This document shows, piece after piece, positions 1 to 64,000 of a stretch of DNA of 64,000 nt (position 1 is its first letter; each line of letters begins with the position of its first letter). The stretch is from positions 24,389 to 88,388 of the forward strand of contig CAYFOE010000003.1 in assembly GCA_964344635.1 (NCBI GenBank), given 5' to 3'. Position numbers and translations under genes: made by a program. The notes under the pieces are model-generated. The model did not search any database. It was given only the letters and a program-made list of their open reading frames with translations, and was not told where the DNA came from. The DNA comes from Candidatus Woesearchaeota archaeon. GTDB taxonomy: Archaea; Nanobdellota; Nanobdellia; SCGC-AAA011-G17; UBA489.

Positions 1-153
1 AGGCATTAAGTACATGCTACCGTCTGTAGCGTCAGCCATCAAACTAAGTCTTCCATAGTGTTTTCTTCCACCAAACCTACCAAAGTCTTCCCACTTGATA
101 GTATCTGTTGTTTCTATTTCAAATTCGTAATTTTTTTCTGGTTCCATTTTTGG
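1..153 (-). CDS. hypothetical protein, N-terminal fragment (gene continues beyond the window start)
   Basis: Reverse strand reads ATG at 151-153 then MEPEKNYEFEIETTDTIKWEDFGRFGGRKHYGRLSLMADATDGSMYLMP, open to the window edge. A TATA-like ctttataaagc lies about 35 bp upstream. Confidence 0.3.
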
Positions 154-285
154 TTTGCCTTTGATTTTTATGGATATCATCCTTTATAAAGCTTTTCTTT
201 AGTAGTTACTATTGAATGACAACACCAATGAAAATATTTAATAACCAGTTAGATACTAAAAAAACAGAAAGCAGAGATAGCAAAG

Positions 286-915
286 ATGAACCAAAGAGAC
301 TTTTACGCAATAACAGAAGGACCGAATTTTATTGGAGGAAGGGAATCCGTGGTCTACAAGCTCCCAAAACACCTTGAACGAGGACTTGGCCCTAGCGTAG
401 TAAAACTATTCCTACCCTTCGTAGAACATAAAAATGGAGTAAGAGATATTAGAACTCCTGACGACTTAGAGCACCTAGCCGCTAACGAATTCTGCATCGG
501 AATGGGCTTAGAAGACCTAGGAATTAATGTTCCAAGAATGCACACAGTCGTAGATTTTCCATCTCCAGGAAAAGAACACCCTCACTACAACGAAGGTAGA
601 AGGATTCCAGGAGTAATCATGCAAGAACTAACCGGCATGAGAGAATTCAGAGAACTAAGCTGGAACGAAAAAGGAAAAGCACTAGACAGTTTTGCATTAG
701 GCGTTGTAAAAGCAATAGGCGGAGGATTTAGACCCTTTGACACATACCACCTAAGAAATGCAATGTATGATGTCGAAGGCGAAGCTCACTTTTTTGACTT
801 CTGCCAATGGTCCGAAGGAGAAATGAAGGCTGGAGAAGGAATGAAATACCTCCAAGAAGAATTTGTTTTACCAAAAGATACATGGGAAAAGAAAGGACTA
901 GAACTAGCTATTTAG
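286..915 (+). CDS. hypothetical cytoplasmic protein (209 aa)
   Basis: Long ORF with protein-like composition. No motif I can assign with confidence. Confidence 0.45.
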   Translation: MNQRDFYAITEGPNFIGGRESVVYKLPKHLERGLGPSVVKLFLPFVEHKNGVRDIRTPDDLEHLAANEFCIGMGLEDLGINVPRMHTVVDFPSPGKEHPHYNEGRRIPGVIMQELTGMREFRELSWNEKGKALDSFALGVVKAIGGGFRPFDTYHLRNAMYDVEGEAHFFDFCQWSEGEMKAGEGMKYLQEEFVLPKDTWEKKGLELAI

Positions 916-1549
916 AGCTCATCTCTTGCGATTTAGGCTGTTTAGCCTCATTATTCTGAAAATAAGACTTACCCTTCTCAGTAATTGCAATATAAGTCTG
1001 CTTACCCTTTCTTAATTTGTGAATCAACCTCGCATCAACCAAGATCCCAATATACTCAGAAACAGTAGACCTCACTTTATCATACGTTTTCCCAGGATAC
1101 AAGTCCATAGCAAGAGTTTTTAGAGCAGTCCACTCTTGACCAGACTCCCTTTGGAAAGCACCCAATCTAAAAAATATAGCTTTTTGCGTTTCCGTTAAAT
1201 CATCCAAAGGACTCCTAGTCATTTTTGGAGGAAGATTTGACTCTTCATCATCATAATATAATTTTTCTTTAGAAGTTTCTCTCTTTTTGGGTTGAGCCGG
1301 AGTAGAATTTTCTCTTTCTGCTAGGTAGGAAATGACTTGACTGATCTCTTCAATTCTAGATTCTAGGTTTTGGAATCTTTCTCCGTACTCTTCATCCCTC
1401 GTTTTGAAAAAAGAAAGCCAATCTCTGATGACTTTTATGTCTGACTTTATCCTTGTGAACGAATTTTTTAGGTTTTCAGAGATTTGGTTAATGTGACTAA
1501 CAGCTTCGTTTACTTCTGACCTCTTTTTTCTTGAGAATAAAAAACCCAT
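908..1549 (-). CDS. coiled-coil protein with C-terminal winged-helix (MarR/ArsR-like) DNA-binding domain; paralog of 2197-2841
   Basis: N-terminal heptad-rich region (ENLKNSFTRIKSDIKVIRD...LESRIEEISQVISYL). C-terminal block AIFFRLGAFQRESGQEWTALKTLAMDL...KLRKGKQTYIAITEKG has the shape of a wHTH. TATA tttataaata lies about 25 bp upstream on its strand. Confidence 0.5.
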   Translation of the reverse strand: MGFLFSRKKRSEVNEAVSHINQISENLKNSFTRIKSDIKVIRDWLSFFKTRDEEYGERFQNLESRIEEISQVISYLAERENSTPAQPKKRETSKEKLYYDDEESNLPPKMTRSPLDDLTETQKAIFFRLGAFQRESGQEWTALKTLAMDLYPGKTYDKVRSTVSEYIGILVDARLIHKLRKGKQTYIAITEKGKSYFQNNEAKQPKSQEMSSK

Positions 1550-1559
1550 ACAACCTCTA

Positions 1560-1800
1560 TGTCGACGTTATTTATAAAGGTAACTCAAGTGTCGGGGACG
1601 TCCCTGTACAGACGTAGACGGGTGTAGACGTGTCTTAGACGGTTCGTCGACGCGTTAATCGACGCAATACCGACGTTATTTATAAGGAAAATGGACTTTT
1701 TCCGACGGAATCGACGCATCTTTCGAAGAATCATCAAAACATACAAGAAGTGAGAATTTAGTCATCGACGCGTAAAAAAATTGAATCGACGCGTAAAAAA
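1560..1800. promoter_or_regulatory. GC-rich island in non-coding DNA with about five (A/T)TCGACGC motifs, three TAGACG(G/T) motifs and a duplicated 17-mer CGACGTTATTTATAA(A)GG (a TATA-box-containing promoter module)
   Basis: Read directly. TCGACGC at about 1647, 1657, 1708, 1766, 1786. ATCGACGCGTAAAAAAA occurs twice, 20 bp apart. cgacgttatttataaagg at 1562 and cgacgttatttataagg at 1672. Composition contrasts with the AT-rich surroundings. Confidence 0.4.
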
Positions 1801-1894
1801 AGCGTCTATTCTTTCGGTTAGGCAATAGTAAGGTTTAGAATACGGCCCTAAAGGCATAGGATAAATCATAAGAATTACTGTGAAAAGGGCTTAA

Positions 1895-2180
1895 TTTTGC
1901 AAAAGTGAGAGTAATAGGGAAACTATAACAAAAATAATGAAAAAGATAGGTAATATGCACCTGAGAATAGGGGTTTTAGAGTACTATTAATACAGGAGAT
2001 TAGAGGTAGATATGCCCTCAAAACCAGAAAAGTGAGAGTTAGATAGGAGTTTTTAATGAAAATATGCTATTCTGGTGCAAAAAGAGATATTGGAGAAGTA
2101 AGGAGAACTGTAAGAAACAATAAATGTTATGAGAAAAAGCTCAAAAAATGCTCAGAATCAAAAAAGTGAGAGTTAAATTA
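1895..2180. repeat. three copies of AAAGTGAGAGT(A/T)A about 126-134 bp apart, each followed about 14-18 nt later by TAATGAAA
   Basis: Copies at about 1902, 2030 and 2164. Each is followed by a tiny ATG-initiated ORF (17, 36 and 5 codons). Related AAAAGTGAG also occurs at 2401 and 3503. Confidence 0.4.
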
Positions 2181-2196
2181 ACCAAATTTAATGAAA

Positions 2197-2841
2197 TTAT
2201 TCAAATAAGGTCCTTTGGTCAGAAGGATTCTGTCTCAAACGGATTAATTTATTCAAGAGATTAAGGTCGTGAAAGTCTTCTTTTATCATAAGTGAGACTT
2301 TACCATTAAAATGGCGTGCTTTTTTGATTGGAAGGCCTTTAGAGATAAGACGATTAGAAGTGCCTCTAATGGTAGTCTCCGTTAAATTAAGGTGGTTTGC
2401 CAAAAGTGAGTAATTAACGTCTCCAACCTGCGATTCAAGCTCTAGAATGGCCATAAACACCGAGAATTCCCTGTCTGTAAGGGTTTTGAACTGTTTCTCA
2501 AAGTCCATTTCTAGGACTTTTAGCGTGTTTTTCGGAATATTTTGTTGTCTTTCGTTGATGGTTGTTGACTGTTGATTGTTGACTGTTGACTGTTGATGAT
2601 TGTTGATGACCCCATCATTTCCGATGGAATCCTTTTTAAAAGAAGTTAAAATATCTTTTATTTCGCCTAAATTTGATTTTAATTCATCTATTCTAGAATT
2701 TAAGGCTAAAATATCCTCTTTATTGTCTTTTGAACTGTTTTTTAATTCAGTTACGCTTAATTTTAGGTCTGAAATGTCATTTTTCGCATTAGAAAAAGAA
2801 TTCCTTATTTTTTCCCTAAAAAGCGCTTTATTCTCAGCCAT
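2197..2841 (-). CDS. coiled-coil protein with C-terminal winged-helix DNA-binding domain; contains a QQSTVNN repeat linker
   Basis: N-terminal coiled coil (DISDLKLSVTELKNS...LNSRIDELKSNLGEIKDIL). Linker NNHQQSTVNNQQSTTINERQQ is encoded by the heptanucleotide repeats. C-terminal FSVFMAILELESQVGDVNYSLLANHLNLTETTIRGTSNRLISKGL is HTH-like. Same architecture as 908-1549. Confidence 0.55.
   Translation of the reverse strand: MAENKALFREKIRNSFSNAKNDISDLKLSVTELKNSSKDNKEDILALNSRIDELKSNLGEIKDILTSFKKDSIGNDGVINNHQQSTVNNQQSTTINERQQNIPKNTLKVLEMDFEKQFKTLTDREFSVFMAILELESQVGDVNYSLLANHLNLTETTIRGTSNRLISKGLPIKKARHFNGKVSLMIKEDFHDLNLLNKLIRLRQNPSDQRTLFE
2553..2610. repeat. heptanucleotide tandem repeat (TGTTGAY)n, about 6 units, inside the coding sequence of 2197-2841
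   Basis: tgttgac tgttgat tgttgac tgttgac tgttgat gat tgttgat gac, read directly. On the minus strand three units make 21 nt and encode QQSTVNN. Confidence 0.75.
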
Positions 2842-2885
2842 TTTCTTAAGGATTTAGAGGGCCTTACAATTATTTAAGACTTACC

Positions 2886-2933
2886 TGTTTGGCATTGTTT
2901 GGTATTGTTGTTCATTGTTGATGATTGTTGATG
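2886..2933. repeat. degenerate copy of the TGTTGAY heptanucleotide repeat in the 100-bp spacer between two minus-strand genes
   Basis: cattgtttggtattgttgttcattgttgatgattgttgatgaa. A 25-codon minus-strand ORF here reads MGNKGVHQQSSTMNNNTKQCQTGKS, resembling the GNDGVINNHQQST segment of the neighbouring gene. Confidence 0.55.
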
Positions 2934-2940
2934 AACCCCT

Positions 2941-3465
2941 TTATTTCCCATGGAACTCTTTAGAAATCTTATAGTACAAGCCCAGAAAAGCCTCTTTTTG
3001 AGGGTTAAGGCCTGAGGAAAGTAATTTCTTCGCCAAATCCTGCCCAACATCCTTGTTGGTGCCTTCAGGAGGCCTATAACAGATAATTCGACGCAAAGTC
3101 TTGTTTGCAACAAAGCCCTCATTGACCTGTAAGCATAGTTTTTGGCCAGTTTTAATGCTTTTCACATTATAATTATTGAGATTCACCATTAAATCGCCCT
3201 TAGAATAGTGCTGATCAACCTTTGAGAAACCATTTGCCAAGAGCAACTCATCAAACATAGCCCTCACAGTCTCTTTTGGACTCTGTTGAGCATTGTTGAC
3301 TGTTGATTGTTGATGATTGTTTAGCTCAATAACACGACCCAAATAAGCAGAAACCTTCTGTTTAGGATGCTTTTTAGACCTTTTACGGCGTTTCGTAAGA
3401 ACCAAATAAGCATACTTCCTAACATCTCCAGAAACATTCTTTCTTGTCTTAGTGCGTATATACAT
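2941..3465 (-). CDS. hypothetical protein with very basic N-terminus and a QQSTVNN repeat segment
   Basis: MYIRTKTRKNVSGDVRKYAYLVLTKRRKRSKKHPKQK is followed by LNNHQQSTVNNAQQS, encoded by the third heptanucleotide repeat. No family assigned. Confidence 0.45.
   Translation of the reverse strand: MYIRTKTRKNVSGDVRKYAYLVLTKRRKRSKKHPKQKVSAYLGRVIELNNHQQSTVNNAQQSPKETVRAMFDELLLANGFSKVDQHYSKGDLMVNLNNYNVKSIKTGQKLCLQVNEGFVANKTLRRIICYRPPEGTNKDVGQDLAKKLLSSGLNPQKEAFLGLYYKISKEFHGK
3284..3322. repeat. third TGTTGAY heptanucleotide repeat tract (about 3-4 units) inside the coding sequence of 2941-3465
   Basis: ctgttgagcattgttgactgttgattgttgatgattgttt, read directly. Confidence 0.65.
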
Positions 3466-3521
3466 ACATAGTGGGCACTACAAAGAAATATATAAAACTA
3501 TTCAAAAAAGTGAGGATAAGG

Positions 3522-3974
3522 CTATGAAGCCTTAGGTTTAGATTCTTCCTTTGACTCCCCTTGAGCCTTAGCCTTAAGAGAAATCTTAGGCATAGCAATA
3601 TGTGGAGGGAGACCAACTTGTTGAGATAAAGAAAGAGCCATAACCCCACACTTAGCAAAAACATAATTTACTAACTGGCCTGAGAAAGAAGGTTCAATCT
3701 TCTTTTCCTTGTCCCAATCTTCTAAAATCTTATCTTTAGCATCCTTACTTGTTAAATAATGAATATAACCAACAATCTCAGTCTTAGCAATATTAGGCAA
3801 GTAATCCACCGAATAAGTGAATTTGAACTTCAAAAGAGCCTGATTATTCATACCCTCAGGAGTAGGATGCTCAGCAATATCTGTAAATTTAATGCCATTC
3901 TTAGCTTCTATTTTACCCTTCAAAGGGCCAGTCTTGTCAACCGATATTTTATCTAGTGTTAAGTTGATTATCAT
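3522..3974 (-). CDS. hypothetical protein (150 aa) with Lys/Glu-rich C-terminal tail
   Basis: ORF downstream of lonB on the same strand. No recognisable motif. Confidence 0.4.
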   Translation of the reverse strand: MIINLTLDKISVDKTGPLKGKIEAKNGIKFTDIAEHPTPEGMNNQALLKFKFTYSVDYLPNIAKTEIVGYIHYLTSKDAKDKILEDWDKEKKIEPSFSGQLVNYVFAKCGVMALSLSQQVGLPPHIAMPKISLKAKAQGESKEESKPKAS

Positions 3975-4021
3975 GTTGGTTGAAATAATCTTAAGAGATT
4001 ATAAAACTTACGATTAAGAAA

Positions 4022-5899
4022 TTAGATACTTTTGAACTTCCTCAAAATACTTTCCTTACCCTTCCACTCCAAAGCATGCTCCAAAACCTCCTTCAGAGTT
4101 TCAGCATGAATAATCTTAACCTTTCTCTTATTACTAGGACTCAAAATCACATCCTGAGCATTAGCCTTAGGAATAATTACAGTTTTAATACCAGCATGAA
4201 TTGCTGCCTCAATCTTTTGAGTAACCCCACCAACCGCTAAAACTTCCCCCCGAACAGACAGAGAACCAGTCATTGCAACATTCTGCTTTATAGGAATCTG
4301 TTTCAAAGCCGAAATAATAGCCGTTGCAACAGCAATCGAAGCAGAATCTCCTTCCACACCACCAGACTCAGAAGCAGTCTGCAAAAACTGAATAAAAATA
4401 TCATACTTCTCCTTAATATCCTCACCAAAATATTTCAAAATAATAGCCGAAACATTCTGTACCGCTTCCTTCGCTATCTCACCAAGCTTACCAGTCGCAA
4501 TAAAATCAGACCTCTTCCCACCAGGCGTAACCTCCGACTCAATAGGCAAAACCAAACCCGAAAGATAAGAATCAGAACCCATCACAGCAAGACCATTAAC
4601 ACGCCCAACCCTCGACCCACTAGTAACAATAACCTCATACTTCTTTTTATTCTCAATATACTTATCAACAATCTGTTGCTCCAAAGTTCTTGCAAAAGAC
4701 TTTGCCTTAATCACATGATCAGGCTCAACAAACTTAGAATTTTGTTCCAATGCCAAATCACCAGCAGCCCTCACCAAACCACCAAGCTCCCTCAAACGCA
4801 AAGTAAGCTTCTTAGAAGTACCAGAACGAATCCTAGACTCCTGAATAATCTCCTCCACAGCAGCCTTAGTAAAATGAGGAATCTTCTTATCCTTATTAAC
4901 TTCCTGAGCTACAAAAATAGCAATCCGCCTTTGATTCTCAAGAGTATCCTCCATCGTATGATTCATATTAATCTCATAACCATAACCCCTAATCCTAGAT
5001 CTCAACGCAGGATTCATCTTCTTAATCGTATCAGGAGTACCAGCCGCAACCAAAATAAAATCAGTAGGCACTTCCTCTGAACGCACCATCGCTCCAGAAG
5101 ACCTTTCTGACTGTCCAGTGATAGGATATTTCCTTTCCTGCATACAAGTAAGAATCTCTTGTTGTGCAACAGGATCCATATTCCCAATCTCATCAATAAA
5201 TAACACACCCTTGTTTGCCTTATGGATCATACCTGGCACCAACCGCTCATAAGCAGGCGTACCCAAACCACCAGATTGAAGAGGATCATGAAGAACATCA
5301 CCCAACAAAGCTCCCGCATGAGAACCAGTAGCATCAATAAAAGGCGCCTTTACCTTCTTTGAATTATCAATAAGAATCTTTGGAACCTTAGTTCCCTTCC
5401 TTGCCTTTTTATTAAGATTAAGGAACAAAATAAATATTGCAATAAACATCATAGAAGAAATCAACGACGCAGCCGCCATAATATCACCATACTGTTTCCT
5501 AACCCACCACGGAGAAAAAATAGAAATAGCAATCAAAATATAGAAAAAAATCATTTGACCCTTGAACTGTTTCATAGACTCAATCTTAGATTGTTGGACC
5601 TGCAACTTACCCTTACCTTTAGACATAACCCTAATCAAAGGATTATGCTCATCAGAAGGATTATCAAAAGACAAAACATCATCCAAATCACCATTAGGAA
5701 TTAATTCGGCCAAAGCCTGTCCCGTCAAAGATTTACCAGTACCCGGCTCACCAATCAACAAAACATTTCTCCTCTGCCTAGCAGCTTTCTTAATAATAGT
5801 AACAGCCTCTTCCTGGCCAATAATCTGATCAACAACAGAATCTTTAATAGAGATATCTTTAGTCGTTTTGAAATCTTTGAGAGTTTTGGAACTAACCAT
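4022..5899 (-). CDS. lonB: archaeal membrane-bound Lon protease (LonB): AAA+ domain with a transmembrane insertion plus S16 protease domain
   Basis: Walker [13 protein letters not shown]. Two hydrophobic helices are inserted in the ATPase domain ([16 protein letters not shown]...[11 protein letters not shown]). Walker B LFIDEIG. Protease domain has Ser-Lys dyad context [26 protein letters not shown]. Confidence 0.9.
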
Positions 5900-5924
5900 T
5901 TTAGATATGTAGAATGCTGAAAGA

Positions 5925-6188
5925 CTAAATTATGTCTTCTTCAGATACAACAACAAAGTCACCAATCGCGATTACAGATGAATAAGGAATTAACAAACTG
6001 TTATTTTGATCTCTCTCAAGATCCATCCCCTCTGTATAAGTTGTCGGATTCTTTAATATGATCTGCATTAATTCACCAGTTCTAACTTCAAAAGTAATGT
6101 TTCCAACTTCCCCAAACCTTTTACCAGTTTTAGTTACAACAGTCTTACCTAATAACTGCTTAGAATAGTTTTTTTCTTCCTCTGTCAT
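5925..6188 (-). CDS. PRC-barrel domain protein
   Basis: About 87 aa with [34 protein letters not shown], typical PRC-barrel shape. Confidence 0.5.
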
Positions 6189-6257
6189 TTTAGGTAATGT
6201 TAACCCTATATGGTATATAAAGCTTTTTGTGTGGTTTTTAAGTTGTAATAAAATTTA

Positions 6258-6884
6258 TCAATCTGAGACTAATTTATTGATAAACTCTGAAGGAAAAATA
6301 GAAAGCAGAGATATAGCCTTGATAGGAGGCTTTATTGAAACATCATTATTCTTGTAAGAATCCAAGAAAACAGGAAGCCTTTTTTGGTTAGGTAGATTCT
6401 GTAAGACATCTGAAACCGCTAAAGAAAATGCCATATCAACTTTATCTTGGTCAACATCATTTAGTAAATCCAAGATCTCTGACTTCTCAAAAGAAATATT
6501 TTCCGACAGAGTGATATTATCTGAAAGCAGGTTAGGAAATGAATCATTCGTGAATGTGAACACCTTGAAAAAACCTTGATCTGAGGAATTTTGATAATAA
6601 GTGTTTAGATCACCAGATTCAATGAAAAAAGTATCTGAATCTGAAAAATTAATTATCATAGTCGATTCTATGTTGTTATCTACCTTATAGAAGAATGCCG
6701 ATTGAGATGTTTCAAGATTTGAAAGACTTTTAGCATCAGAAATTATCAGAATAGTAGTCAATAATATGAATCCAAAGATCAACAATGAAAATATGAATAG
6801 AGTTTTGAGTATTTTTTTAACAACAAAAAACAAAATTAATAGAACAATTATTGAAACAATTGCAATTGTTGTAAGTATCTCCAT
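6258..6884 (-). CDS. hypothetical membrane-anchored protein (two N-terminal TM helices, extracytoplasmic Asn/Ser/Asp-rich domain)
   Basis: MEILTTIAIVSIIVLLILFFVV...LFIFSLLIFGFILLTTILII followed by a polar domain. Confidence 0.4.
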   Translation of the reverse strand: MEILTTIAIVSIIVLLILFFVVKKILKTLFIFSLLIFGFILLTTILIISDAKSLSNLETSQSAFFYKVDNNIESTMIINFSDSDTFFIESGDLNTYYQNSSDQGFFKVFTFTNDSFPNLLSDNITLSENISFEKSEILDLLNDVDQDKVDMAFSLAVSDVLQNLPNQKRLPVFLDSYKNNDVSIKPPIKAISLLSIFPSEFINKLVSD

Positions 6885-6959
6885 TGTTTAAACCTTGAAT
6901 TATTGATATAAATAGGTTGTTAATTCAAGATAAGTAAAAAATAATTGGGTAAACTAAAG

Positions 6960-6984
6960 ACCCCACACCAACATTTCGTATGGA
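6960..6984 (-). promoter_or_regulatory. origin recognition box (ORB), inverted orientation
   Basis: Reverse complement reads TCCAtacGAAAtgttggtgtGGGGt. This fits the archaeal ORB pattern TCCA-N3-GAAA-N9-GGGG. Confidence 0.6.
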
Positions 6985-7039
6985 AAAAAATATTTCGGAA
7001 AAAAACGTAAAACATACGAGTTACACTGTTTAAAGTTAA

Positions 7040-7200
7040 AATTAAAGAATTTTTATAAATTTTTTATTTTTTTATATTTTATTTATAAATTTTTTTATTA
7101 TTTATTATTTATTATTTAATTTATTTTTTTTATTATATATTTTTCAATTATTTATTTTTAGAATGCTGAAATATTTTTGGTTTTTTGATTTATTTTTTTA
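7040..7200. repeat. AT-rich duplex unwinding element with (TTTAT)n-like microsatellite between the two ORBs
   Basis: tttattatttattatttattatttaatttatttttttt and similar text, essentially devoid of G/C. Read directly. Confidence 0.6.
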
Positions 7201-7210
7201 TAAAAGAATA

Positions 7211-7236
7211 CTCCAGTGGAAACTATGGTGTGGGAG
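7211..7236 (+). promoter_or_regulatory. origin recognition box (ORB)
   Basis: cTCCAGTGGAAACtatggtgtGGGag. The TCCAGTGGAAAC core matches the canonical mini-ORB. It lies 55 bp upstream of the cdc6 start. Confidence 0.65.
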
Positions 7237-7290
7237 TTTCATATGATAGTATAGATATGCTTAAATAAAACATGAAATATTTTTGTAGTT

Positions 7291-8508
7291 ATGGCCGACG
7301 TTAAAGACTTTCTACGAGATTACGCAAAAAAAGAGGGTTTATTCAAAAATAAAAAAGTTCTACAATCAAATTACACACCAGAAAAAGTACCATACAGAGA
7401 AGACCAAATAAACATGTTAGCAGGCATACTCGCACCTTCCCTGCGTATGGAGCGGCCCAGCAACATATTTCTCTACGGAAAAACAGGCACAGGAAAGACA
7501 CTAGCAATAAAACATGTAATAGACCAAATAGACGAAGTTGCAAAAGAAAGCAAACTCAATCTAAAAATAGTCTACCTAAATTGTAAACTAAAAAGAGTTG
7601 CAGACACAGAATACAGACTAATAGCACAAATCTCAAGAGAACTAGGACAAGAAATACCACCAACAGGATTACCAACCGACGAAGTTTACAAAATATTCGT
7701 AAGACTAGTCGAAAAAGAAAAAATGCTACTTCTCTTAGTCTTAGACGAAATAGACGAAATCGTAAAAAACACAGGAGACAAAATATTATACAATCTAACA
7801 AGACTAAATGCTGAACTAGAAAACAGCGAAATCTCAATCGTAGGCGTAAGCAACGATCTAATGTTCATCGACCAAGTAGATCCAAGAGTTAAAAGCAGCC
7901 TAAGTGAAGAAGAACTAGTCTTTCCACCATACAACGCAATACAACTACAAAAAATATTGAAAGAAAGATCCCAAATCTCATTCGGAACAGAAGTAATTGG
8001 CGAAGGAGTCATTGAAAAATGTGCAGCATACGCAGCAAAAGAACACGGAGATGCAAGAAGAGCCTTAGAACTACTAAGAGTTGCAGGAGAACTAGCAGAA
8101 AGAAACAACTCAGATAAAATAGAAATCAAATTCATAGACCAAGCCGAAGAAAAAATAGAAAGAGACAGAGTCGTAGACATCGTATCAACACAACCAAAAC
8201 AATTCAAAATCACCCTATACAGTATCTTACAATTCACAAGTTTAGACAGTTCTAAAACGAATTCCCAAGGAATATACACCGGAGATATATATGAACTCTA
8301 CAAAGAGAATTGCATTAAATGCGGAACCAAACCCTTAACCCAAAGAAGGATTGGCGACATAATTGCCGAACTAGACATGCTCGGAATAATCAATGCAAGA
8401 GTCATAAGCAAAGGCCGATACGGCAGAACACGGAGTATCACACTAGGAATTCCTGAGAACATAGTGAAAAAAATACATGTTATGTTACAGGAAGGTCTAG
8501 GTATATGA
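7291..8508 (+). CDS. cdc6: Orc1/Cdc6 replication initiator
   Basis: Walker A LYGKTGTGKT. Walker B LLLVLDEIDE. C-terminal winged helix. Located next to the ORB/DUE origin as in Pyrococcus-type origins. Confidence 0.92.
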   Translation: MADVKDFLRDYAKKEGLFKNKKVLQSNYTPEKVPYREDQINMLAGILAPSLRMERPSNIFLYGKTGTGKTLAIKHVIDQIDEVAKESKLNLKIVYLNCKLKRVADTEYRLIAQISRELGQEIPPTGLPTDEVYKIFVRLVEKEKMLLLLVLDEIDEIVKNTGDKILYNLTRLNAELENSEISIVGVSNDLMFIDQVDPRVKSSLSEEELVFPPYNAIQLQKILKERSQISFGTEVIGEGVIEKCAAYAAKEHGDARRALELLRVAGELAERNNSDKIEIKFIDQAEEKIERDRVVDIVSTQPKQFKITLYSILQFTSLDSSKTNSQGIYTGDIYELYKENCIKCGTKPLTQRRIGDIIAELDMLGIINARVISKGRYGRTRSITLGIPENIVKKIHVMLQEGLGI

Positions 8509-10205
8509 AGAAAGAAATAAACAAAGAAATTCTAGAATCCTTTTTAGACAAAGGCTACCTGCTAGCCCCAGACATCGTAGAAGAAGACGGTTTTGATTCT
8601 GATTTCCTACACCTAGTCGATACCAAAATACTATCCAAAGACAAACCAGTAGTAATAGGTTCAGACATCTACAAAGGAGTCTCAAGAAAAGGAGTCTCAG
8701 GAATCAACTGGATAGAATTCGAAAAAAGCAGAGTACTACACGAAAAAGGAAAAACCAACAGACTATACTCCTCATTTCTAGAACTAATATTTGACGAACC
8801 ACAAGAAGAAAACCTAGGCTACTCCGTAGTTACCAAAAAAGAAGAACCAGTCAAACAAGTCGAAGAAGTTGTCGAAACCGTTAAAGAAGAAATCAAAGAA
8901 GTTCCACCCGACCAAACAAGCCTACTAAGTGTAGAATATCCACTGAAAGTACTAACTAACTACGAAGACGAATCCAAACTAAGAGAAGTCAAAGACTTTG
9001 TCTACCACTACAAAGAAAGATACGAATTCTTGAAAAACATTGTAGCAAAAAGACAAGAAATGCAAAATGTCATATCCATCAGCCGCGCATTCTCCAGAGA
9101 AAAGGGAGAAGAAGTCGCCCTCATCGGATTAATCTATGAAAAAAGACTAACCAAAAAAGGAAACACCATGATCAAACTAGAAGACACAACAGGCTCAATG
9201 AACGTTATCTTCGACTCAACAAAAACCAACGACCTAGATCTACTTTGTGAAGATGAACTAATCGGAGTTGTTGGAACAATGAGTAACGGCTTCCTATACG
9301 CAAGAGAAATAATATTCCCAGACATCCCAGCACAAACAGAAGTGAAAAAATTTAACGAAGACATCTGCGCAGCATTCATATCGGACGTACACATCGGAAG
9401 CGACCTATTTATCGAAGACAAAATGCTAGAACTAATAGCATGGCTAAACGGAAAACACGAAGACCCAAAAATGGTCGAACTAAGCAAAAAAGTCAAATTT
9501 TTGTTCATAACCGGAGACGTAGTAGACGGAGTAGGAATTTACCCCGGACAAGACAAAGAACTACACATCAAAAGCATCCAAGGCCAATACGATAGATGTG
9601 CCGAACTATTAGACATGATCAGAAAAGACATCAAAATTGTTCTATGCCCAGGAAACCACGATGCAAGAAGAATTGCAGAACCCCAACCCGCATTGGACAG
9701 ATATGCCGAATCCTTAAAGAAAATCGAGAACCTAACCTTAGTTTCAAACCCCTCAATGGTCAACGTGTTAGGAAACGAAACCTTTAGCGGATTCAACGTT
9801 TTAATGTATCATGGTTACAGTTATGACTACTACGCTGCAAACATAGAACCCATCGCCCAAAATGGAGGTTATGATCGCGGAGACCTAATCATGAAATTCT
9901 TATTACAAAAAAGACACCTAGCCCCCGTCCATACATCAACACTATTTGTTCCCAATGGCAAAGAAGACTACCTAGTCATCGACCAAATACCCGACATATT
10001 TGTATCAGGACACATACACAAAAGCAGTATATCCAAATACAAAGGAGTTACAAACATCGTAGGTTCTTGTTGGCAATACAAAACAGACTTCCAAGAAAGA
10101 GTCGGACACCACCCAGAATATTGTAAAGTCCCAATATTCAACTTTGGAACAGGAGAAGGAATGATCCTAGATTTCGCAGGAGAAGAAGAAAATGCAAATG
10201 AATGA
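8505..10205 (+). CDS. polD1: DNA polymerase D (Pol II) small subunit DP1, calcineurin-like phosphoesterase 3'-5' exonuclease
   Basis: OB-fold N-terminal part. Phosphoesterase motifs FISDVHIG, FLFITGDVVDG, GNHD and SGHIH. Start overlaps the cdc6 stop (ATGA). Confidence 0.9.
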   Translation: MKKEINKEILESFLDKGYLLAPDIVEEDGFDSDFLHLVDTKILSKDKPVVIGSDIYKGVSRKGVSGINWIEFEKSRVLHEKGKTNRLYSSFLELIFDEPQEENLGYSVVTKKEEPVKQVEEVVETVKEEIKEVPPDQTSLLSVEYPLKVLTNYEDESKLREVKDFVYHYKERYEFLKNIVAKRQEMQNVISISRAFSREKGEEVALIGLIYEKRLTKKGNTMIKLEDTTGSMNVIFDSTKTNDLDLLCEDELIGVVGTMSNGFLYAREIIFPDIPAQTEVKKFNEDICAAFISDVHIGSDLFIEDKMLELIAWLNGKHEDPKMVELSKKVKFLFITGDVVDGVGIYPGQDKELHIKSIQGQYDRCAELLDMIRKDIKIVLCPGNHDARRIAEPQPALDRYAESLKKIENLTLVSNPSMVNVLGNETFSGFNVLMYHGYSYDYYAANIEPIAQNGGYDRGDLIMKFLLQKRHLAPVHTSTLFVPNGKEDYLVIDQIPDIFVSGHIHKSSISKYKGVTNIVGSCWQYKTDFQERVGHHPEYCKVPIFNFGTGEGMILDFAGEEENANE

Positions 10206-13200
10206 AGACACCAACAAGTACTTCGAAGACATAAAATCCGATGTAAACATTGCATTCAGTCTAGCAAACAAATGTAGAGCCAAAAATCTAGACCCCGAAG
10301 ACCATGTAGAAATAATGCTAGCTAAAGACATGGCCGAAAGAGTAGTAGGTCTAATCTCAGTTGTAGCTCCCGAACTGAAAAAAACCAACCTAGTAGAACG
10401 AATCAAAGAACTAGAAGAAAAATTCGGAACACAAGACTGGAGAGTTGCCCTAACCGTAGCATTAGAAGTCGCCCAAGAAAAATTTGTCAAATTCGAAACA
10501 AAAGAACTGGCAATGGAAATAGGCCTGAGAGTTGGACTCTCCTACATCACTAACGGAGTTGTTTCTTCACCACTAGAAGGATTTACCAAACTACAAGTAA
10601 AAAAAAGAAGAGACGGAAAAGACTACCTTGCTTTGTTTTATTCCGGACCAATCAGAAGCGCAGGCGGAACCGCAAGTAGCGTTTCTTTACTAATTGGAGA
10701 TTACATCCGGAAAAATATGGGCTACGAACCCTACGATCCAGACGAAACAGAAATCAAAAGAATGTGCACAGAACTAACAGACTATCACGAAAGAGTAACC
10801 AACCTACAATACATGCCCTCAGATGCAGAAATCAGATACTTAGTTGAAAACATTCCCATCCAAATCGACGGAGACCCAAGCGAGAAAATAGAAGTCAGTA
10901 ATTACAAAGGACTAGACAGAGTTGAAACCAACCGTGTAAGAAACGGAGTTTGCCTAGTAACAGGCGAAGGCATTGCACAAAAAGCCCCAAAAGTATGGAA
11001 ACAACTCGCCAAATGGGGAATAGACCTAGGAATGGAACAATGGAATTTCCTAGGAGATTTCGTCAAACTCCAAAAAGAAATTAAAGCCAAAAAAGCAGTC
11101 AAAAAAGACGATGACAGTGACCAAAAACTAAAACCCGACTACACATTCATCAAAGATATCGTTGCAGGAAGGCCAGTGTTCAACCACCCATTAGCCGACG
11201 GAGGATTCAGACTAAGATATGGACGTTCAAGAATCTCAGGACTATCAGCAAACAGCATGAACCCTGCAACCATGGCAGTATTGAACGACTTCATCGCAAT
11301 AGGAACACAACTAAAAACCGAAAGACCAGGAAAAAGCACAATCATTTCTAACTGTGATTCCATCGAAGGACCAATCGTAAAATTAGTTGACGGCTCTGTC
11401 TTAAAATTAAACACCTTAGAAGAAGCTAACAAAGTCAAAAACAAAGTCGAAGAAGTAATCTATCTAGGAGACATGCTAATCTGTTACGGTGACTTCTTTG
11501 ACAGAGGCCACACCCTAATCCCTGCAGGGTATTGTGAAGAATGGTGGGCACAAGAAGTTCTAGAAGCTGCCGAGAAAAAACCCAAAGAAAACTTCGAAGA
11601 ACTATTAGAAAAACTAAAAGACGATTACTTCACAGAAATCCCATTCAAAGAAGCAATAAAAATCTCTGAACATTTTGGAGTTGCACTACATCCAAAATAT
11701 ACCTACAATTGGAAAGCAATAACCATCGAAGATCTAAAGATCTTAGACGAATGGATAAAAAATGGAAATTTCATCGAAGGTAAAGTTGTATTGCCCTTCC
11801 CTGAAGAAAAAATTAAAAGAACTTTGGAATTAGTAGGAATCCCACACAAAGTTGTAGGAAAAGAATACTTAGTAATCATGGGCCTAGATTCTGAATTAGT
11901 TAAATTCTATTTCGAAAACTTAGACCTTACAAAAAACAACATCTTAGAATGCTTCAACAAAAAATACCCCATAGCAGACAAGTTGGGAACGACAATCGGA
12001 GCAAGAATGGGACGTCCAGAAAAAGCAAAAATGAGAAAATTAACTGGAAGCCCCCACGTACTATTCCCCGTAGGCGATGAAGGTGGCAGATTAAGATCCT
12101 TCCAAAGCTCCCTAGACATTGGAAAAGTAAAAAACCAATTTCCAACCTATGTCTGCGAATGCGGAGAAAGTTCAGTCTATCCCAGCTGTCTAAGCTGTGG
12201 AAAAAAAGCAAAGAAAAAATATCAATGCAACATGTGCGGAGAACTAGGCGAAAAATGCAAACACGACTTTGTAAACGCCTATAAAAGTATGGATCTAGAC
12301 ATTATCAAATATTTCAACAATGCAACCAAACTTTCAGGAATGAACAGAAGTATGTTACCAGAACTGATCAAAGGCGTAAGAGGAACAAGCAACAAAGAAC
12401 ACATTCCTGAACATTTAGTTAAAGGTTTATTGAGAGCTAAAAATAAAATCTACGTTAACAAAGACGGAACCACCCGTTACGACATGACAGAAATGCCCAT
12501 CACACACTTCAAACCAAAAGAAATAGGAACCAGTGTCGAAATGCTAAAAAAACTAGGTTATCTAAAAGACGTAAAAGGCAGAGAGTTAACCAATGAAGAC
12601 CAAGTACTAGAACTAAAAATACAAGACGTCATATTACCCGCATCAAAAGAAGCAATGGATGAAGGCTGCGATGAAGTTTTCAAAAGAGTTGCACAATTCG
12701 TAGACGACCTATTAGTTAATGTCTACAGAGAAAAAAGCTTCTACAATGTAAAAGACAGAACAGACCTAGTTGGACAATTAGTTCTGGCTTTAGCCCCACA
12801 CATAAGTGCAGGCGCAGTAGGAAGAATAATCGGTTTCAGCAAGACCCAAGGAATTCTAGCTCACCCCTACTTCCATTGCATGGTTAGAAGAGACTGCGAT
12901 GGAGATGAACTATGCTGTTCACTATTATTAGACTCACTGATCAACTTTTCAAAACACTATCTGCCAGCACACAGAGGGAGCACACAAGACGCCCCACTAG
13001 TTTTAACAAGTGTTTTAACACCAACAGAAGTAGACGACATGGTATTCAACATGGACGTTTGTTGGAATTATCCACTAGAACTATACAGAGGAGCCCAAAA
13101 TTACCTCAAACCATGGGACATCAAAATAGACCAGCTAAATGGAAGACTGGGAACCGAAAAACAATTTTGTGACATGGGCTACACACATGAAACCACAGAC

Positions 13201-13650
13201 TTGAACAATGCAATTCCCTGCAGTGCATACAAATCTTTACCCACAATGGACGAAAAAGTTCAAGGCCAAATGGAAGTAGCAAAAAAAGTAAGGGCAGTGA
13301 AAACCGACGACGTTGCAAGACTAGTTATTGAAAGACACTTTATCAGAGACATAAAAGGAAATCTGAGAAAATTTAGCATGCAACAATTTAGGTGCGTAAA
13401 ATGTAACGAAAAATATAGACGCCCCCCAATAGCAGGCCATTGTATCGCACCCAAATGTTTCGGTAAAATCATATTCACAATCTCACAAGGAAGCATAGTA
13501 AAATACTTAGAACCAAGCCTAAAACTGGCAAGGGAATTCGAGATATCTCCATATTTACAAGAAACCCTAGACATCACCAAAATGAGAGTGGAAAGCATCT
13601 TCGGGAAAAACGAAGAAAAACAAGAAGGACTAACCACATTCTTCAAGTAA
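10192..13650 (+). CDS. polD2: DNA polymerase D (Pol II) large catalytic subunit DP2; no intein
   Basis: 1152 aa. N-terminal MQMNEDTNKYFEDIKSDVNIAFSLANKCRAKNLDPEDHVEIMLAKDMAERV is typical of DP2. Several Cys4 clusters (CECGESSVYPSCLSCG, CNMCGELGEKC, CVKCNEKYRRPPIAGHCIAPKC). Overlaps polD1 by 14 nt. Confidence 0.9.
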   Translation: MQMNEDTNKYFEDIKSDVNIAFSLANKCRAKNLDPEDHVEIMLAKDMAERVVGLISVVAPELKKTNLVERIKELEEKFGTQDWRVALTVALEVAQEKFVKFETKELAMEIGLRVGLSYITNGVVSSPLEGFTKLQVKKRRDGKDYLALFYSGPIRSAGGTASSVSLLIGDYIRKNMGYEPYDPDETEIKRMCTELTDYHERVTNLQYMPSDAEIRYLVENIPIQIDGDPSEKIEVSNYKGLDRVETNRVRNGVCLVTGEGIAQKAPKVWKQLAKWGIDLGMEQWNFLGDFVKLQKEIKAKKAVKKDDDSDQKLKPDYTFIKDIVAGRPVFNHPLADGGFRLRYGRSRISGLSANSMNPATMAVLNDFIAIGTQLKTERPGKSTIISNCDSIEGPIVKLVDGSVLKLNTLEEANKVKNKVEEVIYLGDMLICYGDFFDRGHTLIPAGYCEEWWAQEVLEAAEKKPKENFEELLEKLKDDYFTEIPFKEAIKISEHFGVALHPKYTYNWKAITIEDLKILDEWIKNGNFIEGKVVLPFPEEKIKRTLELVGIPHKVVGKEYLVIMGLDSELVKFYFENLDLTKNNILECFNKKYPIADKLGTTIGARMGRPEKAKMRKLTGSPHVLFPVGDEGGRLRSFQSSLDIGKVKNQFPTYVCECGESSVYPSCLSCGKKAKKKYQCNMCGELGEKCKHDFVNAYKSMDLDIIKYFNNATKLSGMNRSMLPELIKGVRGTSNKEHIPEHLVKGLLRAKNKIYVNKDGTTRYDMTEMPITHFKPKEIGTSVEMLKKLGYLKDVKGRELTNEDQVLELKIQDVILPASKEAMDEGCDEVFKRVAQFVDDLLVNVYREKSFYNVKDRTDLVGQLVLALAPHISAGAVGRIIGFSKTQGILAHPYFHCMVRRDCDGDELCCSLLLDSLINFSKHYLPAHRGSTQDAPLVLTSVLTPTEVDDMVFNMDVCWNYPLELYRGAQNYLKPWDIKIDQLNGRLGTEKQFCDMGYTHETTDLNNAIPCSAYKSLPTMDEKVQGQMEVAKKVRAVKTDDVARLVIERHFIRDIKGNLRKFSMQQFRCVKCNEKYRRPPIAGHCIAPKCFGKIIFTISQGSIVKYLEPSLKLAREFEISPYLQETLDITKMRVESIFGKNEEKQEGLTTFFK

Positions 13651-13761
13651 AAAATAGTTTTGAGGTAGATTTTAAGGGAGTTGGTTAGTTTTTTCCGCAT
13701 ATTTTCTGGTAATTCCAAAAGGATAATCTTTTAAATTAACAATAGTTAATTTAGGTTCAAA

Positions 13762-14145
13762 ATGGACCCAAATTTAAAGGTAATTCAGCCTCAAGAGATA
13801 GAAGCATGGTATATCCTGCCCCTAATAAGAAAAGAGCTAGCCCTAGCTATGAAAGAAGAAGGTCTAGACCAGAAGAGCATTGCAAAAATGCTAGGAGTTA
13901 CAGCCGCAGCAATTTCACAGTACGTGAACAATAAAAGAGGCAACGACCTAAAAATTGACAACCACCTAAAAGAACACTTTTCACAATCAGCAAAAAACAT
14001 CGTCAAAGATTCAAGCCTAATATTTGCAGAAGTCCAAAAATTGTTGAAATTATTGTGGAATGAAGGCGTAGTCTGTAAAATACACAGGGAGAAAAGCTGG
14101 CATCCTGAAGACAAGGATTGCGGAATTTGTTTCAAAAATGAATAA
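13762..14145 (+). CDS. small HTH (XRE-like) protein with C-terminal Cys/His cluster; candidate regulator of the downstream Fe-S operon
   Basis: SIAKMLGVTAAAISQYVNNKRG is a helix-turn-helix. C-terminal CKIHREKSWHPEDKDCGIC. Stop overlaps the iscS start. Confidence 0.45.
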   Translation: MDPNLKVIQPQEIEAWYILPLIRKELALAMKEEGLDQKSIAKMLGVTAAAISQYVNNKRGNDLKIDNHLKEHFSQSAKNIVKDSSLIFAEVQKLLKLLWNEGVVCKIHREKSWHPEDKDCGICFKNE

Positions 14146-15328
14146 AAAAATCTACATGGATAATTCAGCAACAACCAAAATAGATGAAGTTGTTAAAGAA
14201 GAACTTATCAAATACTTAGAAGTATACGGAAACCCAGGAAGTTTTCACACCATAGGGTTAGAATCAAAAAGAGCCCTAGCAAATGCACGTGAAAGAATTG
14301 CTAAAATCTTGAATTGTAAGAGCTCCGAATTAATATTCACTTCAGGAGGAACAGAAAGCATCAACCTTGCATTGAAAGGACTGGCCTTTGGAAGTAACGG
14401 CAAAAAAAATAAAATTATTACAACCGAAATAGAACATCCTGCAGTCTTAGAAACCTGCGAATTCTTGAAGAAAAAAGGTTTTGAAATTATCTTTGTTAAG
14501 ATGGATAGAACAGGATTAATCGACATGGAGGACCTAAAAAACAAAATCTCTGAAGAAACCCTACTAGTTAGTATAATGTACGCAAACAACGAAGTTGGAA
14601 CCATCCAAAACATTAAAGAAATTGGAAAAATCTGCAAAGAAAAAAACATTAAACTTCACACAGATGCCTGCCAAGCCGCAGGTTATTTAGAATTAAATGT
14701 CAAAGAATTAAATTTAGACATGATGACTCTAAACTCAAGCAAAGTATACGGACCAAAAGGTATCGGGCTACTATATGTTAAAACAGGAATTGTACTAGAA
14801 CCGCTAATCCATGGAGGCGGCCAAGAAGGGAACAAAAGATCAGGCACAGAAAACCTAGCTGGAATAAGGGCATTCACCAAAGCACTAGAAATTGCAGAAG
14901 AACAAAGAGAAAACGAAACCCAAAGACTATCAGAACTAAGAGACTACATGATTGAAGAAATACTAAAAAAAATTCCCAAATCCATATTAAACGGCCACCC
15001 GTCGATGAGACTTCCCAACAATATAAACATCAGCTTCTTAGACGTCGAAGGAGAAGCAATCTTGCTCTATTTAGACTCTATGGACGTTTATGCATCAAGC
15101 GGAAGTGCATGCACTTCAAAAACATTGGACCCATCCCACGTAGTTGTTGCCCTAGGCGTACCTTATGAATATGCACATGGAAGTATAAGATTCACCCTGG
15201 GGAAAGACACGACAAAAGAAGATATAGACTACGTTCTAGAAATCTTACCCAAAATTGTCAAAGACCTGAGAAAAATATCCCCATTCAACGTAGACAGTGA
15301 AAAACTAGAGAAGGAGATCAAAAAATGA
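14138..15328 (+). CDS. iscS: cysteine desulfurase (IscS/NifS class I, PLP-dependent)
   Basis: TSGGTESINLAL. PLP-lysine region SSKVYGPKGIGLLYV. Active-site loop SSGSACTS. Confidence 0.88.
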   Translation: MNKKIYMDNSATTKIDEVVKEELIKYLEVYGNPGSFHTIGLESKRALANARERIAKILNCKSSELIFTSGGTESINLALKGLAFGSNGKKNKIITTEIEHPAVLETCEFLKKKGFEIIFVKMDRTGLIDMEDLKNKISEETLLVSIMYANNEVGTIQNIKEIGKICKEKNIKLHTDACQAAGYLELNVKELNLDMMTLNSSKVYGPKGIGLLYVKTGIVLEPLIHGGGQEGNKRSGTENLAGIRAFTKALEIAEEQRENETQRLSELRDYMIEEILKKIPKSILNGHPSMRLPNNINISFLDVEGEAILLYLDSMDVYASSGSACTSKTLDPSHVVVALGVPYEYAHGSIRFTLGKDTTKEDIDYVLEILPKIVKDLRKISPFNVDSEKLEKEIKK

Positions 15329-15984
15329 GCCTAGTCAAATTAGGAGACGGAAAAAGTCATGACGGCAGAGACTGGTTTTACACAGATACAGTCAAAGAAC
15401 ATTTCTTCCACCCACGAAACATCTTCAAAACCGCAGACGAAGTCAAGAACTTTAATGCAGACGGAGTAGGTTTAGTCGGAAGTCCAGCCTGTGGAGACGG
15501 AATGAAAATTTTCATAAAAGTTAACCCCCAAGAAGATAAAATTGTAGACCTAAAATGGCAAACCTATGGATGCGGAACTGCAATCGCAAGCACATCAGCA
15601 TTTAGCGTGATGATACTAGAAAAAGGTGGAATGAAAATCGAAGAAGCACTAAAAATCAAACCCAAAGACATTGCAGAATATCTAGGAGGAATTCCGCCAA
15701 GAAAATTCCATTGCAGCGTTTTAGCTGACAAAGCATTCAGAGAAGCAGTTAACGATTATTTTAAAAAATCCGGCCAACAAGACAGAGTCGTTGAAGGAGT
15801 TGCAAAGATCATAGACAAAGTGCTAAAAATTACAGACCACGACATCGAACACGCAGTCTTAGAAGGGACCATGGATCTTGAAGCAGTACAAAAGAAAACC
15901 AAAGTTGGAATTCACGACAAAGATTGCATCTCCCAAGTGCAAAAACTTATAGAAGAATACAAAGAAAAATATTTCGGAGATTAA
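15325..15984 (+). CDS. iscU: IscU/NifU-like Fe-S cluster scaffold with C-terminal extension
   Basis: Three scaffold cysteines in GSPACGDGMKIF, YGCGTAIASTSAF and KFHCSVLA. Overlapping start with iscS. Confidence 0.8.
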   Translation: MSLVKLGDGKSHDGRDWFYTDTVKEHFFHPRNIFKTADEVKNFNADGVGLVGSPACGDGMKIFIKVNPQEDKIVDLKWQTYGCGTAIASTSAFSVMILEKGGMKIEEALKIKPKDIAEYLGGIPPRKFHCSVLADKAFREAVNDYFKKSGQQDRVVEGVAKIIDKVLKITDHDIEHAVLEGTMDLEAVQKKTKVGIHDKDCISQVQKLIEEYKEKYFGD

Positions 15985-15985
15985 A

Positions 15986-16573
15986 ATGGACAAATTAGAC
16001 GAAACAAAAAAAATAACAAAAGACATGACAATCGGATCTATCCTAGAGAATTACCCAGACAAAGCAATGAAGCTATCAGAAATAATGGCTGCCGCAGGAT
16101 TACACTGCGTAGGTTGTGGAGCAGCAACCTTCGAAACCTTAGAACAAGGAGTGATTGGACATGGATTCGATGAAAACGTTTTGAATAAACTTGTCGAAGA
16201 TCTAAATAGTGTTTTCGATAAAAATGAAGACATCGAAATTTCTGACGAAGAAGTTATCACCCTAGACAAATCAGCAGTAGACAAAATAAAAGAAATAAGA
16301 AAATCAGAAAACAAAGAAGGATTTGGACTAAGAGTCACAGTATTGGCCGGCGGCTGCGCAGGCTATTCATACGCCCTAGACCTGAAAGAAGGACCCGAAG
16401 AAGACGACATGATACTAGAAGAAGAAGGAATTAAAATCTTCATCGACAAAGACAGTGCCAAAGTTTTGAAAGGCACCAAAATCAAGTATGTCGAATCCTT
16501 AGAAGAAAGCGGGTTTAAATTTGAAAACCCCAACATATCATCAAGTTGCGGTTGTGGAAAATCATTTAATTAA
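15986..16573 (+). CDS. fusion of DUF1858-like redox CxxC domain with A-type Fe-S carrier (IscA/HesB)
   Basis: N-terminal LHCVGCGAATFETLEQG. C-terminal half GLRVTVLAGGCAGYSYALDL...FENPNISSSCGCGKSF carries the IscA/HesB signature. Confidence 0.65.
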   Translation: MDKLDETKKITKDMTIGSILENYPDKAMKLSEIMAAAGLHCVGCGAATFETLEQGVIGHGFDENVLNKLVEDLNSVFDKNEDIEISDEEVITLDKSAVDKIKEIRKSENKEGFGLRVTVLAGGCAGYSYALDLKEGPEEDDMILEEEGIKIFIDKDSAKVLKGTKIKYVESLEESGFKFENPNISSSCGCGKSFN

Positions 16574-16704
16574 TTGAAACAGGAACACCCCCAACATCGA
16601 ACTGATTAGTGAAAGACCCAATAGCCTTTTTTCAATTTTTAACAAAACCATGAATCAAACAAGAAAAGTTAATTTAAATTAATGTTGCGACAATCTCCGA
16701 AGAA

Positions 16705-16956
16705 TCAACAATAAAACTCTTCTTCAGACCTATCAACCCATTTATATGCAACCGGTTTAGCCTCACAACAATTCTCATAAGTTGTAGCCCTAGGAATAGT
16801 AGTATGCACATAATCATAACATTGACCTAACTCAGGAACATCCTGTGGCTGAGTTGCCAACCCAGTAGGGTTCAAAATCATCTGTGCAGAAAGCAAAGTT
16901 GCCGCCAACACAAATGTTACAGCAAGAATAAAACTCGTACTTTCACCTTTTTTCAT
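16705..16956 (-). CDS. small secreted protein with signal peptide and four cysteines
   Basis: MKKGESTSFILAVTFVLAATLLSAQM, then a Cys-containing 55-aa domain. Confidence 0.35.
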   Translation of the reverse strand: MKKGESTSFILAVTFVLAATLLSAQMILNPTGLATQPQDVPELGQCYDYVHTTIPRATTYENCCEAKPVAYKWVDRSEEEFYC

Positions 16957-16972
16957 AAAGCTATATTCGCTT

Positions 16973-17644
16973 TTATTTATTTAAGCCTTTGTATTCATGG
17001 TTGATAGCATCAATTATTTTTTCTGCTTTTTTCTCACCCATCTTATCTATCTTCCTCAACTCCAACTCCGACGCAGAGAACACATTCCTAACAGTTTTGA
17101 ATTTCTTCAAAAGTGCCTTTGCCAAAGTAGGCCCCACACCCGGAAGAGCCTCAATCAAATACTCCTGTTGCTCCTTTAATGAAGCAGACTTCCTTTTAGG
17201 AATCAAAGAATAATGCCTTGCAGGCTTTTCCAACCTTTTTGCAATCACCGAGAGAAGAGACGCAGTATCCTTCGTAGTCTTAGTATAAACCACCGGAATC
17301 TGAAAGTCAATAGCAATCGAAGCCAACATGCCACGTATTGCATTAGGGTGGATGTTTCTCAAAGTATAAATATTCTGGTCCCCCTCAATTATCAAGAGCT
17401 GCTTGGTGAAATTCCTTTTCAGTTCTAACAACTGCCTCAGAATTCTTTTATCCATCATAGAATTAAGAAAATCCTCCTGAGTCTTTTTCTCAATCCCCAA
17501 CGCATGAACATTACCCTGCTGATCCCTAGTTTTCAAAATAAAATCAGCAACCTCCAACTGTTTTACCTGAGTATCAAATCCCTTTTTAGCAAGATCTACA
17601 ATTATCCTCGACCTTCTCTCCCTAGTATCAACGATTATCTTCAT
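16973..17644 (-). CDS. hef: Hef/XPF nuclease part: ERCC4 endonuclease domain plus C-terminal HhH2
   Basis: IIVDTRERRS...ADFILKTRD...LGIEKKTQEDFLNSMMDKRILRQL matches the ERCC4 (GDxnERKx3D) pattern. C-terminal LPGVGPTLAKALLKKF is an HhH. Start overlaps the end of the helicase ORF by 17 nt in another frame. Confidence 0.75.
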   Translation of the reverse strand: MKIIVDTRERRSRIIVDLAKKGFDTQVKQLEVADFILKTRDQQGNVHALGIEKKTQEDFLNSMMDKRILRQLLELKRNFTKQLLIIEGDQNIYTLRNIHPNAIRGMLASIAIDFQIPVVYTKTTKDTASLLSVIAKRLEKPARHYSLIPKRKSASLKEQQEYLIEALPGVGPTLAKALLKKFKTVRNVFSASELELRKIDKMGEKKAEKIIDAINHEYKGLNK

Positions 17645-19133
17645 TTTTGTTTAGATTCCTCTGCATATAACTCAACAAGTTATGCATTTTAACCTCCTTT
17701 CTTTTAGCAGTCCACAACATCGCCTCATCAAGAGTTTTTTCAGCAATTAAATTTATTATCTTACCCGGCTTAATTCTTGCAACCCTTCCGGATCTTTGAA
17801 TCTTTCTTATTTCAGAAGCAGTATGATCATAGAATATTGCCAAATCAAGAGACCCTATAGAAATACCCTCCTCCCCTATCGAAGTACAGATCAAAGTGTT
17901 AAACTCATTATTGTTAAACCTTTCAATAGTATCTAGTTGATCCTTCTGAGTGAAACCATCCTTTTGTCCAACCAACATTATAGGTTTGACCGAAGGAATC
18001 TCTTCTAAACCTTCCTTGATCTCCCTTACAGTAGACCGATAATTTGCAAAGATTATAGTCTTAGTTTTCGGATTTTTTTTAGTTTCTTCCCCTATAAGTT
18101 CAAGTAGCTTGTCATATTTAGGATGGTTTTGATTATCCTCAACCAATTCATTTGTCAATTGCACGGACTTTTCTATACCCTTATTATTCAGTAAATTTTT
18201 AGACGCCTTTGAAGTTTCATTCTTTAACTTTTCAAAATACTCCTTAAGTGCAAGAGGAGTTTGAGTTTCAATCAAGCCCAAAGCATGATTTGCCTTAATC
18301 ATTTCTGCAATTTCTGAAACCCCTCGGTAAGCCATATAGTCCCCCTTTTTGATCCGTTGTTGCAAGCTTTGCTGGTACAAGAGCAGATCAGTTTTATTTA
18401 TAGCAGAAGGCGGCTTAGTGAATCCATACTTTCTTAAATTTCCAGCCTTAATCTTATAGAACTGCCTTAACGCACCCTGAATTTTTTGAAACTTAGGAGG
18501 AAGCCGAACCTTGATATTCTCATTTTCCTTAACCTGAATGTGCTCCGATAAATCCTCATCAGTCTCAGTCCTCAACTCAACATTCTCAATAAACAAGTTA
18601 GAACAAACCTCTGAAACTTTTTCCTTAGTAGAACCAGGAGAAGCAGTTAGAGCCAGAATCAATCCATCTTCAGATTGTCGGTTATACTCCTTCGCAACAA
18701 TAGTATTTGCAAACTTTTCCTTAGACCTATGACACTCATCAACCACCAACAATGTAGTATTTTTTAATGAAACTCTTTCATTCTCCAAATCAAACTGAAT
18801 CGTCTGAGGAGTTGCAACTATCACCCTTGAATTCTGAAATATCTTGCTCCGTTCTTCAGGCTTGATGGTTCCAGTCAAAAGATTTATTTCTTCAGAAGGT
18901 ATCGAAGTACACTCTTTTACCTCCTCAGCAATCTGGGATGAAAGAGGTTTCGTAGGAGAAATAATCAAAATCTGCTTACCAGGATATTCATTCAGCCTCT
19001 TGATAAGAAGGCTTATCGCAAGCTTAGTTTTGCCAGTCCCAGTAGGTAGACAAACTAAAGTATTCTTGTTCGAAATCGTATTCAGGATATTTTCCTGATA
19101 TTTTCTTGGTTCGAAACCTTTTATTTGGTACAT
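17628..19133 (-). CDS. hef: Hef helicase part: SF2 DEAH-box helicase
   Basis: Motif I LVCLPTGTGKT. Motif II LLVVDECHRS. Motif III LTASPG. Motif VI QRSGRVAR. It ends where the nuclease ORF begins. Confidence 0.8.
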   Translation of the reverse strand: MYQIKGFEPRKYQENILNTISNKNTLVCLPTGTGKTKLAISLLIKRLNEYPGKQILIISPTKPLSSQIAEEVKECTSIPSEEINLLTGTIKPEERSKIFQNSRVIVATPQTIQFDLENERVSLKNTTLLVVDECHRSKEKFANTIVAKEYNRQSEDGLILALTASPGSTKEKVSEVCSNLFIENVELRTETDEDLSEHIQVKENENIKVRLPPKFQKIQGALRQFYKIKAGNLRKYGFTKPPSAINKTDLLLYQQSLQQRIKKGDYMAYRGVSEIAEMIKANHALGLIETQTPLALKEYFEKLKNETSKASKNLLNNKGIEKSVQLTNELVEDNQNHPKYDKLLELIGEETKKNPKTKTIIFANYRSTVREIKEGLEEIPSVKPIMLVGQKDGFTQKDQLDTIERFNNNEFNTLICTSIGEEGISIGSLDLAIFYDHTASEIRKIQRSGRVARIKPGKIINLIAEKTLDEAMLWTAKRKEVKMHNLLSYMQRNLNKNEDNR

Positions 19134-19174
19134 CGTGAATAAAAACTTAAAAACCTCTTTAAATTTTTTTTATT

Positions 19175-19450
19175 ATGTTAATTCAATTTTTCGGCATTCT
19201 AGATTTGAGCATTGCAATCCTACTGATCATGGCCAGATTTGGCTTCGAAGGACCACTAGTTAGCTTATTTGTAACCCTACTCATGATCAAATCCCTGGCA
19301 TTTTTTGGAGGCCTTCTGAGTGTATTAGACATTTTAGGAGGACTTTACCTGATTTCTATAGTAACCGGATTATTACCTATTTATCCATTTATTGTTTGGA
19401 CCTTTGTAGTATGGTTTTTGCAAAAAGGCATTTTTAGCTTCTTACACTAA
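19175..19450 (+). CDS. small hydrophobic membrane protein (3 TM)
   Basis: 91 aa, almost entirely hydrophobic helices. Confidence 0.35.
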   Translation: MLIQFFGILDLSIAILLIMARFGFEGPLVSLFVTLLMIKSLAFFGGLLSVLDILGGLYLISIVTGLLPIYPFIVWTFVVWFLQKGIFSFLH

Positions 19451-20190
19451 AGAATAAAAGTTTTCACATAATAAACAAACATGAAAACTAGTGAAGCAAG
19501 AATACTGATTAGCAAAGAACTTCCAATATCCAAGGCCTGTGAAATAAAATATGAAAAAACTATGAACGCCATAGAAAATGCATAAAGCGGCGGCGAACCA
19601 ATATACGCATGCATTCCATTTAGTCTAGGAAGCGGAAGCATTGTACAAAAAGCAATCGAGAACGTAATCATTGCAAGCTTTGAAAATTCAGGAGTCTGAA
19701 ACCCAGACAATAAAATTCCAGTTATTGCCAAAGTAAGTGGTCCAATCAACGCAACCAAACCTAACTCTCTCTCAGTAGGTCTTTCAAATTTCTTAGAAAT
19801 CCTTGAATGCTTTGTATGTGCAAATGTTGGAGAAATTATAACTGAAAAAAACAATTTACCCATACTAACCAGAGTGGTAAAAGCAGGCAGTATTAACCAG
19901 AGAGGAATTCCATCCCCCTTCGAAACTGCATCCCTTGTAAGCCCATGCCTCTTTGCAGTCCAAAGTCCAAAGTTCACAAAAATACCCTTAGATTTAGCAT
20001 AGGCCTTAGTAGACCTGATGAACAAAGAAAGAATCACCAAAGACGAAATTATTTGGACAAACAAATTCTTAGCCCAATCCAGTTTAATAAATGTCTGAGA
20101 ACCATCATCAAAACCAAAAGATAAACCTAAAACCAACGAAGCAATGACCAGAACTTTTAGTTCAGCTAAATTATATTTTGTCTTATCCAT
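19447..20190 (-). CDS. polytopic membrane protein, function unknown
   Basis: Six or more hydrophobic helices. No HExxH or other catalytic motif seen. Confidence 0.4.
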   Translation of the reverse strand: MDKTKYNLAELKVLVIASLVLGLSFGFDDGSQTFIKLDWAKNLFVQIISSLVILSLFIRSTKAYAKSKGIFVNFGLWTAKRHGLTRDAVSKGDGIPLWLILPAFTTLVSMGKLFFSVIISPTFAHTKHSRISKKFERPTERELGLVALIGPLTLAITGILLSGFQTPEFSKLAMITFSIAFCTMLPLPRLNGMHAYIGSPPLYAFSMAFIVFSYFISQALDIGSSLLISILASLVFMFVYYVKTFIL

Positions 20191-20857
20191 TTTTTTTGAG
20201 ATTTGAAATTATTCCCTTAATGTGGCCCGCACCAACAATGACCAACACTTTATCACTAGGATTATCCTCAGAGATTTTATTTAAATTTTTTGACATGAAA
20301 AAATCCCTATCAGTAATCAGACTTTTGTAGATCGAAGGGTAATCTTTCTTCATTTTTTTACTTAAAATTTCAATTTGTTTTTCTGTAGGAACCTTATTGA
20401 AGTTTATTTTAGTAATCTCTTTCTTTGAAAACATTGCTTTGAAAAATTCTGAAACAAACTTTCCTTTTTCCTTCCAAGTTATCCTAGAAGATATATTTTT
20501 TAGGGTGACCCTTATTGGCTGATCTATTAGTGCGATAGGAATCTTTTCCTTTTTAGATAATCTAATCGCAGTCCTCATCTCCGAACCCGGAGCAACACCC
20601 GTTAATTTTCCAATCTTAGCCTCCACAAATGCCCCTAAGAGTCCAAATAAGTAGCCTTTGAACCCAATACTCTTAATAGATTTTATCGAAGGTTTCCCTC
20701 TTTTTTTCCGAGTCATCGCAACAAACCTTTCCCTATCAAGCTCAATTGCAACAACCTTCGGTTCTTCTTTTAAGATAAGTTTTTTAACAGAATCCACACT
20801 CTCCTTTGACACATGGGACGTCCCAAGGAATACAAGGTTTTTATATCTTTTAACCAT
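20183..20857 (-). CDS. TraB/PrgY (GumN) family protein
   Basis: N-terminal LVFLGTSHVSKESV...VAIELDRERF and C-terminal VIVGAGHIKG are the conserved blocks of the TraB family. Confidence 0.6.
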   Translation of the reverse strand: MVKRYKNLVFLGTSHVSKESVDSVKKLILKEEPKVVAIELDRERFVAMTRKKRGKPSIKSIKSIGFKGYLFGLLGAFVEAKIGKLTGVAPGSEMRTAIRLSKKEKIPIALIDQPIRVTLKNISSRITWKEKGKFVSEFFKAMFSKKEITKINFNKVPTEKQIEILSKKMKKDYPSIYKSLITDRDFFMSKNLNKISEDNPSDKVLVIVGAGHIKGIISNLKKNG

Positions 20858-20925
20858 TATATCTCAATGCACGGAAACTTTTATAAAGATTAGGCATTCA
20901 ATTAGCATGTTTTGGAGGCTTACAA

Positions 20926-21231
20926 ATGCTTAAACTAAAAAAGATGACTTCTGTTTACGACATGAAAGTTTTTACAGATAGCGGTGATTACTTTGGTGAT
21001 GTTGAAGAAGCAATTGTTACTATGACCAAGATATTTGGTTGGAGAATTAGAGCTACTAGAAATTCCTCTCTCTCGAGAGTTTTAGGTGGCGCAAAAGGAG
21101 TAATTGTTCCACACAGACTTGTAAAAGCTGTGGGAGACATAATGGTGATCAGTAAAACAGCTATCCCCGAATACGGAGAAGTAAACGAAGGAGAAACTGT
21201 TGAAGGCGAGGCAATGAATGAAGGAGCTTAG
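20926..21231 (+). CDS. PRC-barrel domain protein
   Basis: VYDMKVFTDSGDYFGDVEEAIV...VPHRLVKAVGDIMVISK. Confidence 0.45.
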   Translation: MLKLKKMTSVYDMKVFTDSGDYFGDVEEAIVTMTKIFGWRIRATRNSSLSRVLGGAKGVIVPHRLVKAVGDIMVISKTAIPEYGEVNEGETVEGEAMNEGA

Positions 21232-21252
21232 CTCTGGATTTGAGGTGATTAA

Positions 21253-21786
21253 TTGACTTCCCCACTATACGGCGCAATCGAATTCATGAAATCCTTCGGG
21301 ATTTTTGACATAGTTCTACCATTCTTACTGGTATTTACAGTAGTATACGGGATTTTTGAGAAGACCAAAGTCTTCGGTGCCGAAGGCGATAAAAAGAATT
21401 TGAATGCAATGGTCGCATTCGTAATCGGATTCTTCGTAGTTGCAGCAACACAAATCGTGGACATCATGCAAGCAGCCCTACCCTACATCATGTTATTACT
21501 CGTTTTAATAATAATGTTCATGGTAGTATTCGGAGCAACACTAGCAGGCGGCGAAATAAATATCTGGGAACACATGGGAAGCTCAAAAATGAAAGGCATT
21601 TTCGCTTTCGGACTATTCATGGCAATCATTGCAATTGTTTTAGGTGCAATTGGAAGTTTACAAGACTTAATCGATTGGATATTCTTGAAATTCACAGGAC
21701 CAGTACTATCAACAATAATCCTATTATTAGTAGTAGGGATCTTCATGTACCTAGTTGTTGGAAAGAGTTCTAGCGGCTCTGATTAA
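21253..21786 (+). CDS. membrane protein, paralog 1 of a tandem triplet
   Basis: N-terminal SFGIFDIVLPFLLVFTVVYGIFEKTKVFGAEGDKKNLNAMVAFVIGFFVV. Five predicted TM helices. Confidence 0.5.
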   Translation: MTSPLYGAIEFMKSFGIFDIVLPFLLVFTVVYGIFEKTKVFGAEGDKKNLNAMVAFVIGFFVVAATQIVDIMQAALPYIMLLLVLIIMFMVVFGATLAGGEINIWEHMGSSKMKGIFAFGLFMAIIAIVLGAIGSLQDLIDWIFLKFTGPVLSTIILLLVVGIFMYLVVGKSSSGSD

Positions 21787-21842
21787 AGATATAAAAAGTA
21801 TTAAAAAGAGTGAGAGCAACAGAATTATGAGGTGCACAATTA

Positions 21843-22400
21843 ATGGACTTTTATGAGCTATTAGGAAATTTTGATCAAATCGGCGGTTTCGATTTACTAC
21901 TACCATTCTTACTTGTATTCACATTAATATTTGCAGTCTTACAAAAAATTAGTTTATTTGGGAAAGATAAACATAACATAGATATGATCGTAGCATTAGT
22001 AATGTCTATTTTCTTCCTGAATAATACCTATTTGATATTTATCTTACAGAAATTTTTACCTAGTGTTTCACTCATCTTGATAGTCGTTTTGATGTTTCTA
22101 TTGGTATTTGGATTATTTGGAAAGAAAACTGAATTCAAAGAGCATATGAGGGGCTGGGCATTTCTCTTCTCATTAGTGGCCATTCTTTTTGCATTATTTT
22201 CAGATCTATTTGTTCCGGGAGGAATGTATCCCGGATACGGAGTTGGAGGATTCTTAGACGGACTGTTTGGACCAGGAAACACTGCAATGGTGTGGGCATT
22301 AGTATTCATTGTAATATTTATGATGTGGATAAAGCCTAAGGATAAAGAAGAAGATATTACCTTCTCAAAAATTTTGAAGAATATCGGGAAAAATACCTAA
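21843..22400 (+). CDS. membrane protein, paralog 2 of tandem triplet
   Basis: IGGFDLLLPFLLVFTLIFAVLQKISLFGKDKHNIDMIVALVMSIFFL. Same block order as neighbours. Confidence 0.5.
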   Translation: MDFYELLGNFDQIGGFDLLLPFLLVFTLIFAVLQKISLFGKDKHNIDMIVALVMSIFFLNNTYLIFILQKFLPSVSLILIVVLMFLLVFGLFGKKTEFKEHMRGWAFLFSLVAILFALFSDLFVPGGMYPGYGVGGFLDGLFGPGNTAMVWALVFIVIFMMWIKPKDKEEDITFSKILKNIGKNT

Positions 22401-22407
22401 TTAGAAG

Positions 22408-22923
22408 ATGGCAACTTTATTGGAAGCAAGCGGACTAGGAAACATGATGGCAATGATCTTCGTATTTCTACTTGTATTCGTAGTTACATTTGCACTATTA
22501 AAAAAAATAAACTTCTTCGGAAAAGATGGCTTTGACGCACTAATCGCATTCGTGATTGCAATATTCACAGTAATGATACCAGAAACAACAGTCGTGATAG
22601 GCAACTTCCTGCCATGGTTCTTTGTATTCCTATTACTAGCATTAGTAATCATGATGTTCTTCATGATGATGGGCGTAAAAGGAGAAACAATCGCAGACCT
22701 AACCAAAACACCAATAGTCCAAACAATAGGAATCGGAGCAATCGTAATAATATTCTTAATCTCAATGACCCAAGCATTCGGACCATTCCTAATGGTCGAC
22801 CCAATGGCAACCGGATTCTGGGCAACAACCAAAAGACTAATCTTCAAAAGAGAATTCTTAGGAGTATTATTATTGCTGTTCATAGGAGCATACGCAATAA
22901 TGTACCTATCAAGTCAAGATTAA
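22408..22923 (+). CDS. membrane protein, paralog 3 of tandem triplet
   Basis: LGNMMAMIFVFLLVFVVTFALLKKINFFGKDGFDALIAFVIAIFTV. Confidence 0.5.
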   Translation: MATLLEASGLGNMMAMIFVFLLVFVVTFALLKKINFFGKDGFDALIAFVIAIFTVMIPETTVVIGNFLPWFFVFLLLALVIMMFFMMMGVKGETIADLTKTPIVQTIGIGAIVIIFLISMTQAFGPFLMVDPMATGFWATTKRLIFKREFLGVLLLLFIGAYAIMYLSSQD

Positions 22924-22928
22924 AAAAT

Positions 22929-23645
22929 TTAATCTTTCAAATTTTTAACAATACCCTGTAATTCTTTTACATTGCTTGTCAAAGGATTAATTATATTAGA
23001 AAGTAATTTACCCAGCGCCTTTATTTCAACACCCACTTCACCAACAGATTGATCATACTCCCTAACCTTACCAATTACCGAATTTTGTAAATTTTCGAAC
23101 CTATTTTCAACCCTCATAACCTCTTGCTTAATTGCATCAAGATCATTGTTTATCTTTTCCTTCCAAGACATAATATCTCCAAGATCTTCTGTTAATTTTT
23201 GCCACTTTTCATTAATTATCGATTCTGCAATCTCTTCAATGTCTTCAGAAGTAGCACCCAAACTTGTAGAATTAAAATTCATAGGCTGGCTTTCCGGCCA
23301 TGCCTGAGGCTGATAAGTGCCCTCAAAAGATTCAGTAGCCGGAGCAGGACTACTACCTGGCGTCGGAACAGGAATATCTGTCTCCGAGTTTAACTTTTCA
23401 GAATATATCACCGAAGGTTTCATCTCAGAAGGATTTTGTTCCACAGGCTGAGATTCTTGAGCCATCTCCTGTTGAGGCGGTTGCACTTGAGGTTCAACGC
23501 TAGCCTTAGCCTGAGCTTGATTCAAAGCTTCAGAAATCTGTTGGAAAGAATAACCCTGACCTTGAAGAGTCTGAATTATTTCAGTATTAGATTTACCCTC
23601 TGCTTGAAGTTCAATCGCTTTTTTCGTTGGAGTTTCTTCTGGCAA
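22929..23645 (-). CDS. coiled-coil protein with small N-terminal helical domain and Pro/Gln-rich linker
   Basis: N-terminal AIELQAEGKSNTEIIQTLQGQGYSFQQISEAL. Linker VEPQVQPPQQEMAQESQPVEQ. C-terminal about 110 aa heptad-rich. Divergent from the pilus ATPase gene. Confidence 0.45.
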   Translation of the reverse strand: MPEETPTKKAIELQAEGKSNTEIIQTLQGQGYSFQQISEALNQAQAKASVEPQVQPPQQEMAQESQPVEQNPSEMKPSVIYSEKLNSETDIPVPTPGSSPAPATESFEGTYQPQAWPESQPMNFNSTSLGATSEDIEEIAESIINEKWQKLTEDLGDIMSWKEKINNDLDAIKQEVMRVENRFENLQNSVIGKVREYDQSVGEVGVEIKALGKLLSNIINPLTSNVKELQGIVKNLKD

Positions 23646-24060
23646 CTTTTTTTACCTCTTTCTTATTTGTTGGATTTAGTTCAGATTTAAACCTTTCTAA
23701 TTTTTTATCTAGTTGTTCAGTAGTTACAAGTTCCAAAATATTGATCATATCTATGTATTTTTCTAAAACTTTTAACTGATCTTTTTTTGCAAAGATCTTC
23801 ATCTCCTTAACAACATCCTTCACAACTTCCTGCGTGTGTTCAGTCTTTATCCTAGACTGTTTTGTTTCATTAGATACATTACGAAGCTCTTTCATAATCT
23901 GTTTGTATTCCTCAATCATATTCTGATTGACAACCAACAATCTTTCAGTTAGTACATTATACTTATTTTCTAACGCCCTAATCCTTCCATTAAGATCTAG
24001 AATTAACTGACTAGGATCATTTTGACTAAATTGTTGTTCCGGCACTTTCTTTTTCCCCAA
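23611..24060 (-). CDS. coiled-coil protein (149 aa)
   Basis: Almost entirely heptad-repeat sequence. Overlaps the preceding gene end by 35 nt. Confidence 0.4.
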   Translation of the reverse strand: MGKKKVPEQQFSQNDPSQLILDLNGRIRALENKYNVLTERLLVVNQNMIEEYKQIMKELRNVSNETKQSRIKTEHTQEVVKDVVKEMKIFAKKDQLKVLEKYIDMINILELVTTEQLDKKLERFKSELNPTNKKEVKKVARRNSNEKSD

Positions 24061-24107
24061 CCTATTTAAGTTTAGGGCTATTTAAATACTTTTTCAGGAG
24101 AAATAGG

Positions 24108-24120
24108 AGCAATTTATATA
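24108..24120 (+). promoter_or_regulatory. TATA box / promoter of the pilus ATPase operon
   Basis: atttatataaatt lies about 25-35 bp upstream of ATG 24144. Confidence 0.35.
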
Positions 24121-24143
24121 AATTTGACAATAAGGAATACCAT

Positions 24144-26423
24144 ATGGCATTTAGAAAAGAGGGTCCTTATCAAGTAGTTAGAGAAGGTAATGAAGAAGTT
24201 TTGAGAGTAAACGCAATTTCTTGGAGCTATATCCCCTCAATTGAAGACATCCCACAAGTTATGTCCGAAGTTATAGACCACTTAGTTTCCTCTCCAGGCA
24301 TTAGGAGAATTGAATTCAACCAAAGAAAAAGATTTGCCTATTTTTATGACCAGACTCAAATGCTTTTAGAAATTGCAGGAATCTATTCTCACCTGATCAA
24401 AAACAAAAAAGCACTAAGTGTTTCAAGATGGGGCTTCGATGAAAAAAGTGCTAGATTCTTTGGAGGAAAACTAGGAGAATTACAACACTTAATCATGAAT
24501 CTCCTGAAGAGTGATCCAATTGGTGCATATGTTGAAACACTAAGAATAATCAGAGAAGAAAGAATCCTATTACAAAGAGACAAAGACGAAAAAATTGCAA
24601 GTGCTAGAACAAGTTACATTAAATTATTGGCAGAAATGGCAGACCTCCTAGGGAAAACCAAACTAATCCAACTAGCTGGCGACAGAATAGCAGGACACCA
24701 TGTAGGCGACAGAAAACTTTACAGGGATTACTTCCGTGCAACAATCACCCCAGATTTTATGTACACCAGACTAAAATCTAATCCGCCCCTGAAAGGAGAA
24801 GAGTTAGACTTCTACCAAGTAGGTTCAAATGAAGTTTCAATCTTTAGAATGCCTAACGACATCAAAAACTATTATCACTCCGTTCCCGTAGAATTCAAAT
24901 TAAGAGAAGACGAATATGAACTATTAGACCTTGCAAAAAACGTACTCGCAGGACATAAACCAAGAAATGAAGAATTTTTAGATCCCGAAAGAATGAGAAC
25001 AACATTCTTCAACATAGGAAAAGACCTATTGGACGAACTTGCAAAAAACAAAGGATACAATATCCCCTACGCAAGAATCTGCGACCTCGCCAGCATCCTA
25101 GTAAGATACACAGTAGGTTTTGGATTAATTGAAATATTACTAGCAGACAAAAAAGTACAAGACATTACAATAAACAGTCCCATCGGAAAATCACCAGTAT
25201 TTTTAGTACACCAAGATTACGGAGACTGCTACACCAACATCATGCCAAGTTTTGATGATGCACAAAGCTGGGCAACCAAATTTAGATTAATCAGTGGAAG
25301 ACCCTTAGACGAAGCAAATTCAGTTTTAGACACCGAACTAAATATTCCTGGAGGACGAAGCAGAGTAGCAATCATGACCAAACCCCTAAGTCCACAAGGG
25401 TTAGCCTTCGCATTCAGAAGACACAGAGATAGGCCATGGACACTACCATTATTCATTGAAAACAGAATGATCAGCCCACTAGGTGCAGGACTAGTTAGCT
25501 TCATGATCGACGGCGCTAGAACCATGTTAGTTGCAGGAACAAGAAGTAGCGGAAAGACAAGCTTACTTGGAAGCTTCTTAGTCGAAATAATGAGAAAATA
25601 CAGGATTATCACAGTTGAAGATACCTTAGAACTGCCTGTTGATTATATGAGGGGACTAGGATATAATGTTCAAAACATGAAAGTTCGTTCCGCACTAGCA
25701 CAAGGCGGTTCAGAGTTAGGCGCAGATGACGGAATTAGGACAAGCCTAAGACTGGGAGATAGCAGTTTGATCGTCGGAGAAGTAAGAAGTCTAGAAGCAA
25801 AAGCACTCTACGAAGCAATGAGAACCGGAGCACTAGCAAACGTAGTTGCAGGAACAATACACGGTGCAGATCCCTACGGAGTATTTGACAGAGTTGTAAA
25901 TGACCTCGGCGTTCCAAAAACAAGCTTCAAAGCAACAGACGCAATCATTGTCTCAAACCCAGTGAAAAGTGCAGATGGCCTGAGAAGTTGGAAAAGAGTC
26001 CTACAAATCTCAGAAGTCAGAAAACATTGGAATGACGACCCACTCGCAGAAAGAGGCTTTGTTGACTTAATGAAATATGACACTAAGAAAGACGAGTTAG
26101 TGCCCACCGCAGACCTGTTAAACGGAGAAAGTGACGTGATCAAATCCATCGCAGGAAACGTAAGAGAGTGGGTTGGAAACTGGGATGCAGTCTGGGAAAA
26201 TATCTTACTAAGAGCCAAGATAAAACAAACCTTAGTAGAATATTCCAGAAAAGCAAACAATAGAGAAATACTAGAATCCAATTTCGTCGTAGCATCAAAC
26301 GATGCATTCCACAGAGCCATCGAACAAGTTAGGAGAGAAGTCGGCGGCATCGATTCAAAGAGAGTTTTCTTTGAATGGGACGATTGGACAAGAAAGGCAA
26401 TAAAAAACCTTAAGAAAAAATAA
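24144..26423 (+). CDS. type II/IV secretion system ATPase (archaeal FlaI/PilB/GspE family) with about 300-aa N-terminal extension
   Basis: Walker A VAGTRSSGKTSLLGS. Walker B or Asp box IITVEDTLEL. His box VAGTIHGAD. 759 aa total. Confidence 0.85.
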   Translation: MAFRKEGPYQVVREGNEEVLRVNAISWSYIPSIEDIPQVMSEVIDHLVSSPGIRRIEFNQRKRFAYFYDQTQMLLEIAGIYSHLIKNKKALSVSRWGFDEKSARFFGGKLGELQHLIMNLLKSDPIGAYVETLRIIREERILLQRDKDEKIASARTSYIKLLAEMADLLGKTKLIQLAGDRIAGHHVGDRKLYRDYFRATITPDFMYTRLKSNPPLKGEELDFYQVGSNEVSIFRMPNDIKNYYHSVPVEFKLREDEYELLDLAKNVLAGHKPRNEEFLDPERMRTTFFNIGKDLLDELAKNKGYNIPYARICDLASILVRYTVGFGLIEILLADKKVQDITINSPIGKSPVFLVHQDYGDCYTNIMPSFDDAQSWATKFRLISGRPLDEANSVLDTELNIPGGRSRVAIMTKPLSPQGLAFAFRRHRDRPWTLPLFIENRMISPLGAGLVSFMIDGARTMLVAGTRSSGKTSLLGSFLVEIMRKYRIITVEDTLELPVDYMRGLGYNVQNMKVRSALAQGGSELGADDGIRTSLRLGDSSLIVGEVRSLEAKALYEAMRTGALANVVAGTIHGADPYGVFDRVVNDLGVPKTSFKATDAIIVSNPVKSADGLRSWKRVLQISEVRKHWNDDPLAERGFVDLMKYDTKKDELVPTADLLNGESDVIKSIAGNVREWVGNWDAVWENILLRAKIKQTLVEYSRKANNREILESNFVVASNDAFHRAIEQVRREVGGIDSKRVFFEWDDWTRKAIKNLKKK

Positions 26424-26437
26424 CCTGGTGAAATTAA

Positions 26438-28582
26438 GTGGCAGACAAAGTTGACGATATTTTAAAGAAGTACGAAAGAAAACTTGGAGACGAGTATGGA
26501 GAAAACTACCTAGAAGATTTCGAACCAAGGTTGACCCACAAAGAATACGAAATATTTCGTTCAGAAGTTCTAGAAAGAAAAGTCACCAACTATGAAAAAT
26601 GGTGTTATTTTGCTGAAAAAATTTTGAAAGTAACCCCCTCCAAAAAAGACTTACCCGAACTTGAAAAAAGCATAGAAGTTGCACACCTAAACATAACTCC
26701 TAGATCTGCAGCAAGCCTTGGGGCTTTGTCTGGTCTGTCTTTAATATTCCTAGGAATTTTAGTGCTAGTAATGAGCTATGTTTTCGGAAGTTTAAGCATA
26801 TTTTTCCCATTATTCTTGATCATAGGCGGAGCTTTAATAATAAAGCCCCTGAGCAATGCTCCAAACTACTTAGCCAACCGTTGGAGACTAGAAGCAAGCA
26901 ACCAGATGGTTTTGTGTATACTATACATTGTCATGTACATGAGACACACAAGCAACCTGGAACACGCAGTTAAGTTTGCAGCAGAACACGTCGGACCCCC
27001 ACTAAGTCTAGACTTAAAAAAAGTATTCTGGGATATCCAAACTGAAAGATTCTTCAGCATAAAAGAAAGCCTAGATAACTATCTAGAAAGTTGGAGAGAT
27101 CACAACTTAGAATTTGTAGAATCATTTCATTTAATCGAAGGAAGCTTATACGAATCCAATGAAGGAAGAAGAGTCGAGTTATTAGAAAAAGCCTTGGAAG
27201 TTATGCTTGATGGAACCTACAACAAAATGTTACATTATGCACACAACCTGAAAGGGCCAATCACACTACTCTACATGCTAGGAGTAATCCTACCAATCCT
27301 AGGATTGGTTATCTTTCCACTAGTTGGAAGCTTTATGGGCGGAGCAGTCAGGTGGTACCACCTGGCAATGTTGTACAATGTAATCTTACCCATTGTCCTG
27401 ATAGTCATGGGCAGCAACATGTTAGCCAAAAGGCCTACCGGCTATGGAGAAAGTGAACTGTTAAAGACTAACCCAGAATTTAGAATTTATGAAAAATGGA
27501 TAATCAATGACAAAGTCGTTCCATTGAATCCCAAAGTTGCAAGCATCTTATTAGGAAGCTTCATTGCATTCATAGGTTTTCTACCTCTATTAATACACTT
27601 AGTTAATCCAGGATATGATGTCTCTCTGGGAAACCTAGGACACTTCTTAGACTTCAAAGACAGTAGCGGACCTTACGGAACAGGCGCATTGTTAATGAGT
27701 TTACTAATTCCACTAGGAATTGCATTAGGAATTTCCATGTACTACGGAATTAAAACCAATCGCTTAATCAAAATAAAAAAGAAAGTTGACACACTCGAAG
27801 AAGAATTCAGCGGAGCAGTCTTCCAATTAGGAAACAGAGTCGGCGATGGAATCCCCTCAGAAGTTGCATTCGGAGAAGTAGCCAAAACCATGAGCGGAAC
27901 TCCTACCGGAAATTTCTTCAGCACCGTCGATAGAAACATTAGAAAGTTAGGCCACGACATGCGAAGAGCAGTATTCGACGCAAGAGTCGGAGCAATACTA
28001 CTATTCCCAAGCAATCTAATCAACAGCACCATGAAAGTTTTAATCGAAAGTGCAAAAAAAGGGCCCCTAGTTGTAAGTACAAGTTTAATCACAATCAGCA
28101 AATACGTCGATAGAATCAAACAAGTCAACGAGAGACTGAAAGACCTACTTGCAGATGTACTAAGTAGCATGACCAGCCAGATCAATTTCCTGACACCATT
28201 GATTGCAGGAATTGTTGTAGGTGTAGGAAGCATGGTAACTGCAATCATCAATAAGCTAGGATCTGCGTTTAAAGGCATCGGAACTGGAGGTGCAGACGTT
28301 CCCACAAACCTCGGAACCATTGCAAGCATAATGAGAATAGAAGACGCCATCCCAGGATTCTACTTCCAACTAGTCGTAGGAATTTACGTTTTACAAATCA
28401 CCCTGATACTCACACTATTAAGCACAAACATCGAAAGAGGATCTGACATGACAACAGCAAAACACAGAATGGGAAAAAACGTCAGAAAAAGCGTAATCTT
28501 TTACGTAATTGTTTCATTGATTGGCGTAATACTATTCAATCTATTAGCCAACACAGTAAATTTTGCAACCGGAAGCGTTTAA
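26438..28582 (+). CDS. polytopic platform membrane protein (FlaJ/TadC/GspF-like)
   Basis: 714 aa. Two soluble domains each followed by clusters of TM helices. Positioned immediately after the ATPase as in archaellum and archaeal pilus operons. Confidence 0.65.
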   Translation: MADKVDDILKKYERKLGDEYGENYLEDFEPRLTHKEYEIFRSEVLERKVTNYEKWCYFAEKILKVTPSKKDLPELEKSIEVAHLNITPRSAASLGALSGLSLIFLGILVLVMSYVFGSLSIFFPLFLIIGGALIIKPLSNAPNYLANRWRLEASNQMVLCILYIVMYMRHTSNLEHAVKFAAEHVGPPLSLDLKKVFWDIQTERFFSIKESLDNYLESWRDHNLEFVESFHLIEGSLYESNEGRRVELLEKALEVMLDGTYNKMLHYAHNLKGPITLLYMLGVILPILGLVIFPLVGSFMGGAVRWYHLAMLYNVILPIVLIVMGSNMLAKRPTGYGESELLKTNPEFRIYEKWIINDKVVPLNPKVASILLGSFIAFIGFLPLLIHLVNPGYDVSLGNLGHFLDFKDSSGPYGTGALLMSLLIPLGIALGISMYYGIKTNRLIKIKKKVDTLEEEFSGAVFQLGNRVGDGIPSEVAFGEVAKTMSGTPTGNFFSTVDRNIRKLGHDMRRAVFDARVGAILLFPSNLINSTMKVLIESAKKGPLVVSTSLITISKYVDRIKQVNERLKDLLADVLSSMTSQINFLTPLIAGIVVGVGSMVTAIINKLGSAFKGIGTGGADVPTNLGTIASIMRIEDAIPGFYFQLVVGIYVLQITLILTLLSTNIERGSDMTTAKHRMGKNVRKSVIFYVIVSLIGVILFNLLANTVNFATGSV

Positions 28583-28626
28583 ATAGATTAAAAACGATTA
28601 TAAATGATTGAATTAGGTGTTAATGT

Positions 28627-30915
28627 ATGGCAAAAGAGAGTGTTAACAGTTTTTACAAGAAGAGCATAATTCTATTTTCTAGTATGTTTTTGATACTAGC
28701 TGGATTTTTTTCAAAAACTGTAGATGCCGTAGTATATTTTGGGAATTATTATGGCGGAGGACTGTTTGGCTTTGGAGGTTCAGATTTATTGAGCCTTTAT
28801 TATTCCGCAAGCGGATGGTTTGATTTTGCACTGTTCTTCATGTTTTTCTATTCAATAGCAGACCTAGTCTTCAGTAAGAAATTTGGAGAAGAAAGATCTG
28901 CAAAAGGCTTAGCTTTAGCAGTGGGGTTGATGCTCTCATTAGGAGCCACACTATACCAAATGGCTAACGGCCTAGTCCTCTGGGATTGGGCAGGCCCAAT
29001 CGTAATCATGCTAGGAGTGTTACTAACATTTGCAACCGTGTTCTTAGCATTGAACCTACTGGGATTTCTCAAATGGTTATCAGCAATCCTTTCAGCAATA
29101 GTTACGTTGTTTGTATGGACTAGACTATGGGACAACAACTTCATCGATCTTGGCGATTTTTCAAACCCACTTGGAGCTGCAGGCCAATTTGTACTAGGAT
29201 TTATAGTTCTATTCTTAGCTGTAAAAATCCTAGCAGGATTAGCCAAACACAAAGGGAAGATTAAATTTCCAAAAATCAGAAGAAACAAAACCTCTTCTGT
29301 TCCTCCGCCCGTTCCAGACATCATAGACGACGTAGAATATACTGTAAGTCCTGTAGGCGAACCAATTCCTCGAAGTAAAGGCGCATTACTTCCTGGAAAA
29401 GAACAGAAAGCCTCAGAGGAATCAAAAGATTATTGGAAACAAACAAACATCAGCAAAGAAAGAATCTTACAATTATATTTAATTGTTAGAAAGATAAGAT
29501 CACTTTTGACTAACTGTTCAAAGAAAAGTAGACAAATAGAAGGGAGACTTGCAGGATTAAAAATTGAAATCCAAAAAGAAACAACCCTCTCAAGAGATAT
29601 AAAAAATTTAAACAAAAGAATCGACAAAGCCTACAAGGACTTATCTTATTTTGAAAAAACACTCCATTCAGAAAGCATTACCCTAGACGGCATTGAAAAT
29701 CTTAAAACATTCTTCGAAGGAATCATGAGAGACATTAACAAGATCTTGTCAGAAGTAAGTCATGTCAATTCAGTTAAGATGGACGTTAAAGCCATAGTTA
29801 GCTATTCTTCCAGTACTTGGAATGAAACCCTCAAAGATCTGAAAGAGAACGTTGTCGTTCTTAGATCCGAATTAGAAAGACATTTGAAAAAAAGCGCAAG
29901 AGGACTAACCCTCAGACAAGTACTGACCATACTGTCTACCTGGAAAAAGAACCTTCGTTCAGGAAGTTCAAGGCAAGTTACAAACTCCACAGCGAAACAG
30001 AAAGATTCTAATCAAGAAAATGTCGAAAGCGTATTTAGAGAAGTTGTCCTTAAGACTCATCCAGATAAAACTAGAAACTTTGATGAAGCTAGACGTGAAA
30101 AGTTGAGAAGACTGTTCGAACAAGCAACAGCATACAGAAAAGTAGGCGACCTGAATTCTTTAATCGGTGTCAGAGAAGAAGTTGACAGAATCTATAGCGA
30201 CTATGAAGCAGAAAGAGCTGAAGTTAAAAGAAAAAATTTAGCAGCAGGCGTAGACATCGAAGAATTTGAAAACCTACTATCCTTCCAAATAATGATTCCG
30301 AAATCCCATAAGAAAACTTTTGTTTCAGGGACAATGAAAAAAAGAAAGAGAGGATTAAACGTTGCCAACTTTGCATCCCACGTTATTTTCACACCGCCTA
30401 CAGGAGGAGAAGGAAACGCAAAAATAATGAGGCAACAACTAACAGAATTCATTCCAAACGCAATGAGTGCAGTCGAAGAAATAAAAAAATACCTAGACAA
30501 AATGGCATACTACTCAAGAGATTCCAAAACCTACAAACAATTTACCGAAATTCACAACAAAATAATCAAATACAAATCCATCGTAGATGACATCCAAACC
30601 AAAGTCCTTAGCAAAGGAATAATAAGATCTAGCTATAGGTCATTTACAAGATTAACTCAAGCAGACCCAACATTTATTGAAAAACTCTCAAAAAAATTCA
30701 AAATAGACCCATCAAAAATTACCTGGGGAAGCGTCGTTTCAGACCCAGACAAACTAGCATTCTTCTTAATGTATCCCGGAAAAAATTACGGACAAAAAGG
30801 ATTGTACGATTTCTTCGATAGAGCTTATGACTACTTTATAGATCTAGACATACAACTTGAAAAGATGAGGAATCTAATAAGTAGAAAGATCAAAAAAGGT
30901 TTGAAATATATTTGA
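28627..30915 (+). CDS. large membrane protein: N-terminal about 200-aa polytopic domain plus about 550-aa cytoplasmic coiled-coil region containing a J-domain-like HPDK segment
   Basis: TM helices to about residue 210. Then SVFREVVLKTHPDKTRNFDEARREKLRRLFEQATAYRKVGDL, which aligns with J-domain helices II and III around the invariant HPD. Confidence 0.45.
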   Translation: MAKESVNSFYKKSIILFSSMFLILAGFFSKTVDAVVYFGNYYGGGLFGFGGSDLLSLYYSASGWFDFALFFMFFYSIADLVFSKKFGEERSAKGLALAVGLMLSLGATLYQMANGLVLWDWAGPIVIMLGVLLTFATVFLALNLLGFLKWLSAILSAIVTLFVWTRLWDNNFIDLGDFSNPLGAAGQFVLGFIVLFLAVKILAGLAKHKGKIKFPKIRRNKTSSVPPPVPDIIDDVEYTVSPVGEPIPRSKGALLPGKEQKASEESKDYWKQTNISKERILQLYLIVRKIRSLLTNCSKKSRQIEGRLAGLKIEIQKETTLSRDIKNLNKRIDKAYKDLSYFEKTLHSESITLDGIENLKTFFEGIMRDINKILSEVSHVNSVKMDVKAIVSYSSSTWNETLKDLKENVVVLRSELERHLKKSARGLTLRQVLTILSTWKKNLRSGSSRQVTNSTAKQKDSNQENVESVFREVVLKTHPDKTRNFDEARREKLRRLFEQATAYRKVGDLNSLIGVREEVDRIYSDYEAERAEVKRKNLAAGVDIEEFENLLSFQIMIPKSHKKTFVSGTMKKRKRGLNVANFASHVIFTPPTGGEGNAKIMRQQLTEFIPNAMSAVEEIKKYLDKMAYYSRDSKTYKQFTEIHNKIIKYKSIVDDIQTKVLSKGIIRSSYRSFTRLTQADPTFIEKLSKKFKIDPSKITWGSVVSDPDKLAFFLMYPGKNYGQKGLYDFFDRAYDYFIDLDIQLEKMRNLISRKIKKGLKYI

Positions 30916-30938
30916 GGAAACTTTATATAGCTAGATAA

Positions 30939-31373
30939 TTGGTGTTAAATATGGCAGATTTGGTGATACTTCCAGCGATTTACATGGGATTGATTATTGG
31001 GATTTATGAAGCTATCCTGTTACACAGAGATGTTAGTGTTCCAAAACATAGATTTGGACATATGATGCACGCATTAATTTTCGCAATGATTGCAGTTTTT
31101 GCAGCAATGAATGTCGAATTTGTTTTAGCCTTGATCCCAGCAATAGCGACAATACCTTACTTAGGAGAACCAATTGTATTTAGAATAGCAATCGCCTTGA
31201 TCGCAATCATTAAGATTCACGCAATAAGCGCTGCAGCTCCAGGAATTGCAGGCGGAAGTGTGGGCATGAAAGAAAAATGGAGTCACAGCTTCATAATCGG
31301 AGCACTAATCGTTGCAGCACACTACATATGGCCATTCATCGAACCAAGGGTAGGTTTTTTACCAGGAATATAA
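30939..31373 (+). CDS. membrane protein (4 TM), unknown
   Basis: Hydrophobic ORF within the pilus locus. Confidence 0.4.
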   Translation: MVLNMADLVILPAIYMGLIIGIYEAILLHRDVSVPKHRFGHMMHALIFAMIAVFAAMNVEFVLALIPAIATIPYLGEPIVFRIAIALIAIIKIHAISAAAPGIAGGSVGMKEKWSHSFIIGALIVAAHYIWPFIEPRVGFLPGI

Positions 31374-31375
31374 AC

Positions 31376-31630
31376 ATGGCTTATGGTTTAGAATCTAGCA
31401 TCTTGGCATACATGCCTTTCTTATTGATACCCTCAGTTCTTTTAGGAATCCTCGTATGGGAATTATTTTGGAAAGGACTAGGCCTCTGGGTTTCTGCAAG
31501 AACAGGACAAAGAAACTGGTTCATCTCAATACTAGTTCTGAATACACTAGGATTATTACCAATAATCTATCTAGTTTTCTTCCAAAAAATCTTACCCTCA
31601 AAAGGCAAAGTCAAGAGAAAAAAGAAATAA
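31376..31630 (+). CDS. small membrane protein (2 TM, Lys-rich C-terminus)
   Basis: ATG at 31376 (MAYGLESSILAYMPFLLIPSVLLGILVWE...). The listed ORF with an earlier start overlaps the upstream gene and is unlikely. Confidence 0.4.
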   Translation: MAYGLESSILAYMPFLLIPSVLLGILVWELFWKGLGLWVSARTGQRNWFISILVLNTLGLLPIIYLVFFQKILPSKGKVKRKKK

Positions 31631-32176
31631 TCACTTCTTATCATGAGGATGGTGGTGACCCGTCGTTCTTTCAAAGTAAGGCAATATCTTAACTAACCTA
31701 GGAATTCGAGTTATCGGCCTCAAAAACCTCACAGCAAACTTAGACCTCGAGAACCTGGTCAACTTTTCCGCCTCCCTTGCAATCTTGGCAGTCTCCTTCT
31801 CTACCGCACTAAGCTCTTTCACCCCCAAACTCGCATGCAATGCAGACTGACCCTCCTTCACAGTATCAGAAAAACGCAACAAGAAATATATCTCTTCTGC
31901 AGCTCTCAAGAATAAGTAAAACGGAAATACGGCAATTATATCTAACCAGTAAGACCTAACAAAAGGCTTAATTTTTCTAACCCTAATGAACTTGAACACA
32001 AGATCCACCACAAATAAAGAAATTATTGAATACTCTATCAATTCAAGAGCATGTTCATAATGGTGTGCGAAATCTTGAAAGAAAAAATGAATAATAATCA
32101 CAATAAGTAAGATAAAAATTGCATAAGGAATTATTTTATCAACCAAATGCTCCGCCCTATGAAACCCCTTTTTCAT
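31631..32176 (-). CDS. stand-alone voltage-sensor-domain-like membrane protein (S1-S4) with His-rich C-terminus
   Basis: S2-like SLFVVDLVFKFIRVRK. S3-like WLDIIAVFPFYLFL. S4-like RFSRSKFAVRFLRPITRIPRLVKIL with basic residues every third position. Ends GHHHPHDKK. No pore domain. Confidence 0.4.
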   Translation of the reverse strand: MKKGFHRAEHLVDKIIPYAIFILLIVIIIHFFFQDFAHHYEHALELIEYSIISLFVVDLVFKFIRVRKIKPFVRSYWLDIIAVFPFYLFLRAAEEIYFLLRFSDTVKEGQSALHASLGVKELSAVEKETAKIAREAEKLTRFSRSKFAVRFLRPITRIPRLVKILPYFERTTGHHHPHDKK

Positions 32177-32256
32177 AAATTATTTATTCTCAAATGAATA
32201 TTTAAGTTTAATGTACTTGGAAAGGCTTAAATATTTAGTTCAGGTGATTTAATCCT

Positions 32257-32367
32257 ATGAGGGGTCAGTACGGAACCAAGCATCTTGGTGTCTTAATCTT
32301 AGCAATCGTATTTTTCTTAATCATATTCTTAATTGTGAGAAACATCCTCGGAGGAGTGTTTAACTAA
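32257..32367 (+). CDS. possible small membrane peptide (36 aa)
   Basis: MRGQYGTKHLGVLILAIVFFLIIFLIVRNILGGVFN. It ends 1 nt before the next gene. Confidence 0.25.
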   Translation: MRGQYGTKHLGVLILAIVFFLIIFLIVRNILGGVFN

Positions 32368-32368
32368 A

Positions 32369-33268
32369 ATGAATAAAAAAGCAGCAATAGACATGCCCGC
32401 ATCTTTCTTGATTTCAGTAATCCTAGTAATGATAGTTGTAGCTGCATCCATCTTTTATTTTATGACAATTGCAGAAGTTTCTGAAGACATCGCCTTAGAT
32501 GATGCATGCAGGGCTAGTGTAGAAGCAAAATCCAGATTCAAGACAGACATTGCAGGAAGTCCTCTTTCTTTGAAATGCAGTCAAGAAGAAATAGTTTCTG
32601 AAGCAAAAACCAAAGAAGAAATCAGCTTAGAACTCACCCAAGAAATGTACAGTTGTTGGTACAAATACGGCGAAGGCCAAGTAGACTGGTTGAGCGATTG
32701 GGACTTTGGAGAAACAGACTTCCACTGCAGAATATGTTCCAGAATCTCTTACGGCGAAGATCACGAAGATTTAACCTTTGGCGAGTTTTACTCCTACCTA
32801 AACAATAAAAAAATACCCGGGAAAGACATTAGCTTTGCAGGATACTTCTCAGGAAATGAAAACGCAGTCCTACAATTTGGCGGTTCAGGGATGAACCAAT
32901 ACGACGCAATGGACTTAGATAAATCCGTTTACGTGGTTTATACAATCACCAAATTTGATCAAGATCGCTTAGATGACTTACAGAGACAATATGCATCATT
33001 CGAAGGAGGGGCAGCCTATGGAATGGGAAGCCTACCTGATGAAGTCGGTTCCGAAATTGATCCAGACCTAGTCAAAACAGGAGGAGCGGCAGTAGTTACC
33101 GGAGTAGCAGGAACAATCTTAGGATTCACACCAGTCGGATGGATCATAGCATTCGGCGCACTATCCAGCTGGGCAATATATGAACTATCCGGATCAGCAG
33201 AAATCCCATACTATTCGCTGGCTTTATTAAGTGCAGACGACATCGCAGGAATGTGTAGTGGGAGTTAA
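32369..33268 (+). CDS. pilin-like protein with class-III-type N-terminal signal/anchor
   Basis: MNKKAAIDMPASFLISVILVMIVVAASIFYF, then a Cys-containing extracellular domain. Confidence 0.45.
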   Translation: MNKKAAIDMPASFLISVILVMIVVAASIFYFMTIAEVSEDIALDDACRASVEAKSRFKTDIAGSPLSLKCSQEEIVSEAKTKEEISLELTQEMYSCWYKYGEGQVDWLSDWDFGETDFHCRICSRISYGEDHEDLTFGEFYSYLNNKKIPGKDISFAGYFSGNENAVLQFGGSGMNQYDAMDLDKSVYVVYTITKFDQDRLDDLQRQYASFEGGAAYGMGSLPDEVGSEIDPDLVKTGGAAVVTGVAGTILGFTPVGWIIAFGALSSWAIYELSGSAEIPYYSLALLSADDIAGMCSGS

Positions 33269-33273
33269 ACAAA

Positions 33274-33408
33274 ATGGAAGGAGAGACACTAGGAAAACTT
33301 ATATTTTATGTAGCACTACTAATCCTATTAATATTAATAATAACAGAATTTTCACAAGGACAATTTAACCTATTAGAAAAACTAGAGGGGGTATTAAGAT
33401 TCAAATGA
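33274..33408 (+). CDS. small pilin-like peptide (44 aa)
   Basis: MEGETLGKLIFYVALLILLILIITEF. Confidence 0.3.
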   Translation: MEGETLGKLIFYVALLILLILIITEFSQGQFNLLEKLEGVLRFK

Positions 33409-33548
33409 TATACGGAAAAAAAGGTGCAGAACTAGCTATTGAAAAATTAATCAAATGGATAATAATCATAGCCATGATAGTAATCTTATTCTACTTTTTA
33501 ACAGGAATCAAGGAGGTAAGTGAAGCTTTCCTAAGCATCTTTAACTAA
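33405..33548 (+). CDS. small pilin-like peptide (47 aa)
   Basis: MIYGKKGAELAIEKLIKWIIIIAMIVILFYF: KKG followed by a hydrophobic helix. ATGA overlap with the previous ORF. Confidence 0.3.
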   Translation: MIYGKKGAELAIEKLIKWIIIIAMIVILFYFLTGIKEVSEAFLSIFN

Positions 33549-33549
33549 A

Positions 33550-35112
33550 ATGAACAAAAAAGGAGACGCATTAGCCTTACGAAACATGATAGTGTTAATC
33601 ATCTTGATTCTTGTACTAGTGTGGGCCCTTGCAGGGCCTCTAAAATCCAGCCAACTTCTAGGCAGAGACCTAGGAGAAAAATCCTCAGAATTTGGTGAGT
33701 CATTCAAAGCATTAGAAATAGAAAGACTACTCACAATCGATAAAGATAAACTAAGTGACGAAGAAAGAGAACTCTTAGAAAGCGATGAAGTCGCAAATGC
33801 AAAAAGCAGCATAAATCTTGCAAGGAAATACATAGACGAAAGCAGGTATGAAGATGCAAGACAAGTATTAACAGAATCAAAAGAAAGTTTAGACTCTATT
33901 CGAGATTTTGAACTATTGAATGAAATCGATTCCCTAGTTGAAAAAACCAGAGAATACGAAAGACAAGCCCCATGGGAAGAAGAACTAGAAGTTCTAGAAC
34001 AAAGATACAGCCTATACAAAGGAACTAACGAAAAAGAAAAACTAGAACAATTAAGATTTGATGTGTTGAACTTCATGGAAGGAAAATACGGAAGAATTGC
34101 AGACGAAGCTAACGATCTATTGAAATCTATTGAAACAGACTTGAAGAGGTTGGGCGTTAGTTTTGTTGAAGGCGAAGCGAATTTAATCTCAGAGTATGAA
34201 CTTTTGATTACAACCGAAGGCGAAGACTATGAATATCTCTCCTTAGCAAGAGAATTTGTAGAACACTTCCCAACAAAAATTAATGAAATATTCAACTTGT
34301 ATAAACATGCAGAAGAAAAAGCAACAGACGATTATACCAAAGCAGTCTCAATCTTAGAATTAGCAACATTCTTTTACAACAAAGAAATGAAGTCCAATGC
34401 AGCATACGAATACAACAGAATTTACGCAGACATCTCCCTGAAATCCTCACTGAGTTCGGAAGATCTCAAAACATTACTGCGCAATAGAGGACTATTGTTA
34501 GATGAAGGATACTCTGAACTATTTTATTGGGATTTCATTGCAGTCAGCAAATTAACCTACAAGACAGGAATATTTTCATGGACTAAAATTGTAAGAGTTA
34601 ATTTCCCTTTTAATTTCCATTTTAAAGACGGCAGAACAACCGAGGTCTCCAAGTTTAATTCACTATTTGATAAAAAAGACTTCCAAACATTCGATGACCA
34701 GAAAAAGAAAGTTTCATTCTTTGTAGACTACTGGAAGAATATTGGAGCTTATAGCTCAAACGTTAGAAGTTTAACAGACGGAAACGATTTCCGAGGCCTT
34801 TATGACGGAAGTGATAACTTTGACTTTGTAGTAAGACTCTGGGGCGTAAACCAAGAATTCTTAGGCTGGTGTGCAATAGCAGAAGATTCAACAAAACCCC
34901 TACAAGAATACCTAGATAACAACATACCCGTAATCGGAAAAGATACAAGGGGCCGCACACATTGTATCGGTGCAAACGGAAACGAAGTTAATCCGTACAT
35001 GCTAGTTAATGTAATGAGTATCGAAGAATTAGACGACTCAAGCAGGATAACTCTGAGTCTAGAACTGTTAAAAGAATTCAAACCAGTCAAGCCTTACGAA
35101 TTGCAAGTATAG
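33550..35112 (+). CDS. large pilin-like / pilus-associated protein (520 aa) with class-III-type N-terminus
   Basis: MNKKGDALALRNMIVLIILILVLVWALAG, then a long acidic coiled-coil-rich and Cys-containing domain. Confidence 0.45.
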   Translation: MNKKGDALALRNMIVLIILILVLVWALAGPLKSSQLLGRDLGEKSSEFGESFKALEIERLLTIDKDKLSDEERELLESDEVANAKSSINLARKYIDESRYEDARQVLTESKESLDSIRDFELLNEIDSLVEKTREYERQAPWEEELEVLEQRYSLYKGTNEKEKLEQLRFDVLNFMEGKYGRIADEANDLLKSIETDLKRLGVSFVEGEANLISEYELLITTEGEDYEYLSLAREFVEHFPTKINEIFNLYKHAEEKATDDYTKAVSILELATFFYNKEMKSNAAYEYNRIYADISLKSSLSSEDLKTLLRNRGLLLDEGYSELFYWDFIAVSKLTYKTGIFSWTKIVRVNFPFNFHFKDGRTTEVSKFNSLFDKKDFQTFDDQKKKVSFFVDYWKNIGAYSSNVRSLTDGNDFRGLYDGSDNFDFVVRLWGVNQEFLGWCAIAEDSTKPLQEYLDNNIPVIGKDTRGRTHCIGANGNEVNPYMLVNVMSIEELDDSSRITLSLELLKEFKPVKPYELQV

Positions 35113-35153
35113 CATGAAAAGGTTTATATATTGATTAAGGAGTGTTTATAATA

Positions 35154-35603
35154 ATGGAAAAAAGAGTTGCTTTAAGGAATTACTTAAAGGATAAGAGAGG
35201 TGTCGAGCTTACACTTAATACCGTTATAATTTCAATACTAGTTGTTTTAGTCCTAGTTGTAATTATTGCATTCTTTTTAGGTGGAACCACCAAAGCAAAA
35301 GGTACTATTGCAGAAATTTATAACGTAGGATCCGCAGGTGCAGACATAGAACAAGCAATCCTTCTTTGTAACAACTACTGTGACCAAGCAAGAGATTGGA
35401 ATCCGACACTGCAAACAAACTCGCCCTACTGTACTAAAGCGTTCAAACTAGACCTAGATGGTGATGGCGAAGCAGATAAAATTGAATCTACAGGGGGATA
35501 TGAAGAATATTACTGTGCAGGTTCAACTTTGAATGTCAGGTGTCCAGATATTTTGAATACTCCAGGCGTGACCTGTAAGACCGAAGACGTAGTGGCTAAT
35601 TAG
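35154..35603 (+). CDS. pilin-like protein
   Basis: MEKRVALRNYLKDKRGVELTLNTVIISILVVLVLVVIIAFF. C-terminal Cys-rich domain with DLDGDGEADKIE. ATG at 35154 preferred over the upstream GTG of the listed ORF. Confidence 0.45.
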   Translation: MEKRVALRNYLKDKRGVELTLNTVIISILVVLVLVVIIAFFLGGTTKAKGTIAEIYNVGSAGADIEQAILLCNNYCDQARDWNPTLQTNSPYCTKAFKLDLDGDGEADKIESTGGYEEYYCAGSTLNVRCPDILNTPGVTCKTEDVVAN

Positions 35604-35637
35604 TCAAGTTTATATAATCTTCAATTAATTTTATTCT

Positions 35638-36126
35638 ATGAGATTTTTTGATAAAAGAGGAGAAATTTCTGCAGATTGGACTGGCGCGACACTTGTAGAA
35701 GCAGTAATATTAATGCTTATGATCGCTGCAGCAGGATCAGTCCTCACAATTTGGTTTCAAAATGATGATGAAGGCCTAGGAAGCTTCAACTCACTAGATA
35801 CCGCCATAAGAAACGTTCATGCAGGAAGATCAACAAGTGAAAGTGTTGATGTAAACCTAGGCAAAGAAAAATCTTTAGTCTTATTTGGAAATTCTACAGA
35901 AGAATGTACTTTAGATAAGCCCATGATCTGTGAAGGTGAAGCCTGTCTATGCTTATGTGATGTCGCAGAAGCTTCAGTTAGCTGCGGAACCTCAAAAGAA
36001 CTATGTAAAACATACAGGGACGATGTTGAATTCATAAAAGGTTGTCCATTTCTTCCAGGAAGAGAAAGCAGATATTCTATAAAAGTCATGAAAAATTCCG
36101 AAGACAGAATTTATTTAAGCACTTAG
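35638..36126 (+). CDS. pilin-like protein with bacterial-type-IV-pilin-like N-terminus
   Basis: GATLVEAVILMLMIAAAGSVL has Glu at +5 after Gly. Cys-rich C-terminal domain. Confidence 0.45.
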   Translation: MRFFDKRGEISADWTGATLVEAVILMLMIAAAGSVLTIWFQNDDEGLGSFNSLDTAIRNVHAGRSTSESVDVNLGKEKSLVLFGNSTEECTLDKPMICEGEACLCLCDVAEASVSCGTSKELCKTYRDDVEFIKGCPFLPGRESRYSIKVMKNSEDRIYLST

Positions 36127-36160
36127 AAAACAATATAAACTTTTTTGACATTTTTATCCT

Positions 36161-36529
36161 ATGAACAAAAAGGGGTACGATATGTCTTTGATACATGTCA
36201 TTTATTTAGTCATAGGATTAATCATCCTAATCTCAGCACTAGGAAAAATCTACATGAATAAAGACGACACAGGATATTACCTAGAATACTATTCTAAAGA
36301 TCTCTCAGTAGGGATCGAAGCATTCCTCCAATCAGACATAGAAGGAAGTTTCGTATATGGATTGAGAGAAGGTTTTGAAGTTAAAATAGATAATTCCGAA
36401 GGCAAAGTTTACGTAAAGAACGATAACGCCATAGTAGATGATGACTTTAGGACAAGAGATGGTTTTTTCATAAATTTGAAAACTGAGGAAAATAATTTGA
36501 TCATCAACAAGAGAGAGGCAACAGTATAA
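36161..36529 (+). CDS. pilin-like protein
   Basis: MNKKGYDMSLIHVIYLVIGLIILISALG. Confidence 0.4.
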   Translation: MNKKGYDMSLIHVIYLVIGLIILISALGKIYMNKDDTGYYLEYYSKDLSVGIEAFLQSDIEGSFVYGLREGFEVKIDNSEGKVYVKNDNAIVDDDFRTRDGFFINLKTEENNLIINKREATV

Positions 36530-36936
36530 TGCCCGGAACTTTAATCATACAGGAAGAAATTAAGTGGACAGTCACCACAATAGTCCTCACAATCAGTTTG
36601 CTCATGGTTGTTGCAGGCATGGAAGCCTTTATCAACAGAGAGGTGAGATCCGAAAATGTTGAAATCTTATTAGAAAAAGAATTTGTCAAATCCAGTTTTT
36701 TGAAAGACGGAAATATTGATCTGAATGCATTAGAAAATCTAGAAATTAATGACAACTTCGGTTTAATGCTAGAAATTAAAGGAAATAGATACTATGCAAA
36801 CAAGCCAAGATACGACGAAGGAGTTTTTTGTGAAACCTGGGACAACTATTATTGCAGAAACTATGAAGAATTATACCTAGTTGACGGACAGCTTGAAAGC
36901 GTAAACTTTAGGATGGTGATGAGAGATGTTAGCTAA
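36529..36936 (+). CDS. pilin-like / membrane-anchored protein
   Basis: N-terminal TM WTVTTIVLTISLLMVVAG. Overlapping junctions with both neighbours. Confidence 0.4.
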   Translation: MPGTLIIQEEIKWTVTTIVLTISLLMVVAGMEAFINREVRSENVEILLEKEFVKSSFLKDGNIDLNALENLEINDNFGLMLEIKGNRYYANKPRYDEGVFCETWDNYYCRNYEELYLVDGQLESVNFRMVMRDVS

Positions 36937-37447
36937 AAAAGGAGCCTTTCCTTTAATCGACTTTTTTTCAGGACTTGCACTATTGTTTATTCTAAGCGCA
37001 TACCTCTACATTATGTCCTTCTCAAACATCGGAGACTTTTTAGGAGACAACGAAAGAATTGATTCAATTACCGCCCCTCACTCCCAAGATTATATTTTTG
37101 CAATGCTAAGCTCACCCGTTGAAGATTCAAACAGTGTTATAGATTATATCCTAAAAGAAAAAGATTCGGGGAACTATACTGCAGTGCAAAAATTCTTTGA
37201 AAGACACCTCAATGAAGACGGAGTTTATTGGACAGTAAAGTTTAGTTTTGAAGAAGACGACATAATAGAGTTTAGCAGACAAAATTGGATTTCAGAAAGA
37301 ATGTTTAAGACTAACGCAGAGTTCTTTGTTCCGAATTACTATGACCAAAGCCTGATCAAAGTTAATTTTTTGAAAGGAAAAGGAATCTCTCAAACCCAAT
37401 ACGATTATGAAAGACCGCCAGGCTATGCATTGAGAGGTGTAGTATGA
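36926..37447 (+). CDS. pilin-like protein
   Basis: MLAKKGAFPLIDFFSGLALLFILSAYLYI. Confidence 0.4.
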   Translation: MLAKKGAFPLIDFFSGLALLFILSAYLYIMSFSNIGDFLGDNERIDSITAPHSQDYIFAMLSSPVEDSNSVIDYILKEKDSGNYTAVQKFFERHLNEDGVYWTVKFSFEEDDIIEFSRQNWISERMFKTNAEFFVPNYYDQSLIKVNFLKGKGISQTQYDYERPPGYALRGVV

Positions 37448-38202
37448 ACTATTCAAAAAAAGGAATGTTTATCTTTTTCACACTAATGATTGTCGTATTC
37501 TTGATATTAGCAGTATTCATAGTATTCTTCTCAGACAGGCCCGACGTAGATGAAAGTCTGAAAATCGGAGAAGTAGTCATCGGAGTCTATGATGCAAATG
37601 CAGAACTAAAAGAATACAATTTTTTCTTGAAAAAATCAGCAGAATATGCCTTGATGAAAAGTTTAGAAGAAGGACTAAAAAACGGCCATGTTGACAAAGA
37701 AATCCTTTTAGAAGAAATGAAAACAAGTTTTAATGGACACCTTGACAACTATCTAAAAGATCGCCCCGAAATTAATTTTTCCGAAACTGAACTAAACTTC
37801 AATGGAAGCGGATTTTTTGCAAAAGGTATGGCCGAAAGTTTAGTAAGTGTTTCCGATAGGAGAAATTATAACCTTACGGGGAGGCCTAATTTTGATATCT
37901 ACTGGAAATATGATTTTGATTGGTATGAAGAAATGGAAAGAATACTAGTTGACAATTTTTACTGTCTAGAAATATCTAGGGATAATGCAATTTTAGCAGA
38001 CATTGCAAGTGAAAACCTTGAAGAAGAACTTCCCTCAAAGTGTTTGTTAGAATATCCTAAGTTTAAAAGTGTTGAAAAAACCGAAGGAGTTCTGACTTTT
38101 AACTATCTCGCAGAAGGTCACGAATTTGAAGACCAAATTGAGGTCCCTATGAAGGTTGTGCTTTCAGATTTAGAAGACTCTTTAAATAAAGACCTAGTTT
38201 AG
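37444..38202 (+). CDS. pilin-like protein
   Basis: MNYSKKGMFIFFTLMIVVFLILAVFIVFF. Confidence 0.4.
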   Translation: MNYSKKGMFIFFTLMIVVFLILAVFIVFFSDRPDVDESLKIGEVVIGVYDANAELKEYNFFLKKSAEYALMKSLEEGLKNGHVDKEILLEEMKTSFNGHLDNYLKDRPEINFSETELNFNGSGFFAKGMAESLVSVSDRRNYNLTGRPNFDIYWKYDFDWYEEMERILVDNFYCLEISRDNAILADIASENLEEELPSKCLLEYPKFKSVEKTEGVLTFNYLAEGHEFEDQIEVPMKVVLSDLEDSLNKDLV

Positions 38203-38262
38203 ACATTATTCCTGTTTTACAACAACAATCTATAAAAAGAGAATTTTCGTTTTCTGGTTAAA

Positions 38263-39267
38263 ATGATGGGCTTAAACTTCGATGAAATCGTTTCTCAAAT
38301 CAAAGAAAAAGCAGGATTATCCGAAGAAGACATCAAACTCAAAATTTCTCAAAAAAGAGACAAATTAAGCGGCCTCGTAAGTGAAGAAGGCGCAGCACAC
38401 ATTCTTGCAAATGAACTAGGTATTGATTTAATGGAATCAATCAGGAAACACGGTTTGAAGATTGACAAATTAAAAGCAGGAATGAGAGTCGGAGTTACCG
38501 GAAAAGTTGTGAAAATGTACGAAGTTAGATCCTTCCAAAAAAATGAAAGATCAGGAAAAGTTGGAAGTTTTTTGATCGGAGATGATTCAGGATTAATCAG
38601 GATTGTAATGTGGGATGAAGGACTAATCTCAAAAATGGAATCTGGGGAAATTAAACAAGATGTGATCGTTAAGATAGAGAACGGAAATGTAAGAGAAAAT
38701 AATGGATATAGTGAAATGCACTTAGGAAATTACAGCCAGTTAGAAGTAAACCCTCCCGGAGTTGGCGATATCCAAGTTGTTCAGAAAGGCTCTCTCTCAG
38801 GAGACATGGGCTCCTCAGAAATTAAGTTCGGAAAGTTAAGTGAAGCAGCAGTTGGAGAAAATGTTACAGTTTACGGAACCATTGTTCAATTGTTTGAACC
38901 TAGATCTTACGAAGGTTGTTCAGAATGTGGAAGAAAAGTAATCGAAGGCAAATGCAGTACACATCCTGATGGCACAGCTAAAAAAATTCCAATTGTCAAT
39001 TTTTTCTTAGATGACGGACACGCAGGAATGAGAGCTGTAGCGTTTAGAGATGTAGCTTCTAAATTATTAAACCTTGACGAGGCTAGCATGTTAAACGTGA
39101 TTGAGAACCCCTCAGCTTTTGAAGAAGTAAAGAAAAATGTATTAGGTACACAGAAAGTAATCAGTGGAAGAATTACATCCAACGAATTATACAACCGTAA
39201 CGAGTTCTTAGTCAGAGGCATCCATGAAATGGACACTGCTGAGATCTTACAAAAAATTGCAAATTAG
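38263..39267 (+). CDS. rpa: replication protein A (RPA/SSB) with OB folds and C4 zinc ribbon
   Basis: N-terminal SEEGAAHILANELGI block is characteristic of archaeal RPA. OB-fold-like segments. CSECGRKVIEGKCSTH. Confidence 0.7.
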   Translation: MMGLNFDEIVSQIKEKAGLSEEDIKLKISQKRDKLSGLVSEEGAAHILANELGIDLMESIRKHGLKIDKLKAGMRVGVTGKVVKMYEVRSFQKNERSGKVGSFLIGDDSGLIRIVMWDEGLISKMESGEIKQDVIVKIENGNVRENNGYSEMHLGNYSQLEVNPPGVGDIQVVQKGSLSGDMGSSEIKFGKLSEAAVGENVTVYGTIVQLFEPRSYEGCSECGRKVIEGKCSTHPDGTAKKIPIVNFFLDDGHAGMRAVAFRDVASKLLNLDEASMLNVIENPSAFEEVKKNVLGTQKVISGRITSNELYNRNEFLVRGIHEMDTAEILQKIAN

Positions 39268-39300
39268 TTTTTGATAAGTTTTTTAAAGTAGGTTATTCTA

Positions 39301-39678
39301 ATGAAAATTATGCCCAAGAAAAAAAAGAGTCTGAGTGGCTTTCCAATTCATTCTAGAAATTTCTTTTTCGTAATAGCTTTAGCATTTTTAGCATTCGTTT
39401 TGTTCTCCCACGAGGGCGAGAATAAACTAACCGAGAACATTGTCGATCCAGGAGTAAGAGATGAATCTTGGATTATAAACGAGTGTACATTCAGTTCAGC
39501 AGAAGACGCAGCGAATGAGTTTAAATGGGCCTTTGGTTGCAAAAAAGATTATTGCAAAGCTGCAGGTTACGGCATAGACCTACTGAGGAACATCCATTTA
39601 GAAGTCCCTTGTAGAACAGTGGACCAAAAGGTAGAATGGATAGACCATTGTACTGAGGCCTTTGAGAGTATTTGTTAG
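39301..39678 (+). CDS. membrane-anchored Cys-rich hypothetical protein
   Basis: N-terminal TM FFFVIALAFLAFVLF, then a 6-Cys extracytoplasmic domain. Confidence 0.35.
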   Translation: MKIMPKKKKSLSGFPIHSRNFFFVIALAFLAFVLFSHEGENKLTENIVDPGVRDESWIINECTFSSAEDAANEFKWAFGCKKDYCKAAGYGIDLLRNIHLEVPCRTVDQKVEWIDHCTEAFESIC

Positions 39679-39809
39679 ACCTGCATTTATCGCACTTACC
39701 GATAATTGGAAGATTCTTTATAAAACTCAAATATTTAACGAGATTGTCCTGAAAGGACATATAAAATCAAAACCCTATGGGGCTCTTAATACAAGAGTAG
39801 GAGGCAAAA

Positions 39810-40106
39810 ATGAAAAAAGAAGACGTAAAAATAAGTTCTATGGAGTCTGCTCCAAAGAGACCATTCAAAGAATGGAAAGCTGGAAATCTACAAGCCGCAT
39901 TGTGGAAAAACAAAAAAGCTATGGACGATGGTTCTGAAATTGAATTCAAAACCGTAAGTCTTACAAGAAGCTATAGGAAAACCGGCGAAGACATTTGGAG
40001 ACACGACGCGATCAACCTGAGAAGGAATGATCTACAAAAAGCAATCCTAGTATTGCAAAAGGCACAAGAAGAATTATTGATTTATTCAAAGGACGACGAG
40101 GAGTGA
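39810..40106 (+). CDS. hypothetical protein (98 aa)
   Basis: ORF with a plausible RBS-like ggaggc upstream. No motif assigned. Confidence 0.3.
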   Translation: MKKEDVKISSMESAPKRPFKEWKAGNLQAALWKNKKAMDDGSEIEFKTVSLTRSYRKTGEDIWRHDAINLRRNDLQKAILVLQKAQEELLIYSKDDEE

Positions 40107-40116
40107 GGTGATTTAG

Positions 40117-41103
40117 ATGGCAAAGAGTGCAGAAGTTCCTGAACAATTAAAAAATAAAGATGAAGTTAAAGTGACAGATTTGCCCGGAGTGGGCGCTGCA
40201 ACTGCTGAGAAATTAGCAGAAGCAGGTTTTGATTCCCTAATGGCTCTTGCTGTAGCAAGCCCGGCAACCGTTGTCGAAATTGCAGGCGTCGGAGAAGCTC
40301 CCGCAAGAAAAATAATCAACGCTGCTAGAAATTCACTAGACATGGGTTTCGAAAGTGGAATAGATTTACTAGACAAAAGATCGTCAGTCCTTAAAATTAG
40401 CACAGGCTCTAAAAATGTCGACGAAATGCTCGGAGGAGGCATGGAATCAGGAGCCATAACAGAATGCTACGGTGCATACGGTTCCGGAAAAACAAGTATC
40501 GCCCACCAACTTGCCGTTAACGTTCAACTACCTAGAGAACAAGGCGGAGCAGACGGCATCGCAGTCTGGATCGACACAGAAGGAACACTCAGGCCAGAAT
40601 ATCTGAAACCAATTGCAGAAGCAAAAGGCATGGACGTTGATGAAGCCCTAAAAAACTTTAGAGGAGTTAGAGCATTTAATTCAGACCATCAAATGCTTCT
40701 AGCAGAAAAAGTCGAAGACCTTATCAAAAAAGACGGATTGCCAGTGAGATTGATTATCATCGATTCATTAATGGGACATTTTAGAAGTGAATTCTCAGGA
40801 AGAGGAACCCTAGCAGACAGGCAACAAAAACTGAACAAACACCTACACGCACTGCTGAAAATAGCAACACAATACAACATCGCAGTCTACATAACCAACC
40901 AAGTTATGTCCAAGCCAGACACCTTCTTCGGAGATCCTACAGAAGCTATCGGTGGACACGTAGTTGCACACACCAGCACAGTAAGAGTATATCTCAGAAG
41001 AGGAAAAAAAGGAACCAGAGTTGCAAAATTAGTAGATGCACCAGCATTACCTGATGGAGAAGCAGCATTTATGGTGACAAACGAAGGAATCAAAGACGTT
41101 TGA
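40117..41103 (+). CDS. radA: RadA recombinase
   Basis: N-terminal HhH LPGVGAATAEKLAEAGF. Walker A GAYGSGKTSIAHQLA. Walker B LIIIDSLM. Confidence 0.92.
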   Translation: MAKSAEVPEQLKNKDEVKVTDLPGVGAATAEKLAEAGFDSLMALAVASPATVVEIAGVGEAPARKIINAARNSLDMGFESGIDLLDKRSSVLKISTGSKNVDEMLGGGMESGAITECYGAYGSGKTSIAHQLAVNVQLPREQGGADGIAVWIDTEGTLRPEYLKPIAEAKGMDVDEALKNFRGVRAFNSDHQMLLAEKVEDLIKKDGLPVRLIIIDSLMGHFRSEFSGRGTLADRQQKLNKHLHALLKIATQYNIAVYITNQVMSKPDTFFGDPTEAIGGHVVAHTSTVRVYLRRGKKGTRVAKLVDAPALPDGEAAFMVTNEGIKDV

Positions 41104-41111
41104 TTGCTTTA

Positions 41112-41185
41112 TGTCCCTGCCAGGATTTGAACCTGACTCTCAACCTCCGCAAGGTTACGTGCTATCCAGACTACACCACAGGGAC
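41112..41185 (-). tRNA. tRNA-Arg (anticodon GCG); no encoded CCA
   Basis: Reverse complement folds as: acceptor GTCCCTG/CAGGGAC; D arm GTGT-AGTCTGGATA-GCAC; anticodon arm TAACC-TTGCGGA-GGTTG; T arm TCAGG-TTCAAAT-CCTGG; discriminator A. 74 nt. Confidence 0.85.
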
Positions 41186-41273
41186 TTACCCGTTCTCGAG
41201 GTTCCCAGCTTTAAAAGGCTTATTAGGCAGTTTAGTAAGTTTTATAAAGCCCCTCCGGGTTTTTCACGATACA

Positions 41274-41450
41274 ATGGATAACAAAATCTACAAATGCGTA
41301 AGTACTGGAAATTCAGTAACAAATGACAAAGGAAGCTCTATTTTTGATTGCCCAGGCTGCGGAAAACAAAAAGTAGTGAGATCTTACAACGCAAGACAAA
41401 TATCTGCAAAATATGTTTGTCCAGAATGTGGTTTTGAAGGTCCAAACTAG
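41274..41450 (+). CDS. small zinc-ribbon protein (58 aa, two CxxC pairs), conserved neighbour of aEF-1beta
   Basis: MDNKIYKCVSTG...DCPGCGKQ...VCPECGF. The listed longer ORF from 41100 would overlap the tRNA and is rejected. Confidence 0.5.
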   Translation: MDNKIYKCVSTGNSVTNDKGSSIFDCPGCGKQKVVRSYNARQISAKYVCPECGFEGPN

Positions 41451-41464
41451 GAGAGTGTAGATTT

Positions 41465-41743
41465 ATGGCAAGAGTTATTGTAACATTCAAAGTTATGCCT
41501 GAAAGCATGGATGTAAACTTAGACGACATTAAAGGATTAGTTAAGCAACACGTTGAAACTTTTGAAGGGACTATGAATGGCGACATGACTGAAGAGCCTG
41601 TAGCTTTCGGTCTGAAAGCAGTTAAAGCATCATTTTCATACGATGAATCTAAAGGTTCATCCGACGAACTAGAAGAAAAGTTAGTAGCTGAAGACATCAT
41701 CCAAAGCGTTGAAGTTTTGAGTGTTGGAAGAGCAATGGGATAA
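41465..41743 (+). CDS. translation elongation factor 1-beta (aEF-1beta)
   Basis: About 90 aa. MARVIVTFKVMPESMDVNLDDIKGLVK...FGLKAVKASFSYDES...EDIIQSVEVLSV matches the archaeal EF1B fold. Confidence 0.8.
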   Translation: MARVIVTFKVMPESMDVNLDDIKGLVKQHVETFEGTMNGDMTEEPVAFGLKAVKASFSYDESKGSSDELEEKLVAEDIIQSVEVLSVGRAMG

Positions 41744-41773
41744 TTTTTTATATCTCCCTTTTACTTTTATTTT

Positions 41774-42286
41774 ATGTCTGAAGAAAATAAGTGCATTTTT
41801 TGTAGCATTATAGATGGTTCTGCACAAAGTGTTAAAGTTTATGAAGACGAATTTATTCTAGGCGTTCTGGATATTTTTCCCGCAACACCCGGACATGTAT
41901 TAATCATCCCAAAGAGACATGTCGCAACTAGTTCCCAATTAGAAGATAAAGAAGAAGCACATTTTTTTAAGATGGGCAACAAAATTGCAAGCTGTGTTTT
42001 TGAAGCAATGGAAGCAAAAGGCACAAATCTACTAGTATCTAACGGAACTCATGCCGGACAGAAAGTCGGACATGTGACTATGAGTGTAATACCCAGATAT
42101 GAAAATGATGGAGTTAACATTTCCTGGGACGCAAAACAAATTGACGAAGAGTCTCTGAAAAATTCTTTTGAAAAAATAGTAAGCAGGACGGCAAACCTGA
42201 TGAAAGAAACTGCCCCTAAAAAAGAAGAAGTTCAAGCAATGGAAGAATTAGAAGAAGAAACTTTTGACAATTATAGAATTCCTTAG
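41774..42286 (+). CDS. HIT-family (histidine triad) nucleotide hydrolase
   Basis: CIFCSI...PATPGHVLIIPKRH and histidine triad HVHMSVIP-like GHVTMSVIP. Confidence 0.75.
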   Translation: MSEENKCIFCSIIDGSAQSVKVYEDEFILGVLDIFPATPGHVLIIPKRHVATSSQLEDKEEAHFFKMGNKIASCVFEAMEAKGTNLLVSNGTHAGQKVGHVTMSVIPRYENDGVNISWDAKQIDEESLKNSFEKIVSRTANLMKETAPKKEEVQAMEELEEETFDNYRIP

Positions 42287-43161
42287 ATTAAAGGAAAGAA
42301 CAATGCACTTCCAGTGATCAACGTTATTACGGTCCCTATGAAAAATGGAGGTACAAACGGAATACCTTCACTAACCACTATCGATTTTATTTTCTCTTTT
42401 TTTAGAAGCTCAATACCCTTTTTGTCAATGCCGTAAGGACTCACTTGATAAATCAGTCTTCTATTCTTGTAAACATCACTCTGTACCCAATCCCCCTCAG
42501 TCAGTTTATTCACCGGGATCTCCTTGTACATGCATGCAAGTTCTATAGCCTTTAATACAATCAATATGTAAGGAATCACTAGGATTGTTATAGACATTAA
42601 ACCACCTAGATGTTTTAGTTCTGAAGGAAGGAAAGTAAACGCAGTGATGAATATCAAAAGTGCGATAGAGAGCATACTAATCTTCATACTTCTAGTTTTG
42701 GCATCCAAGTTTAATTTTCTAAACTCTCTTTTGAATTTCCCCCAGTGTTTTATTGTAAGATATAATGCATAAAGCATCCCATAGATTGCTCCCGTGATTA
42801 ATATGTTCAATAATAATTTTGCAGGGAAAGGTACAATTGACGCAACATTAATGTACGAAGGTGTTGTAGCGAATGCACTTCCAATTACTGCAATGAGTTT
42901 TGTATCTCCACCACCCCACTGCTTTGTAAAATACATTAAGTTTCCAAATGCAAAAAATATTGCGAATACCATTGTGGTTTGGAGGATGAATTCGGAATTT
43001 CTCAAAATTAATGATTCGATAATTCTTGCCGAAAAAATGTAGAATAAAGATCCGTAACTTAACCAATCAGGAATTTCCCTTGTTTTTAAGTCCGAAAGTG
43101 ACGCAAACAATAGCGCAATCAGCACTGGAACTGCGATTAGAACATCGAAGAGTAAAATCAT
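42283..43161 (-). CDS. A24-family prepilin/preflagellin peptidase (PibD/FlaK-like) with extra C-terminal membrane domain
   Basis: First catalytic Asp block ASLSDLKTREIPDWL. Second block WGGGDTKLIAVIGSAF. Polytopic. Confidence 0.7.
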   Translation of the reverse strand: MILLFDVLIAVPVLIALLFASLSDLKTREIPDWLSYGSLFYIFSARIIESLILRNSEFILQTTMVFAIFFAFGNLMYFTKQWGGGDTKLIAVIGSAFATTPSYINVASIVPFPAKLLLNILITGAIYGMLYALYLTIKHWGKFKREFRKLNLDAKTRSMKISMLSIALLIFITAFTFLPSELKHLGGLMSITILVIPYILIVLKAIELACMYKEIPVNKLTEGDWVQSDVYKNRRLIYQVSPYGIDKKGIELLKKEKIKSIVVSEGIPFVPPFFIGTVITLITGSALFFPLI

Positions 43162-43194
43162 AATTGAATCTTCTAATTAAAGGATTTATAAGTT

Positions 43195-43524
43195 TTAATC
43201 TTTTTTTCTAAGTAAAGAATATGCTGCAAAAACTCCACCTGCAACTGCTCCCCAAACAAGTGGGTTGTTATAATCGGTCTCGCTTTCCATCTTTACAGGA
43301 GTTGAGCGTACAAAATAGCGAGTATTTGATTCAGAGTTATTTGGAGAATATACATAGGTCGTTGCCAACAGTGTAGTTAGTCCAATGGAACCCCAGAATA
43401 ATCTTTTCATAGTTTGTTTAACATAGGCTTTACTATTTTCGTTTTCTATTGTATTAATAGTGTTTACTACATTGACTAGTGTTTTAGCCGAGTCTTCTAT
43501 GCTTTTTCCAAATCCCCAAGTCAT
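43195..43524 (-). CDS. small protein with C-terminal TM anchor
   Basis: 109 aa ORF. GAVAGGVFAAYSLL hydrophobic tail. Confidence 0.3.
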   Translation of the reverse strand: MTWGFGKSIEDSAKTLVNVVNTINTIENENSKAYVKQTMKRLFWGSIGLTTLLATTYVYSPNNSESNTRYFVRSTPVKMESETDYNNPLVWGAVAGGVFAAYSLLRKKD

Positions 43525-43634
43525 ATTCTTTGAAGAAGTTTAAACGTTTTTAAAGGTTTGTGTTATTCATTACTTGGGAGTAGTATTTTAAAATTGGAGA
43601 ATATGTTTAAATAATTTTTAGACTTATAGAATAC

Positions 43635-44159
43635 ATGGGCCTAAGAGAAAAATTAAAACAATATTCTTCTAATACAAATTACAAAATCTATAATTGTCTG
43701 ACAGGTTTAGCCTTATTAACAAGTAGTTCCTGCGGAAATTCTTATGAACACCCCGAAGCAGACACAAGATACTACCTTAACAATGGAAGATTAGACGATA
43801 AAGTTAAACCCAACGGAGGAGTTTTTGAAGCATTTAGTGCGTATTATCAAAGAGATCTTGAACCTTTTTCCGCTCCAGGAATGATCCACCTAGGCTTAGG
43901 TATGGGAACAGCTTTCGCATTAGGCACTAAAAAAAGTTGGTTAGGTCTACCCCTAGGCTGGACTTTATCAATGGTGCCCGAAATGTTTAACCTAAGCAAT
44001 GATTACATAAATGGCGAAGAATTCATAGAACATGGATTCAACCATCTGCTAGGCGTTGGATTTTTTTGGTGCACAGGAATTTTATCAAGAAACTATTCAA
44101 ACAATTCCAATAGAAATGATAATTCCAGCGGTGGCGGAAGGAATTGGCATAAAAGATAG
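43635..44159 (+). CDS. hypothetical secreted/lipoprotein-like protein
   Basis: N-terminal LTGLALLTSSSCGNS looks like a signal peptide or lipobox. Confidence 0.35.
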   Translation: MGLREKLKQYSSNTNYKIYNCLTGLALLTSSSCGNSYEHPEADTRYYLNNGRLDDKVKPNGGVFEAFSAYYQRDLEPFSAPGMIHLGLGMGTAFALGTKKSWLGLPLGWTLSMVPEMFNLSNDYINGEEFIEHGFNHLLGVGFFWCTGILSRNYSNNSNRNDNSSGGGRNWHKR

Positions 44160-44205
44160 TTTAGCAAGATTTAAATACTGTTGAAGGTGTTTTATCTTAA
44201 TAGAG

Positions 44206-45411
44206 GTGTTCAAGATTATCAGATATAAAAAAGACGGGCAAGCTAGAGGCGCAGCCTACCTGATAATGATGATCGCATTATTTCTCGCAATCTATGTCGT
44301 AATATTACCTGACCAAGAAAAAGCAGAATTATTAGGCGAAGAAAGTTATCCCGGAACATTCATAGGCTCAGAAAACATTGGATCACCCAAGCTAGCATTT
44401 AGACCATTACTATCAGATTCGCCAGGCCTAGTTAAACCATACTTACAAGATGTCTACCAAAAAAACTTAGCAAGTGTTAATCTATTTTCACTAGCAGACC
44501 AACAATATGACACAGTCACCAATAACTTACACTTAGAAAGTTCAACATTTTCAAGCGATAAAGCAAAATACTCATTTTCACTAGACAATTTTGAAGACCT
44601 AAGAGATTTGAAATTGTTACTCTTTGTAGTCTCAAGTGAAGGTGAGATGACCATTAAACTAAACGGAGCTAAAATCTTATCCGGAGAAATAACAAGCGAA
44701 ATGTTACCAGTCGTATTACCAAGAAGCTTGCTTGGAGAAACCAACGAATTAGAATTTGAAGTTGAACGCCCAAGCTTATTCCAATTTGTTTCATCCAACG
44801 AATACCTATTGAAAGATGTTGTATTGATAAAAGAATACCTAGTTCAGAACAATTACGAAGCTAGACAGTTTGTATTGGACGAAGAAGATTTAAGAGATTT
44901 GAATCACATGTCTTTATTGTTCAGACTCAACTGCATGACCTATAACGAAGAAGGAAGGATCAAAGTCCTATTGAATGGAATACTAGTTCATGATTCATTA
45001 GCAGTTTGTGACGCAGGAGTGACCGAAGTGGATTTCAGTCCTAGCGACTTAGTCATTGGAAGGAACGTACTCGAGTTCTTTGTTGATAAAGGACAATATG
45101 TTCTTGAGAACCCAGTTGTAGAGTCTGATTATTCACAAAAAGAGTTTTACAAATCATACTTTACACTCAATCCAAATGACGTAATGGATATTCTGAACGG
45201 TGCAGATGTCATGCTTGAAGCAGGCTTCTTTAATGATGGATTGCTTAAGTCAGGAGTATTCATTGTGAACGGATATCCTGTAGAGTTTAGTACAAGTCGT
45301 GGAGATTTCGTTACCGATCTGAACGGATTAGTTTATGAGGGTCAAAATGTAATAACTGTTGTTCCTGATACTGTTTTTGAAATAGTGACTTTAGATATCT
45401 TCCTTGCTTAG
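44206..45411 (+). CDS. secreted protein with pilin-like N-terminus (401 aa)
   Basis: KKDGQARGAAYLIMMIALFLAIYVVIL, then a beta-rich-looking domain. Confidence 0.4.
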   Translation: MFKIIRYKKDGQARGAAYLIMMIALFLAIYVVILPDQEKAELLGEESYPGTFIGSENIGSPKLAFRPLLSDSPGLVKPYLQDVYQKNLASVNLFSLADQQYDTVTNNLHLESSTFSSDKAKYSFSLDNFEDLRDLKLLLFVVSSEGEMTIKLNGAKILSGEITSEMLPVVLPRSLLGETNELEFEVERPSLFQFVSSNEYLLKDVVLIKEYLVQNNYEARQFVLDEEDLRDLNHMSLLFRLNCMTYNEEGRIKVLLNGILVHDSLAVCDAGVTEVDFSPSDLVIGRNVLEFFVDKGQYVLENPVVESDYSQKEFYKSYFTLNPNDVMDILNGADVMLEAGFFNDGLLKSGVFIVNGYPVEFSTSRGDFVTDLNGLVYEGQNVITVVPDTVFEIVTLDIFLA

Positions 45412-46867
45412 TTTATTTAATGGTGTGAAATTGGCAGACAATGATGAAAAAAATTCAGGACCCAGTAAAAAGAACAAATCTAATTTTCTTATAAACCTTT
45501 TAGGAGCTTCTCCAATGTTAGCGTTACCAGTGGCAGGTATCTGGTTTGCAGGTTTTTTCTTTAAAGGCTCGCCATTCATCTGGCTAGTCTGGCTGGTACT
45601 AGGAGGATTTTTCATATACCAAATTGTAAGATTAATTCCCATCCCTGAAGGAGTTAAGAAGGCGATAGGTGGTTTATTGAGTATTGCTATTTTGATTGGT
45701 GCAGGCGTCTTTCTTTATGCAGGATGGCAAACAGGAGGATGGAAAGAACTAGTTTTAGGAGTTGAAAGAACTGGGGCCGAACAAGCTGCAGGAACAACTG
45801 CAACCAAACTCCTAGATTATGTTAAGAACCCAGGCAGACTATTCAGTGATTTTAGCGATTTTACAGACCCCAGCGTCAAAGAAAAAGACGTAAAGAGAGG
45901 AGTAGAAATCTACGACCTCACAACTAGAAGGGAAAGTTTTGAAGAAAGTTCAGAGGTTATAATAAGAGGCTCTGCAAAAGTTAGTGCATTTGACGAGAAA
46001 GATTCAAATGTTAAATTTGGATGTTACTGGGATGAAGACCTAGAATTTGACGGATTTGTAAAAGAAGGAAGCCTAAGATTGATAGGTTATGAAGGTAGTG
46101 TGTTCACAGTCTATGCAGGCCATGACGAAATTGTCGATTTTGAATGCAAGCTAAAAGGATTACAACTAGACATTGGCGAAGGATTAAGGAGTGATGATTT
46201 TAAAGATTCCAGAACCTTTATTGCAAAAATTAACGGAGACTACGAAGACTTCAGCACCACTTCCATCTTGAAAGTTTATAATCTGAAAAAAGAAGAATTA
46301 GACTTAATGGAAGACCCCTGGGACGGAATAATCCAACCATTGAAAGGAAGAGATGATAAATTAAGAAGTGAATGTGAGCTCGGTTGTGGTTTGACCAGGC
46401 TTTCGTTGAAGACATCCAAGCAACCACAAACTGAAGTTGGAGGCCCTTACCCTCTAGACATTGCATTAAAAAGAGATTCTGACTGGTATGGTGAAATTTC
46501 TAACGTTGAAAGAATCGAAGTCAGGGTACCTGATAACTTCCAGTTGAAAGGGTGTCAAAACTTTGGAAGTGACGCAGTACTGGATATGAATGACCTTTAC
46601 CTTGCAGAAGTTAACGAGGAAAGGATGGATGGACTGGGAAGTTACAAAGATATTCTATTCTTCTGTGATTACGACATCATAAGGCCAATGGCATTTATGC
46701 AACCCAGTGAAATATCTGTTGACGCAGTTTATGACTACACAGTTGAACTAGGGAAAGCAATTAATATCGTCGAAAAAAAAGTATTTGATGAATCCACTCA
46801 AGACTTCCAAGACTTTGAAGATGAAGGCGTTGTTTTCGATGAAGAAGACACGAGGTACCTAACATGA
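45404..46867 (+). CDS. membrane-anchored extracellular protein (487 aa)
   Basis: Two or three N-terminal TM helices, then a large acidic domain. Confidence 0.4.
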   Translation: MLSLFNGVKLADNDEKNSGPSKKNKSNFLINLLGASPMLALPVAGIWFAGFFFKGSPFIWLVWLVLGGFFIYQIVRLIPIPEGVKKAIGGLLSIAILIGAGVFLYAGWQTGGWKELVLGVERTGAEQAAGTTATKLLDYVKNPGRLFSDFSDFTDPSVKEKDVKRGVEIYDLTTRRESFEESSEVIIRGSAKVSAFDEKDSNVKFGCYWDEDLEFDGFVKEGSLRLIGYEGSVFTVYAGHDEIVDFECKLKGLQLDIGEGLRSDDFKDSRTFIAKINGDYEDFSTTSILKVYNLKKEELDLMEDPWDGIIQPLKGRDDKLRSECELGCGLTRLSLKTSKQPQTEVGGPYPLDIALKRDSDWYGEISNVERIEVRVPDNFQLKGCQNFGSDAVLDMNDLYLAEVNEERMDGLGSYKDILFFCDYDIIRPMAFMQPSEISVDAVYDYTVELGKAINIVEKKVFDESTQDFQDFEDEGVVFDEEDTRYLT

Positions 46868-47838
46868 TCAGAAACTATGTATTCATTTTCGGAATGCTGC
46901 TCTTAGTAGGGTGTATGCCATTCCAAGGGGGAGATTTTTCCTTTGACCAAGATTCAAAGACTGGAGAGTTTGAAGAACAAAAATTTGTTTTGAGTGGTCC
47001 ACAGAAAGGCGTCGTTTTAAATTTTAGAGCTGGTCAACCCAGCAATCCCATAATTGGACCATTTTCTACAACAGTCGAGATATCAAATTATTTGGATGAT
47101 TTTGTAACATACAATCTGGACGTTTATGATTCGACATCCCTAGAAGGGTTTGACTCAGTTAAAGATATCCAAGGAAACATAGGGCCAGCAATTTATGACG
47201 GAGATAGATTTTATCAGCCCCAAAGAGAAGTTTATTCCATGGACTCCACAGTTTACTCAGGTGTAAGAGACGGCTCGGAAACACAATTCATTGCAAAAGT
47301 TAAGTACGAAGTTAATTCTGATGCAGAAATTAATTTTTGTGTGACAGGTAGTGGGGGCTCACAAAGAGATTGTTCTTCAACACAAACTCTGTCCGGAAGC
47401 TCAATGGGCGAAGCCAATTATAGATCTCCGGTTTTGATAAAGAACGTTAAAAAAACAATCGGCAGTGAAAACACCGAAGGTTTTGCTACAATGATGCTGG
47501 AAATATCCATAGAGGATGATGGGAAAGGAAAAGTTTGGAACATATTCGATGACAATTTTAGAGAAGAAATAATTAAATTTAACATTATTCCATTATATGG
47601 AGTTGATGAATTTAGGTGTAGTTCAGATAACTCTGTTAGCCAAATTGGAAGGCATGACCTAAGCGGAATAGACTTGCCAATGAAAGTTAGACTAGAAAAA
47701 GGAAGAGCTAAAGTTGTTTGCCAAAGCGAAGTCATGGTTGATGAAACCATAAATAATATCAAATCAATCTTGAATCTAAATTACGGTTACGAGTATCAGA
47801 CAGAAACAGATTTGATAGATGTGAGGGCCGGAAACTAA
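46864..47838 (+). CDS. secreted/lipoprotein-like protein
   Basis: MIRNYVFIFGMLLLVGCMPFQGG looks like a signal peptide with lipobox. Confidence 0.4.
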   Translation: MIRNYVFIFGMLLLVGCMPFQGGDFSFDQDSKTGEFEEQKFVLSGPQKGVVLNFRAGQPSNPIIGPFSTTVEISNYLDDFVTYNLDVYDSTSLEGFDSVKDIQGNIGPAIYDGDRFYQPQREVYSMDSTVYSGVRDGSETQFIAKVKYEVNSDAEINFCVTGSGGSQRDCSSTQTLSGSSMGEANYRSPVLIKNVKKTIGSENTEGFATMMLEISIEDDGKGKVWNIFDDNFREEIIKFNIIPLYGVDEFRCSSDNSVSQIGRHDLSGIDLPMKVRLEKGRAKVVCQSEVMVDETINNIKSILNLNYGYEYQTETDLIDVRAGN

Positions 47839-47848
47839 ATTTTAACTA

Positions 47849-48847
47849 ATGGTTAGTTTTTTAAATAAAGGTGTATTGAGAATGAATATGAATATTTCAA
47901 AAAGAGGCTTTAAACTTGGCTTTCTAGCATTATTATTAATTGGAGCTTTATTCATCACAGGATGCCAACAAAAAGTAACCGAGCCAAAAATGGAAGGTCC
48001 ATATATAGGAGGGGTGACCGGTCTGGAATTTGCATTCCAAGAAAATGAACCACCACAAGCAGTTTTAGACGATTCACAAGAACAATTTTATTTCACATTA
48101 GTTGTTAGAAATCTAGGAGAATACACAGTTGAAGTTGGAAAAGCAATAGCTTCATTGAGCGGTGTCGATGCAAACGCATTTGGAATGAATTCATTAGACA
48201 CTAAGAATGAAGTTGAGATCACAGGAACTTCCCCTGACAATGGCTTTGTTATTTCCGGAGCAGAAGAATTATTAGAATTTGAAGAGGCAAGCTACATTAA
48301 CGATGTTGCAACTACCTTTGACGTCCCAATAAGAGCAGACCTTTGTTACGGGTATCACACCGAAGCACTAACAGCACCATGTTTAAAGAAGAATGTAGTT
48401 AGAGAATCAATCGGAGATGTTTGTGCTACAAGCAATCCCGAATTACAATTATCAAATTCCGGTGCACCAATCCAAGTTACAGGGATGAGACAAAAAGCAG
48501 TCGGTTCAAATAAAGTTCAATTATCCTTCGCAGTAGAAAATGTAGGACAGGGCCTAGTTTATTTGCCAGATTCATTCACTGATTCTTGCAGAGGTAACGA
48601 AGACAATAAAGATATGGTTAAAGTTACATTAAGAAACCCTCAAGAAAACTTCGTAGTTGAATGTACCGCATTGGGCAAAAGCAATACTGGAAACATCAGA
48701 TTAGTTAATGGAAGGAAGGAATTGACCTGTACAATAAATACAGAAAACCTTCAAGATGTAAGCTACCAAGACATTCTATTTGTAGATGTGGATTACATGT
48801 ACAGGGAAGCGATCACTACTAGTTTAAGAGTAGAAAACGCAATTTAA
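47849..48847 (+). CDS. secreted/lipoprotein-like protein
   Basis: SKRGFKLGFLALLLIGALFITGCQQ. Confidence 0.4.
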   Translation: MVSFLNKGVLRMNMNISKRGFKLGFLALLLIGALFITGCQQKVTEPKMEGPYIGGVTGLEFAFQENEPPQAVLDDSQEQFYFTLVVRNLGEYTVEVGKAIASLSGVDANAFGMNSLDTKNEVEITGTSPDNGFVISGAEELLEFEEASYINDVATTFDVPIRADLCYGYHTEALTAPCLKKNVVRESIGDVCATSNPELQLSNSGAPIQVTGMRQKAVGSNKVQLSFAVENVGQGLVYLPDSFTDSCRGNEDNKDMVKVTLRNPQENFVVECTALGKSNTGNIRLVNGRKELTCTINTENLQDVSYQDILFVDVDYMYREAITTSLRVENAI

Positions 48848-48881
48848 TTAGATTTAAATAATGCATTTATTTTAAGTTTCT

Positions 48882-49436
48882 ATGAGTTTGAATGTCTTAA
48901 AAGAAAAATATTCTAATTGCAATCTATGTACAGAATTGGCAAATTATAGGTCCCAAGTTGTTTTTGGTTCGAATTATACTGAAGATTGTAAAATTATGAT
49001 TATTGGCGAAGCTCCGGGAAAAGAAGAAGATCTTAAAGGAGAACCTTTTATTGGACGAAGCGGCCAAATTCTAAATAAGTTTTTAGAGGAAATTGGCCTG
49101 AGTAGGAACGATGTTTTTATTACAAATACCGTTTTGTGTAGGCCTCCAGAAAATAGGAATCCCAAGACTGAAGAATTAAACTATTGCAGGGAAAGGCTGG
49201 ATAAAACGATTAAATGCATAAATCCCAGAGTGATCATCACCTTAGGAAATTTTGCTACGAAATATCTCCTAGAGACAAAGGAAGGGATCACCAAATTGAG
49301 AGGAAAGATCTATGAGAAAAATGGAATGAAAGTTGTTCCTATGGCCCACCCGGCAGTTGTACTGTATAATGGCGGTTCTGAGGCAATTATGGCCCAGTTT
49401 AGGGGCGATTTTGAACTGGTTAAGGGCTTATTATAA
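48882..49436 (+). CDS. udg: uracil-DNA glycosylase, family 4 (Fe-S type)
   Basis: N-terminal CNLCTEL. Motif A GEAPGKEED. FIGRSGQIL. C-terminal HPAVVLY. Additional Cys residues for the 4Fe-4S cluster. Confidence 0.8.
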   Translation: MSLNVLKEKYSNCNLCTELANYRSQVVFGSNYTEDCKIMIIGEAPGKEEDLKGEPFIGRSGQILNKFLEEIGLSRNDVFITNTVLCRPPENRNPKTEELNYCRERLDKTIKCINPRVIITLGNFATKYLLETKEGITKLRGKIYEKNGMKVVPMAHPAVVLYNGGSEAIMAQFRGDFELVKGLL

Positions 49437-49489
49437 ACCAAAACCTTATATATTCTTTAAAGTATATTTTACTCCATAGGAGTGGTAAA

Positions 49490-50098
49490 ATGTTCAAAAA
49501 CAAGACACTATATTTAATATTGGCAGTTATAATTGCAGCCATTGCAGTTAGCAACGATGCCGAAGCAAGTTACCTTGGAAGATACTACGGATCAGGGGAA
49601 TCCATGTTTAATTCAAGAGACAGTCACAATGAATTTTCAAATTCATTCAATAATTATGATTTTTCAAATCGTGATTCCAGAAGCCAATTCTCAAACAACA
49701 ACTACGAGTATGGTTTGAATGGGCATACAAACAGCAATTATGGCTCATTTAATCAAAATGGTTACGTTTCTATGAGTGACGGATATTCATTCACAAAGAA
49801 ACCATGTTCAACAAGAACAGTCACAGGAAACGGTCATGGAAGATACCACGATTATACCGTCAAAGAAAAAATCTGCGATGGAATCTCAGGAACCTTCTAT
49901 AAAGACAACGGTTACGTGAACAACGTTAACAATCAACAAGGTTACAACCAAAATGATTATTCAACTAACGTTCTTCAAAACTCACAAAACAGTGAATCTT
50001 CACTCAGTGAACAAAACATAGTTTCAAACTGGAATAACGGTTATTCATACGGAGAATCAACCACCTTCGGTGTAGGAACTAGAATTTTATTTTATTAA
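49490..50098 (+). CDS. secreted low-complexity Asn/Ser/Tyr-rich protein
   Basis: Signal peptide MFKNKTLYLILAVIIAAIAVS, then N/S/Y/G-rich sequence. Confidence 0.35.
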   Translation: MFKNKTLYLILAVIIAAIAVSNDAEASYLGRYYGSGESMFNSRDSHNEFSNSFNNYDFSNRDSRSQFSNNNYEYGLNGHTNSNYGSFNQNGYVSMSDGYSFTKKPCSTRTVTGNGHGRYHDYTVKEKICDGISGTFYKDNGYVNNVNNQQGYNQNDYSTNVLQNSQNSESSLSEQNIVSNWNNGYSYGESTTFGVGTRILFY

Positions 50099-50877
50099 CC
50101 AATGTAGTGGTGAAGCTTGTCTTCATCATTACTGTTATTTTCTTCAACTTTTTTAGCAGTCTTTTTCTTAACACTCTTCTTTTTAGGGATTACCGTTTCA
50201 GTCTTCAACTCTTTATCAATTTTCTTTTCATTCAATTTTAAATTTAATTTTTTATTAAGATGTTTAATCACCTTTTTAGCTTCATTCAACCCAATGTAGC
50301 CCGGGTTTTCAAAAGTTTCAACCAGCATTGTAACTGCTGGGATATTCTTCTTACTTGCAAGTCCAGGAAGTAGCCCAGTAACACCCATGATTGGACCAAT
50401 AAACTCATGAAGTTGTTTTTTAGGAGTAGCACCATTCGCATATTTCTTCAACATCGAAGACTTGTTTGCAGTAAAATACATATTTGGTTTTTGAGGTACA
50501 TCTTGCAACGCAATTCCCCCCAAAGTGATTATCTCCTTTCCCTTACTCTTTTTGAAGGTCTCAATAACAGTGTTACAAAATGAATGGCATGAATTCTCTG
50601 AAGCAGGCTGGATATCTCCAGAAAGCAAAAGGATATTTCTTGCTCCAATCTTTGCAGAATATATCTCAATTGAAGGAAGCTCTATCAGGTTTTCCTCATT
50701 CACGAAAACATAGTGGGGCATCTCATTAGACCTCAAGTCATAAACTTTCTTAGCATCTAATGCATCAATCAAGTACTCTACCGCAATTTTCCCAACATTA
50801 CCTACACCCGGAAGACCCTCAATTAGAGTAGGATTCTTAATTACTGCCTTTGAAGTTTTGTTAATTTTCCAAGTCAT
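50095..50877 (-). CDS. PAC2-family (proteasome assembly chaperone-like) protein with Lys-rich C-terminal tail
   Basis: N-terminal LIEGLPGVGNVGKIAVEYLID matches the PAC2/COG1938 G-rich block. Confidence 0.55.
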   Translation of the reverse strand: MTWKINKTSKAVIKNPTLIEGLPGVGNVGKIAVEYLIDALDAKKVYDLRSNEMPHYVFVNEENLIELPSIEIYSAKIGARNILLLSGDIQPASENSCHSFCNTVIETFKKSKGKEIITLGGIALQDVPQKPNMYFTANKSSMLKKYANGATPKKQLHEFIGPIMGVTGLLPGLASKKNIPAVTMLVETFENPGYIGLNEAKKVIKHLNKKLNLKLNEKKIDKELKTETVIPKKKSVKKKTAKKVEENNSNDEDKLHHYIG

Positions 50878-51031
50878 TTTGTTTCTTTACCATCCTTCTA
50901 TAATGCCCATATTTGTCTTCTGGACTAAATTTAGCAGGCTTAGTTGTTATCGTTCTATTATTACAATCCTTACAAACTTTTTCTAACGTGTGCTTTTCAC
51001 ACCTATCGCATTTAAGAATCTCAACTTTCAT
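50861..51031 (-). CDS. nop10: H/ACA RNP protein Nop10
   Basis: MKVEILKCDRCEKHTLEKVCKDCNNRTITTKPAKFSPEDKYGHYRRMVKKQNDLEN has a zinc ribbon plus the PxKFSPxDKY...YRR Nop10 motif. ATGA overlap with the aIF2alpha stop; overlaps the next gene start by 17 nt. Confidence 0.7.
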   Translation of the reverse strand: MKVEILKCDRCEKHTLEKVCKDCNNRTITTKPAKFSPEDKYGHYRRMVKKQNDLEN

Positions 51032-51825
51032 TTCTTTGCTTTTTGAATCTCTAAAGTTCCATTTGCTTTCTCTATTTCTTTTCTTAGTTCGTTAATTATT
51101 TCTTCAGTCTGAGATTCTAATTGTTTAGGTTCTGACGAAACAATCGATAAACAATATTTTGGAGCAGAAACATAACTTATCTTTGCATTGTACTCCTTTT
51201 TCTTAGCAAGATCTAAAGCCTTTTTAATTGACTTCTTTATCGAAACTATCCCATCTCCTGCCGGACAAGTAATCATTAAGTCTTTAGTATTCTTTATTTC
51301 TTGAGGCTTAAGCCTTGCCTTGATAGTTTCTTCAAGCGCAGAACTTATCTTCTTTTCAACACCTAAACTTTCCAAAGAAATTTCCGACTCCTCAGCAATA
51401 TCCTGGAATGCTGCACCTATAGAATCATACTCCTTCGATATTTTTTTGTTAAGATCTGTATAAACTTTAGTGAAATCAAGTTTCATTTGTTTTGAAACCG
51501 ATTCAATTATTTTCTTACACTTGTCCTCAAGTTTTACTTCCTTTAACTTGTTTAATTTTTGACCAGTTGTAACCCTCCTAAGAGAAAGATCAAGGTTTCC
51601 ATATCTCTCGTTTTTTCTCAGAACTTTACAAACAACCCTCTTACCTTCCTTTACAAAATCTCTGATAGTTCTAATTCTACCAGGAGAGATTTCTGAGATG
51701 TGAATAATTCCTTCCTTGTTTTCATACTCTTCAAGCTTAACGAAAACAGTAGTTCTTTGAATTTTCTTAACTATGCAGAGGACGATTTCTTCTTCTTGAG
51801 GGAATCCACTCTTCTTTATCTGCAT
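51028..51825 (-). CDS. eif2a: translation initiation factor 2 alpha subunit (aIF2alpha)
   Basis: N-terminal S1 domain GFPQEEEIVLCIVKKI...GIIHISEISPGRIRTIRDFVKEGKRVVCKVL plus helical and alpha-beta domains. Conserved position between rps27e and nop10. Confidence 0.85.
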   Translation of the reverse strand: MQIKKSGFPQEEEIVLCIVKKIQRTTVFVKLEEYENKEGIIHISEISPGRIRTIRDFVKEGKRVVCKVLRKNERYGNLDLSLRRVTTGQKLNKLKEVKLEDKCKKIIESVSKQMKLDFTKVYTDLNKKISKEYDSIGAAFQDIAEESEISLESLGVEKKISSALEETIKARLKPQEIKNTKDLMITCPAGDGIVSIKKSIKKALDLAKKKEYNAKISYVSAPKYCLSIVSSEPKQLESQTEEIINELRKEIEKANGTLEIQKAKK

Positions 51826-52013
51826 TAGCTCAGTACCTCTAGAATTCTGGCCTTTATCTCACCCTTACCGCCTTTCGGCTCAGCAAGAGTCTTTCCACAA
51901 ACAGAACAAACTACCTGTGACGATGGCTTTCCAAAGATTGTTTGGTTATTCTTGCATTTAGAGCAACTTACTTTGATAAATTTACTTTTTGGCTCTTGGA
52001 TTTCTTGAGTCAT
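51825..52013 (-). CDS. rps27e: ribosomal protein S27e
   Basis: FIKVSCSKCKNNQTIFGKPSSQVVCSVCGKTL is a C4 zinc finger typical of S27e. Confidence 0.88.
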   Translation of the reverse strand: MTQEIQEPKSKFIKVSCSKCKNNQTIFGKPSSQVVCSVCGKTLAEPKGGKGEIKARILEVLS

Positions 52014-52101
52014 TTTATTGGTTTTTCTTGGATTTTTGTTTATAAATCTTGTCTTTTGAGGATTAGTAATATTTATAAGTTTCTTATATATTATTCTTTT
52101 A

Positions 52102-52328
52102 TGAAGGGTGTGAAGGTGAAAAGGCTTAATGGAAGTTACTCAACCCATAAGCTATTAGACTGCGTGGCAGTGGTTCTAGGAATCTTAACAGTTTTATTAA
52201 TTGCATTATCTAGGAATCTTGTTGGCAGTGGCCAAGTTTTAAAGGGTTCAGGCATGTTCGCTCCAATCTTATTGATCGTACTAGTCGTAGTATTAATTGG
52301 TGTTTATTTGAAAATTTCAGAAAATTAA
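52102..52328 (+). CDS. possible small membrane protein (75 aa) encoded between rps27e and rpl44e on the opposite strand
   Basis: MKGVKVKRLNGSYSTHKLLDCVAVVLGILTVLLIALS...MFAPILLIVLVVVLIGVYL. TATA-like tttataaat upstream. Confidence 0.3.
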
Positions 52329-52645
52329 TGTTTTTCTTCAATTGATAACTTTTTAGATCTAACCACTGAAGACTTAACCTGGGACTTTTTACAAACCTTA
52401 CAAGTTAATCTGAAATCTGATTTCTTAGAAGTTTTAGCACCATACCTCTTCCATTTAGAGATTGCCCCCCTAGATTTCGAACCATGATTTCCAAAGCCAG
52501 CCATTCCCCTTCCTCTAGCTCCTAACCTGGAAAGAGATCCTCTCTTTAGAGTTCCTCTCTCTTTCTTTTTAGCAAGAGCTACAGTTTGCTCGGTTTGAGC
52601 CTTACACTTCGGACAAAATGTCTTTTTAGTCTTTGGTACTTTCAA
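52325..52645 (-). CDS. rpl44e: ribosomal protein L44e
   Basis: MKVPKTKKTFCPKCKAQTEQTV...CKVCKK zinc ribbon plus basic tail. Confidence 0.88.
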   Translation of the reverse strand: MKVPKTKKTFCPKCKAQTEQTVALAKKKERGTLKRGSLSRLGARGRGMAGFGNHGSKSRGAISKWKRYGAKTSKKSDFRLTCKVCKKSQVKSSVVRSKKLSIEEKH

Positions 52646-53255
52646 CTTTTATTTCCTCTGCCCTCTTCCTTTTTATCAAGAGTTCAGCTGTTTTCCTCGG
52701 TAAATATGAAACATCCTCCTGTTCGAAGGGACCATACGTATTGAGGTCATTGGCTACAAATTTTGGCACAGAATGCAAAAATCTAACCATTTTGTTTTTT
52801 TCAGATTGGCCATGCTGGCTTTTTATATCTTTTGGTGTCTCAATTTTCCTACTAACCTCTACCTTTTTACCCTTAAGCACATTATACAGGATTCCGTTCC
52901 TATAATCTCCAAAAGTCTCCAAAAGTTCATTGTAGAGCTTTTTCTCTTCCTTTAGCATATTTGTCCCGGATTCCTTGATGCCAGCCCTGGAAGACAGCAT
53001 TGCAAGATTTACGATCTTATTCTCCCGCTTTTCATAGAATTCCTTGATTATTTTTTTCGCATTGTCCAATTGGAGCTGAGTTTTTTTGGAATCAGAAGAA
53101 AAAATTGAATCCGAATCTTGTTCCGTTTTCAAGATTGCAGCCTTTTCTTGAAGATATTGAATAGTCTGATTAAAGAATTCTTCATCCAACTTCTGGAGCT
53201 CTTGGTTTATCTTTTCTTTCCTAAGTAGCTCAAAAAGTGTCTCAAATGTTAACAT
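52626..53255 (-). CDS. GINS complex subunit (Gins51-like)
   Basis: N-terminal A-domain pattern MLTFETLFELLRKEK...LDEEFFNQTIQYL. C-terminal B-domain VRFLHSVPKFVANDLNTYGPFEQEDVSYLPRKTAELLI. Confidence 0.5.
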   Translation of the reverse strand: MLTFETLFELLRKEKINQELQKLDEEFFNQTIQYLQEKAAILKTEQDSDSIFSSDSKKTQLQLDNAKKIIKEFYEKRENKIVNLAMLSSRAGIKESGTNMLKEEKKLYNELLETFGDYRNGILYNVLKGKKVEVSRKIETPKDIKSQHGQSEKNKMVRFLHSVPKFVANDLNTYGPFEQEDVSYLPRKTAELLIKRKRAEEIKVESTKD

Positions 53256-53340
53256 TGTGCCCCCAGCTAATCCAGTGAGATCTGGGTTATTAAGTCTTAT
53301 GGCTAGGAAAGCTTATAACTTGTTTTTAAATGGTGTTAGT

Positions 53341-54276
53341 ATGAAAATTAAGGTCGTGGAAGAAGACTTCAAAGTCGATGAAATTTTTGATTTATCCCTG
53401 AAAAAATTTGAAGATCTAGGTGAACACCCCTATGCATATTTTTTGATCACCAAGAAAGGAAGAAACACACCTGACGTAGTTAATGAAATTGCTAGACGTC
53501 TAAGGATTAATACAAAATCTGTAGGCTTTGCAGGAAACAAAGACAAACACGCAATTACCAGCCAATATGTTTCAATTCCTTTTGAAAACCAAACAGACGT
53601 TGAAAACTTTTTGAAAATACAAATCGAGAACGTTTCTATTGATTTTATAGGCTGGAGCGACGAAAGAATAAACCTTGGAGACTTAATCGGAAATAAATTT
53701 GAAATCATTGTAAGGGGTTTAGATGACATAGTCGAATTTAAACAAAACAAGATCAAAAACTATTTCGGACCACAAAGATTCGGAATAAAAAACATCAATG
53801 TAGATGTTGGAAGAGCGATCATCAAAAAAGATTTTAGAAAAGCATGCAAACTAATAGGCCTTGAAGTCGAAGAAAATAATTATGTCAATGCATTAAAAAG
53901 ATTAGAAAATAGAACATTAAGGTTTTATGTTGGAGCATACCAATCCTATCTCTGGAACTATGTCGCTGAAAGAATTGACGGTTTAGACAAGTTAGAAGTG
54001 TTAGGATTTTTCACAGAATTCGAAGATGAAACTGCAGGGAAAATCTACAAAGAGATTATGGACGTTGAGGGAATAAAAAAAGAAGACTTTATGATTAAAC
54101 AAATCAAAGAAGCAAGTGTCGAAGGAACTGAAAGAAAATTATACCTAGATGTTCAAAATTTTAAATTTAGTTGGACTGACGACGACATGATTCAAGGAAA
54201 GAAAAAATGCATTCTCTCATTTGTTCTAGGAAAAGGATCATATGCAACAGTAGTTGTTGATTCCTTGTTTAGCTAG
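53341..54276 (+). CDS. truD: tRNA pseudouridine synthase TruD (Pus7 family)
   Basis: GFAGNKDKHAITSQ (TruD G-x-KD-K-x-A motif). FGPQRFG. Start taken at MKIKVVEEDF; an upstream in-frame ATG at 53257 is possible. Confidence 0.65.
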   Translation: MKIKVVEEDFKVDEIFDLSLKKFEDLGEHPYAYFLITKKGRNTPDVVNEIARRLRINTKSVGFAGNKDKHAITSQYVSIPFENQTDVENFLKIQIENVSIDFIGWSDERINLGDLIGNKFEIIVRGLDDIVEFKQNKIKNYFGPQRFGIKNINVDVGRAIIKKDFRKACKLIGLEVEENNYVNALKRLENRTLRFYVGAYQSYLWNYVAERIDGLDKLEVLGFFTEFEDETAGKIYKEIMDVEGIKKEDFMIKQIKEASVEGTERKLYLDVQNFKFSWTDDDMIQGKKKCILSFVLGKGSYATVVVDSLFS

Positions 54277-54294
54277 TCTTGGAAAGATATATAA

Positions 54295-56112
54295 GTGAGT
54301 ATATTTTATTTTTTTATTATGAGGGGTGTGGATAGGGAGAGAAGATTGCTCCACGAGCATGAAATCGTTTTATTTTCTTTTGCATTCGCGTTTTTTGTAA
54401 TCGGATTATTCATCTGGGGGTTTGATGTAGATGCTTTGGAGTATACCTTAGGTGGAGTTTCTGTAGTGGACGGCGGGTCCATTGACGTCTATGCAAACAA
54501 AGGTGTAGACAGAATAGTCGATTTGGTCATAAGCAATACTAAAGAAGATGAAGCAGTCGATTCTGCAGTAGTCCTCCTAGAAGTAGACCATGTTTGTGAA
54601 GTTTTTAGCGAAGATACAGAACTTGAAGATAACGGTTTAGATTGTGGATATGTTAGTTATGAATTAGTTGAAGGCTCAGTGATTTATCCTGAAGAGTCCA
54701 TAAAATTGAGAGTTAGTTTCTCTTCAAATCAAGACGTGAATATGAAAAGCGTTTTCAATTTGATTACAGATCAAGGAATCAGCACAATAACAATGAAGTT
54801 TAAGACAGTCGATGACTTAATCTCCGATGGAATCGTTAATGCTGAAGAACTAGACACAGGAAACCCCTTCATCGATGTTTTGGTGGATGTTTTTGGTCTA
54901 GAAGAAACAGATGGCAGTGTTGCTGACAAAACAGAAATCGTATATGTGGACGGCCAAACAAATCTAGGTTTGACAAAAAGACCACAAATGTTATTTGGTT
55001 CCTTAGATGTTTCGGAATTTGAACAAGAAACAAAAGTAGTCGAATTTGAAAATTTAGGCCCCGACGAAATATCTTTCTTAGGAGTCCAAGGAAAAATTCC
55101 AGGAATAATATTGGAAGGAGACTTTATGACCACCTCTGATGTAGGTGAAAGAAGGGCCTTAGACATTACCTGTTCTCCAATAGAAGTCGGAGAACTAGTT
55201 GGCGAAAAAATAACTGTTTTGACATCAAGAGGGAATGTAGAAATAGAGATTTATTGTAATGGAGTGGATGGAGTTAATGAAGTTGCAGACTTAATCGCAC
55301 CCCATGTAGAATTCATGGAGCCAGTAGAAGGAATTGCAAGTGGCAAAACCAAATTCAAGCTAGCAGCATACGACGACGGAACAATTTATGACGTGGCTGT
55401 TTTGAAAATTTATGTTAATTCCAAATTGGTGAAGAGATTTACCTCGCCCCAACTTGAAGGAAGCTCTATTTACGAATTTGATTACGATGTTAGCGATTTG
55501 AAAGGTATTCTGGATGTACATGCAGTGGCTGTAGATCATGCAGGAAATCAAGCTGTCTCAAAAAAGATTAAACTGTGGATAACTGAAAAGAAAGATGAAA
55601 TAGTTTCAGAAGAAGTTGAAGAATTACTAGAAGAAGAGGAAGAAGATCCAAAATTTATCTCATCAATGAAAATTAACTTTGGTTCAGGATACAAAGATGT
55701 AACCGAAGACGATATCAAACTTGGAGGCAAAGTAGATGTCAAGTTTGATTACTACCTTGCAGATTTCAATGATGTCAAGTTTGAATTTAAGTCAGTTAAT
55801 TTAGATAAGTTGAATCTCGCAAAAATCAGCAAAAAAAATGTTGCTAAAAAAGCATTGGAAGGAAATATAGAAATTATCAACATGCCTGACTACATTATTG
55901 AATATTTTGTTGAAGACTTGGAAGCAGAATCAATCATGATGCCAATGCCTGCCCCAGAAGGATACAGCCTAGGCGATGACTTAGAAATTATTTACTACAA
56001 GGAAACAGGAAACTCATTCAAAATAAAATCCAGAGAAATAGTTTCTGTGAATGACCAAGGTAACGGTTTATTATATGTTGAAGTTGAGGCAGATGCCCTA
56101 ATAGGAGGATAA
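54295..56112 (+). CDS. large acidic extracellular protein with N-terminal TM anchor
   Basis: FSFAFAFFVIGLFIWG, then about 550 aa of Asp/Glu/Val-rich, beta-like sequence. Confidence 0.4.
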   Translation: MSIFYFFIMRGVDRERRLLHEHEIVLFSFAFAFFVIGLFIWGFDVDALEYTLGGVSVVDGGSIDVYANKGVDRIVDLVISNTKEDEAVDSAVVLLEVDHVCEVFSEDTELEDNGLDCGYVSYELVEGSVIYPEESIKLRVSFSSNQDVNMKSVFNLITDQGISTITMKFKTVDDLISDGIVNAEELDTGNPFIDVLVDVFGLEETDGSVADKTEIVYVDGQTNLGLTKRPQMLFGSLDVSEFEQETKVVEFENLGPDEISFLGVQGKIPGIILEGDFMTTSDVGERRALDITCSPIEVGELVGEKITVLTSRGNVEIEIYCNGVDGVNEVADLIAPHVEFMEPVEGIASGKTKFKLAAYDDGTIYDVAVLKIYVNSKLVKRFTSPQLEGSSIYEFDYDVSDLKGILDVHAVAVDHAGNQAVSKKIKLWITEKKDEIVSEEVEELLEEEEEDPKFISSMKINFGSGYKDVTEDDIKLGGKVDVKFDYYLADFNDVKFEFKSVNLDKLNLAKISKKNVAKKALEGNIEIINMPDYIIEYFVEDLEAESIMMPMPAPEGYSLGDDLEIIYYKETGNSFKIKSREIVSVNDQGNGLLYVEVEADALIGG

Positions 56113-56116
56113 AGAT

Positions 56117-57295
56117 TTGAAAAAATTAATTTTAATCTTAATTACACTAACTCTAATGAGTACATTAGTTTTTGCAGGAGGACTTGGTCCACCCGGGGGA
56201 GGAGGCATTACGCCAGAACCTAAAGTTTTCTTAACCAATCCACCCGCAGACGTTACTGCAGTCTCAGCAAATAACATCTCCTTAAACCTAGTTACAGAAG
56301 GAGTCGATGGAGAAGACATTGAAGATGCAATCCTATTAAAAAAATACGGCAACGTCTACTATCCTGCAGCAAGACTAGAAATTAATTATAAAGCTGAATC
56401 CGAAGACCCCTCAAACGTATCCATCGCAGACTTTATTACTGACTTTGAAAAAGCTACAAACAGAATCGTAGCACACAGTGATGGAATGACAGGAGTTTCA
56501 ACAATAAAGAAATTATTTTTGTTAAAGAGCGAAGGAACCAATGCAATTGTGATCTGTAGTGGTGCAACTTCATTGGAACAAACTGGTTCGGGCTGTGGAT
56601 CAAACGAAGGCGTTGTCGAAGAAATAATTAGTTTAACAGGAGGATACACAGGAAGGTATTCAATTAGTGATTATACTTATAATAACAAAAACTTCTGGAT
56701 AATTTCTGGAATTACTGGGACAGGCGCACAATCCATCAGTCTTGATTTTGGCGGCGGAGACGATTTAAATTTTGTAAATGAAGATGATTTAATCAATCTT
56801 GACGAAGACCTTTCCAGGAAGTATAATTCCCGCGAGGGGCTGAGCTATTATGTTTTATTCAATGGAGAAAAATATATGTTTAGGGTCAACGCAGTAAGTG
56901 CAGGCAATGATTTCGCTTCGATTTACGTCGAATCTAAAGGAAAAACCTACATCCTAAGTCCCGAAGAAAGTTTAGATCTTGACTTAGATAATGACGGTTC
57001 ATTTGATGTAACCTACCTAATTGAAGAAATAAATTATCCAGACGTGTATTCCATGATCTCGCTCTATTCCTCCGATGGCAGGCTAAGCTTTATCCCTACA
57101 ATGGATGAAATCTCGAGGAGTGAAAGAGGAGTAAGAGGATTTTCTTCAAGAGAAGGCATTTGGAGCAGATTTGTGAAAAGTTCAGGAATTTCAGAAACAC
57201 AATTATTCTTAGCAATAGGAGTTATAGCAGTATTCCTAATTGCAATGGTGAGCTTTGGAAGAAATTTGATCATGAAAGTTTGGCGTGCAACTTAG
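56117..57295 (+). CDS. cell-surface protein with signal peptide and C-terminal TM anchor
   Basis: MKKLILILITLTLMSTLVFAGG ... C-terminal LFLAIGVIAVFLIAMVSFGRNL plus basic tail. Confidence 0.45.
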   Translation: MKKLILILITLTLMSTLVFAGGLGPPGGGGITPEPKVFLTNPPADVTAVSANNISLNLVTEGVDGEDIEDAILLKKYGNVYYPAARLEINYKAESEDPSNVSIADFITDFEKATNRIVAHSDGMTGVSTIKKLFLLKSEGTNAIVICSGATSLEQTGSGCGSNEGVVEEIISLTGGYTGRYSISDYTYNNKNFWIISGITGTGAQSISLDFGGGDDLNFVNEDDLINLDEDLSRKYNSREGLSYYVLFNGEKYMFRVNAVSAGNDFASIYVESKGKTYILSPEESLDLDLDNDGSFDVTYLIEEINYPDVYSMISLYSSDGRLSFIPTMDEISRSERGVRGFSSREGIWSRFVKSSGISETQLFLAIGVIAVFLIAMVSFGRNLIMKVWRAT

Positions 57296-57330
57296 TAAAT
57301 CTTATATATCTTTTTTGAAGGTTTTAATTT

Positions 57331-58386
57331 ATGTTTAAATTTTTCAAAGACAAAGTTAAAGGCGCTTTAGATAAAATCAACCAGAAAGTTGAAGAAGAAG
57401 TTCCTGAAGAAGAAACCACCCTAATCGAAGAAGTCGTTTCTGAGAGTCCGAAAGGCGAAGTAAAGACTAAACCAATTGAAGAAGAAGAAATTAAAGAAGT
57501 GAAGGCTAAAGGCTTAATCAACAAGATTAAACAAACCATCAAAACTAAAAAAATAAGTGAAAACAAATTTGATGAATTATTCTTCGATTTAGAGATCGCA
57601 TTACTTGAAAATAATGTCGCATTAGAAGTGGTAGATAAAATTAAATCCGACCTAAAAGAAGATTTGGTTGATAAGCCCATCGAGAGATCAGAAGTTTCTA
57701 AAGTTGTATTACAAAGACTGAGAAAGAGTATAGAAGAACTATTCGAAGTAGGTTCAGTTGACTTAATCAAAAAGGTTAAGGAAAAAAAAGGCGAACCTTT
57801 TGTTGTCTGCTTTTTAGGAGTTAATGGTGCAGGTAAAACAACAAGTATTGCGAAACTTGCAAATTACTTGGTTAAAAAAGACCTTAGTGTTTTGTTAGTT
57901 GCAGGAGATACCTGGAGGGCAGCAAGTATCCAACAATTAGAAGAACATGGAAACAAATTAGGACTGAGAGTCATAAAACATAATTACGGCAGCGATCCTG
58001 CAGCAGTTGCCTTTGATGGAATAAAAGCTGCAAAAGCAAACAATATCGATGTTGTTTTAATCGATACTGCAGGAAGACAACAAAGTAATAAGGATCTAAT
58101 GAGGGAATTAGAAAAGATTGTCAAAGTCGCCAATCCCGATTTAAACATTTTTGTTGGTGAAAGCATTACAGGAAATGATTGTGTTGTCCAAGCCAAAGAG
58201 TTTGGAGATTATGTAGAGATTGATGGAGTCGTTTTAACAAAAGCAGATGTAGACGAGAAAGGTGGCTCTGCAGTTTCTATCGGATATGTTACCGGTAAGC
58301 CAATTTTGTTCTTAGGAGTTGGACAAGAGTATGACGATTTTGAAGTATTTGATAAAAATAAAGTGATCGAAACTCTAGGAATCTGA
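57331..58386 (+). CDS. ftsY: signal recognition particle receptor FtsY
   Basis: FLGVNGAGKTTSIAKLANYL, DTAGRQQ, TKADVDEKGG (SRP GTPase G1-G4). Confidence 0.88.
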   Translation: MFKFFKDKVKGALDKINQKVEEEVPEEETTLIEEVVSESPKGEVKTKPIEEEEIKEVKAKGLINKIKQTIKTKKISENKFDELFFDLEIALLENNVALEVVDKIKSDLKEDLVDKPIERSEVSKVVLQRLRKSIEELFEVGSVDLIKKVKEKKGEPFVVCFLGVNGAGKTTSIAKLANYLVKKDLSVLLVAGDTWRAASIQQLEEHGNKLGLRVIKHNYGSDPAAVAFDGIKAAKANNIDVVLIDTAGRQQSNKDLMRELEKIVKVANPDLNIFVGESITGNDCVVQAKEFGDYVEIDGVVLTKADVDEKGGSAVSIGYVTGKPILFLGVGQEYDDFEVFDKNKVIETLGI

Positions 58387-58436
58387 TTTTATTCTTTTAA
58401 AAAGGTTTAAATATACACAATATCTTGGTTTTATAG

Positions 58437-59573
58437 ATGGTGGCAAAAAAGAAGGTTACTAAAAAAAGAGCTGTGACACATAAATGTCCTAGCTGTAAGA
58501 AAGTTATCAGCAAAGTTGCTAAATTCTGTAAAAATTGTGGCCACGATATTGTGCCTCATAAGAAAAAAGGAACACACAGGTGCCCTAGTTGTAAGGGCAT
58601 GATCGAAGGTCATTCAAGATATTGCAAACATTGTGGAGCAAATGTAGACACTTACGCACACCATTCCTTTGTGAGATTACTTCTATTTTTTATAGTATTT
58701 TTAATTGCAGCATTCGCATTACTGCTATTTTATTCTCCAGAATTTGTTAACTTTGGAGTTGTTTCTCAAGAAGTTGTTGAGGAACCAGTTGAACCTTTCT
58801 TAAAGATGGGCAGCGCAGTTTGTACATGGAAAGATGATTCTTTTACCCTGTGTGCAAATGTTAACTGGGATGGAAATGACGGAGATTATGTGCAATGTAG
58901 TTTTTCAGGAAACACAGATGGAAAAGTTTGGTCTTCAAGTCCGCTCACCTGTTGTGGAGATGTAGGGACTAACGAGGGAGTTAAATTAGTAAGGTCCTTC
59001 TTGTTTGATAAGGAAGGAAATACCTACAAGGATGAAGCCATGAGTGTTAATTGTCTAGGCAAAACCTCTGAAGAATCACTGATACCAGTCAAAGAAGAAG
59101 AAAGTTTGTTTATAGAAAAATCATTTTGGTTTACAGCTATGCCGGAGAGCTCATCGGCAAGCGGAGAAGACACAATTAGTTTTAATTTTGATAGGAATGT
59201 TAGGAATTGTGAACTCTCAGGAACATGGATTACTACCCGAAATGGAAAATATGATGCAGAATGTATTGGTGCCACAGGCAGTTTCAATGCACAGGCAGAT
59301 TTGTTTGCACAAACAGTTTTAGATAATCCTGGTGCGTTCAGATGGTCTGGTGGAAGAAGTGATGTGCTGGATCCAGTCGCACAAGCTTATTCAGGAGAAG
59401 TGTTACACACAAATCTTTGCGACACAAATTATAATGTTCAATCCAAAAACATGGTTACTGCAAAACTTAGCGGATTTGAAACAAAAACACTAACTTATGA
59501 ATGGGAGTATGTAAGCGATTATCCAAGACCTCATTTAGACGTTTTTGTAGACATGTCTTGTGAAGTTTATTGA
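58437..59573 (+). CDS. membrane protein with N-terminal double zinc ribbon and extracellular Cys-rich domain
   Basis: HKCPSCKK...CKNCGH and HRCPSCKG...CKHCGA. Then TM LLLFFIVFLIAAFALLLF. Then a 9-Cys domain. Confidence 0.4.
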   Translation: MVAKKKVTKKRAVTHKCPSCKKVISKVAKFCKNCGHDIVPHKKKGTHRCPSCKGMIEGHSRYCKHCGANVDTYAHHSFVRLLLFFIVFLIAAFALLLFYSPEFVNFGVVSQEVVEEPVEPFLKMGSAVCTWKDDSFTLCANVNWDGNDGDYVQCSFSGNTDGKVWSSSPLTCCGDVGTNEGVKLVRSFLFDKEGNTYKDEAMSVNCLGKTSEESLIPVKEEESLFIEKSFWFTAMPESSSASGEDTISFNFDRNVRNCELSGTWITTRNGKYDAECIGATGSFNAQADLFAQTVLDNPGAFRWSGGRSDVLDPVAQAYSGEVLHTNLCDTNYNVQSKNMVTAKLSGFETKTLTYEWEYVSDYPRPHLDVFVDMSCEVY

Positions 59574-59630
59574 GTTTGGAAAGACTTATAAGTTTGTAGA
59601 AAAATAAAATTAGGAAGGTGAGGTGTTAAT

Positions 59631-60215
59631 ATGAGGAATCATACAATTTTTGCAATTACGTTTTTAGTATTTTCAATAGGAATCTTTGGTTATAGTAATG
59701 GTGCTGTAACCGGCCAAGCATTCACTGATAATTTTTATACAGGTCCTGTAACGACCTATGCGCATAGAGCAGCCCTTTCAGACGATCATGCTATCACGGG
59801 GAGCGGTCTGAGGGTAAGGAGCATGTTGGACGAAGAAAAAGTAAAACTAGATAAGTCCACAGTACAACTTTGTGTCGAGAGGGCACTGAAATTTTCAAAT
59901 AGGATATCCTATGATGGAGCAAGATACTATTTTAATTTTGTAGGCGTTTGTGATTCTATCGATCCAGAAGATCTAGACTTAGATAATGATGGCTGGATAA
60001 GCCGTAAAGATGTTAGTGTCGCAAATTCATTATTTAGCTTTAGTGGATTAAATCTGGCACAGAAAAATAAAATTAATAATTATATCCTTTGTGGAGAAAG
60101 CAATGCAGGAAAGACTCTATGGTTTTCTATGTATGGAGAGCATAGGACGTGTACCAATCTAAAACATGAAGATGGATTTGAATTTTTGAATTTTGATGTT
60201 TATGCTTATTATTAA
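59631..60215 (+). CDS. secreted protein with dockerin/EF-hand-like Ca-binding repeat
   Basis: Signal peptide FAITFLVFSIGIFGYS. DPEDLDLDNDGWISRKDVSVANSLF. Confidence 0.35.
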   Translation: MRNHTIFAITFLVFSIGIFGYSNGAVTGQAFTDNFYTGPVTTYAHRAALSDDHAITGSGLRVRSMLDEEKVKLDKSTVQLCVERALKFSNRISYDGARYYFNFVGVCDSIDPEDLDLDNDGWISRKDVSVANSLFSFSGLNLAQKNKINNYILCGESNAGKTLWFSMYGEHRTCTNLKHEDGFEFLNFDVYAYY

Positions 60216-60226
60216 GCAAATCCTGA

Positions 60227-60931
60227 ATGGAAAGGCTTATAATTAACTATCTATTGGTGGTAATTATGGCAAAAATGGATGAAACTACACAGAAGATAAT
60301 TTTATTTCTAGGCTTAGTTGTACTAGTTGGAGCGATTGTAGCGCTAACAATTAGTCTAGTAGGGAATGATGCTAACCAATTAGGCGATCTTGGAAAAGAT
60401 TTGGAAAATCTAGACGAAGACTTTGAAATCGACTTTGAAGAAGAAACTTTTGAACTAGATGAAGATCTATTGACTTTTTCAGACTCAGTCAAACCAGACC
60501 ACATCCAAAAAGGCAGTTTAAAGATTTATTTAAATGATGTTTACGCAAAAGACTCTGGTGACGGATGGGACCTGTATTTTGAAGTTGTAGGCGAAGATTT
60601 AATCATTGACGAAGAACAAAGTAAAGACCAAGGCAATTTTTATTTTAGGAGTCCATTCTCCTGGAACGCAGACCTATTAAGACATAGGAGCGAATTAGTT
60701 CCATTATTAACCTGCGATTACAACACTGAAGGAAGATTCTGGAATAGCACATACTGTATTTCCCTGGAAGAATTAGATGACAGTTATTTCGGACAGACTG
60801 TAAGATTGGTTTATACTGACCTAAGTGTTGCAGATGTTGAAGAATCATCACTCCTAGCACTGACAAGGGAAGACAGGACCTTTGTTTTTGAATTAAGTGT
60901 TCCTGCTGAATTTTATGAGAACAATGACTAA
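60227..60931 (+). CDS. membrane-anchored acidic protein
   Basis: TM KIILFLGLVVLVGAIVALTISLV, then an acidic domain. True start may be the internal ATG of MAKMDET. Confidence 0.35.
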   Translation: MERLIINYLLVVIMAKMDETTQKIILFLGLVVLVGAIVALTISLVGNDANQLGDLGKDLENLDEDFEIDFEEETFELDEDLLTFSDSVKPDHIQKGSLKIYLNDVYAKDSGDGWDLYFEVVGEDLIIDEEQSKDQGNFYFRSPFSWNADLLRHRSELVPLLTCDYNTEGRFWNSTYCISLEELDDSYFGQTVRLVYTDLSVADVEESSLLALTREDRTFVFELSVPAEFYENND

Positions 60932-60968
60932 GAGGCAATTTTATAAAGCTCTTTGAGGTATTTGAGTT

Positions 60969-62321
60969 ATGGTGCTTGACAACCTCGGCGGAGCATTGAA
61001 AGACGTTTTTAAGAAAATTACTGGCTCAGTTTATATTAGCGAACGCCTCATTGACGAAATTGTAAAAGAAATTCAACGAGCACTTCTAGGATCAGATGTT
61101 AATGTACAACTAGTTTTTGAATTAACTAACAGCATAAAAAAAAGAGCCCTTGATGAAAAAGCACCCACAGGAGTTACCCCAAAAGAACATGTTGTAAAAA
61201 TAGTCTACGAAGAATTAGTTAAATTCTTTGGAACAGAAAAAAAAGGAGTTATTCTTGATGAAAAAAAGAAACCGTTCTTTATCATGCTGGTTGGACTTTT
61301 TGGTGCAGGTAAAACTACCACCATCGGGAAGCTTGCAAAATATTATTCTAACCGAGGAAAAAAAGTTGCAGTTGTAGGTCTTGACGTACATAGGCCAGCA
61401 GCACATTTACAGTTGAAACAACTTGCAGAAAAGATGAAAATCGATTCTTACGGAGATGGAAAGCAAAAAGACCCAATAAAACTATGGAACTCTTTCAAGA
61501 AAGATTTAAACGATTATGACCTAGTCCTAGTAGATACCGCCGGAAGGGATGCATTAAGTGACGACCTGGTTGAAGAAATTTCCAAAGTTCACAAAATGAT
61601 CTCCCCAGATGAAATCTTATTAGTTCTAAGTGCAGATATGGGTCAAGCATCACAAAAACAAGCCGAAATGTTTCATGAATCTTGCGGTGTAACAGGGATA
61701 GTTGTGAGCAAGCTAGATGGAACTGCTAAAGGTGGAGGAAGCCTAAGTGCTTGTGCAGTTACAGGCGCACCAATCAAATTCATAGGGGTCGGTGAGAGAC
61801 CCGAAGACATCGAAGAATTTAATCCAGAAGGTTTTGTAGGAAGACTTCTAGGCCTAGGCGATTTGGAAGCATTGCTTGAAAAAGCAAAAGGAGCAATGGA
61901 CGAATCTCAAGCAGAAGAGATGAGCAAGAAGTTCTTGAAAGGAGAATTTAATCTGATAGACATGTACGACCAGATGAAAGCTATGAAAAAAATGGGCCCT
62001 CTAACCAAAGTTATGGAAATGATCCCTGGAATGAGCGGTGCAAACATTCCCAAAGGAGTTTTAGAAGGTCAACAAGACAAGATGGATTCTTGGAAAATCA
62101 TACTAGATAGTTGCACCAAAGAAGAATTAGAGAACCCCGAAATAATTGGAAGGAATAGAATAGAGAGAATTGCAAGAGGCAGTGGAAGAGATATTACAGA
62201 CATCAGGGAATTATTAAAACAATACAAACAAAGCAAAAAGATGATGAAAATGATGAAAGGCAAAAATCCAGAAAAGATGATGAAGAAGTTTGGCAAAGCC
62301 GGAATGAACCTCAAATTTTAA
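60969..62321 (+). CDS. srp54: signal recognition particle protein SRP54
   Basis: N-domain, G-domain GLFGAGKTTTIGKLA, DTAGR, SKLDGTAKGG. Met-rich M-domain KKMMKMMKG. Confidence 0.92.
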   Translation: MVLDNLGGALKDVFKKITGSVYISERLIDEIVKEIQRALLGSDVNVQLVFELTNSIKKRALDEKAPTGVTPKEHVVKIVYEELVKFFGTEKKGVILDEKKKPFFIMLVGLFGAGKTTTIGKLAKYYSNRGKKVAVVGLDVHRPAAHLQLKQLAEKMKIDSYGDGKQKDPIKLWNSFKKDLNDYDLVLVDTAGRDALSDDLVEEISKVHKMISPDEILLVLSADMGQASQKQAEMFHESCGVTGIVVSKLDGTAKGGGSLSACAVTGAPIKFIGVGERPEDIEEFNPEGFVGRLLGLGDLEALLEKAKGAMDESQAEEMSKKFLKGEFNLIDMYDQMKAMKKMGPLTKVMEMIPGMSGANIPKGVLEGQQDKMDSWKIILDSCTKEELENPEIIGRNRIERIARGSGRDITDIRELLKQYKQSKKMMKMMKGKNPEKMMKKFGKAGMNLKF

Positions 62322-62350
62322 TACCTATCCATCTTAATAATATTTATTAA

Positions 62351-62487
62351 TGAATCTTTTTTACTTTTTCTCAGAGGTGATCGTAGTGAGAATTCGATGT
62401 GAACTTTGCGAAAAAGAAGCAGCAGGTCTTGATGAATCTTCAGGTTTATTAGGCGATTATTACTGTGAAGAGTGCAGAAGCGAATGA
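62351..62487 (+). CDS. possible small zinc-ribbon protein (45 aa)
   Basis: MNLFYFFSEVIVVRIRCELCEK...YYCEECRSE. Overlaps the listed start of the kinase gene. Confidence 0.25.
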
Positions 62488-63124
62488 TAAAATTTTTAAG
62501 GAATTCAATGTCATTCAGTGTATGAAAGAAATAGGAAATGGAGCGGAAGCGAAAGTATTTCTCAAAGAAGGTTCTGTCTTAAAAAAGAGAATTTCTAAAT
62601 CCTACAGAGTTTCTAACCTAGACAAATTGTTGAGAATTAGAAGAACAAGGAGGGAGGCAAAGATTATCGAAAAATTAGACGGCATTTCCCCAAAATTAAT
62701 CGATGTCAATGAAAAAGAATGTGAGATAGAGATGGAGTTTTTGGACGGGCCCATGCTGAAAGACGTAGTTGACGATATGCCTGGCAAGGATGCTTTGAAA
62801 GTCTTTGAAAAGTTGGGCCAAATTGTAGCCAAAATGCATGATATCGGCGTGGCTCACGGAGATCTCACCACCTCGAACATGATCCACTTAGGTGACGAAG
62901 TTAAGCTAATTGACTTCGGACTATCTTTTGTTACAGACAAAGTCGAACATTTAGCAGTAGACATTCACTTGTTTAAACAAGCCCTCGAAAGCAAACACCA
63001 CACCCACTTTGAAAAATATCTTGATTCATTTTTAGAAGGATACAAAAATTGTTCCTTACATTCAACCGTTCTCGAAAGATTGGAAAAAGTTGAAAAGAGG
63101 GGACGATACAAACGAAAAGAATAG
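62465..63124 (+). CDS. bud32: Bud32/PRPK-type small atypical protein kinase (KEOPS subunit)
   Basis: GNGAEAKVF glycine loop, catalytic HGDLTTSNMI, LIDFGLS. About 200 aa. Real start possibly at MKEIGNGAEAK (62522). Confidence 0.65.
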   Translation: MKSAEANDKIFKEFNVIQCMKEIGNGAEAKVFLKEGSVLKKRISKSYRVSNLDKLLRIRRTRREAKIIEKLDGISPKLIDVNEKECEIEMEFLDGPMLKDVVDDMPGKDALKVFEKLGQIVAKMHDIGVAHGDLTTSNMIHLGDEVKLIDFGLSFVTDKVEHLAVDIHLFKQALESKHHTHFEKYLDSFLEGYKNCSLHSTVLERLEKVEKRGRYKRKE

Positions 63125-63163
63125 TAAGCTATATAAACCATTTTTTTGGCATAGAATAATTAT

Positions 63164-63236
63164 AGCCCTGTAGTGTAGTGGTCAAGCATAGGGGATTTTG
63201 GGTCCCTTGACCCAGGTTCAAATCCTGGCAGGGCTA
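63164..63236 (+). tRNA. tRNA-Gln (anticodon TTG); no encoded CCA
   Basis: Acceptor AGCCCTG/CAGGGCT; D arm GTGT-AGTGGTCAA-GCAT; anticodon arm GGGGA-TTTTGGG-TCCCT; T arm CCAGG-TTCAAAT-CCTGG; discriminator A. Confidence 0.85.
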
Positions 63237-63344
63237 TTTAATCAAAAGTCTTATAAATGGCTTAGAAGAGGAGTAAATAAGAAGGGTGGAATGGTGAAGG
63301 CTGTTTCATACTGGATATGATTCTAGTGACCCTTAACAAATAAA

Positions 63345-63800
63345 ATGGCAAGAAGATATTCAAAGAAAAAAGGAACCAGTGGGAGCACAAAACCGGTTAA
63401 CGTAGATAATTCAGGTTGGGTTAACAAAGATTCTAAAGCCATTAAAGAAGTTATTGTAGAATTAAGTAAAGCAGGAAAATCCAATAGCGAAATCGGACTT
63501 GTTCTGAGAGATTCTTATGCCGTTCCAGACGCAAAAATTGTTTTGGGAAAAAGTATTGGTAAAATTTTGGAAGAAGAAGGCATCAAGAAAGAAGTTCCTG
63601 AAGACCTGCTAGCTTTAATCAAGAGAGATATTGCCCTAAATAAACATTTTGAAGTTAACAAAAAAGACATGACAGCTAAAAGAGGCCAACAACTAACGAT
63701 TAGCAAGATCAACAAGCTAATCAGATACTATAAATCCACAGGAATTTTAGAGGCTTCTTGGAAATACGATAGAGCTAAAGCAGTTCAATGGATTATTTAG
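63345..63800 (+). CDS. rps15: ribosomal protein S15 (uS15, eukaryotic S13e type)
   Basis: MARRYSKKKGTSGSTKP N-terminus and about 150 aa length typical of archaeal S15. Confidence 0.88.
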   Translation: MARRYSKKKGTSGSTKPVNVDNSGWVNKDSKAIKEVIVELSKAGKSNSEIGLVLRDSYAVPDAKIVLGKSIGKILEEEGIKKEVPEDLLALIKRDIALNKHFEVNKKDMTAKRGQQLTISKINKLIRYYKSTGILEASWKYDRAKAVQWII

Positions 63801-63865
63801 TTGTTTAATATATTTCTTAGTTCAGATATCTACTTAAAACAAATTTCTTTAGATTGCACATGGGG

Positions 63866-64000
63866 GATGATTTTTTTAATTACTTGAATTCTAAAGTTGA
63901 AGACTTTATTAGCACAGTAAGGAGTTTGGACTGCCCAGTAAGAGTTATAGGGAATCTAGACACCGACGGAATAACCTCCACATCAATAATATGTAAAGCA
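63866..64000 (+). CDS. DHH-family phosphoesterase, RecJ-like/GAN, N-terminal fragment (continues beyond window)
   Basis: VIGNLDTDGITSTSII is DHH motif I-II context. The S15-recJ-like adjacency is common in archaea. Confidence 0.5.

Follow-up and report, generated by a model that had tools for sequence, protein, structure and literature searches.

In bacteria, sites for initiator and partition proteins can lie inside genes, as with datA and the DnaA-box clusters of E. coli and the parS site within spo0J of B. subtilis. In the archaeon Haloarcula hispanica, a region rich in origin recognition boxes (ORBs) but outside the origin, oriC2D, negatively controls oriC2, probably by titrating Cdc6E, and datA is cited in the same work (PMC3936714). 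Origin-associated archaeal DNA-binding proteins other than Orc are also known, namely WhiP, which has tandem winged helices, defines a real origin (oriC3 of Sulfolobus) and gives a ChIP signal that peaks inside the whiP ORF (PMC3607249), and UBP of the UBP/ucm system, a nucleoid-associated protein of 111 aa (PMC12141716). Here we describe a block of three small genes of DNA-binding type (P1, P2 and P3), approximately 4 kb from the replication origin in a 64 kb stretch of a chromosome of the DPANN archaeon Woesearchaeota (hereafter the window). As in oriC2D, ORBs lie outside the unwinding region and near a cdc6-linked origin. In contrast to the 11 boxes of oriC2D there are two here (one in more distant lineages), arranged as direct repeats, and these lie in DNA coding for a protein linker and over a stop codon, each being followed by lineage-specific tandem repeats. 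The presence of ORBs in the coding DNA of regulators suggests a previously undescribed link between replication initiation and P1, P2 and P3.

A conserved gene block beside oriC and cdc6

The three ORFs proposed in the initial annotation, all on the minus strand, were recovered at 908-1549 (P1), 2197-2841 (P2) and 2941-3465 (P3), together with the long non-coding stretch between P2 and P1, which measured 647 bp. Synteny next to cdc6 and oriC was found in 12 GTDB loci, eight metagenome loci and five distant loci. The order Cdc6, oriC, PRC barrel, LonB, P150, P3, P2, long spacer, P1 was kept from Cdc6 to P1 in all 12 GTDB loci carrying P1 and, with small changes, in distant relatives, and the locus was always approximately 5 kb from oriC, with a PRC-barrel protein and a XerA-like recombinase close by. 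All three proteins are conserved and belong to large families, P1 with 377 cluster representatives, P2 with 78 proteins and P3 with 203. The view that the block is not housekeeping DNA but a variable regulatory cassette was contradicted by these data, the genes being syntenic beside oriC and cdc6 across the Woesearchaeota. A conserved, origin-proximal chromosome-maintenance locus is the best explanation of the region as a whole, one which we hold with middling confidence.

The canonical oriC (6885-7290) lies directly upstream of cdc6 (7291-8508) and contains a DNA unwinding element (7040-7159) whose GC content is 1.7% and which lies between inverted ORBs at 6959-6984 (minus strand) and 7212-7236 (plus strand), i.e. 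inverted copies around an unwinding element beside cdc6. This cdc6 is the one Orc1/Cdc6 gene visible within the window, and further copies may be present in the rest of the genome. We infer an origin-proximal module in which P1 would bind an iteron array and Orc1/Cdc6 would bind the intragenic ORBs, an assignment of binding partners, read from the sequence, that we consider to have an even chance of being correct.

Coiled-coil winged-helix proteins and the iteron array upstream of P1

P1 (213 aa) comprises an N-terminal MGFLF..KK peptide, a heptad coiled coil (residues ~18-80), a disordered linker, an ArsR/TubR-like winged helix (114-194) and a basic tail, whilst P2 (214 aa) comprises a heptad coiled coil (2-70), a linker (72-105) encoded by an ORB and tandem repeats, and a MarR-like winged helix (104-186). 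AF2 models gave a helix (6-81), a disordered stretch (83-113) and a winged helix (114-194, pLDDT >90) for P1, and a helix (2-70), a disordered stretch (72-105, pLDDT <50) and a winged helix (104-186, pLDDT ~88-92) for P2. Heptad a and d positions were hydrophobic in 83% (P1) and 74% (P2) of cases, compared with 11-13% at other positions, and none of 2000 shuffles reached the observed periodicity. The architecture initially proposed for both proteins, an N-terminal coiled coil joined by a linker to a C-terminal winged helix of MarR/ArsR type, was therefore upheld by AF2, Foldseek and heptad statistics, with the winged helix of P2 nearest to MarR-type folds (MarR and AbfR at E = 6e-4) and that of P1 nearest to ArsR, RosR, TubR and AspA-type folds (ArsR/RosR at E = 3e-3 to 1e-2). 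For both proteins, nevertheless, no Pfam family reached its curated cut-off (best scores 12-18 bits against cut-offs of 22-27), and all NCBIfam matches were likewise below cut-off, including a weak one to Sso10a. The description of the two as paralogous held for the N-terminal helix, with a BLASTP E of 5e-4 and an hhalign alignment of 60 columns (21-80) at 88% probability and E = 3e-6, but not for the winged helices, which differ and which hhalign left unaligned when full-length proteins were compared. In the preferred explanation, P1 and P2 are coiled-coil winged-helix DNA-binding proteins, presumably dimeric, with a common N-terminal helix module and different DNA-binding domains. Their C-terminal fold is that of MarR/ArsR regulators and of the Sso10a-type chromatin proteins, which also combine a winged helix with a coiled coil; in P1 and P2, however, dimerisation is predicted to occur through a separate N-terminal coiled coil of 60-75 residues followed by a disordered linker of 30 residues.

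Thirteen repeats with a CGTC core, matching (A/C)CGTC(T/G)A(C/T)GA, make up an iteron array at 1562-1795 (minus strand); all have the same orientation, and six or seven of them are in tandem at 10-12-bp spacing within 1614-1675 (TRF period 11). A putative P1 TATA box, TTTATAAA (1571-1578, minus strand, ~26 nt before the ATG), was read from the sequence, is kept in orthologous loci and would act in the P1 promoter; a second TTATAAATAACGTCG copy lies at 1671-1685 (minus strand), and a second TATA-like box at 1679-1685. The TCGACGC motif, in which the spacer had been said to be rich, proved to be part of this array upstream of the P1 TATA box, with five of the seven copies in the window falling within 1647-1792, against an expectation of 1.1 copies over all 64 kb. 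A tandem array with a period of 10-12 bp was found directly upstream of the P1 TATA box in every genome examined. An exact 21-nt iteron pair matched eight metagenome loci, all at the P1/P2/P3 block, with seven matches located 75-110 bp ahead of the P1 orthologue and one on a contig that stops before P1. Across all loci, the array went strictly together with P1. The 130 bp nearest to P1, the iteron core, was conserved as well as P1 coding DNA, and in distant lineages the iteron sequence drifts whilst period and position are kept. The TCGACGC-type repeats are thus very likely to be protein-binding sites tied to P1, judging from this linkage, and P1 itself most likely binds the one-sided ~11-bp array abutting its own TATA box. 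Such binding would make P1 autoregulated and assemble several dimers into a nucleoprotein complex approximately 5 kb from oriC.

In ParR/parC (R1), TubR/tubC and AspA (pNOB8), too, a small dimeric DNA-binding protein is encoded just downstream of a one-orientation array of 10-12-bp repeats, and the array near P1 could be read as an origin-proximal centromere with P1 as its binder, held at the membrane or by a partner through its N-terminal peptide, resembling in outline these systems as well as RacA or Noc. Such a segregation or tethering role, which is compatible with P1 autoregulation, is consistent with the one-sided tandem iterons upstream of the P1 gene, with the constant position of the locus near oriC, PRC-barrel and XerA-like genes, with the occurrence of TubR and AspA among the structural and profile matches of the P1 winged helix, although weakly, and with the conservation of the N-terminal aromatic/basic motif (MGF[WL]FF.KK) in 142 of 181 P1 family members. 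We nonetheless consider it unlikely. Pfam searches of the called genes within 7-10 kb found no ParA, ParM or TubZ-type NTPase at any locus, the window contains only this one array, the partition-protein matches were no better than those to generic ArsR/MarR repressors, and a membrane role of the P1 N-terminus follows from composition alone. The locus further differs from the ParR, TubR and AspA systems in being chromosomal without a motor NTPase gene nearby, and the long coiled coil and N-terminal aromatic/basic peptide of P1 are absent from all three proteins.

The P2-P1 spacer and the phased CTCACTT array

The second motif in which the spacer had been reported to be rich, AAAGTGAGAGT, corresponds to six CTCACTT(T/C)T motifs in a phased array (1748-2410, minus strand; 1748-54, 1903-09, 2030-36, 2164-70, 2290-96 and 2404-10), with intervals of 114-155 bp. 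Two of the motifs, those at 2290-96 and 2404-10, are inside P2. Exact copies of AAAGTGAGAGT number three (at 1902, 2029 and 2163), and the count at one mismatch was not significant within the 64-kb window alone; across 13 genomes, the core CTCACTT occurred at 5.9 per kb in the P2-P1 spacer compared with 0.16 per kb elsewhere, which bore out the enrichment. The array is not accounted for by P1 on iterons and Orc1/Cdc6 on ORBs.

The model put forward with the initial annotation, which makes the TCGACGC and AAAGTGAGAGT motifs of a variable, non-housekeeping cassette the targets of two paralogous regulators, anticipated the protein architecture, the enrichment of both motifs and the homology of the N-terminal helices. 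It is improbable in that form. The block was conserved and syntenic in every relative examined, the winged-helix domains of P1 and P2 lack detectable paralogy, and the ORBs are left out of account; moreover, of the two proteins named as candidates for binding these motifs, P1 is tied to the TCGACGC repeats but nothing links P2 to AAAGTGAGAGT or its CTCACTT core.

Origin recognition boxes within P2 and P3

In P2 and in P3 alike, the repeat-encoded segment is a canonical ORB (TCCAnnGGAAATnnnGGGGT) followed by short tandem repeats. ORB-A, TTCCATCGGAAATGATGGGGT (2609-2629, minus strand), lies in the linker of P2 (codons 72-78, S-I-G-N-D-G-V), and directly 3' of it, at 2554-2608 (minus strand), are tandem 7- and 10-nt repeats of CAACA(A/G) type that encode NNHQQSTVNNQQSTT. 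ORB-B, TTCCATGGGAAATAAAGGGGT (2935-2955, minus strand), runs over the 3' end of the P3 ORF, overlapping its final codons and stop codon, and is ~60-85 nt upstream of a TATA-like box of P2 (2870-2877); the tandem 10-nt repeats 3' of it (2886-2934, minus strand) end ~9 nt from this box. With up to three mismatches allowed, these were the only two matches to the 21-mer ORB in the window, compared with 0.01 expected. Both boxes match the published archaeal consensus, CTTCCAGTGGAAACGAAAGGGGT / GTTCCAGTGGAAATGG-AGGGGTA (PMC4153887, Table 2), as well as the oriC ORBs of the same genome: the dyad core TCCA-N2-GGAAA is present in ORB-A (TCCATCGGAAA) and ORB-B (TCCATGGGAAA), and the G-string follows 3-4 nt past the core (GGAAAT-GAT-GGGGT and GGAAAT-AAA-GGGGT), so that dyad, spacing and GGGGT string all agree.

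Canonical ORBs overlain by genes for winged-helix proteins, next to a repeat-rich spacer, could point to a second replication origin with P2 and/or P1 as origin-specific factors akin to WhiP, whose binding inside its own ORF provides a precedent and parallels the cis elements inside P2. This is decidedly improbable. ORB-A and ORB-B share the orientation of the left ORB of oriC and, with 326 bp between them and the unwinding element at a distance of 4.1-4.4 kb, form direct repeats rather than an inverted pair around an AT-rich core; GC content is 27-43% throughout 1500-3000, i.e. without an unwinding element, compared with 1.7% at 7040-7159; and the textbook oriC is 4 kb away beside cdc6. Furthermore, P1 and P2 each contain one winged helix and lack an AAA+ domain, and neither WhiP nor UBP is a sequence relative of either. 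That the spacer, long, conserved, non-coding and with the second TATA-like box noted above, encodes a structured non-coding RNA is very improbable, given that an Rfam search of 1-8000 gave no match at E up to 1, that RNAalifold found zero consensus pairs in six genomes and that conservation is limited to short motifs and absent from the DNA between them.

All 24 distinct loci examined carry the P2 copy of the ORB with no more than one mismatch, and ORB-B is present in eight of 12 GTDB loci. The peptide encoded by the ORB occurs in 72 of 74 full-length P2-family members, yet the ORB codons GGA-AAT and GGG-GT are invariant, whereas the most conserved P2 peptide, LTDREFSVF, varies freely at synonymous sites. 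In the loci L008, L009 and L022 the P2 box is translated in another frame, giving PQEIKGS in place of SIGNDGV, and P3 uses a third frame for its box. Since synonymous sites are frozen and the reading frame differs in one lineage, selection acts on the DNA. As far as the sequence indicates, the segment is thus a DNA-level ORB with repeats and not a protein feature, an element that had escaped the initial annotation. That S-x-G-N-x-G-V / NNHQQSST is instead a functional P2 peptide motif, shared by 69 of the 78 family members and only coincidentally ORB-like, is scarcely credible in view of these frozen sites and three frames, of variable residues that fall precisely where the ORB consensus has an N, of the predicted disorder of the stretch (pLDDT <50) and of a second copy that crosses a stop codon into non-coding DNA. 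The unit of the post-ORB repeats differs between lineages, and repeat type showed no clean covariation with the P2 recognition helix. Retention by selection of a replication or segregation cis site in origin-near coding DNA is reminiscent of datA and of parS in spo0J. The domain of life, the initiator and the site are different, and here the element is confined to a disordered linker and its frame varies by lineage.

Under the preferred module, the two boxes are candidate Orc1/Cdc6 sites, one within P2 linker-coding DNA and the other at the P3 stop codon upstream of the P2 promoter. Bound Orc1/Cdc6 would couple P2 expression to initiator status, by acting at the promoter and as an intragenic roadblock, and the occupied ORBs could also draw off initiator locally; with two boxes, against 11 in oriC2D, such a sink would be weak. 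More speculatively, and with a rather low likelihood, P3, P2 and P1 with the intragenic ORBs, iterons and phased CTCACTT motifs may form a previously undescribed DPANN origin-proximal organiser, in which Orc1/Cdc6, bound within the P2 ORF and at the P2 promoter, would gate the production of coiled-coil winged-helix proteins that assemble on the adjacent arrays, P1 perhaps being tethered to the membrane by its N-terminal peptide. If so, it would couple initiation to origin positioning, chromosome segregation or cell division in organisms with no recognisable partition system at this locus.

The remaining protein, P3 (174 aa), consists of a basic N-terminal region of 45 residues, with 16 K+R against one D+E and the conserved motif MYIRTKxRKN..YAYLV..PKQKV..YLGRV, and a C-terminal domain without a known family. 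Its basic N-terminus and repeat-encoded stretch were both confirmed: a third repeat tract lies inside P3 at 3292-3321, where 7-nt tandem repeats (3292-3314) encode the stretch NNHQQSTVNN.

The oriC region and a conserved gene block

Both the ORF map and the Pfam matches indicated that the window is archaeal chromosome, and the intergenic DNA directly upstream of cdc6 (6885-7290) is predicted to be a textbook archaeal oriC. It holds a 120-bp stretch at 1.7% GC (7040-7159), flanked by two mutually inverted origin recognition boxes (ORBs) for Orc1/Cdc6, the left one on the minus strand (6959-6984, TCCATACGAAATGTTGGTGTGGGGT) and the right one on the plus strand (7212-7236, TCCAGTGGAAACTATGGTGTGGGAG). 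The Orc1/Cdc6 gene itself (7291-8508) is followed by the PolD genes, one for each subunit (small and large), whilst on the other side of oriC lie genes for an 87-aa PRC-barrel protein (5925-6188; PF05239, E 2.7e-8) and a membrane-type LonB (4022-5899), then P150 (3522-3974, minus strand), which encodes a conserved 150-aa protein matching no Pfam or NCBIfam family and stands before P3 in most loci examined. P3 (2941-3465), P2 (2197-2841) and, after a 647-bp non-coding spacer, P1 (908-1549) complete the block, and the ORF map confirmed all three on the minus strand; Pfam and NCBIfam matches for P1, P2, P3 and their neighbours all fell below the cut-offs.

The initial annotation had regarded P1-P3 as a variable regulatory cassette, a view contradicted by the conservation of the block. 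The order PRC barrel, LonB, P150, P3, P2, spacer, P1 was constant in all 12 GTDB species representatives with P1, with a spacer of 440-700 bp, and on every contig long enough to show it the PRC-barrel gene was immediately preceded by Cdc6 and oriC. Among distant relatives, P2 led to similar arrangements in L018 and L019, and P1 to others in L028 and L029, the long gap in L028 being placed between P3 and P2 instead. In the most distant locus, L017, P2 lies near cdc6 and a P1-like gene is encoded on the other strand, with no P3 or LonB called nearby. Close homologues of P1 numbered 33, and homologues of P2 and P3 78 and 203 respectively, those bearing names being from Candidatus Woesearchaeota or Nanoarchaeota MAGs; a P1 profile run against 1.84 billion cluster representatives matched 377 of them (E ≤1e-3), almost all full-length (180-230 aa). 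PRC-barrel proteins are implicated in archaeal cell division, and the gene lay between oriC and LonB, or adjoined oriC where LonB was absent, in every locus whose contig extends there.

Origin recognition boxes in P2 and P3

Two further boxes fitting the published ORB consensus (CTTCCAGTGGAAACGAAAGGGGT in Archaea, GTTCCAGTGGAAATGG-AGGGGTA in Methanomassiliicoccales; PMC4153887, Table 2) were present on the coding strand, one spanning codons 72-78 of P2 (2609-2629, TTCCATCGGAAATGATGGGGT) and the other the last codons and stop codon of P3 (2935-2955, TTCCATGGGAAATAAAGGGGT). At up to 3 mismatches these were the sole matches in 64 kb, against 0.01 expected, and TCCAnnGGAAAYnnnGG.GT is common to them and this genome's oriC ORBs. 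Each points the same way as oriC's left ORB, its TCCA end facing the unwinding element 4.1 or 4.4 kb away. The P2 box was found with at most one mismatch in 24 of 24 distinct loci examined, including those whose P2 proteins are only about 35% identical, and the corresponding peptide is encoded in 72 of the 74 full-length P2 family members, whilst of the 12 GTDB loci 8 have the box at the end of P3 as well, separated from the P2 box by 326-350 bp.

Codon usage and reading frame make it close to certain that selection on the P2 box acts on the DNA and not on the peptide. Its GGA-AAT and GGG-GT are invariant, whereas the synonymous sites of LTDREFSVF, the most conserved P2 peptide, are free to vary, and the residues of the box-encoded peptide that do vary fall where the ORB consensus has N. 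In three loci (L008, L009 and L022) the P2 box is read in another frame, as P-Q-E-I-K-G-S, and the P3 copy uses the third frame and supplies the stop codon. Within P2 the stretch is predicted to be disordered linker (pLDDT <50). Orc1 is likely to bind at both extra boxes.

After each extra ORB come 2-6 short tandem repeats, CAACAAT-type 7- and 10-mers in the window and CACGCAACAA in L010, CCGAACAATG in L011, CCAGACAC in L028 and ATTCATTC in L029. Within a genome the repeats are identical in type at both ORB copies and recur upstream of the P2 promoter, those after the upstream ORB stopping about 9 nt short of a TATA-like box (2870-2877), itself 33 nt ahead of the P2 ATG; TATA boxes here and below were identified by eye. 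The NNHQQSST 'linker' arises because these repeats yield Q/N/S/T in whichever of the three frames they are read. Two features first noted in P3 were likewise confirmed, namely a repeat-encoded stretch (NNHQQSTVNN, from a tandem 7-nt repeat) and a basic N-terminus, with 16 K+R vs 1 D+E in the first 45 residues. Comparison of post-ORB repeat type with the P2 recognition helix gave no clean covariation pattern. Inside P2, positions 2563-2596 form a near-perfect 7-nt tandem repeat (TGTTGAC x4.9) with all three frames open throughout, and the lineage of L008, L009 and L022 passes through the adjacent ORB in a different frame, compensated by a 1-nt indel; frame changes through slippage, or phase variation, are conceivable at this repeat.

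The P1 and P2 proteins and their repeat arrays

AF2 models obtained with family alignments bore out the proposed coiled coil, linker and winged helix in both proteins, with helix, disordered stretch and winged helix at residues 6-81, 83-113 and 114-194 (pLDDT >90 for the winged helix) in P1, and at 2-70, 72-105 and 104-186 in P2. Hydrophobic residues occupy 83% (P1) and 74% (P2) of heptad a/d positions vs 11-13% elsewhere, values matched by 0 of 2000 shuffles. The further suggestion that the two are paralogous held for the N-terminal helix only (hhalign, 60 columns, 88% probability), where both carry an SFxR(I/V)KxDI motif; the winged helices did not align. Foldseek placed the P1 winged helix nearest to ArsR, RosR, TubR, AspA and ORC-type folds (E about 3e-3 to 3e-2) and that of P2 nearest to MarR-family regulators (E 6e-4). 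Profile searches of the PDB returned coiled-coil noise, a weak AspA match (E 0.16) for P1, weak HTH matches (E 7e-4) for P2 and no meaningful match for P3.

The TCGACGC motif reported earlier was upheld, with 5 of the 7 window copies in 1647-1792 vs 1.1 expected for the whole window. In the 250 bp before the P1 ATG there are 13 CGTC-core repeats (iterons) in a single orientation on the coding strand, six or seven of them in tandem at 10-12-bp spacing (TRF period 11; typical stretch ACGAACCGTCTAAGACACGTCTACACCCGTCTAC), and the array ends at the P1 TATA box (TTTATAAA, 1571-1578), which precedes the ATG by about 26 nt. A second TTATAAATAACGTCG copy is found 110 bp upstream in close relatives, in which the P1-proximal 130 bp is as well conserved as P1 coding DNA (0.72-0.85 vs 0.73-0.78) and the distal spacer less so (about 0.6). 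An exact 21-nt iteron pair matched 8 metagenome loci, every one at the P1-P2-P3 block and, in 7 of the 8, 75-110 bp upstream of the P1 orthologue, the eighth contig stopping before P1. In distant lineages the unit differs (GCGTTAGCAAA in L018, AAAACGTTTTC in L028, ACTAACGCGTT in L029) and a 10-12-bp tandem array still stands just upstream of the P1 TATA box. Such linkage is the hallmark of an operator or centromere-like site that is cognate to, and co-evolves with, the adjacent DNA-binding protein, and we infer that P1 binds the array; covariation of iteron sequence with the P1 recognition helix among distant orthologues was uninformative.

The second motif reported earlier, AAAGTGAGAGT, was present in three exact copies (1902, 2029 and 2163). 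On the coding strand it reads CTCACTT(T/C)T, of which there were 47 copies, in a single orientation, in the P2-P1 spacers of 13 genomes, at a density of 5.9 per kb vs 0.16 per kb elsewhere in those loci. In the window this strand-specific array (minus strand, 1748-2410 and 3508-3514; roughly 125-bp phasing) begins in the 3′ half of P2 and continues through the spacer; modal spacing is 114-136 bp, and motif positions align across the 13 genomes whilst the intervening DNA is divergent. CTCACTTTT was rejected as a general terminator, with only 6 exact copies in 64 kb, five of them in 1.9-3.5 kb.

A possible control circuit, its alternatives and neighbouring genes

We give roughly even odds to the best-supported reading, a composite arrangement in which P1 acts on the iterons and Orc1/Cdc6 acts on the extra ORBs to control P2. 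P1, bound as dimers to the one-face iterons of its own promoter, would autoregulate and possibly build a larger nucleoprotein complex. Orc1/Cdc6 on the two extra ORBs, through a promoter-proximal box and an intragenic roadblock, would link P2 transcription, and possibly initiator availability, to replication status, although this regulatory outcome is speculative. There are precedents in Haloarcula hispanica, where the ORB-rich oriC2D exerts negative control on oriC2 (PMC3936714), and in WhiP, whose ChIP signal peaks inside the whiP ORF (PMC3607249). P2 and P3 would be the obvious candidates to bind the post-ORB repeats and the CTCACTT units.

A centromere-like or membrane-tether complex, which is compatible with the composite arrangement, seems rather unlikely: the iteron array is parC/tubC-like, lies near the origin and accompanies a P1 N-terminus (M-G/V-F-W/L-F-F-(K/G)-K-K, first 9 codons) that is conserved in 142 of 181 family members and by composition looks like a membrane-targeting or partner-docking peptide, but no motor NTPase was found in the neighbourhood. 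We hold it highly improbable that the ORB/spacer region is a second replication origin, an idea rejected since an AT-rich unwinding element is missing and the ORBs are direct repeats. A non-coding RNA in the spacer was dropped and is essentially excluded, with no Rfam match (E up to 1) over 1-8000 and zero consensus pairs from RNAalifold for the distal spacer of six genomes. Lastly, S-x-G-N-x-G-V as a functional peptide motif was rejected on the codon and reading-frame evidence, leaving that explanation of the ORB peptide with practically no probability.

ORBs, iteron operators and winged-helix regulators each have known counterparts. In the literature searched, we know of no canonical ORB described as kept by selection within the DNA that encodes a disordered linker in a conserved gene, of no such intragenic ORB combined with two uncharacterised coiled-coil winged-helix families, and of no phased motif array adjoining the oriC of a DPANN lineage; to our knowledge, almost nothing is known of replication-initiation control or chromosome segregation in DPANN. 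The region offers concrete, testable parts for DPANN, relevant to archaeal replication and chromosome biology: a well-defined oriC, two extra canonical initiator boxes kept by selection in coding DNA across the whole lineage, and two large uncharacterised coiled-coil winged-helix families, P1 and P2, each with its own repeat array. It also presents a clear dual-use sequence, a DNA element tolerated by the protein within a disordered linker, with the lesson for genome annotation that the 'low-complexity Q/N/S/T linker' of these proteins is a by-product of that element. If Orc1/Cdc6 does bind the extra ORBs, the locus would be a conserved non-haloarchaeal case of initiator titration or of gene control coupled to the initiator, and a major uncultured group would gain candidate proteins for organising its origin.

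Among the neighbouring genes, a 209-aa ORF (286-915, plus strand) is convergent with P1, overlaps its 3′ end by 8 nt and resembles, by eye, a small kinase-like protein; it had no family match and is conserved in relatives at only 30-40%. In L019 (412-4178) LonB is apparently split into a Mg_chelatase-like N-terminal part and a Lon_C C-terminal part, with a 350-aa ORF and a small RHH gene inserted between them. Most loci also encode a XerA-like tyrosine recombinase (Phage_integrase plus SAM-like N-terminal domain) a few kb past P1 (L001 16143-16982, L029 8469-9293, L017 9570-10388, L019 9451-10305), and in L028 (7587-8399) this gene comes directly after P1.

Follow-up and report, generated by a model that had tools for sequence, protein, structure and literature searches.

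The locus described here raises the question of why three tracts of short tandem repeats, built on units that are not multiples of three, are held in and beside the reading frames of two neighbouring genes. A preliminary description of this DNA had put the tracts forward as a candidate contingency switch, in which gain or loss of a single unit would shift the reading frame. The locus is better viewed as an origin recognition box (ORB) plus repeat module than as an on/off switch; the ORB beside two of the tracts, A and B, had been overlooked. Throughout, the window refers to the whole 64-kb stretch of DNA that was analysed.

Repeat tracts and their host genes

All three (TGTTGAY)n tracts were found on the plus strand where the preliminary description had placed them, and they stand far above chance. 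A two-unit heptamer pattern, allowing up to 2 mismatches, matched the window 14 times as compared to 2.5 expected matches, with 10 of the 14 falling in tracts A-C, and 0/100 shuffles reached 14. Tract A (2553..2608, minus strand) is a mixture of 7- and 10-nt units (ATCAACA, GTCAACA and ATCATCAACA), for which TRF reported period 7 and 4.9 copies at 2563-2596; it lies within a gene for a 214-aa protein and encodes the disordered linker INNHQQSTVNNQQSTTINE. Tract B (2886..2934, minus strand; TRF period 10, 3.1 copies, 2904-2934) is non-coding and occupies the 99-nt spacer separating the 214-aa and 174-aa genes, with ATCATCAACA-type units followed by CAATRCCAAA-type units. Tract C (3283..3322, minus strand; TRF period 7, 3.3 copies, 3292-3314) lies within the 174-aa gene, where it encodes NNHQQSTVNNAQQ, and has no ORB. 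The tracts are imperfect, mixing 7-nt and 10-nt units and C/T forms, and the longest perfect run is 2 units. Three GTCAACA units do encode VNSQQST, read cyclically, and the spacer copy is indeed homologous to the gene copy over ~60 nt. The tracts had been described as lying in or abutting three genes, but they are confined to two genes and a spacer, and the third gene of the coiled-coil/wHTH group (908..1549) carries none. A separate conserved 11-nt iteron array (CGTCTACGA) is located upstream of the neighbouring paralogue.

The 214-aa host gene (2197..2841, minus strand) encodes a long N-terminal helix (residues 2-69), a disordered linker and a C-terminal MarR-like winged helix. In the protein model, pLDDT is <50 at residues 72-103, the sole disordered segment, and the codons of the ORB and tract coincide with it. 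Foldseek comparison of the model to MarR structures gave E ~5e-4 and a probability of 1.00, but a TM score of just ~0.3-0.5, and Pfam searches with five ORFs of the locus returned sub-threshold matches only, the HTH/MarR ones all under gathering thresholds. The 174-aa gene (2941..3465, minus strand) contains tract C, and its 3' end is part of the ORB at site B. Its product had been labelled a coiled-coil/wHTH protein as well, but neither feature is present. The model indicates a confidently predicted fold with no solved relative, as a Foldseek search of the PDB returned no match at E<=0.001; the N-terminus may resemble those of IS1634-type transposases. Tract B is separated from the ATG of the 214-aa gene by DNA that includes a promoter-like BRE/TATA block (2862..2885, minus strand; GTAAGTCTTAAATAATTGTAAGG), and relatives have a conserved block, AAGTAAnnCTTAtATAATTC, at the BRE/TATA position. 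Promoter function is predicted for this block.

ORB-type boxes at sites A and B

Tracts A and B each directly follow TCCAnnGGAAATnnnGGGGT, which matches the archaeal ORB in full. ORB A (2609..2628, minus strand; TCCATCGGAAATGATGGGGT) is located in the 214-aa gene, matches TCCANNGGAAAYNNNGGGGT exactly and encodes S-I-G-N-D-G-V. ORB B (2935..2954, minus strand; TCCATGGGAAATAAAGGGGT) overlaps the 3' end of the 174-aa gene, final codons and stop codon included (TTC CAT GGG AAA TAA, read as F H G K stop, with the stop at 2941-2943) and is kept at the same place in relatives (L008, L009, L011, L013, L016, L018 and others). The 13-bp ORB core, TTCCA-nn-GGAAAy, is matched exactly at both sites, and the G-rich element GGGGT follows 3-4 nt 3' of the core (GAT-GGGGT and AAA-GGGGT), spaced as in GTTCCAGTGGAAATAA-AGGGGT. 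Both sites agree at every specified position with the published archaeal and Methanomassiliicoccales ORB consensus, CTTCCAGTGGAAACGAAAGGGGT and GTTCCAGTGGAAATGG-AGGGGT (PMC4153887 Table 2). The GN(D/K)GV 'peptide' previously described as shared between the gene and the spacer is in fact a common DNA motif, an ORB.

With up to 2 mismatches allowed, the ORB pattern has exactly 4 matches in the window (0.19 expected; 0/100 shuffles reach 4), namely sites A and B and the two ORBs of the replication origin, oriC. All 4 lie within 4.7 kb beside the orc1/cdc6 initiator gene. Related loci totalling 510 kb contain 58 strict matches, almost exclusively at site A/B positions. The left oriC ORB (6960..6986, minus strand; TTCCATACGAAATGTTGGTGTGGGGTC) and the right one (7211..7237, plus strand; CTCCAGTGGAAACTATGGTGTGGGAGT) are inverted relative to each other around an AT-rich duplex unwinding element, or DUE (7031..7209), which is ~180 nt of almost pure AT with a GC content of 1% in its lowest 100-nt window. 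The orc1/cdc6 gene (7291..8508, plus strand; Pfam Cdc6_lid and WHD_Cdc6) follows and is itself followed by the genes for the PolD small and large subunits; no second orc1 paralogue was found in the 64-kb window.

Sites A and B, by comparison, stand 326 bp apart as direct repeats on either side of coding DNA, at 4.0-4.4 kb from oriC, and the inverted pair around a DUE is the one at 6960-7237. Sites A and B are thus classed as ORB-type boxes and not as an origin. That they form the true origin was ruled out, as the canonical oriC adjoins orc1 and is conserved in relatives. The gene order orc1 - oriC - PRC - lonB - p150 - (p175) - wHTH is kept across the phylum, with the exception of L035 and L049, which have no orc1 within ~6 kb, and L036, in which the orientation relative to oriC is reversed. 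The loci without a nearby orc1 indicate that a role in origin architecture would not be universal. In this lineage the oriC ORBs have a G-rich arm (GGTGTGGG) that differs from that of sites A and B, and the two kinds of box might, judging from this difference, be read differently.

Conservation of the module as DNA

No change occurs in the 20-mer ORB across 42 Woesearchaeota/Nanoarchaeota orthologues, whose protein identity falls as low as ~28%, and each core position carries 2.0 bits across the 42 unique orthologous modules. Its codons are always TCC/GGA/AAT/GGG in these orthologues, their AT-rich genomes notwithstanding. This DNA is translated in frame 0 at 42 loci (SxGNxGV), in frame 2 at 4 loci (VPQEIKGS or FPQEIMGS) and, at site B, in the third frame as FH[R/G]K-stop. 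Because the ORB is read in three frames, the constraint acts on the DNA. Synonymous codon identity between species reaches 88/93 in the ORB and 160/169 (95%) in the tract, as compared to 74% in the coiled coil, 65% in the distal linker and 64% in the wHTH domain, and nucleotide identity of the tract is 0.84-1.0 versus 0.55-0.86 in the flanks, which makes it the slowest-evolving DNA of the gene; these comparisons are pairwise and phylogenetically non-independent, and identity values can be raised artificially where sequence is of low complexity.

Immediately 3' of the ORB, tandem repeats with a unit of 10, 7, 4 or 12 nt are found in every orthologue, where they code for a disordered linker. Measured across 42 species, the repeat period is 10 nt in 26 and 4, 7, 8, 11 or 12 nt in the others. 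The best self-match 3' of the ORB is 0.69, whereas controls give 0.40 +/- 0.07; the 95th percentile of the controls is surpassed in 95% of species. Tracts are of identical length in species at 71-76% protein identity, and the type of unit turns over across the phylum. Units are homogenised within arrays, as in (CAATGCCAAT)5 in L011 versus (CAATGCCAAA)5 in L016. Site-A and site-B modules are nearly identical within each genome yet differ between genomes, which indicates concerted evolution. The 'recent duplication or recombination' proposed in the preliminary description is therefore correct in part: sequence has been exchanged among the copies, but the duplication is not recent, since site B is conserved to ~50% identity across a clade.

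Unit number within populations and among relatives

Unit number was compared among contigs of the population from which the window derives and among those of related genomes. Across tracts A-C, no difference separates the seven contigs of the window population, which come from six or seven samples. In one relative, the 219-aa product is found in 12/12 members of its 90% cluster, which cover ~195 contigs, as compared to 4 variant contigs, and large clusters of relatives likewise keep a constant length. A metagenome scan for an abundant relative (ORB - N{43,73} - 3' anchor) returned a single contig only, of the reference length. Length differences within 90% clusters were ruled out as tract changes and reflect alternative starts, partial genes or chimeric contigs; the one real length difference, in P0024, comes from the in-frame loss of 24 aa downstream of the tract.

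Comparison with related genomes did yield a few contigs in which a contraction shifts the frame (-10 nt; -20 nt; a B x A hybrid). Tract A is one unit shorter in L060/L061, tract C has 3 units instead of 5 in L062-L064, and L069 has a 20-nt microhomology deletion in tract A. The variants are contractions in every case. Most have the exact length predicted by de Bruijn collapse at k = 21-33 and come from low-coverage contigs (1.3-2.5), so that most of these rare variants can be explained as assembly collapse. The L069 deletion is outside the reach of graph collapse at k>=21, which leaves one variant that assembly collapse does not explain. In addition, three contigs of the window population stop at the edge of tract A. 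The ORB and repeat modules break contigs and probably give rise to collapsed or chimeric assemblies. For short coding repeats in metagenome-assembled genomes in general, phase variation should not be called without read-level evidence.

Alternative explanations for the module

In a contingency locus, slipped-strand mispairing would toggle the wHTH domain or the C-terminal domain of the 174-aa protein, or would tune linker length. Unit lengths that are not multiples of three, the homogenisation of units within arrays, the contractions in relatives (including L069) and the contigs ending at tract A speak for such a locus. Contingency tracts are, however, expected to be long and perfect, to evolve faster than their flanks and to be polymorphic in unit number. 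The tracts of the window have at most 2 perfect units, and they show no polymorphism in the seven contigs of their own population; among relatives, variation was seen as rare contractions at the contig level, mostly of collapse length and low coverage and far outnumbered by contigs of constant length. The tract is also the most conserved DNA of the gene, is equal in length between species at 71-76% identity, and lies in a reading frame that is intact in 44/44 reference orthologues. The switch is therefore not supported, and we consider it very unlikely. Another account, in which a conserved SxGNxGV peptide and a low-complexity Q/N/S/T linker are the selected features and the repeats are a neutral by-product of slippage, draws on the facts that linkers often gather repeats and that the peptide motif is conserved in most orthologues. 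It is hardly tenable, as the DNA is kept while the frame changes, one of the three frames contains a stop codon, codon choice is invariant and the module also occurs in non-coding DNA; for GNxGV and NNHQQST, a peptide-level account was ruled out by the frame changes and codon invariance.

Constraint at synonymous sites fits an element acting in the mRNA equally well, whether as a structure, a trans-RNA pairing site or a CA-rich stretch that modulates translation, and the module is always on the sense strand, with sequence common to all three tracts. The only plausible hairpin, formed over the box (UUCCAnn / nnnGGGG), was rejected, since it lacks covariation: 70.6% of cells pair, which is the level of shuffles, and variable pairs are mostly unpaired. 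An Rfam scan of positions 1-8000 gave no match at E<=1, and the 64-kb window yielded no complementary locus. The match to the ORB, together with the occurrence of its motif on both strands at oriC, favours DNA, and we regard an RNA element as highly improbable. A DNA site of another kind is less remote but still unlikely. The box, the phased repeats or both could be bound by the MarR-like protein, as a coiled-coil dimer, or by the 174-aa protein, for autoregulation or in an origin-proximal partition-type complex, with the likeness to an ORB being incidental. Both tract-hosting genes are in the locus, the MarR-like protein is a predicted DNA-binding protein, and site B is just upstream of the promoter-like block of its gene. 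The common 10-nt period (26/42 species) equals one helical turn, and the iteron array upstream of the neighbouring paralogue shows such operators in use at the locus. Tract sequence also co-varies among sites A, B and C in each genome, as expected of a shared trans-acting reader, but gene conversion explains this equally well. Moreover, the box is asymmetric (GGAAAT...GGGGT), whereas a MarR dimer would be expected to favour a symmetric operator; it matches the Orc1 site position by position, the same motif marks oriC beside orc1, and unit length shifts to 4 or 12 nt in lineages with a similar wHTH domain.

A predicted initiator-binding module

The best reading of the locus, and one that we consider reasonably probable, is that sites A and B are extra-origin Orc1/Cdc6-binding modules that are dual-coded with the gene of a MarR-like regulator. 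The heptamer tracts would form the repeat arm in a two-part cis-acting DNA module of ~65 nt, in which a canonical ORB (TTCCAnnGGAAAT-nnn-GGGGT) is directly followed by ~45 nt of short, CA-rich repeats in tandem. One copy resides in the disordered-linker codons of the origin-proximal MarR-like gene in essentially all Woesearchaeota/Nanoarchaeota sampled, and the protein may tolerate the module because the element sits in an unstructured linker. In the clade of the window, a second copy runs across the stop codon of the gene upstream. It lies ~50 nt ahead of the TATA-like box of the regulator gene, with its ORB ~95-115 nt before the ATG; the third tract, in the gene upstream, lacks an ORB. Most likely, the boxes at sites A and B would also be bound by the one Orc1/Cdc6 initiator, which is encoded 4 kb off beside the bona fide oriC, and such extra-origin sites would couple the regulator gene, and perhaps local origin architecture, to initiator occupancy. 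The repeats would be maintained and not toggled, by nucleotide-level purifying selection and gene conversion between copies. Orc1 binding, any regulatory effect and a reader of the repeat arm are predictions of this model. Against it, a repeat unit of 4, 7, 10 or 12 nt depending on lineage is hard to square with one sequence-specific reader of the tract, the boxes at sites A and B are direct and not inverted around a DUE, and the source organism is uncultivated.

More tentatively, the module may be a phylum-wide, dual-coded replication-control element, in which a full-consensus Orc1/Cdc6 box and a phased repeat arm are carried in the disordered linker of an origin-proximal regulator. The initiator, possibly together with proteins of the locus bound to the repeats, would bind within the gene and couple its expression, or local origin or segregation architecture, to the replication cycle, and selection at synonymous sites would have kept the element throughout the history of the lineage. 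This extension is possible, and we would not rate it higher than that.

If Orc1/Cdc6 binds these boxes, the locus would illustrate clearly how codes can overlap in an archaeon, with an initiator site held inside a protein-coding gene lineage-wide at the price of a fixed peptide and suppressed synonymous change. To our knowledge, replication control in DPANN archaea is essentially unstudied, and these organisms would gain a concrete, testable cis-element beyond oriC. The MarR-like coiled-coil protein and the 174-aa protein, both uncharacterised and origin-proximal, would become candidates for replication-linked regulation.

Comparison with known systems

Bacterial contingency loci are built on coding simple-sequence repeats, such as the tetranucleotide tracts of Haemophilus and the pentamer tracts of Neisseria, and their tracts are long, perfect and hypervariable both between and within strains. 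The tracts described here share with them short units in reading frames, in which a slip of one unit shifts the frame, but they are short and imperfect, show no variation in the sampled population and exceed the flanking codons in conservation. Bacteria also have in-gene initiator and partition sites, including parS inside spo0J/parB and DnaA-box clusters such as datA. These are likewise cis-acting chromosome-maintenance sites tolerated in or beside coding sequence near the origin; the proteins and motifs are different, and the parallel is by analogy only.

Among archaeal boxes, sites A and B have the same motif as canonical oriC ORBs, including the G-string, and the window's own oriC carries that motif; canonical ORBs are inverted and flank a DUE, whereas sites A and B are direct repeats without one. 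Isolated non-origin ORBs with the full consensus occur in Methanomassiliicoccales away from the orc1-adjacent pair (PMC4153887 Table 2), and in this they resemble sites A and B. Those boxes were described downstream of genes in single genomes, with neither conservation nor dual coding shown. In Thermococcales, Cdc6 binds in vivo to a second ORB cluster located within the coding sequence of dp1, the PolD small subunit gene (Matsunaga et al. 2007, PMC1904270); for the Pyrococcus cluster, Cdc6/Orc1 binding was observed both in vivo and in vitro (PMC1904270). There, as here, ORB-type boxes are found in coding DNA at a distance of a few kb from oriC and orc1/cdc6, and related genomes retain them. 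The boxes reported here, which are known from sequence, differ in that the host is the gene of a MarR-like regulator on the opposite side of oriC and that one or two full ORBs take the place of a cluster of mini-ORBs. Unlike the dp1 cluster, the box has a dual coding role in three frames throughout a phylum-level lineage, and a conserved tandem-repeat arm always follows it.

Repeat tracts and their host genes

Inspection of window positions 1800-4200 revealed three tracts of TGTTGAY-type units on the plus strand, as claimed in the preliminary description. A two-unit pattern matched 14 times as compared to 2.5 expected, and no shuffle reached 14. Tract A (2553-2608) lies within a 214-aa gene (2197..2841, minus strand), tract C (3283-3322) within a 174-aa gene (2941..3465, minus strand) and tract B (2886-2934) in the spacer separating them; the hosts are therefore two genes and one spacer, rather than three genes. 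TRF assigned period 7 to tracts A and C (4.9 and 3.3 copies) and period 10 to tract B (3.1 copies), the units being an imperfect mixture of 7-mers and 10-mers. The proposed kinship of the spacer copy with the gene copy holds, as tract B can be aligned to tract A over ~60 nt, including unique DNA 5' of the repeats.

The predicted structure of the 214-aa protein comprises a long N-terminal helix (residues 2-69), a disordered segment (residues 72-103, pLDDT <50) and a C-terminal winged helix whose model matches MarR structures. The 174-aa product had been described as a coiled-coil/wHTH protein, but its high-confidence prediction (pLDDT 91, pTM 0.85) has an N-terminal basic sheet of three strands and an alpha/beta domain. 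Neither a PDB structure (E<=0.001) nor a Pfam family matches this protein, which is conserved, uncharacterised and encoded near the origin. All homologues came from Candidatus Woesearchaeota or Nanoarchaeota (DPANN) metagenome-assembled genomes. The gene order throughout the lineage is PolD, orc1/cdc6, AT-rich intergenic region, PRC barrel, LonB, p150, (p175, the counterpart of the 174-aa protein), wHTH, a gap of ~620 nt and a distant paralogue.

A conserved origin recognition box

In the orthologue alignment, the "peptide" SxGNxGV is kept down to ~28% identity. At the DNA level every species has TCC-AYN-GGA-AAT-NNN-GGG-GTN (TCCAnnGGAAATnnnGGGGT), with the TCC, GGA, AAT and GGG codons invariable although GC content is 35%, and the core columns carry 2.0 bits across 42 unique modules (box plus the short tandem repeats directly 3' of it). 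In four related loci (L013, L018, L019 and L041), the box DNA is shifted by one base against the frame and is read VPQEIKGS or FPQEIMGS. At site B, where the box adjoins tract B, it forms the end of the upstream coding sequence, final residues and stop included (TTC CAY RGG AAA TAA, F-H-R/G-K-stop). That one conserved 20-mer is read in three frames places the constraint on the nucleic acid.

Judged by its sequence, this 20-mer belongs to the origin recognition boxes (ORBs), the archaeal sites for Orc1/Cdc6. Sites A (aTTCCATCGGAAATGATGGGGTc) and B (gTTCCATGGGAAATAAAGGGGTt) agree at all specified positions with published ORBs, which include the archaeal consensus CTTCCAGTGGAAACGAAAGGGGT (PMC4153887), Methanomassiliicoccales ORBs such as GTTCCAGTGGAAATAA-AGGGGT (PMC4153887, Table 2) and the reverse complement of Pyrococcus ORB1, TTCCAGTGGAAATGAAACTCTGGGGGG (PMC1904270). 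Searching the 64-kb window for TCCANNGGAAAYNNNGGGGT with <=2 mismatches returned exactly four matches as compared to 0.19 expected: sites A and B and the two inverted ORBs of oriC. The left oriC ORB is at 6960-6986 (minus strand, motif match 6965-6984) and the right at 7211-7237 (plus strand, motif match 7212-7231). Between them is an almost pure AT duplex unwinding element of ~180 nt, with several overlapping TRF arrays at 7050-7178, immediately upstream of orc1/cdc6 (7291..8508). The small (8505..10205) and large (10192..13650) PolD subunit genes follow. Because the motif occurs at the inverted boxes of oriC, the window genome uses it at a bona fide origin. Relatives share this canonical oriC. 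The boxes at sites A and B are additional to it and lie 4.0-4.4 kb away, and almost all of the 58 strict box matches in 510 kb of related loci fall at site-A or site-B positions.

Positions 6950-13650 form a complete canonical archaeal origin neighbourhood, from which the genes diverge. Genes for a PRC-barrel protein (87 aa, 5925..6188, minus strand) and archaeal LonB protease (4022..5899, minus strand) lie between oriC and the module genes and are syntenic with orc1 throughout the lineage.

The repeat arm of the module

Tandem repeats directly follow the G-string of the box in every orthologue, although the unit varies: ATCATCAACA-type 10-mers in 26 of 42 species, 7-mers in the window, (AATC)n read as NQSI, (ACAG)n read as TDRQ, a 12-mer read as HMQT, and further types. 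A more distant, GC-richer Nanoarchaeota orthologue (L058) has the box with GGCAACA-type repeats. Over the 60 nt past the box, the best self-match was 0.69 as compared to 0.40 +/- 0.07 in control segments, and 95% of species exceeded the control 95th percentile. The repeat-arm strand is rich in A and C but poor in G (A 46%, C 26%, G 9%, T 19%). The tract is retained at site B despite its non-coding position, and is followed by a conserved BRE/TATA-like block ~40 nt ahead of the regulator's ATG.

Within one genome, modules A and B scarcely differ from the box up to 30-40 nt into the tract, and tract C shares their unit type, whereas modules differ between genomes. This pattern indicates concerted evolution, due to gene conversion and/or a shared reader. 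Of the earlier suggestion of recent duplication or recombination among the copies, sequence exchange survives; the duplication itself is not recent, since site B, limited to the window's clade, is conserved there to ~50% identity.

Tract conservation and contracted variants

The tracts had been proposed as a phase-variable contingency locus. Within one project, seven contigs recovered from six or seven samples are 100% identical to the window in all tracts covered, and the 12 members of a 90% cluster in an abundant relative (~195 contigs) are without exception 219 aa long. The remaining within-cluster length differences were traced to start-site or partial-gene effects. In interspecies comparisons, identity is 84-100% over the first 45 nt of the tract as compared to 55-86% for the coiled-coil and wHTH coding parts. 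Where the amino acid is identical, 160 of 169 tract positions use the same codon (95%), as compared to 74% in the coiled coil, 65% in the distal linker and 64% in the wHTH. A contingency tract should behave in the opposite way to this disordered linker, whose synonymous sites evolve more slowly than those of folded domains. Tract A is equal in length, with point substitutions only, in the window, L008 and L009 (71-76% protein identity).

Some contigs of related species, found by searching truncated cluster members, do carry variants, all of them contractions. Tract A lacks one 10-nt unit in L060 and L061 (truncated 89-aa product); tract C has three CAATGCCAAA units instead of five in L062-L064, splitting p175; and L066-L068 are site B x site A hybrids with the intervening 335 nt deleted. 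Their lengths are exactly those expected from de Bruijn collapse at k = 21-33, by shortening of a periodic array or a jump across the 28-nt identity between modules, and coverage, where stated, is 1.3-2.5x. In the hybrids, which come from three samples, the site-B box is fused to the site-A tract, and the regulator gene has lost its promoter and coiled-coil half; they reflect either recombination between direct module copies or repeat-induced misassembly. In L069, a 20-nt deletion between 11-nt microhomologies shifts the frame of tract A. De Bruijn collapse could not produce this deletion, which is probably a real, rare allele. With a few variant contigs among hundreds, the frequency is more in keeping with mutational noise in slippage-prone DNA than with a switch.

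Three of the seven window-population contigs (L003, L004 and L005) end 6-13 nt from the distal edge of tract A (window ~2540-2547), which may mark a graph branch, i.e. strain heterogeneity hidden from consensus contigs. In one relative, two otherwise 99% identical proteins (P0022 and P0024) differ by a 24-aa in-frame deletion downstream of the tract, bounded by short direct repeats (NQQQTLT ... INQTLT); in-frame linker length variants thus occur in the family.

The gap upstream of the paralogous gene

The gap of ~650 nt upstream of the paralogous 213-aa gene (908..1549) contains four to five copies of a conserved 11-nt CG-containing iteron, CGTCTACGAnn (1613-1652 and ~1590-1800, minus strand; also in the L008, L009, L011 and L013 gaps). 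Together with ACGCGTCGA copies, the iterons are flanked by two TTTATAAATAAC TATA-like boxes. These elements are invariant in relatives although the genome is AT-rich, and the array resembles a set of operators for one of the DNA-binding proteins encoded at the locus. At 1699-1710 (minus strand) there is a mini-ORB-like TTCCGTCGGAAA. The motif AAAAGTGAGAGTwA (CTCTCACTTTT on the gene strand), conserved in relatives, recurs in the same gap at ~130-nt spacing (1901-1914, 2028-2041 and 2162-2175) and once more at ~3497-3511, between the 150-aa and 174-aa genes. Possible explanations are an oligo-T terminator context and a ~134-nt tandem duplication of which the motif is a part.

Possible roles of the module

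The best-supported reading of these sequences is that the module is an extra-origin Orc1/Cdc6-binding element dual-coded with a regulator gene. ORC1/Cdc6 is listed among the single-copy core genes of Nanobdellota (2026 preprint) and no second orc1 paralogue is present in the window, so one initiator would probably read both box classes, at oriC and at sites A and B. Bound at site B, the initiator could control the regulator's promoter and, at site A, elongation through the gene. Alternatively, the boxes might contribute to origin-proximal architecture; counting against this are the direct-repeat arrangement of sites A and B, the reversed orientation of the gene to oriC in L036, and the lack of an orc1 within ~6 kb in L035 and L049.

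In the main rival reading, the box or the phased repeats would serve as an operator or centromere-like site recognised by DNA-binding proteins encoded at the locus itself. Such a reader would account for the within-genome covariation of tracts and the 10-nt phasing, but it leaves unexplained both the asymmetric, position-by-position ORB match and the change of unit length among lineages with similar wHTH domains. Explanations at the RNA level or solely at the peptide level are weak or refuted; a hairpin formed by the box in RNA was unsupported and an Rfam search gave no match. The Orc1/Cdc6 reading is directly testable in vitro.

Our literature search found no paper joining DPANN or Woesearchaeota with origin recognition boxes. 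ORBs are already known, also within coding DNA, and the closest precedent comes from Thermococcales, where Cdc6 binds an ORB cluster within dp1 in vivo (PMC1904270). What appears to be new is the phylum-level conservation of a full-consensus, linker-embedded box used in three reading frames, together with the conserved repeat arm that always accompanies it and the suppressed synonymous change at the module.

Follow-up and report, generated by a model that had tools for sequence, protein, structure and literature searches.

A conserved pair of inverted origin recognition boxes upstream of orc1/cdc6 marks a probable oriC1-type replication origin in a Woesearchaeal archaeon

We propose that the region upstream of orc1/cdc6 in a 64-kb stretch of DNA (hereafter the window) from a metagenome contig of an uncultivated Woesearchaeal (DPANN, Nanoarchaeota) archaeon is a minimal chromosomal origin of the oriC1 type, Orc1-dependent and built on two origin recognition boxes (ORBs). 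Named homologues of its Cdc6 protein are assigned to Woesearchaeota, Nanoarchaeota or Nanoarchaeia. We assign this reading a probability of roughly 0.7. The sequence features of the site, their statistical excess, their conservation and the type of the neighbouring initiator were observed directly. The established plan of archaeal origins is an A/T-rich region flanked by ORBs beside cdc6 (PMC4010727; PMC4640148), and the structural and comparative evidence for such an arrangement here is as strong as sequence alone allows. We extended the window on the same contig, adding 9 kb on its left and 8 kb on its right, so that 81 kb of this genome were covered in total.

Two ORB matches lie upstream of the initiator gene in opposite orientation. 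The left box (ORB-L; 6960..6984, − strand) reads TCCATACGAAATGTTGGTGTGGGGT on the − strand, with its TCCA...GAAA core towards the A/T tract and its G-run outward, and where close relatives are aligned it is an invariant block. The right box (ORB-R; 7211..7236, + strand) has the sequence cTCCAGTGGAAACTATGGTGTGGGAG, direct reading of the + strand of the window at 7211-7236 giving cTCCAGTGGAAACtatggtgtGGGag; its core likewise points towards the A/T tract and its G-run in the direction of cdc6. Both marks of the boxes at oriC1-type origins are found here, namely repeats with a TCCA...GAAA core and a distal G-run, and their inversion, cores inward, around an A/T-rich region. We scored the boxes with a weight matrix made only from sequences upstream of cdc6 in other genomes (the relatives-only matrix), which gave 29.0 bits for ORB-L (6959-6986) and 28.9 bits for ORB-R. 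None of 300 first-order Markov randomisations of the 64-kb window produced a site of at least 23 bits, and only four sites in the 81 kb of genome exceeded 12 bits. The exact 12-mer TCCAGTGGAAAC occurs once in the 64-kb window. An inverted-repeat search also recovered the ORB pair (I7), as 23-nt arms that are 74% complementary and 227 nt apart, the seventh longest of 84 short inverted-repeat pairs reported for the region. Because A/T-rich DNA yields this many pairs, the inverted repeat alone is not significant, and we take the significance of the boxes to lie in their match to an independently derived ORB model. Direct reading, the inverted pair and scores of 29 bits each bear out the two opposed ORB matches that an earlier sequence-only reading of the window had placed at these positions.

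We found no further boxes at the site. A search for additional ORB copies, which the sequence-only reading had suggested, yielded no extra ORBs or mini-ORBs beyond chance between the two boxes: the interval 6885-7290 contains six core matches with at most two mismatches, palindromic shadows of the two boxes included, compared with 4.1 ± 2.2 in shuffled sequences. There was no ORB cluster in dp1 (8505-10205), where no matrix match reached 12 bits. A degenerate ORB-like site inside cdc6 (7426..7453, − strand, at +160) scores 10.9 bits, and its counterpart in seven close relatives reaches 17-21 bits. It overlaps codons of a conserved LRME motif and may for that reason be a by-product of coding. 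Two further matrix matches, at 2603-2630 (18.8 bits) and 2929-2956 (23.0 bits), were considered as a second ORB cluster and rejected. They lie inside a repeat of about 40 nt that codes for one peptide, S[IM]GN[DK]GV with an NNHQQST-type linker behind it, in hypothetical proteins that are paralogues. Since both fall in the same coding repeat they are not independent; the chance expectation for one such match is about 0.04 per window, and coincidence is the probable source of the two matches.

The spacer between the boxes (6985-7211, without strand) is 227 nt long, is 89.4% A/T and contains a putative duplex unwinding element. Its core (7036-7210) is 94.3% A/T, with 110 T and 55 A on the + strand. 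The richest 100 nt of the whole window, at 99% A/T, are found here (7038-7137), the next richest reaching 81%, as is its least stable 100-bp duplex (7054-7153), at −88.9 kcal/mol compared with a window mean of −126.2 (sd 6.2). The sequence-only reading had described about 220 bp of nearly pure A/T between the boxes, which agrees well with 227 nt at 89% A/T that include 100 nt at 99%. It had also described a (TTTAT)n periodicity, which we could not reproduce: Tandem Repeats Finder reported periods of 3, 7, 11, 15, 19, 26, 33 and 50 in the tract, and a period of 5 is not among them. The tract is low-complexity T-rich DNA with no (TTTAT)n array. The cdc6-sense strand of the tract is the T-rich one in the window and in 41 of 45 relatives. 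Binding of T-rich single strands by archaeal Orc1 has been reported (PMC8287685), and the conserved T-richness of the cdc6-sense strand would be compatible with such binding.

The gene that adjoins the site on the right, orc1/cdc6 (7291..8508, + strand), encodes an initiator of 405 aa and of the Orc1-1 type, with the Pfam domains Cdc6_C, Cdc6_lid and AAA_22. An adjoining initiator gene of the ORB-binding Orc1-1 clade (AAA+, lid and winged helix) is again what characterizes an oriC1-type origin. The best solved relative of the protein is 2QBY_A, Cdc6-1 of S. solfataricus (E 3.4e-104, aligned over residues 16-394), and the second best, at E 4.6e-92, is 2V1U_A, which bears the name 'cell division control protein 6 homolog' in its deposited record and which we take to be A. 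pernix ORC1. The proteins of 2QBY and 2V1U were reportedly crystallised on ORB DNA. An Orc1-type Walker A motif occurs only once in the 81 kb, in which we detected neither a second orc1 nor a dif site of the Thermococcales type. Downstream of the initiator gene, on the same strand, are the genes for the small subunit of PolD (DP1; 8505..10205, + strand; Pfam DNA_pol_E_B and Metallophos) and for its large subunit (DP2; 10192..13650, + strand; three DP2 Pfam domains with E down to 4e-112). The stop of cdc6 and the start of DP1 overlap in an ATGA at 8505-8508, DP1 and DP2 overlap by 14 nt at 10192-10205, and ORB-R ends 55 nt before this overlapping orc1/cdc6-DP1-DP2 string. The cdc6-polD1-polD2 string of the sequence-only reading, with its ATGA at 8505 and its 14-nt overlap at 10192, can thus be read directly, and the same holds for the position of the array immediately upstream of orc1/cdc6.

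Between ORB-R and the initiator gene lies a TATA-like box, TTAAATAAAA (7261..7270, + strand), centred about 26 nt upstream of the cdc6 ATG. The TATA-like block GATATnnTTAAATAAAA is conserved in an alignment of seven loci, and judged by its position the box probably serves as promoter for a cdc6-polD transcript with a short leader or none. On the other side of the site the left flank is divergent (4022..6884), with genes on the − strand for a 208-aa hypothetical protein (6258-6884) and, as identified by Pfam, a PRC-barrel protein (5925-6188) and the LonB protease (4022-5899). Rfam and tRNA scans gave no match in the origin region. A sigma-70 promoter scan gave 4 matches compared with 4.7 expected, with a model that is uninformative for an archaeon.

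We compared the site with 80 Woesearchaeal loci, taken from one genome per species, with Cdc6 identities of 61-90%. In the 520 nt upstream of cdc6 these loci have the seed TCCAN3GAAA at a density of 3.43 per kb; in the rest of their sequence the density is 0.067 per kb, a 51-fold difference. Among matrix matches of at least 16 bits, 170 of 179 fall within 500 nt upstream of the cdc6 ATG, and in all 80 relatives there was a single match of this strength downstream of cdc6 (L022, +2670). The layout of the window, in which an A/T-rich spacer separates a − strand box on its left from a + strand box on its right, was present in 58 of the 61 loci with enough upstream sequence. The spacer of the relatives has a median length of 252 nt (interquartile range 221-290) and is 83% A/T, compared with 68% for the loci. 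Their + strand box is held tightly at about −80 from the cdc6 ATG (about 30 of 54 + strand seed matches lie between −73 and −88), and their − strand box lies at −300 to −450; about a third of the relatives have a second + strand box near −155, and a few have a second − strand box. The clade consensus of the box is TTTCCATAnGAAATAAAGGTGTnnGnGT. In an alignment of the window with six close relatives, both boxes and the TATA-like block TTAAATAAAA stand out as conserved islands amid diverged A/T-rich sequence. The neighbouring genes are kept as well, with DP1 downstream of cdc6 in 78 of 78 relatives and DP2 in 72 of 74, and with LonB and PRC as divergent upstream neighbours in 44 of 49 and 53 of 57, respectively. 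The conserved order is LonB-PRC-origin-cdc6-DP1-DP2, and the genes point away from the site. Conservation in related genomes, a further mark of an oriC1-type origin, is therefore present in the element and extends over the entire order to which the archaeon belongs.

Taking studied systems as a guide, we infer that the site works through Orc1 binding, MCM loading, melting and firing, together with promoter feedback. Orc1/Cdc6 produced from the downstream gene would bind one box on each side of the roughly 175-nt A/T tract, in which duplex stability is very low, each box offering a TCCAnnnGAAA core and a distal G-run. Given the inversion of the boxes and the inward direction of their cores, the initiators bound there would face one another across the tract; they could then load MCM, and the A/T tract would melt. 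About 25 nt separate ORB-R from the conserved TATA-like box of cdc6-DP1-DP2 downstream of it, so that the same binding event would probably feed back on the expression of initiator and polymerase. The fixed distance between ORB-R and the TATA-like box suggests that Orc1 bound at ORB-R also modulates cdc6-polD transcription. Cdc6 binding in vitro has been demonstrated for ORB2 of P. furiosus (PMC1904270).

Strand composition gave a negative result. A compositional switch, another characteristic of oriC1-type origins, was absent from the site in the window and in the relatives. Taken raw, the cumulative GC skew is lowest near 23-24 kb of the window. Since a block of − strand genes (17-24 kb) lies at this position, we read the minimum as an effect of gene orientation, dropped raw GC skew as an origin marker and used fourfold-degenerate sites instead. 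At these sites, + strand genes near cdc6 have A.57, C.24, G.04 and T.14. The − strand genes, which include LonB, XPF and a helicase (all Pfam-confirmed), have the mirror-image bias, with T.54-.59, G.15-.20, C.06-.08 and A.18-.21. Because the two gene sets mirror each other, the + strand is A/C-rich whatever the direction of the gene, and we conclude that the bias at fourfold sites is a true and very large strand bias.

This bias passes through the site unbroken. LonB, directly to the left of the origin, has fourfold-site values of.75 for (A−T)/(A+T) and.81 for (C−G)/(C+G), and cdc6, directly to the right, has.69 and.74. The sign of the bias is constant between −9 kb and +72 kb, and within the 81 kb there is neither a flip nor a step at 7.1 kb. 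By distance, the A/T bias is about.3 from −12 to 0 kb,.6 from 0 to 12 kb and about.2 beyond 50 kb. The sequence-only reading had named a GC-skew inflection as a check, and with the raw minimum at 23-24 kb and the fourfold bias continuous from −9 to +72 kb this check was negative at 7.1 kb. Its further suggestion, that the site gives an anchor for the chromosome, is unproven in the sense of a point at which leading and lagging strands switch, because the fourfold bias is unchanged there.

The relatives behave in the same way. For the 39 with enough fourfold sites on both flanks, the bias on the left is correlated with that on the right (r = +0.81 for A/T and +0.76 for G/C), and wherever the A/T bias is strong on both sides, as in 15 loci, the two signs agree. 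Taken relative to cdc6, the sign varies between lineages, and the window represents the minority type. Four relatives have 10-kb flanks: two of these show practically no A/T bias (L088 and L090), one shows a weak bias, and the fourth has a step of about 0.3 at the origin with the sign unchanged. The number of ORBs on each side showed no correlation with the direction of the bias in the relatives.

In bacteria, strand bias reflects the difference between leading and lagging strands (PMC7111523; PMC7143001). If the bias described here stems from such differences, replication forks would cross the site rather than diverge from it; as the bias has no switch at the site, bidirectional firing is unsupported by composition. 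Archaeal skews have been argued to come generally from gene orientation (preprint 10.1101/2023.11.15.567178), an explanation that fails for a bias shared alike by genes in either orientation. Skew methods are described as 'inoperative' in Thermococcales (PMC4640148), so a skew switch is not universal among validated archaeal origins. Possible readings of the bias are that the origin lies elsewhere, that replication is effectively one-directional or that the strand bias has some other origin. The composition test is negative, and its meaning in the Woesearchaeal clade is unclear.

These results bear on several alternatives to an active two-ORB origin. An accidental resemblance to ORBs in an A/T-rich divergent promoter region could draw on the 84 short inverted-repeat pairs of the region, among which the ORB pair is only the seventh longest and 74% complementary. 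We give this explanation almost no credence, since the window has the exact 12-mer only once, each box scores 29 bits while all random sites stayed below 23, and 80 other genomes show the seed 51-fold enriched and in a conserved position; enrichment, positional conservation and scores effectively rule it out. A more substantial alternative, which we nevertheless consider unlikely, is that the boxes are real Orc1/Cdc6 sites that mainly control the divergent promoters (cdc6-polD on the right and the 208-aa/PRC/LonB genes on the left), while replication mostly starts elsewhere or by other means such as recombination-dependent initiation. An operator of this kind, or a dormant origin, would fit the fixed distance that separates the + box from the TATA-like box and the cdc6 ATG (about 30 of 54 seeds at −73 to −88), and it would fit the constancy of the neutral-site strand bias across the site, seen in the window as well as in relatives. 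There are precedents: dormant archaeal origins have been described (PMC4595724), and in T. kodakarensis a conserved ORB origin can be dispensable, as can Cdc6 (PMC5663688). Pure regulation, however, needs no 100-nt tract of 99% A/T that is 6 sd less stable than the window mean, and the tract is kept A/T-rich and at about 250 nt in 58 of 61 relatives. Inverted boxes with cores facing the tract follow the plan of an origin, and a 99% A/T tract kept in length and composition between such boxes is hard to explain as a mere operator. The bias test is itself of uncertain meaning in the clade because L088 and L090, two of the four relatives with 10-kb flanks, are almost without A/T bias, and this too counts against the regulatory interpretation.

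The site could also be an active origin from which replication is effectively one-directional, either because one fork is blocked at or near the origin or because replication is of a unidirectional theta type, so that one strand would be leading on both sides. We regard this as distinctly improbable. It would account for a strong bias of the same sign on both flanks with no step at the origin, for the similar behaviour of relatives and for the variation between lineages in the sign of the bias relative to cdc6. The same hypothesis has been put forward for small CPR bacterial genomes with a strand disparity over the whole chromosome (PMC7143001), and the conserved polarity of the A/T tract, T-rich on the cdc6-sense strand in 41 of 45 relatives, points in this direction as well. 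Yet the reading extends over 81 kb in one genome and over 9-21 kb in the others, and the bias may flip further out. The threefold weakening of the bias along the window is not predicted by simple unidirectional replication, the direction of the bias is uncorrelated with the number of boxes on each side, and no mechanism for one-sided firing is apparent in the symmetric two-box layout. A broader proposition is that, in the lineage of the window and in several relatives, leading and lagging strands do not change places at the deeply conserved ORB-DUE-ORB origin. We hold this to be doubtful on the present sequences. If true, it would mean either effectively one-directional replication from a canonical Orc1 origin or main replication from elsewhere with the origin kept for another role, and either alternative would be an unrecognised replication mode in DPANN archaea.

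The preferred reading, a minimal two-ORB origin of the oriC1 type, places the site among known origins. The sequence-only reading had assigned it to the Pyrococcus type, and this holds for gene order and box sequence but not for the mini-ORB cluster or for a second ORB cluster in dp1, both of which are missing. As in Pyrococcus abyssi and P. furiosus oriC, the order is origin, cdc6, DP1 and DP2, and two long ORBs are inverted around A/T-rich DNA. Over CTCCAGTGGAAA, ORB-R shares 12 of 12 core bases with P. furiosus ORB2, and its G-run sits nine bases after GAAA as in P. furiosus ORB1 and ORB2 (PMC1904270). The ORB2 oligonucleotide used in gel shifts with Cdc6 reads CTCCAGTGGAAATGAAACTCTGGGGGAC when reverse-complemented (PMC1904270). 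The Pyrococcus oriC contains several mini-ORBs of 13 bp, two regions rich in A/T and a second cluster of ORBs within dp1 (PMC1904270), whereas the Woesearchaeal site has two boxes only, no excess of mini-ORBs and a dp1 without matches of at least 12 bits. The segment from the core to the G-run differs too, being TATGGTGT or GTTGGTGT in the Woesearchaeal boxes and GAAACTCT in Pyrococcus.

The initiator is most similar to Cdc6-1 (Orc1-1; 2QBY), the protein of the oriC1/oriC2 system of Sulfolobus solfataricus, and the ORB core recognised in the Sulfolobus Orc1-1 clade is the same dyad-like TCCA...GGAA. Sulfolobus differs in having three origins and three Orc1/Cdc6 paralogues, compared with one Orc1 in 81 kb of the window genome. 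In the short ORB of the Sulfolobus type the G-run follows about four bases after the core, whereas it follows nine bases after the core in the Woesearchaeal boxes. Aeropyrum pernix oriC1 (2V1U) has four ORBs, compared with two at the Woesearchaeal locus. To our knowledge, crenarchaea lack PolD, and no PolD genes lie beside the Aeropyrum origin. What the A. pernix site does share is the arrangement of ORB repeats on the flanks of A/T-rich DNA (PMC1904270).

Haloarchaeal oriC1 resembles the Woesearchaeal site in its inverted ORBs with a terminal G-run beside cdc6, and this cdc6-adjacent haloarchaeal type has been argued to be ancestral for archaea (PMC4010727). Haloarchaea differ in their longer, halophile-specific G-string, in having several origins per chromosome and in a G+C-rich, that is opposite, composition. 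For the strand bias, the closest parallel is with CPR Microgenomates (Ch65 and relatives), likewise an uncultivated small-genome lineage with a strand bias that lacks the expected reversal (PMC7143001). These are bacteria with closed genomes in which G/C but not A/T is affected (PMC7143001), whereas both A/T and G/C are biased in the Woesearchaeal genome over 81 kb.

In the literature that we searched there was no paper joining ORB or skew analysis with DPANN or Woesearchaeota, and no description of a DPANN origin at the level of binding sites. The largest study of complete genomes from the phylum, a 2026 preprint with 123 complete Woesearchaeales genomes, only rotates them to ORC1 (bioRxiv 10.64898/2026.05.13.725050). 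For specialists, the strand-bias anomaly is the surprising part and could be important: if the bias holds on complete genomes, how and where tiny archaeal chromosomes replicate becomes a directly testable question. The element itself is a further case of the well-known archaeal origin plan, and its usefulness lies in the clade-wide consensus and layout. With the consensus TTTCCATAnGAAATAAAGGTGTnnGnGT and the layout of a − box, about 250 nt of A/T and a + box at −80, the origin could be located in hundreds of Woesearchaeal genomes, and the consensus makes the boxes testable with recombinant Orc1. The layout also accounts for the many metagenome contigs of the Woesearchaeal group that end just upstream of cdc6.

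Fourfold-degenerate sites revealed an extreme strand composition bias that is independent of gene direction throughout the window (1-64000) and its same-contig extensions to the left (L083, to about -9 kb) and right (L086, to about +72 kb). Near cdc6, the + strand carries A at.57 vs T at.14 and C at.24 vs G at.04 at these sites, and genes on the - strand have a composition that is the mirror image of that of + strand genes. Because the bias ignores gene direction, adjacent genes on opposite strands differ drastically in codon usage. The sign of the bias is constant across all 81 kb, and its magnitude peaks at 0-12 kb and is about threefold lower by 50-72 kb.

Strand bias was compared in Woesearchaeal relatives, using the 39 cdc6 loci with usable flanks among L003-L082. 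A bias of the same kind extends across the cdc6 locus in several of them, with its sign relative to cdc6 going either way; relatives as close as L003 (90% Cdc6 identity) are opposite in sign to the window. L011 is the most extreme case (47.6% A and 19.6% T on the + strand downstream of cdc6), and relatives with almost no bias include L088 and L090.

Despite this lineage-variable sign of the flanking bias, the polarity of the A/T tract between the inverted ORBs is kept in nearly all relatives: in 41 of 45, the cdc6-sense strand of the homologous spacer is the T-rich one, as it is in the window tract at 7036-7210 (T 110, A 55). The correlation of tract polarity with the sign of that bias is no more than moderate (Spearman r = 0.45). 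Of the 80 related loci, 16 have a contig end less than 300 nt upstream of cdc6, within or bordering the A/T tract (L005, L006, L008, L020, L035-L037, L044, L046, L050, L051, L056, L058, L071, L077 and L080). Woesearchaeal MAGs seem to break repeatedly at the origin during assembly.

ORB-like sequences were also found in coding DNA. One such site lies within cdc6 itself (7426-7453, - strand); it is degenerate in the window, at 10.9 bits, and the same intragenic site, at +160, reaches 17-21 bits in the closest relatives (L003, L004, L005, L006, L008, L010 and L027). Since it overlaps the codons for the conserved LRME motif, the site may be coincidental. Further to the left, an ORB-like TCCATnGGAAATnAnGGGGT (18.8 and 23.0 bits) precedes two copies of a DNA repeat of about 40 nt (...GGGGTnCATCAACAATCATCAACA...) that occurs three times on the - strand, at 2591-2630, 2916-2956 and about 3283-3330. 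The repeat encodes a Q/N-rich linker (NNHQQSTVNN) in two hypothetical proteins that lie side by side (2197-2841 and 2941-3465). At copy B the peptide homologous to it is in another frame, where it forms the tail of ORF 2874-3122, and this points to a frameshifted gene. The Logan contig L085 seems to stop close to the repeat.

The block from about -3.8 kb to +3.5 kb (about 8000-15400 of L083) consists mostly of unannotated small genes, and its strand bias is weak or mixed, in contrast to its flanks. It is adjoined by a tyrosine recombinase gene of the Phage_integrase family (L083 16143-16982), and the block is possibly an integrated element. Among its products are two paralogous proteins of 213/214 aa (908-1549 and 2197-2841); both have a coiled-coil region and show a weak winged-helix/HTH match.

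DNA-metabolism genes nearby in the window are Gins51 (52626-53255, - strand) and an XPF/ERCC4 nuclease with an adjoining DEAD/ResIII helicase (16973-19133, - strand). The relatives L088 and L089 also carry the nuclease-helicase pair, no more than about 10 kb downstream of polD, and in L091 the ERCC4 gene alone is visible up to the end of the locus.
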